5,518 nt of DNA from IMG/VR virus record IMGVR_UViG_2681813263_000014; one strand, given 5' to 3'. Origin of the DNA: a virus (lineage: Duplodnaviria > Heunggongvirae > Uroviricota > Caudoviricetes). This document shows positions 1 through 5,518 of the stretch, one piece after another. Below the pieces are notes generated by a model, which was not told where the DNA came from, made no database searches, and worked only from the letters and a program-made list of their open reading frames with translations. A program made the position numbers and the translations under genes. Each line of letters begins with the position of its first letter. Within the stretch, counting starts at the first letter, position 1.

Positions 1-280
1 ATGTATCAACACGGTTCAGCAACACCCGATACTTTTTCTAGGCTTCCACCACCAGCACGACAAGATGCCGCATACAGTGACCCAGTCAGTCCAGTTTTCA
101 GACAACCAGTGCGTCACCTTTTTGAAGGCGCTTTAAAGCACGTTTTAATCCAGGTCGGCCTGTCCTTGTTCCGCTTAATTTATCTTCAAATATTTGTTCA
201 TATCCTGCACAAACAAGAGCGTTTCGTTGCAGGTCTGTATTCTGGTCATTTGTTGATACCCTTACATAGCCAATCAGCAC
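1..280 (-). pseudogene. pin: Serine DNA invertase, Gin/Pin/Cin/Hin family, N-terminal part; probable pseudogene, and truncated by the window edge
   Basis: Minus-strand translation from GTG at 280-278 gives MLIGYVRVSTNDQNTDLQRNALVCAGYEQIFEDKLSGTRTGRPGLKRALKRLQKGDALVV, the typical N-terminus of Pin/Gin/Cin invertases, including the catalytic-serine context YVRVST. A GGGAG Shine-Dalgarno lies about 7 nt upstream. The frame hits TGA at 100-98 where these invertases have Trp, then continues as KLD*LGHCMRHL with further in-frame TGA and TAG codons. A full invertase of about 190 aa would also run past position 1. The ORF track extends the start to 304, which adds 8 unconserved codons. Confidence 0.6.
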
Positions 281-334
281 GCTGAATCTCCCGTCCAAAA
301 GCACAAATCATGCCATGCAGGCCAGAAACCGCCA

Positions 335-360
335 TTATCTAAAACCTCGGTTTACGAGAA
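335..360. repeat. Left inversion crossover site (gix/pix/cix-like, 26 bp)
   Basis: ttatctaaaacctcggtttacgagaa closely resembles the remembered gix consensus TTATCCAAAACCTCGGTTTACAGGAA. It matches the reverse complement of 3293-3318 at 22 of 26 positions with an identical central TC dinucleotide, and is itself an imperfect palindrome of two 12-bp half-sites. It lies 55 bp from the invertase start. Confidence 0.8.
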
Positions 361-1311
361 CTCGGCACAAGCGGGGAGAAAATACCGTTACTCAGTACAG
401 CGAATACCTGGACTAATCGACAAACATTCAGCGGTGGCCTTTCTGGTGAACTATCCGGCAATGCTTCTACAGCTGCAAAATTAAAAACTGCCAGGAAAAT
501 AAGCAATGTGGCTTTTGATGGTTCCTCCGATATCACATTAAAAGCAAGTCATGTTGGTGCGTTTGCCTTAGNNNNNNNNNNNNNNNNNNNNNTAGGGAAA
601 ACAGGAAGCACCGTTGCGAATGATAAAGCAGTTGGATGGAACTGGAGTAGCGGAGCCTATAACGCAACTATTAGTGGTGCATCAACGTTAATTATTCATT
701 TTTATATGGGAGAAGGAAGTTGTCCTGCAGCTCAGTTTCGGATTAATTATAAAAATGGCGGNNNNNNNNNNNNNNNNGGTATTTTTTATCGTTCAGCCCG
801 TGATGGTTATGGTTTTGAAGCCGACTGGTCCGAATTTTACACCACCAGAAAACCTTCAGCAGGAGATGTTGGTGCACTGCCGTTATCTGGTGGTCAACTG
901 AATGGTGCACTGGGTATCGGAACATCCAGTGCTCTTGGCGGTAATTCGATTGTATTGGGTGATAATGACACGGGCTTTAAACAAAAAGGCGATGGTAATC
1001 TGGATGTTTATGCTAATAACGTCCATGTTATGCGCTTTGTCTCCGGAAGCATTCAAAGTAATAAAACCATAAATATTACGGGACGTGTTAATCCCTCGGA
1101 TTACGGTAACTTTGATTCCCGCTATGTGAGAGATGTCAGACTTGGCACACGAGTTGTTCAGACCATGAAGAAAGGCGTGATGTATGAAAAATCAGGCCAT
1201 GTAATCACGGGGCTTGGTATTATCGGTGAAGTCGATGGTGATGATCCGGCAGTATTCAGACCAATACAAAAGTTAATTAACGGAACATGGTATAACGTAT
1301 CGCAGGTATAA
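343..1311 (+). CDS. Alternative tail-fibre C-terminal cassette (Sv'-like), startless and silent in this orientation
   Basis: Frame 1 is open from just after the TAA at 340-342 (inside the left site) to TAA at 1309-1311; the track ORF 508..1311 is its GTG-initiated part. There is no start codon or RBS at the 5' end. The C-terminus [15 protein letters not shown] ... [17 protein letters not shown] parallels the active stf C-terminus [16 protein letters not shown] ... [17 protein letters not shown]. Contains N-runs at 572-592 and 762-777. Confidence 0.85.
572..592. other. Run of 21 undetermined bases (N)
   Basis: Directly visible. The reading frame is maintained across it. Confidence 1.
762..777. 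other. Run of 16 undetermined bases (N)
   Basis: Directly visible. The same frame with a conserved fibre C-terminus continues downstream, so the masked length is probably the true length. Confidence 1.
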
Positions 1312-1313
1312 TC

Positions 1314-1847
1314 ATGCAGCATTTAAAAAACATTGTCGCAGGTAATCCAAAAACCGTTGAACAATACCAGCTAACAAAGAATTTTGATGTTATCTGGTTA
1401 TGGTCCGAAGATGGAAAAAATTGGCATGAGGAATTAAAAAACTTTCAGGAGGATACAATAAAACTGGCTTACACAGTTGAGGGAATAATTATTGCTATAG
1501 ACAAGGATGTATCAGCAATTAATCCAGAAGGTTTAAGTGTCGTTGAGTTGCCTGATATTACAGCAAATCGCCGGGCTGATATTTCGGGCAACTGGATGTT
1601 CAAAGATGGTGCGGTGATAAAGCGAACTTATACCGAGGAAGAGCAAAGGCAACAAGCGGAAAATGAAAAGCAGAGCCTGCTGCAGCTCGTCAGGGATAAA
1701 ACCCAGCTGTGGGACTCTCAGCTACAGCTGGGCATCATTTCCGATGAGAATAAACAAAAATTAACCGAGTGGATGCTCTATGCGCAGAAGGTTGAATCCA
1801 CAGACACCTCCAGCCTGCCAGTAACGTTTCCCGAACAACCAGAATGA
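1314..1847 (+). CDS. tfa: Tail fibre assembly chaperone, alternative copy (Tfa'/U'-like)
   Basis: ATG at 1314 lies 2 nt after the cassette stop, with AGGT 7 nt upstream. The N-terminus [22 protein letters not shown] is paralogous to the minus-strand tfa ([22 protein letters not shown]). 177 aa, stop TGA at 1845-1847. Tfa family assignment is from the remembered conserved N-terminus. Confidence 0.88.
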
Positions 1848-1850
1848 GAG

Positions 1851-1880
1851 AAGGCCCGCTATCGGGCCTTAATTTTTATT
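1851..1880 (+). terminator. Rho-independent terminator at the convergence point of the two tfa genes
   Basis: Perfect 8-bp stem aaggcccg (1851-1858) / cgggcctt (1863-1870) with loop ctat, followed by aatttttatt. It sits 4 nt after the tfa' stop. The downstream side on the minus strand is less T-rich, so bidirectional function is uncertain. Confidence 0.65.
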
Positions 1881-2403
1881 CAGGCTTTTGTGGCCATTCA
1901 GGATTTGCCGTATCCACACGGCTGACCAGAACACTGTAGCGTTCCCATGCTTCCAGTCGTGTGCGTTCCTCGTCTGTTGCCATATTCAGCCTGACAGCGC
2001 GTTCCAGCGGCTGGATGACTGATTCAGCTTCGGAAAGCAATGCGGCCTTTTGTGATTCGGCCTGTTGTTGCAGTTCCTGTTCTGTATATTCCCTCTTTAC
2101 TACTTTACCATCCAGAAACATCCATTTTCCGTTATTGTCTGCGTGACGATTTGCCGTAATATCAGGAACTTCAACTATGCTTAGCCCTTCAGGATTAATA
2201 GTTGAAACGTCTTTACTGACAGCAACGATGATGTTGTTCTCATCGTAAGCAATTTTTATGGTGTCTGGCTGAAAATTCTTTTGTTCCTCATACCAGTTTT
2301 TGCCATCTTCGCAAAAGAGCCATACCACGCCCGCTTTTTTAGTTAGCTGGTATTGTTCCGGTGTTTTCGGATTCCCGGCCTTAATATTTTTCAGGTGCAT
2401 CAT
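1876..2403 (-). CDS. tfa: Tail fibre assembly chaperone (Tfa/U-like), cognate to the currently expressed stf C-terminus
   Basis: ATG at 2403-2401 follows the stf stop (2407-2405) by one base, with GGGGAG about 9 nt upstream. Product [37 protein letters not shown]..., stop TAA at 1878-1876. The track ORF start at 2439 overlaps the end of stf and is an upstream extension. Confidence 0.9.
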
Positions 2404-2404
2404 C

Positions 2405-5386
2405 TTAAACACTCCCCACGTTGTACCATATTCCCCCAATCAATTTCTGAATTGGCCTTCTGGCAACAGTGTCGACAATATCATCCGCATTGCTGTTAAT
2501 TGCGGCTGTTAAAACATAACCTGACGCATCGCCAAAGCCGTAGTCGCGCCATACGTTTTTATATTCAATGCTGCCAAGACGAATATCCCGAACGACATGA
2601 TTATGCAGCCATGTGCTTAACCAGTTGTTTTCCCACACTGAACCATAAATATCGCCACTAGACGCAACTTGCGCACCACTTCCCAGCGCAAATCCCCCAT
2701 CTGTTTTAAAAATGAAATCACCACCACCATCTGAACCGTTATTAATATGAACACCATCACCACCGTTATCTTTCCACAAAAACATACGAATTCTTCCGTC
2801 TTCGTTGGCGAATGTAATGTGGTGGCGGTAATTACTTTTTAATCTAAAATTGCTGCCATTAGATTCAATATCTTTATAAAGATGTAATCCTAACTCATCA
2901 ATATGTCCGATGCGCGAACCATTTGAATAGAAGCTAATAATACCATCTCCATCTTGCCTAAATCCGGTGTCGTTATCTCCCAGAACAATGGAGTTTTCAC
3001 CCAGTGCGTTATCAGTAGCTCCAATAGCTAGACCTCCTTTAATTTTGGCCCCGTGGCTGACAGATATAGCACCTGTTCTCAGATTTATAGCGAATGGCCT
3101 TAATGGGCCGATATTACCGTTTTCGCCTTGTCCTTCAGCCGTCGGAATGAAATGAAGAAAATCTTCTGAACGACGGAAAATTAGACCGAAGGTATCATTG
3201 AAAATTCGCAGCGCATTCACCGTGCCAATTTTCAGTTCTCCGGTCATTTTATCGCCGGAACGCTGAACGGCGTTACCAGCCTTGTTTACCGTTTCCTGTA
3301 AACCGAGGTATTCGATAACGGCAGCAACGGTCGATTTCGCAAGAATATCCCGCCCGACTTTTGTCAGGGTTGCCAGGCTGGCGACATCATTCCCCGTAAA
3401 ATACGGAAACTTGCCTGCCGCAGTAGTAAGTCCGGCCAGCGCCGTCAGGGTGGCATCTTTCGGTTGCTTACCCGCAAGCGCGTTAGTCATGGTGGTCGCA
3501 AAATTCGGGTCGTTGCCCAGCGCCGCAGCCAGCTCGTTCAGCGTGTTCAGTGCATCAGGTGACGAATCTACAAGGGCGGCAATCGCAGCCATAACGAAAG
3601 CCGTGCTTGCGATTTGGGTATTATTCGTTCCCTGTCGCGCAGTTGGTGTTGTTGGCGTTCCGGTCAGTGCAGGACTATTTAAGGGCGCTTTCTTGTTCGT
3701 TTCACCCATTACCGCCTTAACCGCTTTTGGCGTTGCCGCCAGTGACTCGGAAGTGCTGTTGGTCGCACTGCTGAGCTGTACTATCCCCTTTTTCGTCGTG
3801 CTCGCATCCTCAAGCGCCACGGCGGATGCAATATCCTCTGCCCGTTTTGCTGCTGTCTCGGCGCGCGTTGCCGCGGATTCAGCAGCAACTTTGCTCTGAG
3901 ATGCAGCCGTCGCACTGCCTGCCGCCTCTGATGCTTTCGTTGTTGCTGTCGTGGCACTACCTTTCGCTGCTGACGCTTGTCTGGTCGCCTCATCTTTTGA
4001 AGCAGACGCAGATGATGCCGATGACGCCGCTGAACTGGCTGACGATGCGGCTGCTGCCTTAGAGGAAGCAGCATTGTCTGCTGAAGTCTTTGCATTTGTT
4101 TCAGAGGTTTTTGCTGCAGAAGCAGACCTCGCTGCTGCAGTGGCTTGCTCAGTGGCTTTGCCAGCCTTCGTTGTGGCTGTTGAAGCGGATGATGCGGCGC
4201 TTTCTGCCGATTTTCCGGCGGCGGTGGCACTGGCTGAGGCCTGCCCGGCACTTGTTGACGCGGCGCTGGCAGACGACGCAGCCGCTGTTTTTGAGCCTGC
4301 CGCAGCTGAGGCACTCTGTCCCGCTGCCGTTTCAGAAGACCTGGCGTTCGTCTCGGACGTTTTGGCCGCCTTCGCAGAATTTGCAGCCGCCGTCGCCGAG
4401 GAAGCTGCACTACTNNNNNNNNNNNNNNNNNNNNNNNNNNNNNNNNNNNNNNNNNNNNNNNNNNNNNNNNNNNNNNNNNNNNNNNNNNNNNNNNNNNNNN
4501 NNNNNNNNNNNNNNNNNNNNNNNNNNNNNNNNNNNNNNNNNNNNNNNNNNNNNNNNNNNNNNNNNNNNNNNNNNNNNNNNNNNNNNNNNGCCGAGGAAGC
4601 TGCGCTACTGGCGCTTGATGATGCGTTCGTTTCTGATGATTTTGCCGCCTCTTTTGAAGCCGACGCATCCCGGGCTGAGGTGGCAGCTTCTGACGCTTTC
4701 GTGGTCGCGGTGGATGCAGAAGTGGCTGCTGATTGTTGTGACGCTGCCGCATTCGTTTCTAACGTTTTCGCCGCACCGGCACTGGTAGCCGCCGCGCTTT
4801 TTGAGGACTCTGCAGCGGCAGCACTTTTTGAGGCTTCAGTGGCCTTTGTTGATGCCGTTCCTGCGCTGGAAGACGCTGACTGAGCCGACGAAGCGGCCTG
4901 TCCGGCTGACGTGCTGGCTGCACGTGCTGAATCTGCAGCATCAGTCGCATGGGTTGCCGCCTCACGGGCTGATGTGCTGGCATCGCTGGCTGATTTCTTC
5001 GCGGCTGCCGTGTTCTGTGCCACCGCGGACGCGTTACGCGCCACCTCTTCCACCATCAGCTCAAAACGGCGCAGTGCCTCCGGACGGGCATCATCCTCCG
5101 TCATGGCACCGAGAAAATCATTCAGCGTACCGGGTCGGGAATCTTCATACACGGTGATGGTCCCGGCATGTGACGGCGGGAATCCTTCCACCAACAGAAT
5201 AACGCTGTACTGACCGTACTCAACGTCCATGCTGTAACGCCCGGCTTCATCCGGATTTTCTGAGGCCAGCGTGTTCACCACCACCGTGGTGCTGTTACGT
5301 TTTGCTTTCAGCTGGATTGTGCAGTTCTGTACCGGTTTTCCTGTGCCGTCTTTCAGTACACCTGAAATCTTTACTGCCATATTCAC
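2405..5386 (-). CDS. stf: Side tail fibre protein, lambda Stf-like constant part fused to an invertible C-terminal variable part
   Basis: 993-codon ORF. The N-terminus [38 protein letters not shown] and the long Ala/Ser/Thr-rich region match my recollection of phage lambda Stf through ...[16 protein letters not shown]. The likely true start is the ATG at 5380 (MAVKISG). The sequence after EYLG (2405-3292) lies inside the invertible segment. Contains a 175-nt N-run at 4415-4589 with the frame preserved. Confidence 0.93.
3293..3318. repeat. Right inversion crossover site (gix/pix/cix-like, 26 bp), inside the stf coding sequence
   Basis: ttcctgtaaaccgaggtattcgataa is the inverted partner of 335-360. 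On the minus strand it encodes IEYLGLQE in the stf frame, at the constant/variable boundary. Confidence 0.8.
4415..4589. other. Run of 175 undetermined bases (N) inside the stf Ala/Ser-rich repeat region
   Basis: Directly visible. The stf frame is identical on both sides, so the run length is consistent with the true length (175 = 1 mod 3 fits the surrounding codon phase). Confidence 1.
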
Positions 5387-5391
5387 CCCAC

Positions 5392-5417
5392 AAAAAAGCC
5401 CGCCTGAACCGGCGGGC
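5392..5417 (-). terminator. Rho-independent terminator between lom and stf
   Basis: Read on the minus strand: gcccgcc ggttca ggcgggc followed by tttttt (plus-strand stem 5398-5404 / 5411-5417, A-tract 5392-5397). Lies 5 nt upstream of the stf ATG at 5386 and 28 nt downstream of the lom stop. Confidence 0.65.
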
Positions 5418-5444
5418 TGTCATAACACTGTGTTACCTGGCTAA

Positions 5445-5518
5445 TCAGAATTTATAACCGACACCCACGATGAAACCGTCAGTGCGCCAGAGACGTGTTG
5501 CTGTGGCGACCGTCATCA
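5445..5518 (-). CDS. lom: 3' end of an Ail/Lom-family outer-membrane protein gene (partial, continues beyond the window)
   Basis: Minus-strand frame reads ...TVATATRLWRTDGFIVGVGYKF then TGA (stop at 5447-5445). The aromatic C-terminal YKF is typical of Ail/Lom beta-barrel proteins, and the position upstream of stf matches lambda gene order. Only 24 codons are visible. Confidence 0.6.
   Translation of the reverse strand, partial: MTVATATRLWRTDGFIVGVGYKF

Follow-up and report, generated by a model that had tools for sequence, protein, structure and literature searches.

The 5,518-nucleotide stretch of viral DNA analysed here (the window) carries a tail-fibre switch of which only the cis-acting parts are kept. 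We consider it probable, at about 0.7, that this is a Gin/Cin/Pin-family switch, dependent on Fis and an enhancer, that exchanges the receptor-binding C-terminus of the lambda-type side tail fibre Stf and, along with it, the matching Tfa chaperone, and that is operated by an invertase acting in trans. Recombination between crossover sites at 335-360 and 3293-3318 would flip about 2.9 kb, joining the constant part of stf (3307-5380, minus strand) in frame to the cassette at 349-1311, which would replace that at 2405-3304. The locus itself would supply cis parts only, namely both sites and an enhancer-equivalent stretch lying in an invertase stub, and the inversion would be driven by a related invertase that a different prophage, or a plasmid, encodes within the cell. 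Judged by its sequence, this is the locus of the EC958 prophage Phi4, already described in E. coli ST131 in 2014.

Two crossover sites bracket the segment:

335-360, plus strand: left 26-bp crossover site, TTATCTAAAACCTCGGTTTACGAGAA, with the central dinucleotide TC at 347-348
3293-3318, minus strand: right 26-bp crossover site within stf, TTATCGAATACCTCGGTTTACAGGAA, with its central dinucleotide reading GA at 3305-3306 on the plus strand

As the original prediction had stated, the sites stand in inverted orientation, agree at 22 of 26 bases and have the central TC in common, as befits the Gin/Hin/Cin/Pin class, whose sites are imperfect dyads with 12-bp half-sites about a shared 2-bp core; the coding sense of the right site is VIEYLGLQE. 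A degenerate pattern fitting both sites matched twice in the window, against 0.00 matches expected from 200 shuffles, and a repeat finder returned the pair as a single 30-nt inverted repeat (I2). No third crossover site was found in the window even with 7 mismatches permitted. An Rci-type shufflon, which employs a tyrosine recombinase, 19-bp sfx sites and multiple segments, was rejected as a candidate, given only two sites and a recombinase stub of the serine (Resolvase) family. A search of the 26-mers against known gix, cix and pix sites, suggested beforehand as a check, likewise came out in favour of the Gin family. In its outer half the left site equals the gix that adjoins gin in SfMu, with P1 cixL differing at 5 positions, and both sites are letter-identical to the EC958 sites Phi4_3prime (left) and Phi4_5prime (right), which have been tabulated against, and fit, a consensus of Mu, P1, e14, p15B and S. 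boydii sites (Table 3 of Forde et al. 2014, PMC4134206). From centre to centre the sites are 2958 bp apart in the window, in keeping with the predicted segment of about 2.96 kb, but that figure counts in two N runs, and near-identical relatives, which have no sequence where the window has these runs, measure 2916 bp.

The segment between the sites holds two fibre C-termini and two convergent chaperone genes, an arrangement that had been predicted and that translations and Pfam searches confirmed:

349-1311, plus strand: silent fibre C-terminal cassette, open in translation from the site to its stop codon
1314-1847, plus strand: Tfa chaperone of the silent cassette, 177 aa, Pfam Caudo_TAP at E = 5e-34
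1851-1870, plus strand: likely terminator, a G+C-rich hairpin and T run between the convergent tfa genes, from a consensus scan only
1876-2400, minus strand: Tfa chaperone belonging to the cassette now expressed, 174 aa counted from the ATG at 2400, Caudo_TAP at E = 8e-37
2405-3304, minus strand: fibre C-terminal cassette now fused in frame to stf, with a gp37_trimer domain, within the 2405-5386 open reading frame

Both cassettes are in frame through the crossover sites, with a Caudo_TAP gene after each, and a simulated flipped junction reads in frame from stf into the 349-1311 cassette. The silent cassette, which carries N runs at 572-592 and 762-777, gave weak gp37_C and gp37_trimer matches slightly under the Pfam cut-offs; beyond the first N run (queried from 596 on and read as in relatives) it shares 93-94% protein identity with the fibre C-termini of P2-like phage H proteins. 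Its chaperone is 84% identical to P1 U' and SfMu gp50. The expressed cassette has a top match of just 44% identity in phage records, and at the DNA level it is 92-94% identical to invertible segments of some E. coli chromosomes and P1-like plasmids; its chaperone is 84-85% identical to P1 U and SfMu gp51.

Outside the right site the neighbourhood is lambda-like:

3307-5380, minus strand: constant part of the lambda-type side tail fibre gene stf, starting MAVKISGVL at 5380
5397-5418, minus strand: terminator-like hairpin between lom and stf, from a consensus scan only
5446-5518, minus strand: 3' end of an Ail/Lom-family outer-membrane protein gene (...GVGYKF*), read from the sequence

The lambda-like Stf constant region of the original prediction was borne out by a match to the Pfam domain phage_tail_N (PF08400, E = 1e-72, residues 1-134); the constant part also contains Ala/Ser-rich repeats, in which an N run occupies 4415-4589. 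The gene at the lom position is annotated or called Ail/Lom in relatives, and the lambda order lom-stf-tfa is present, from the lom 3' end through the PF08400 stf to the tfa gene at 1876-2400.

The invertase did not fare as predicted. The switch had been called complete, with a serine invertase gene next to the left site; what adjoins that site is a truncated pseudogene fused to a piece of tfa:

44-280, minus strand: serine invertase stub, a gin/pin-like pseudogene with a GTG start at 280-278
1-51, minus strand: 3' end of a tfa gene of the lambda type, joined to the stub and reading ...EA*KKYRVLLNRVDT

Alignments of DNA and protein against SfMu Gin (197 aa) and P1 Cin (186 aa) set the limits of the stub, whose homology to Gin and Cin stops near codon 79, so that codons 1 to about 79 take the place of a full-length serine invertase of about 185-200 aa; over half of the protein, including the E-helix and the helix-turn-helix DNA-binding domain, is missing, and the Pfam Resolvase N-terminal domain is matched over residues 11-68 only. 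Translation places three in-frame stops within the first 81 codons, among them 100-98 (codon 61, TGG to TGA) and 88-86 (codon 65). DNA comparison gives 95% identity with Mu-like gin over 90-355 and roughly 70-75% with cin and P2-type invertases, these latter matches reaching as far as position 44-49. The tfa fragment matches the 3' end of tfa in lambda and further lambdoid phages at 94-96% DNA identity, has a TAG in place of the Trp of relatives, and in E. coli relatives carries the annotation of an incomplete tail fiber assembly protein.

One might still suppose that the stub works, whether by stop-codon read-through or as a truncated catalytic fragment, since it keeps the catalytic-serine motif GYVRVSTNDQ and, over its first 60 codons, shares 95% DNA identity with a phage gene that is active. 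However, three stops would have to be passed in 81 codons, and because the sequence past codon 79 is a tfa fragment, the E-helix and helix-turn-helix would be absent even with read-through. These features effectively refute a functional stub. The invertase adjoining the left site therefore reads as a dead, truncated pseudogene, and with its nonsense codons, its truncation near codon 79 and its fusion to tfa, inversion here needs an enzyme in trans.

Part of the stub may nonetheless matter in cis:

191-262, minus strand: counterpart of the recombination enhancer (sis), contained in the invertase stub and located by alignment with the P1 enhancer

The P1 feature annotated as "enhancer of Cin-mediated C-segment inversion" (NC_005856, 31678-31749) aligns to these positions, where the window and phage SfMu are distinguished by 1 nt. 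Two Fis-like 15-mers, at 244-258 and 196-210, are centred 48 bp apart, and both matches to the Fis consensus are conserved in all three sequences compared (window, SfMu and P1). The enhancer position follows the P1 record annotation and the 1985 papers on Gin, Cin and Hin. On the strength of this homology and the degenerate Fis consensus, the stretch may act as an enhancer.

The presence of both orientations had been named beforehand as the test of the switch, and both were found in related genomes as well as in published long reads. Near-identical loci of 20 kb, obtained by exact-protein look-up of Tfa, occur in both states: L005 and L010 differ in orientation from L011 (Shigella sonnei ATCC 29930) and L012, their flanks are 99.7-100% identical, and their hybrid sites are reciprocal. 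Similarly, the clonal ST131 isolates 4/1-1 and 4/0 have flanks that match at 100% identity for 6.2 kb and 3.1 kb, and they differ solely in an inverted 3.1 kb. Their hybrid sites are again reciprocal and narrow the exchange down to 12 bp around the central TC. Precise inversion has thus taken place at these sites in close relatives. Among complete E. coli genomes, the junction in the window's (pin-side) state was covered in full at 99% identity or more in 375 and a synthetic junction for the predicted flipped state in 151, counts that mix lineages with independent events. None of the complete E. coli RefSeq genomes holds at least 80% of the window in one place. Exact-pattern scans of a species-representative genome collection, made with a 50-mer from 1281-1330 and with a 31-mer across the stub's two stop codons, gave no match.

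Inversions of this kind in the relatives could in principle come from RecA-dependent homologous recombination between short inverted repeats, and the hybrid sites, which narrow the exchange to 12 bp only, are compatible with either mechanism. The repeat is just 26-36 bp long, though, with 4 mismatches and a longest perfect run of 12 bp, and an imperfect repeat of 26-36 bp is far under the length that RecA recombination uses efficiently. Moreover, the sites fit the invertase consensus exactly, and the exchange did not occur at the longer repeat available between the two tfa genes (I1, 159 nt). Flipping was also frequent within one EC958 culture, whose PacBio reads contained both Phi4 orientations in such numbers that a second contig was assembled (Forde et al. 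2014, PMC4134206). We regard RecA as a highly improbable source of these inversions, and site-specific inversion by a Gin-family enzyme as the better account of them.

A more substantial doubt is whether the window's own copy still moves, as its invertase in cis is dead and a compatible invertase may be absent from the source genome. The locus would then be a frozen relic, a fossil in a decaying prophage whose genome expresses no compatible invertase. Further decay in the near-identical loci fits such a reading: there is a nonsense codon in the silent cassette (a TAG where the window instead has CAG at 1159), an IS in the expressed cassette, loss of both the right site and the constant part of stf in L004 and L006-L009, and a split J tail gene in L010 and L011. 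This decay in several near-identical relatives also argues against strong selection on the switch. Yet the window has its two sites and two cassettes intact, its variant is present in either orientation in genomes whose flanks are nearly identical, and prophages of Escherichia and Shigella commonly encode Gin-family invertases, which act on heterologous sites. For example, two full-length Gin/Cin-like invertases are encoded at other places in the genome of strain 4/0, and ST131 invertases of 190 aa and 199 aa are known. We therefore hold a frozen relic to be unlikely, if far from negligible, and favour a switch served in trans, in which the window's source DNA may still flip under an enzyme encoded by another element.

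The assignment to the Gin/Pin class of Mu, P1 and e14, made in the original prediction, is borne out by the sites, the layout, the in-frame fusions and the inversion in relatives. The closest counterpart is Phi4 of EC958, which has the same sites and a truncated invertase, and for which action in trans was proposed; its segment is 3106 bp with the sites included in the count (Forde et al. 2014, PMC4134206). The window locus is like Phi4 in its lambda-type stf, in its invertase stub and tfa fragment (99-100% identity over window 1-571) and in its chromosomal place, which in relatives with the window's left end is beside trpA and an ompW remnant. The interior, however, is another variant, found in Shigella sonnei genomes: its overall DNA identity to the ST131 allele is 82%, the expressed cassette shares only 47% protein identity with its ST131 counterpart, and the segment measures 2916-2958 bp from centre to centre as compared to 3081 bp in ST131.

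As in the G segment of Mu and SfMu and the C segment of P1, two S-type fibre C-termini and two U-type chaperones lie between inverted 26-bp sites. The transcription of the invertase points away from the segment, as in Mu, and the putative enhancer is placed within the invertase 5' coding region, as in Mu and P1. Unlike in those phages, the constant part is a lambdoid Stf (PF08400) rather than the S protein of Mu or P1, the invertase is truncated, and the element resides in a lambdoid prophage that is defective in close relatives. The e14 P segment resembles it in being an invertible stf C-terminus of a cryptic lambdoid prophage, and experiments in E. coli K-12 have demonstrated that PinQ, encoded by prophage Qin, inverts the e14 segment in trans. 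In contrast to the window locus, e14 retains an active pinE, has a segment of 1797 bp and uses other site sequences.

A role of e14 in defence against T2 has been shown. One might picture the window locus as a phase-variable Stf/Tfa module that the host has retained within a defective prophage and whose orientation depends on an invertase from an unrelated prophage. We think this doubtful, but were it true, one orientation might block adsorption of other phages, as with StfE2 and PinQ in e14, and the enhancer-bearing 5' stub might have been kept because it is needed in cis.

These findings leave the known mechanism unchanged, and the switch is real, ordinary and already known. An annotation that looks for an invertase together with inverted repeats would miss such loci or miscall them as self-contained, and E. 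coli and Shigella assemblies will differ at this locus independently of ancestry. The aggregate data point to a tail-fibre switch that can keep flipping after its own recombinase has decayed, given its sites, the enzyme of another prophage and probably the enhancer.

Read on the minus strand from its right end, the window has the order lom-stf-tfa, as in lambda, and carries a second fibre cassette that faces these genes.

Features of the window (coordinates, strand, feature)
5446-5518, minus strand, 3′ end of lom
5397-5418, minus strand, terminator-like hairpin after the lom 3′ end
5380 to 2405, minus strand, long stf ORF, with the prophage tail fibre N-terminal domain PF08400 recognised in residues 1-134 (E = 1e-72)
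2400-1876, minus strand, Caudo_TAP chaperone gene of the expressed side
1851-1870, hairpin with a T run, separating the convergent tfa genes
1314-1847, plus strand, second Caudo_TAP gene
343 (open from here) to 1311, plus strand, second fibre C-terminal reading frame, facing the stf and tfa genes

The domain match and the gene order bear out the lambda-like Stf constant region of the original prediction, and the reading frames and Caudo_TAP genes locate the two fibre C-termini and two convergent tfa genes that it had placed between the crossover sites. The Ala/Ser-rich repeat region of stf (3780-5200) also shows long ORFs that overlap one another in several frames of either strand (for example, 3951-4883 on the plus strand and 3781-4752 on the minus strand); these were rejected as genes and regarded as by-products of composition. 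The window also contains N runs at 572-592 (21 nt), 762-777 (16 nt) and 4415-4589 (175 nt), positions at which near-identical loci have no sequence at all, and the bases preceding each run (3, 2 and 20, respectively) recur as a copy right after it. The net extra length is 24, 18 and 195 nt, in each case divisible by three, so the reading frames are kept in any case; the runs may stem from masking, from an artefact of scaffolding or from a genuine copy of a repeat.

The left crossover site, 335-360 on the plus strand, is TTATCTAAAACCTCGGTTTACGAGAA, and the right site, the reverse complement of 3293-3318, is TTATCGAATACCTCGGTTTACAGGAA. These 26-mers lie exactly where they had been proposed, are identical at 22 of 26 positions with a common central TC, and were recovered by a repeat finder as an inverted repeat; a degenerate pattern fitting both gave 2 matches against 0.00 expected (200 shuffles). 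No third crossover site was found in the window with 7 mismatches permitted. The right site encodes VIEYLGLQE inside stf, the silent frame opens at the left site, and upon simulated inversion ...VIEYLG continues in frame into the silent cassette. The paired sites and the in-frame junction thus establish that the switch geometry is real, and its assignment to the Gin/Pin-type class is right. Another inverted repeat (159 nt, 71% complementarity; 1314-1472 against 2245-2403) reflects only the homology between the two tfa genes in their 5′ parts and is not where exchange takes place.

A check for both orientations of the segment, suggested originally and run here on other genomes, found both. A 442-nt query in the window arrangement, running from the invertase stub through the left site into the beginning of the left cassette, was matched at full length and at least 99% identity in 375 complete E. 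coli genomes. Its 440-nt synthetic counterpart, in which the right cassette replaces the left to represent the predicted flipped junction, was matched equally in 151. Two clonal ST131 isolates of a single Swedish series, 4/1-1 from faeces and 4/0 from a UTI, have 100% identical flanks (6,228 bp left, 3,147 bp right), and the inverted 3.1-kb segment is their sole difference over the compared stretch. Their reciprocal hybrid sites, TTATCTAAAACC-TC-GGTTTACAGGAA and TTATCGAATACC-TC-GGTTTACGAGAA, place the exchange within 12 bp around the core. The ST131 allele differs from the window mainly within the segment, the interior being only 82% identical, against 94-99% for the stub, sites and stf constant part. 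Searching for exact copies of the window Tfa protein gave ten chromosomal loci with zero or one mismatch to window 1-571 and few real mismatches further in. This window allele was likewise found in both states, with L005 and L010 in the window state and L011 (CP026802, Shigella sonnei ATCC 29930) and L012 flipped; here too the sites are hybrids, and between the two pairs 8.5 kb of flank on either side agree at 99.7-100% identity.

The switch had been called complete, with a serine invertase gene beside the left site; both statements are wrong, as only a truncated stub is present. Its frame on the minus strand begins with a GTG at 280, the same GTG start as that of SfMu gin, and includes the catalytic-serine motif GYVRVSTNDQ, followed by in-frame stops at codons 61 (TGA, from TGG), 65 (TGA) and 81 (TAG). 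When the stub is aligned to the 197-aa Gin of SfMu and the 186-aa Cin of P1, it extends from residue 1 to about 79, past which it becomes ...WKKYRVLLNRVDT, a Tfa C-terminus. Of the Resolvase catalytic domain, Pfam recognises the first half alone, and the stub lacks both the E-helix and the HTH DNA-binding domain. The gin 5′ end of Mu-like phages is about 95% identical to window 90-355, cin and P2-type invertases show weaker similarity down to about position 44-49, and the lambda tfa 3′ end is 94-96% identical to window 1-51. Left of this fusion, E. coli relatives (L002, 4403-5910) carry more tfa fragments, a DUF4376 fragment and a SAM-dependent methyltransferase gene, and the area looks like debris of successively replaced tail-fibre modules.

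The two Fis sites of the Hin, Gin and Cin enhancers are spaced 48 bp apart. In the P1 record (NC_005856, 31678-31749) the enhancer of Cin-mediated inversion is annotated within the cin coding region, and a three-way DNA alignment equates this stretch with window 191-262, which differs from SfMu by one base. A degenerate Fis consensus matches at 244-258 and 196-210, with starts exactly 48 bp apart, and all three aligned sequences (window, SfMu and P1) keep both matches. With this enhancer-equivalent stretch retained inside the stub, the cis-acting parts of the system would all appear to be intact, judging enhancer function by homology.

Full-length enzymes are encoded elsewhere in the genome of strain 4/0. 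About 530 kb from the switch locus, a P2-like prophage has two genes for Gin/Cin-like invertases of 199 and 190 aa, which share 72-76% identity with SfMu Gin and P1 Cin; these genes (L016, 5014-5613 and 7835-8407; about 955-958 kb) flank short tail-protein genes. A scan of the 18-kb L016 stretch for the window's site pattern, allowing up to 6 mismatches, found no site, so the crossover sites of that prophage must be of another type. That an invertase of this family can act across prophages has been demonstrated by experiment: PinQ of Qin inverts the e14 P segment. The switch locus considered here has itself been described as prophage Phi4 of EC958, with the same two crossover site sequences, a "severely truncated" invertase without the HTH domain, an alternative orientation assembled as a separate PacBio contig from one culture, and a proposal that the invertase of another prophage (Phi1) acts in trans (Forde et al. 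2014, PMC4134206). The locus type, its site sequences and the trans-action hypothesis are already in the literature, to which we add only three points: the enhancer equivalent mapped into the stub, the population count of both orientations, and their demonstration for the Shigella-type allele.

In origin the parts of the switch are mosaic, as is common for tail-fibre modules. Both Tfa proteins share 84-85% identity with U and U′ of P1 and SfMu, and H fibre C-termini of P2-like phages are 93-94% identical to the silent cassette. A search of 50,697 phage records found no relative of the expressed cassette (2405-3304) above 44% protein identity. At the DNA level this cassette matches invertible segments in certain E. 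coli chromosomes and P1-like plasmids at 92-94% identity.

Several relatives show signs of decay. At window 1159 the silent cassette has CAG (Gln). Six of the ten near-identical loci were translated, among them S. sonnei ATCC 29930, and every one of the six has TAG there, which removes 50 residues from the silent fibre cassette; the window copy is thus more intact than any relative retrieved. An IS3-family element interrupts the expressed cassette of L013 (11380-12643; equivalent to window 2689-2693) and occupies this position in several other relatives as well. Five of these, L004 and L006-L009, have lost the right site and stf constant part (beyond 11380), which locks the locus there. L010 and L011 have a split J tail gene, and ISEc12 interrupts lom in ST131. 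With such decay, the segment in any single genome may be a frozen relic that no longer switches. The prophage family is defective, and the window is its most intact copy seen.

Follow-up and report, generated by a model that had tools for sequence, protein, structure and literature searches.

A silent tail-fibre cassette that fuses in frame to stf upon in silico inversion of a Mu G-like segment next to an invertase gene remnant

Invertible tail-fibre segments, such as the G segment of Mu, the C segment of P1, and the P segment of e14, are a textbook mechanism. In E. coli K-12, the P segment with PinE (genes stfE/stfP and tfaE/tfaP) acts as a tail-fibre C-terminus switch in a defective lambdoid prophage. 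Its inversion fuses alternative tail-fibre ORFs (PMC4272514), and both orientations occur in nature, with the segment being inverted in 33% of sequenced genomes (PMC12529663). Inversion in trans has been demonstrated experimentally in this system: PinQ, encoded by the Qin prophage, acts on the e14 P segment (PMC12529663). A related serine invertase, Hin of Salmonella, uses 26-bp hix sites and a 65-bp enhancer that has two Fis sites at its ends and lies ~100 bp from one of the crossover sites (PMC3798978), but inverts a promoter rather than coding cassettes. The enhancer of Mu is known to lie inside gin (Kahmann 1985, as cited in PMC3798978).

We analysed a 5518-nt stretch of viral DNA (IMG/VR record IMGVR_UViG_2681813263_000014), referred to below as the window. 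In our reading, to which we assign a probability of roughly 0.8, the window carries a two-state Mu G-type invertible switch in the stf gene of a lambdoid prophage (or the remnant of one) from the E. coli/Shigella group; its silent cassette (cassette B) would be intact, and its inversion would depend on an enzyme supplied in trans. We place the element in the Gin/Cin/Pin family of invertible tail-fibre segments as one more member; with a mechanism known for so long, it adds little by way of discovery. One trait alone is mildly unusual: in clinical lineages, a switch lacking its own enzyme still flips. The following features were recognized in the window:

1–304, minus strand: pseudogene remnant of a serine DNA-invertase of the Gin/Pin family (PF00239 Resolvase, N-terminal half only, E = 4.6e-15)
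196–258, minus strand: candidate Fis-dependent recombinational enhancer (sis-like), with Fis-consensus 15-mers at 244–258 and 196–210
335–360, plus strand: left (invertase-proximal) crossover site, 26 bp
349–1311, plus strand: silent stf C-terminal cassette B, 321 codons with the runs of N included, 307 when these are collapsed as in relatives
1314–1847, plus strand: tfaB, tail-fibre assembly chaperone of cassette B, Mu U′-like (PF02413 Caudo_TAP, E = 5e-34)
1851–1870, no strand assigned: GC-rich hairpin flanked on either side by T-runs; it separates the convergent tfa genes and was read in the sequence
1876–2403, minus strand: tfaA, Mu U-like chaperone belonging to the cassette expressed at present (PF02413, E = 8e-37)
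2405–3304, minus strand: cassette A, the 300 codons that form the variable C-terminus of stf as presently oriented (Pfam gp37_trimer)
3293–3318, minus strand: right crossover site inside stf, 26 bp, inverted repeat I2
3305–5380, minus strand: constant part of stf, with a lambda-type N-terminus, Ala/Ser-rich repeats, and fibre repeats (PF08400 phage_tail_N, E = 1e-72; PF03406 Phage_fiber_2, E = 3e-19)
5445–5518, minus strand: 3′ end of a lom/ail-family outer-membrane protein gene (...GVGYKF*), located upstream of stf as in lambda

The order along the minus strand is the 3′ end of the lom-family gene, stf, tfaA, and the hairpin, and these are faced on the plus strand by cassette B and tfaB. The stf gene starts with an ATG at 5380 and stops at 2405, within a frame open from 5386 to 2405. 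The components of a lambda-type Stf with Tfa are all present (the N-terminal domain, the fibre repeats, Caudo_TAP, and lom upstream), and in relatives lom is annotated at the same position upstream of stf. The two opposed cassettes each have a fibre C-terminus and an assembly gene of their own. TfaB is 85% identical to Mu U′ (69 of 70 residues in the C-terminal part) and matches the Mu U structure (5yvq_B, E = 6e-64); TfaA is 82% identical to Mu U. The hairpin at 1851–1870 is likely a bidirectional terminator.

This arrangement follows that of Mu G, where an invertase, a site, an S′-like cassette, and a U′-like tfa gene are likewise succeeded, on the opposite strand, by a U-like tfa gene and an S-like part. 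The parts that align with Mu and D108 (the 5′ part of the invertase gene, the cassette, and the tfa genes) do so with ~84% DNA identity, and the window sites, like Mu gix, are located on LGL codons. The window departs from Mu in that its constant part, located downstream of lom, is of the lambda Stf type (PF08400 N-terminus, ~690 codons) and not Mu Sc, in that only a dead stub is left of the invertase gene, and in that the cassettes are mosaic: the C-terminus of the cassette B tip is S-like and the C-terminal domain of its Tfa is U′-like, which is the opposite of the Mu pairing. As far as the lambdoid-prophage context is concerned, the nearest named analogue, judged by likeness, is the e14 P segment; however, e14 has a working pinE, a segment of 1797 bp, and different repeats (PMC12529663), whereas the segment in the window is 2956 bp long as given (349–3304) and carries Mu G-like cassettes. 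A P2-like (gpH-type) fibre switch of the ST131 strain 4/1-1 contains a fused junction that is 100% identical over 473 nt, and in this P2-like prophage an intact 199-aa recombinase, WP_000905061.1, adjoins the homologous invertible fibre segment. It differs from the window in having a 740-aa P2-type fibre N-terminus beside baseplate genes, and in its cassette, which diverges distally (268 of 307 aa identical). Among the hallmarks of Din-family segments, the window has the cis-acting sites and the in-frame cassettes, and lacks an intact invertase of its own.

The left crossover site reads TTATCTAAAACC-TC-GGTTTACGAGAA, with the TC core at 347–348, and has three mismatches to Mu gix (TTATCCAAAACCTCGGTTTACAGGAA). 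The right site has its core, GA on the plus strand, at 3305–3306, encodes ...VIEYLGLQE, and reads TTATCGAATACC-TC-GGTTTACAGGAA in the reverse complement. The two sites agree at 22 of 26 positions, their TC and GA cores being inverted too, and Mu gix differs from them at 2–3 of 26 positions. A search of the window with the site pattern returned exactly two matches, even when three mismatches were allowed, and none in 200 shuffled sequences. A multi-site system (a shufflon, Min of p15B, or the three-site P2-like variants) was considered and rejected, since it requires more than two sites. The sites share an identical stretch of 12 bp, ACCTCGGTTTAC, and an exchange at any point within it gives the same fusion product. 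This answers a concern raised in the first-pass annotation of this DNA, namely that correct site boundaries might put the junction out of frame. The sites are on the LGL codons at the boundary between the constant and variable parts of stf, so a complete in-frame Stf is expected from either orientation.

In-frame fusion of the silent cassette to the stf constant region had been proposed by the same annotation and was borne out. When 349–3304 was inverted in silico and translated from the stf start, a single ORF of 1014 codons was obtained (the native stf ORF has 993), in which the minus-strand constant region is joined in frame to plus-strand 349–1311; both the junction and the terminus were as previously described. 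The TAA at 340–342 is indeed the sole upstream in-frame stop, and it lies within the outer half-site. No internal stops are present over the 321 codons of the cassette frame, while the other two frames contain 13 and 31. Cassette B has neither a start codon nor a promoter of its own. The ORF start at GTG 508 was called mechanically: an independent start or internal promoter for the 508–1311 ORF was rejected, since homology extends upstream to 349 and no promoter-like site was found upstream of the ORF inside the segment.

Comparison of the fused C-terminus with known fibre tips, which had been suggested as a modelling task, could be made by direct sequence matches to solved Mu structures, so no model was needed. 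Residues 70–164 of cassette B match Mu S′ in the solved Mu S/S′ chimera (8ju3, E = 8e-55), residues 230–305 match the Mu S tip (5yvq, E = 5e-16), and a match to T4 gp37 (6f45) lies between these regions; the Pfam match is gp37_C. Cassette A matches the Mu S′ tip (E = 2e-14) and Mu S, more weakly than cassette B does.

Copies of cassette B that are identical at 304–305 of 307 aa are found fused to stf constant regions at five loci (L010, L011, L014, L015, and L016) and silent at three others (L013, L017, and L019). The earlier view that the cassette is intact rather than decayed is upheld by the open frame and by these near-identical fused copies in nature, and it applies to this allele. In the closest relatives, which are located on IS-rich chromosomes (L002–L009), a T replaces the C at window position 1159, converting CAG to TAG and truncating the product at 257 residues; the window and L019 have the intact CAG codon. 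Since L002–L009 carry the nonsense codon, intactness is a property of this allele and not of the whole lineage, and the combination of an intact copy here with decay in a sister lineage would agree with selection that is weak or intermittent. The silent cassette differs from the expressed copies by 3–7 nucleotides, too few for an informative dN/dS. Taken as sequence evidence, these observations support the view that cassette B of the window is an intact allele that would fuse in frame after inversion.

Runs of N interrupt the window at three places: 572–592 (21 nt), 762–777 (16 nt), and 4415–4589 (175 nt). The first-pass annotation had noted the two runs in the cassette, which are present, and had missed the third, which is in the stf constant region. 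In all relatives aligned at these positions, the flanks of the runs abut directly, with overlaps of 3, 2, and 20 nt, so that the window has 24, 18, and 195 nt more than the relatives, respectively. Each excess is divisible by 3, so in-frame insertions and gaps alike would leave the frame unchanged. At the positions of the two cassette runs, no residue is present in any of 24 homologous cassettes, and direct abutment is seen even in contigs that match the window perfectly to the left and right of the first run. By comparison with all relatives, the cassette runs resemble added sequence more than masked coding sequence, and we interpret the runs as scaffold gaps left in a draft assembly. A search for a 195-nt tandem period, which would explain the third run as a difference in repeat copy number, found none. 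A 16-nt run that was truly zero-length, with the flanking GG duplication retained, would shift the frame.

The runs bear on two alternative explanations. They may hide a stop, a frameshift, or inserted foreign sequence, in which case cassette B would be a pseudogene; the runs are unreadable, and the 16-nt run taken alone is not a multiple of 3. We consider a hidden lesion of this kind highly improbable, since the excess in the cassette, duplicated flank bases included, is in frame at both runs, the homologous protein continues in the same frame on either side of them, and the homologous cassettes have nothing at these positions. Moreover, the near-identical contig L019, which is free of N, starts at the first base of the window, and is 100% identical to it over 1–571 with 14 mismatches over 593–4414, gives an uninterrupted fused ORF after in silico inversion (918 aa native and 925 aa fused from the first Met, with open frames of 942 and 949 codons). 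Alternatively, a short-read draft scaffold may have joined paralogous prophage tail-fibre genes, so that the constant region and the cassettes would belong to different genes. Several observations point this way: the overlapping flanks of the three runs, the shared first base of the window and L019, the presence of up to 6–7 copies of these sequences per genome, and the different best relatives of the two sides of the third run, with 1–4414 being L019-like and 4590–5518 being 100% L034/L028-like but 86% L019-like. Given the last observation, stf may not be continuous throughout in this molecule. Such an artefact is nevertheless distinctly unlikely, as the stretches relevant to the fusion, 3305–3554 with the right site and 335–571 with the left site, are free of N and are contiguous and near-identical in the finished 4/1-1 genome (L022). 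In addition, L047 and L040 join a 98.6–99.6% match of 4125/4178–4414 directly to a 100% match of 4590 onward, and all length excesses are multiples of 3.

A working invertase was implicit in the earlier description of the locus, and this part did not stand. The invertase frame is open from 304/280 down to 98 only (60–68 aa), and the remnant beyond it contains TGA, TGA, and TAG stops and a 3-codon deletion. The remnant is 75% identical to residues 1–96 of Mu Gin at the amino acid level, stops included, the window edge corresponding to Gin residue 96; its DNA matches Mu gin closely from the site to position ~98, after which identity collapses. An adjacent intact enzyme with a catalytic domain and a C-terminal HTH (~185–200 aa) is absent, and annotations of homologous loci give a "recombinase family protein" that is 60 aa long or incomplete. 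With only a dead 5′ remnant of the gene beside it, the switch lacks autonomy, and an invertase in trans is needed for flipping.

A putative Fis enhancer is retained inside the stub. Two Fis-consensus 15-mers (KNNYRNNWNNYRNNM) start 48 bp apart and cover 63 bp in all, at ~100 bp from the site, a geometry like that of the hin enhancer (PMC3798978). Their offsets of 102 and 150 are the same as in Mu gin, and they differ from the Mu 15-mers at 1 of 30 positions. By our estimate, which uses a match probability of 1/128 per position, ~0.02 such pairs are expected by chance. The crossover sites and a candidate enhancer are thus present, and the enzyme would have to come from elsewhere, e.g., from a co-resident P2-like or other prophage.

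Both junctions predicted from inversion were built in silico and, together with the two junctions of the present orientation, searched in 5426 complete E. coli genomes; counts are given at ≥80% coverage:

Fused predicted junction (250 nt of constant part plus 223 nt of cassette B): 100% identity over 473/473 nt, 330 genomes
Native stf junction (constant part plus cassette A): best identity 98.6%, 242 genomes
Reciprocal predicted junction (invertase stub, outer half-site, and start of cassette A): 99.2% over 500/500 nt, 152 genomes
Window-type invertase-side junction (stub plus cassette B): best identity 99.8%, 375 genomes

Many complete E. coli genomes carry the fused junction with 100% identity. 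At homologous loci in the two orientations, intact proteins of 941 and 968 aa are annotated. The clearest case is a pair of ST131 strains from one Swedish study, the urinary tract infection isolate 4/0 and the faecal isolate 4/1-1. In both, the locus is at the same place (adjoining trpA and an ompW fragment) and has the same incomplete recombinase, and the orientations are opposite. The inner half-sites are swapped exactly as strand exchange at the central dinucleotide predicts, and after an in silico flip of the 3079-bp segment the two loci are identical at 9598 of 9598 nt. This comparison of genome sequences shows that a locus type with a dead invertase flips; as the ST131 cassettes partly differ from those of the window, the statement concerns homologous loci.

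In the mechanism that we propose, the stf promoter, start codon, and ~690 codons would lie outside the segment, and two opposed modules, each consisting of a fibre tip and a chaperone, would lie inside. A dimer of a serine invertase would bind each 26-bp site, and the sites would be synapsed on the Fis-bound enhancer. Cleavage at the central 2 bp followed by rotation of the half-sites would then invert 349–3304. Cassette A and TfaA would be produced in the present orientation, and cassette B (Mu S′/S-like) with TfaB (Mu U′-like) in the inverted one, with a predicted change in receptor specificity. Inversion would be driven by a Din-family invertase encoded elsewhere, of which a co-resident P2-like or other prophage is a candidate source. 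We infer from the homologous loci that the segment may continue to flip in this genome.

An opposing view is that the segment is a frozen relic, locked in its present orientation by a dead invertase and the lack of a compatible one, with cassette B intact merely for lack of time to decay. The invertase is a pseudogene, L002–L009 have already acquired the TAG codon at 1159, and in several relatives the locus lies in a gutted prophage, with lom beside lysis genes or IS elements (gpJ is upstream in L010 and L011). Yet loci with the same truncated invertase exist in both orientations (375 window-type versus 152 reciprocal complete genomes), the flip between near-clonal ST131 isolates is accompanied by no other change in 9.6 kb, and in the window both sites and the putative enhancer are intact; we therefore regard a locked segment as rather unlikely. 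A further reading would be an orphan switch that is actively maintained, its sites and Fis enhancer being kept close to those of Mu while the rest of the invertase decays, and the invertase of another prophage driving the flip. We hold active maintenance to be improbable; if it did occur, one prophage would control the tail-fibre (or host-protective Stf) phenotype of another. By analogy with e14, the flip could also have been domesticated by the host. What maintains it would then be an advantage to the cell rather than the host range of the phage, one form of Stf for instance preventing other phages from adsorbing. In e14, StfE2 is generated when PinQ inverts the P segment, and this protein is reported to block T2 adsorption (PMC12529663). 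Persistence of the locus in prophage remnants that have no other tail genes, and conservation of the sites and the enhancer despite the dead invertase, would agree with such a role. However, recent descent and gene conversion with paralogous prophage copies can explain this retention, and the cassette has decayed in the IS-rich L002–L009, which makes domestication quite improbable. The reading that we prefer remains that of a Mu G-type switch with an intact cassette B and trans-dependent inversion.

The locus provides a natural example of inversion without an invertase in cis, and bears on claims that Pin of one cryptic prophage remodels Stf of another. Orientation differences at this locus in clinical lineages such as ST131 are programmed, and are not misassemblies. 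For annotation, an "incomplete tail fiber protein" next to a 60-aa "recombinase" at this common E. coli/Shigella locus corresponds to the silent half of the switch and the stub of its enzyme.

The pairing of fibre tips with chaperones in the window was compared with that in Mu, using the two tfa genes and the cassette ends at 1110–1311 and 2405–2610. The elements concerned here are the following:

1–304, minus strand, invertase remnant (Gin/Pin family)
349–1311, plus strand, silent C-terminal part of stf (cassette B)
1314–1847, plus strand, chaperone gene tfaB
1876–2403, minus strand, chaperone gene tfaA
2405–3304, minus strand, expressed C-terminal part of stf (cassette A)
3305–5380, minus strand, constant part of stf

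Relative to Mu, where S and S' are the C-terminal parts of the fibre and U and U' the chaperones, tip and chaperone partners are exchanged. The C-terminus encoded by cassette B resembles that of S, yet the C-terminal domain of its Tfa is identical to that of U' at 69 of 70 residues; for cassette A, the C-terminus is S'-like, and the Tfa has a C-terminal domain resembling that of U. Residues 21–50 of TfaB are U-like (26 of 30). According to a paper on the structure of Mu Tfa, the fibre tip is reportedly bound by the Tfa N-terminal domain; if so, the recombination breakpoints fall within tfa.

Module exchange also appears to extend to another prophage type. In L012, a P2-like prophage of E. coli 4/1-1, a P2-type fibre gene adjoining baseplate genes is 100% identical to two stretches of the window, 3305–3554 (250 nt from the “constant” region of the lambdoid stf) and 349–571 (the initial 223 nt of cassette B). 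This match suggests that lambdoid and P2-like prophages have recently swapped tail-fibre modules.

The closest relatives of the window differ between its left and right parts. Positions 1–4414 are ~99% identical to L019, a close relative free of N-runs, and to the IS-rich L003, while positions 4590–5518 are 100% identical to the relatives L028, L034, L048, and L053 and only 86% identical to L019. Either the stf N-terminus is mosaic, or the window is a scaffold of two paralogous prophage genes. The first base of the window is also the first base of contig L019. At the N-runs (572–592, 762–777, and 4415–4589), the window is longer than every relative by 24, 18, and 195 nt, respectively, lengths that include duplicated flanks of 3, 2, and 20 nt; all three excesses are divisible by 3. 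The runs may be either scaffold gaps or genuine in-frame insertions.

Cassette B itself varies among relatives. Position 1159 is C in the window and in L019 (CAG, Gln) but T in the eight IS-rich relatives L002–L009, where the resulting TAG cuts the silent cassette to 257 aa. At ~838–846 (TAC ACC ACC AGA), the window, L019, and L003 are one codon short compared to 308-aa expressed homologues, and YTTTRKPS of Mu S' corresponds to YTTRKPS in the window. The absent codon, an in-frame, single-codon change inside the receptor-binding region, is probably Thr, as we read the alignments.

Identity changes abruptly within the invertase remnant, at about position 98. From the crossover site to ~98, the remnant is close to Mu gin; below 98, identity to gin falls away sharply, and the frame encounters TGA, TGA, and TAG, as well as a 3-codon deletion. 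This pattern would fit a patch, from recombination or gene conversion, overlying an older, decayed invertase copy. In five homologous loci that continue past the stub (L001, L010, L011, L021, and L022), fragments of tail-fibre-assembly genes, a class I SAM-dependent methyltransferase gene, and a DUF4376 pseudogene lie downstream of it, in the part beyond the left end of the window, and resemble the remains of earlier fibre modules.

Follow-up and report, generated by a model that had tools for sequence, protein, structure and literature searches.

That unrelated phages trade tail-fibre genes is well established, and PMC3945230 attributes this to stf-associated invertases, with Haggard-Ljungquist 1992 and Sandmeier 1992 and 1994 cited as the sources. 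According to the same paper, the mosaic kinship of lambda Stf, P2 H, Mu S and P1 S, together with a proposed role of the invertase, has been known since 1992-94, so a mosaic of this type is of low novelty. Inversion has been measured in E. coli cultures for lambdoid e14, P2-like and Mu prophages (PMC4272514). In e14, the C-terminus of stf is switched by an invertase of the Hin/Gin/Pin family, and both orientations occur together in cultures (PMC4272514).

We compared with these systems a 5,518-nt stretch of Caudoviricetes DNA from IMG/VR record IMGVR_UViG_2681813263_000014 (the window). Its layout follows the order of the Mu G segment (Gin; S/U and S'/U'), namely constant part, 26-bp site, Sv, U, U', Sv', site and invertase. 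The likeness to Mu includes the first ~40 nt inside the segment (89% identical), the tfa/tfa' region (82% to U/U') and the invertase remnant (92.5% to gin at the nucleotide level). However, Mu Sc and the constant region of the window are not related, the receptor-binding parts are only distantly related to Mu S and S', and Mu reads IQNLGLQE where the window reads IEYLGLQE. The window element also differs from Mu in being lambdoid with a non-contractile tail and in having an invertase pseudogene.

P2 gpH and the P2-like Xuanwuvirus elements with an invertible fibre (P88, P884B11, Shae_phiSM and the JJ2434 prophage of E. coli ST131) have the module at 3319-3713 in 92-100% identical form, the same cassette order and a GC step at the same motif, whereas the window is without the N-terminal baseplate-attachment part of gpH and carries a lambdoid PF08400 domain and an Ala/Ser-rich shaft instead. 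P2 itself has one site only and no invertase. Lambda Stf-Tfa, the side tail fibres of Ur-lambda, resembles the window up to EYLG (77-88% at the nucleotide and 80-82% at the amino-acid level) but has a single fixed C-terminal part (AGENSAFP...), the outer half-site only, and neither invertase nor alternative exons. The P segment and PinE of e14, a defective lambdoid prophage of E. coli K-12, are like the window in architecture only, and e14 has kept a working pinE, unlike the window with its pseudogene. The last comparison was with the P1 C segment (Cin) and P1-like phage-plasmids. A 93-kb plasmid, judged to be P1-like from its size and gene content, has the Sv tip and tfa of the window (97.5% over 2405-2918, 91.7% over 1258-3280) in an invertible segment adjoining an intact recombinase. 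The cix sites, however, differ in their outer arms and have TT as the core, and the P1 S protein is only 30% identical overall.

We consider it very probable that the window covers the side-tail-fibre region of a lambdoid prophage (lom - stf - remnant tfa) in which stf is a multi-module chimera, remade around an invertible host-range cassette of the Gin/Pin type. Such a chimera would consist of at least four modules, which are the lambdoid N-terminal domain with the Ala/Ser-rich shaft (5380-3811), a conserved box (3810-3714), a P2-gpH-type distal constant module (3713-3319) and, past the IEYLGLQE site, a receptor-binding part from the Mu/P1 pool with its own chaperone. The cassette would run in the order crossover site, Sv, tfa, tfa', Sv', crossover site, invertase.

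The stf locus and its two crossover sites

The window has PF08400, the lom-stf-tfa neighbourhood and nucleotide homology to lambda stf, as a lambda-type Stf locus should. The N-terminal domain and the Ala/Ser-rich repeat shaft lie at 3811-5380 on the minus strand (Pfam PF08400 'Prophage tail fibre N-terminal', E=1.3e-71) and are 90-97% identical to PhiR26_1 and 79-88% to lambda, while segment comparison gave no match of this part to P2, Mu or P88. The lambda homology falls into three blocks, 5490-4590, 4413-4277 and 3972-3303, and a run of 175 N at 4415-4589 interrupts the shaft. Three N runs in all fall within Sv' and the shaft, and relatives had to be used for the length and reading frame of both. 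Upstream of stf are the 3' end of lom and a terminator, and downstream is a tfa remnant. A lambda-type C-terminal receptor-binding part with its cognate Tfa was not found; the lambdoid tfa is cut to 51 nt of its 3' end (1-51, minus strand; 94% to lambda tfa and 96% to PhiR26_1 tfa) and is fused to the invertase remnant. In E. coli AR_0069, the homologous stretch bears the annotation 'tail fiber assembly protein', partial. Annotation often breaks such genes up into a number of partial or pseudo CDS, which is the case in the RefSeq relatives, and the anatomy given here can be of use in correcting this.

Two inverted 26-bp sites of the Gin/Pin type with the same central dinucleotide, TC, bound the segment. 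The right site (3293-3318) reads TTATCGAATACC-TC-GGTTTACAGGAA on the minus, coding strand (core 3305-3306), and its inverted partner on the left (335-360, plus strand) reads TTATCTAAAACC-TC-GGTTTACGAGAA (core 347-348). The degenerate site pattern occurred twice in the window against 0.00 expected from 200 shuffles, and a repeat search paired the two sites as inverted repeat I2 (30 nt, 83% complementary). Both Mu gix sites, at the annotated G-segment boundaries of the Mu record, read TTATCCAAAACCTCGGTTTACAGGAA, from which the window sites differ by 2-3 mismatches, the left one at 3 of 26 positions. The crossover site of P88 is identical to the window site. The first-pass annotation had held that the crossover site itself encodes IEYLGLQE, and indeed the right site in frame translates as (V)I E Y L G L Q E, with the EYLG codons at 3313-3302. 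A Din-family serine invertase would pair the two sites and exchange strands at the central TC/GA (3305-3306 and 347-348), so that inversion would swap Sv and tfa for Sv' and tfa' behind the same constant region, in frame.

Two in-frame C-terminal exons for one constant exon, each with its own chaperone, were found between the sites. The currently expressed variable C-terminal part of Stf is Sv (2405-3305, minus strand; 298 aa after EYLG). Its best phage protein match reached 44.5% (Muvirus vB_YpM_23/3), with P2 H and P1 at 30% each. The proximal piece of Sv (2919-3263) is 89% identical to Muvirus vB_YpM_3, whereas a search of 5426 E. coli genomes for the tip (2405-2918) found it in only 26, with an identity of 97-99%. 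Two of these carriers were inspected; one has the tip in the E24377A Mu-like prophage and the other in the P1-like 93-kb plasmid. An exact 30-nt pattern from the tip matched 13 IMG/VR contigs and none of the genome contigs searched with one genome per species. Sv is paired with the chaperone gene tfa (1876-2403, minus strand; Pfam Caudo_TAP, E=7.9e-37), which is ~80% identical to Mu, P2 and P88; tip and tfa together are 98% identical to the Mu-like prophage and to P1-like plasmids. A hairpin terminator at 1851-1870 (terminator scan: 8 pairs, 6 of them GC, then a T run) separates tfa from the convergent tfa' (1314-1847, plus strand; Caudo_TAP, E=4.8e-34), the chaperone paired with Sv'. The identity of tfa' is 84% to the Mu U/U' region and ~70-84% to all comparison sequences. 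The silent alternative exon, Sv' (343-1311, plus strand), is an open frame that gives an in-frame junction after inversion; its proximal part is P2-like (96-100%), and the synthetic flipped junction found 100% matches in E. coli genomes. Pfam hits on Sv and Sv' were weak and of the gp37 type only (gp37_C/gp37_trimer on Sv'), an NCBIfam search of both variable parts found no family, and a promoter scan gave fewer matches than in shuffles.

Both tfa genes, the crossover sites and the invertase remnant are related to Mu, P2-like and P1-like sequences at 80-95% nucleotide identity. Judged by these affinities, the invertible interior is a patchwork of Mu-like, P1-like and P2-like pieces with at least four affinities. 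The variable module had been described as Mu/P1-type, which fits its Mu-like and P1-like pieces and leaves out the P2-like ones.

The homology break at EYLG

The nucleotide homology to lambda stf runs from 3972 to 3303 and ends inside the EYLG codons, within the site core; after 3303, neither nucleotide nor protein comparison found a lambda match. From the variable side, homology to Muvirus vB_YpM_3 and the E24377A Mu-like prophage enters the site and ends at 3318, its outer edge. Separate searches with the two sides showed that the 179 aa preceding EYLG are 92.9% identical to P2 gpH and 80-82% to lambda Stf, while the Muvirus protein at 44.5% was the best phage match after it. The nucleotide homology to P2 and P88 covers 3264-3810 (for P2 H, 88.5% in nucleotides and 92.9% in amino acids), and the identity to P2 gpH falls from 93% to 30% across adjacent codons (P2 record positions 13873/13874). 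These results demonstrated that EYLG with the crossover site is a genuine mosaic boundary, sharp to the base pair. The boundary is common to this gene family and is probably old. The mosaic junction proposed at EYLG, with its divergence from lambda just past the motif, was thus confirmed.

The half-sites behaved differently on the two sides of the core. The outer half-site tracks the type of the constant region, being GAATAC in the window, P2 and P88 and CAAAAC in the Mu-likes, and the inner half-site is common to all of them. P2 H keeps a lone relic site that agrees with the window site at 25 of 26 positions. Lambda reads TTCTTGAATACC TT GGGGCCGGTGAG at the equivalent position, retaining the outer half-site alone (protein VLEYLG|AGEN). 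The joint may have been made by site-specific exchange at the 26-bp site or by short-homology recombination within it.

A different explanation is that EYLG is a protein-domain boundary only, where the motif is kept for structural reasons and ordinary recombination nearby, followed by selection, makes the joints with no part played by the DNA site. Retention of EYLG in lambda without a complete site agrees with this, as do the breaks at conserved boxes that are no invertase sites (3705-3722 and ~2919) and the P1-like plasmid, in which the shared Sv module begins ~10 nt past the ENLGLTD motif and ~230 nt inside the plasmid's own C-type invertible segment. However, the boundary matches the 26-bp site within a few bases in the lambda, Mu-like and P2-like comparisons, and the relic in P2 H preserves the site at the nucleotide level and not the peptide alone. 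Exchange at the core would leave an outer half-site that follows the constant region and an inner one common to all, which is the pattern seen, and clonal isolates differ by an inversion whose exchange points lie inside the sites (below). We therefore regard a purely structural boundary as quite unlikely.

Base composition changes at the same place. As the first-pass annotation had noted, the interior is richer in AT, with a GC of 0.436 in the invertible segment (336-3305) and 0.425 in tfa' (1314-1847) against 0.577 in the constant region (3306-5380). The maximum-likelihood changepoint in GC lies at 3253 (support 3203-3414; log-likelihood ratio 48 against a null maximum of 7.5), and GC3 falls from 0.54 just upstream of the site (3319-3713) to 0.36-0.37 downstream of it. 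The shaft might be thought to produce this step as a by-product of its Ala and Ser codons (GCN/TCN), which would make the step uninformative on origin, because Ala and Ser make up 51% of residues in 5380-3811 (GC2 0.70). However, the step lies away from the end of the shaft near 3811, and 3319-3713, with 24% Ala+Ser, still has the higher GC3; amino-acid bias as its source was thus ruled out by GC3, and this explanation is extremely improbable. The same step at the same motif was also found in P2 H (0.558 to 0.437) and in the JJ2434 fibre (0.544 to 0.432). Since they share it, the step belongs to the shared module pool and is no mark of recent acquisition by this prophage.

A second joint at the conserved box

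The constant region had been taken as lambda-type throughout, and homology to lambda does continue to 3303. However, nucleotide and protein identities showed that its distal part (3319-3713, minus strand, with the ...AAV end) is of the P2-gpH type, being 100% identical to the tail-fibre gene of the JJ2434 P2-like prophage (E. coli ST131), 96% to P88 and 92% to P2 H, and only 77% to lambda. In segment comparison, this part was absent from the lambdoid phage PhiR26_1, in which homology begins at 3714. Next to it lies a conserved PKAVKAV box (3714-3810, minus strand), whose segment identities are 96-100% to lambdoid elements, 73-79% to P2-likes and 70% to Mu; P88 and PhiR26_1 have the box in several copies. 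No P2 match was found upstream of 3810, and the baseplate-binding N-terminal part of gpH does not accompany the distal module here.

Above 3722 (inclusive) the window and JJ2434 differ at many positions, and from 3704 down at none, which places a break between lambdoid and P2-like sequence at ~3705-3722, on the downstream edge of the box and ~400 nt upstream of EYLG in the gene. Below the break, a perfect tract of ~700 nt with the JJ2434 P2-like prophage joins 3704-3305 to 349-667, crosses the site and exists only in the flipped configuration. The most recent joint between lambdoid and P2-like sequence in this lineage would lie at the box rather than at EYLG, and homologous recombination most probably made it. 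The transfer may have gone from a P2-like to a lambdoid prophage or the reverse, as either direction fits. Since lambda also has the segment, at 77%, the ancestral lambdoid prophage may have had its own copy that was later overwritten, so that 3319-3713 need not be a new insertion but may reflect gene conversion.

These findings bear on the earlier suggestion that the inversion module was acquired as a unit, in which a lambda-type stf would have captured the whole Mu/P1-type module in one step, the joint being made by invertase crossover at EYLG. The stops of lambda homology at the core and of Mu-like homology at 3318 speak for a single capture, as do the GC and GC3 step at the site and the crediting of such exchanges to stf-associated invertases in PMC3945230. 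On the other hand, the 400 nt upstream of the site are of the P2-H type, the perfect ~700-nt tract with a P2-like prophage runs through the site, and the interior has its several affinities. The GC step is just as marked in P2 H, which has no inversion system, and at its far end the module is joined illegitimately, within the invertase gene and not at a crossover site. Unit acquisition was thus not borne out, and we consider one-step capture unlikely. The multi-module chimera offers an example at base-pair resolution of tail-fibre genes built of interchangeable modules, with joints at the invertase site and at conserved boxes, and these joints could guide the choice of fusion points in host-range engineering; it brings no new principle.

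The invertase remnant and inversion in relatives

In Gin and Hin systems, a Fis-dependent recombinational enhancer sits in the 5' part of the invertase gene. Adjacent to the segment, the window has a pseudogene of a Gin/Pin-type serine invertase (52-280, minus strand; ~75 N-terminal codons; Pfam Resolvase N-terminal domain, E=4.6e-15), so the intact serine invertase that adjoins a site in a Din-family switch is missing here. Its translation (...GDALVV*KLD*LGHCMRHLVVLVVEA*) contains three in-frame stops, and the homologue in E. coli genomes is annotated as a partial recombinase pseudogene. Mu gin and the invertase genes of P88, vB_YpM_3 and JJ2434 match the stretch 90-334 with their 5' ends at 92-95% identity, and on the strength of this identity the remnant probably still carries the enhancer. 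No other invertase was seen within the 5.5-kb window.

Inversion itself was seen in relatives only. Near-identical elements in the opposite orientation were found at the IMG/VR locus L022 (the same element, 98-99% identical, with 331-3322 inverted) and in NCTC86. In the clonal ST131 isolates 4/0 and 4/1-1, the flanks are 100% identical and the interior is exactly inverted; the neighbouring recombinase of this locus is a 180-nt pseudogene, but a P2-like prophage elsewhere in 4/1-1 encodes an intact invertase. Because the invertase is a pseudogene and relatives nevertheless carry both orientations, the segment is probably flipped in trans; with the cis enzyme dead, any flipping must be. The invertase could be supplied by another element in the same cell, of the P2-like, Mu-like, P1-like or e14-like kind.

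The cassette might instead be a frozen relic, with the invertase destroyed, inversion at an end and stf fixed as Sv. The truncation of the invertase gene, its stops and its fusion to the tfa remnant agree with such a relic, and so does the single invertase trace in the window. However, both crossover sites are intact with matching cores, Sv' and tfa' remain open reading frames, L022 and NCTC86 have the opposite orientation, and the homologous ST131 locus, which has this pseudogene too, is found in either orientation among clonal isolates. A frozen relic is therefore doubtful. We give an even chance to an orphan switch, in which the lambdoid prophage, its own invertase being lost, retains a functional two-state host-range cassette that is flipped by a co-resident P2-like (or Mu/P1-like) prophage, while tail-fibre exchange continues through the site and the box. 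The continuing exchange is suggested by the perfect ~700-nt tract, since it is contiguous only in the flipped state. Flipping of an orphan cassette in trans would be the sole mildly interesting addition to what is known; if true, the orphan switch would mean that a prophage depends functionally on an unrelated one in the same chromosome and that genes flow between the two.

Two further IMG/VR loci, L020 and L023, are 99-100% identical to the window over 1-4414, and over 4590-5518 a third, L021, has 100% identity. Two 1119-nt queries for the orientations in the lambdoid context each matched 437 records (436 genomes) at >=80% coverage, a threshold that the constant part alone reaches and that does not discriminate the orientations; the evidence on orientation was therefore restricted to full-length matches and inspected loci. 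Hundreds of E. coli genome sequences contain this architecture.

Gene layout and crossover sites

The minus strand of the window carried the 3' end of lom, a hairpin terminator (5418-5397), and then the long gene stf, running from an ATG at 5380 to a stop at 2405-2407 and followed by the tail-fibre assembly gene tfa (2403-1876). Convergent with stf and tfa, the plus strand held Sv' (343-1311), the silent alternative to the expressed C-terminal part Sv and an open frame without start codon, upstream of a second tail-fibre assembly gene, tfa' (1314-1847). The start of stf, GGGGTGAATATG, stood after the terminator at 5397-5418, and another hairpin terminator was found at 1851-1870, between the convergent tfa' and tfa.

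The right 26-bp crossover site (3293-3318, minus; coding sense TTATCGAATACC TC GGTTTACAGGAA) reads I-E-Y-L-G-L-Q-E, with the EYLG codons at 3313-3302 and the central dinucleotide at 3305-3306. Its inverted partner was located at 335-360 (TTATCTAAAACC TC GGTTTACGAGAA), and the degenerate site pattern occurred twice in the window versus 0 in 200 shuffles. The annotated G-segment boundaries of the Mu record are centred in TTATCCAAAACCTCGGTTTACAGGAA, with 2-3 mismatches to the window sites, indicating that the latter are gix-type. Reading the junction in silico showed that inversion would put Sv' in frame behind the constant region (3306-5380).

The invertase adjoining the invertible segment (336-3305) is a pseudogene. 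Only the first ~75 codons of this serine invertase remained (52-280, minus; Pfam Resolvase, E=4.6e-15), and the translation, ...GDALVV*KLD*LGHCMRHLVVLVVEA*, had three in-frame stops. At ~51/52 this remnant was joined to what is left of a lambdoid tfa, its final 51 nt; there the imported cassette ends, on its far side, in an illegitimate joint.

Three N runs were present (572-592, 762-777, and 4415-4589, the last of 175 N). The IMG/VR contig L020, a 99-100% identical relative, had the flanks of the first and second runs abutting, with overlaps of 3 nt (TAG) and 2 nt (GG); the 175-N run was flanked by a 20-nt repeat (4395-4414, 4590-4609) that overlapped in L020 and in a second contig, L021. N run plus overlap came to 24, 18, and 195 nt, each a multiple of 3. 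Judged from these flanks, the three runs look like scaffold-gap artefacts rather than stand-ins for real sequence, so that Stf is probably ~928 aa long, not 993.

Homology on the two sides of EYLG

The first-pass annotation had placed a junction between a lambda-type constant region and a Mu/P1-type variable module at EYLG. The junction itself was borne out: stf nucleotide homology to lambda stopped at 3303, within the EYLG codons, and protein searches with the two halves were not uniform, with some phages common to both and an identity cliff exactly at the motif. The 179 residues before EYLG were 92.9% identical to P2 gpH and 90-92% to P88-type P2-like phages, but only 80-82% to lambda Stf. 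For the 298 residues after EYLG, the phage protein search gave no close relative, the top match being 44.5% (Muvirus vB_YpM_23 and vB_YpM_3), with P2 H and P1 at 30% each. Within the P2 record, the 93% match ended at 13873 and the 30% match started at 13874. In a PDB search, the junction fell within sequence homologous to the Mu S fibre, whose structure is solved (5yvq, 8ju3).

Nucleotide comparison with nine reference loci showed that the constant side at EYLG is of P2-H type, not lambda type. Segment 5380-3811 was 90-97% identical to PhiR26_1 and 79-88% to lambda, with no match in the P2-like loci or Mu. A conserved box at 3810-3714 matched lambdoid loci at 96-100%, P2-like loci at 73-79%, and Mu at 70%. 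Segment 3713-3319 matched the P2-like prophage of E. coli JJ2434 at 100%, P88 at 96%, and P2 H at 92% versus 77% for lambda; it was absent from PhiR26_1 and had essentially no match in Mu. Against the JJ2434 prophage there were 21 mismatches in 3722-3806, one at 3705, and 0 from 3704 to the site, which puts the lambdoid/P2-like break at ~3705-3722, some 400 nt 5' of EYLG in stf. EYLG is a real modular boundary, but one shared by the whole family, and the joint from which this chimera arose appears to be the one at 3705-3722.

The perfect JJ2434 tract of ~700 nt comprised 3704-3305 and 349-667, reaching into Sv', and was contiguous only with the segment flipped. This suggested that the P2-like/lambdoid exchange happened, or was passed on, in the other orientation and that inversion has occurred since; the tract points to a recent exchange between lambdoid and P2-like prophages.

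The outer half-site tracked the constant-region type, being GAATAC (EY) in the window, P2, and P88 and CAAAAC (QN) in Mu-likes, while the inner half-site was common to all of them. Such a pattern would be expected from module exchange at the site core. P2 H retained a relic site identical at 25/26 positions, although it has neither invertase nor partner site, and lambda (VLEYLG/AGEN) retained the outer half-site alone.

Composition and patchwork of the invertible segment

The interior was more AT-rich, as the first reading had noted. The constant region had a GC of 0.577 and the invertible segment one of 0.436, with the best changepoint at 3253 (support 3203-3414; log-likelihood ratio 48 vs shuffle maximum 7.5). 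GC3 fell from 0.54 in 3319-3713 to 0.36-0.37 past the site, so the step was not caused by Ala/Ser-rich composition. Similar drops were found at the P2 H relic site (0.558 to 0.437) and in the JJ2434 fibre (0.544 to 0.432), and therefore the step neither dates nor locates acquisition by this prophage. Lambda dropped only slightly (0.568 to 0.524), and in Mu S the step was all but absent. On these comparisons, the step is a property of the module pool.

The suggestion that the inversion module was acquired as a unit did not hold, since its interior pieces had P2-like, Mu-like, and other affinities. The JJ2434 P2-like prophage matched proximal Sv' (361-1100) at 96-100%. For proximal Sv (2919-3263), identity was 89% both with Muvirus vB_YpM_3 and with lambdoid prophages of E. 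coli. None of the JJ2434, vB_YpM_3, and E. coli lambdoid prophage loci compared contained the Sv tip (2405-2918), which is rare: among 5426 complete E. coli genomes it was detected in just 26, with identities of 97-99%. Two of these carriers were inspected. Homology to the E24377A Mu-like prophage (1258-3318) stopped exactly at the outer site edge, and homology to p88_0502-2, a 93-kb plasmid with P1-like features (1258-3280), began ~10 nt past an ENLGLTD motif, 230 nt inside the plasmid's own invertible segment; this ENLGLTD motif looks like a relic site-like box. Plasmids accounted for 13 of the 28 places of this receptor-binding tip.

Identity to AR_0069 and IPCEC48, the nearest of the E. 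coli lambdoid prophages, fell from 98-99% to 68-80% or nothing over ~1101-2918. The cassette centre, with both fibre tips and both chaperones, has apparently been replaced relative to these prophages. The right-hand break (~2919) lay near a 12-residue box common to Sv and Sv', and the left-hand one at ~1100.

The Mu G segment with Gin has the same layout and sites as the window; P2-like Xuanwuvirus phages share the distal constant module and cassette order, lambda Stf the N-terminal two-thirds and neighbourhood, and e14 the general concept, a lambdoid element whose fibre end can be inverted (PMC4272514). A passage of De Paepe et al. (PMC3945230) calls horizontal transfer of stf among unrelated phages "well documented", attributing it to stf-associated invertases and citing Haggard-Ljungquist 1992, Sandmeier 1992, and Sandmeier 1994. 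The tail-fibre mosaic is of a known kind, in a widespread E. coli prophage; the observation of a mosaic junction was confirmed, and its interpretation partly supported.

Both orientations among related prophages

The IMG/VR contig L022 carried this element (98-99% identical) in the other orientation: its flanks were unchanged, and the stretch corresponding to 331-3322 lay inverted between them. The closest lambdoid homologue, found in NCTC86, was 99.3% identical across the flipped junction. The clonal ST131 isolates 4/0 and 4/1-1 from Sweden shared an ISEc12 insertion in lom and had 100% identical flanks, and their interiors were exact inverses (locus positions 5877-8995), with the exchange inside the 26-bp sites. 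The recombinase adjoining the switch was a 180-nt pseudogene in both. A co-resident P2-like prophage of 4/1-1 carried an intact invertase (L028 positions 7117-7716) and nearly identical sites, suggesting, as the simplest reading, that the switch was flipped in trans across prophages. Gin, Cin, Pin, and Hin are interchangeable in function. Trans-activation fits this interchangeability, and also the measurements on E. coli cultures in which segments of e14, Mu, and P2-like prophages flipped (PMC4272514). In the E. coli genome census with 525-nt junctions, the unflipped type was found in 243 genomes and the flipped type in 330.

In another IMG/VR contig, L018 (IMGVR_UViG_2531839193_000006; positions 1-190 and 166-3838), constant region flanked the invertible segment on either side. 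The left copy was reverse-complemented and 100% identical to window 3298-3487, and the contig is probably an assembly from a culture with both orientations.

The homologous prophage lay at ompW, beside the trp operon and yciEFG, in AR_0069, IPCEC48, and NCTC86. RefSeq gives stf as two or more partial/pseudo CDS in these three genomes and as intact in 4/0 and 4/1-1.
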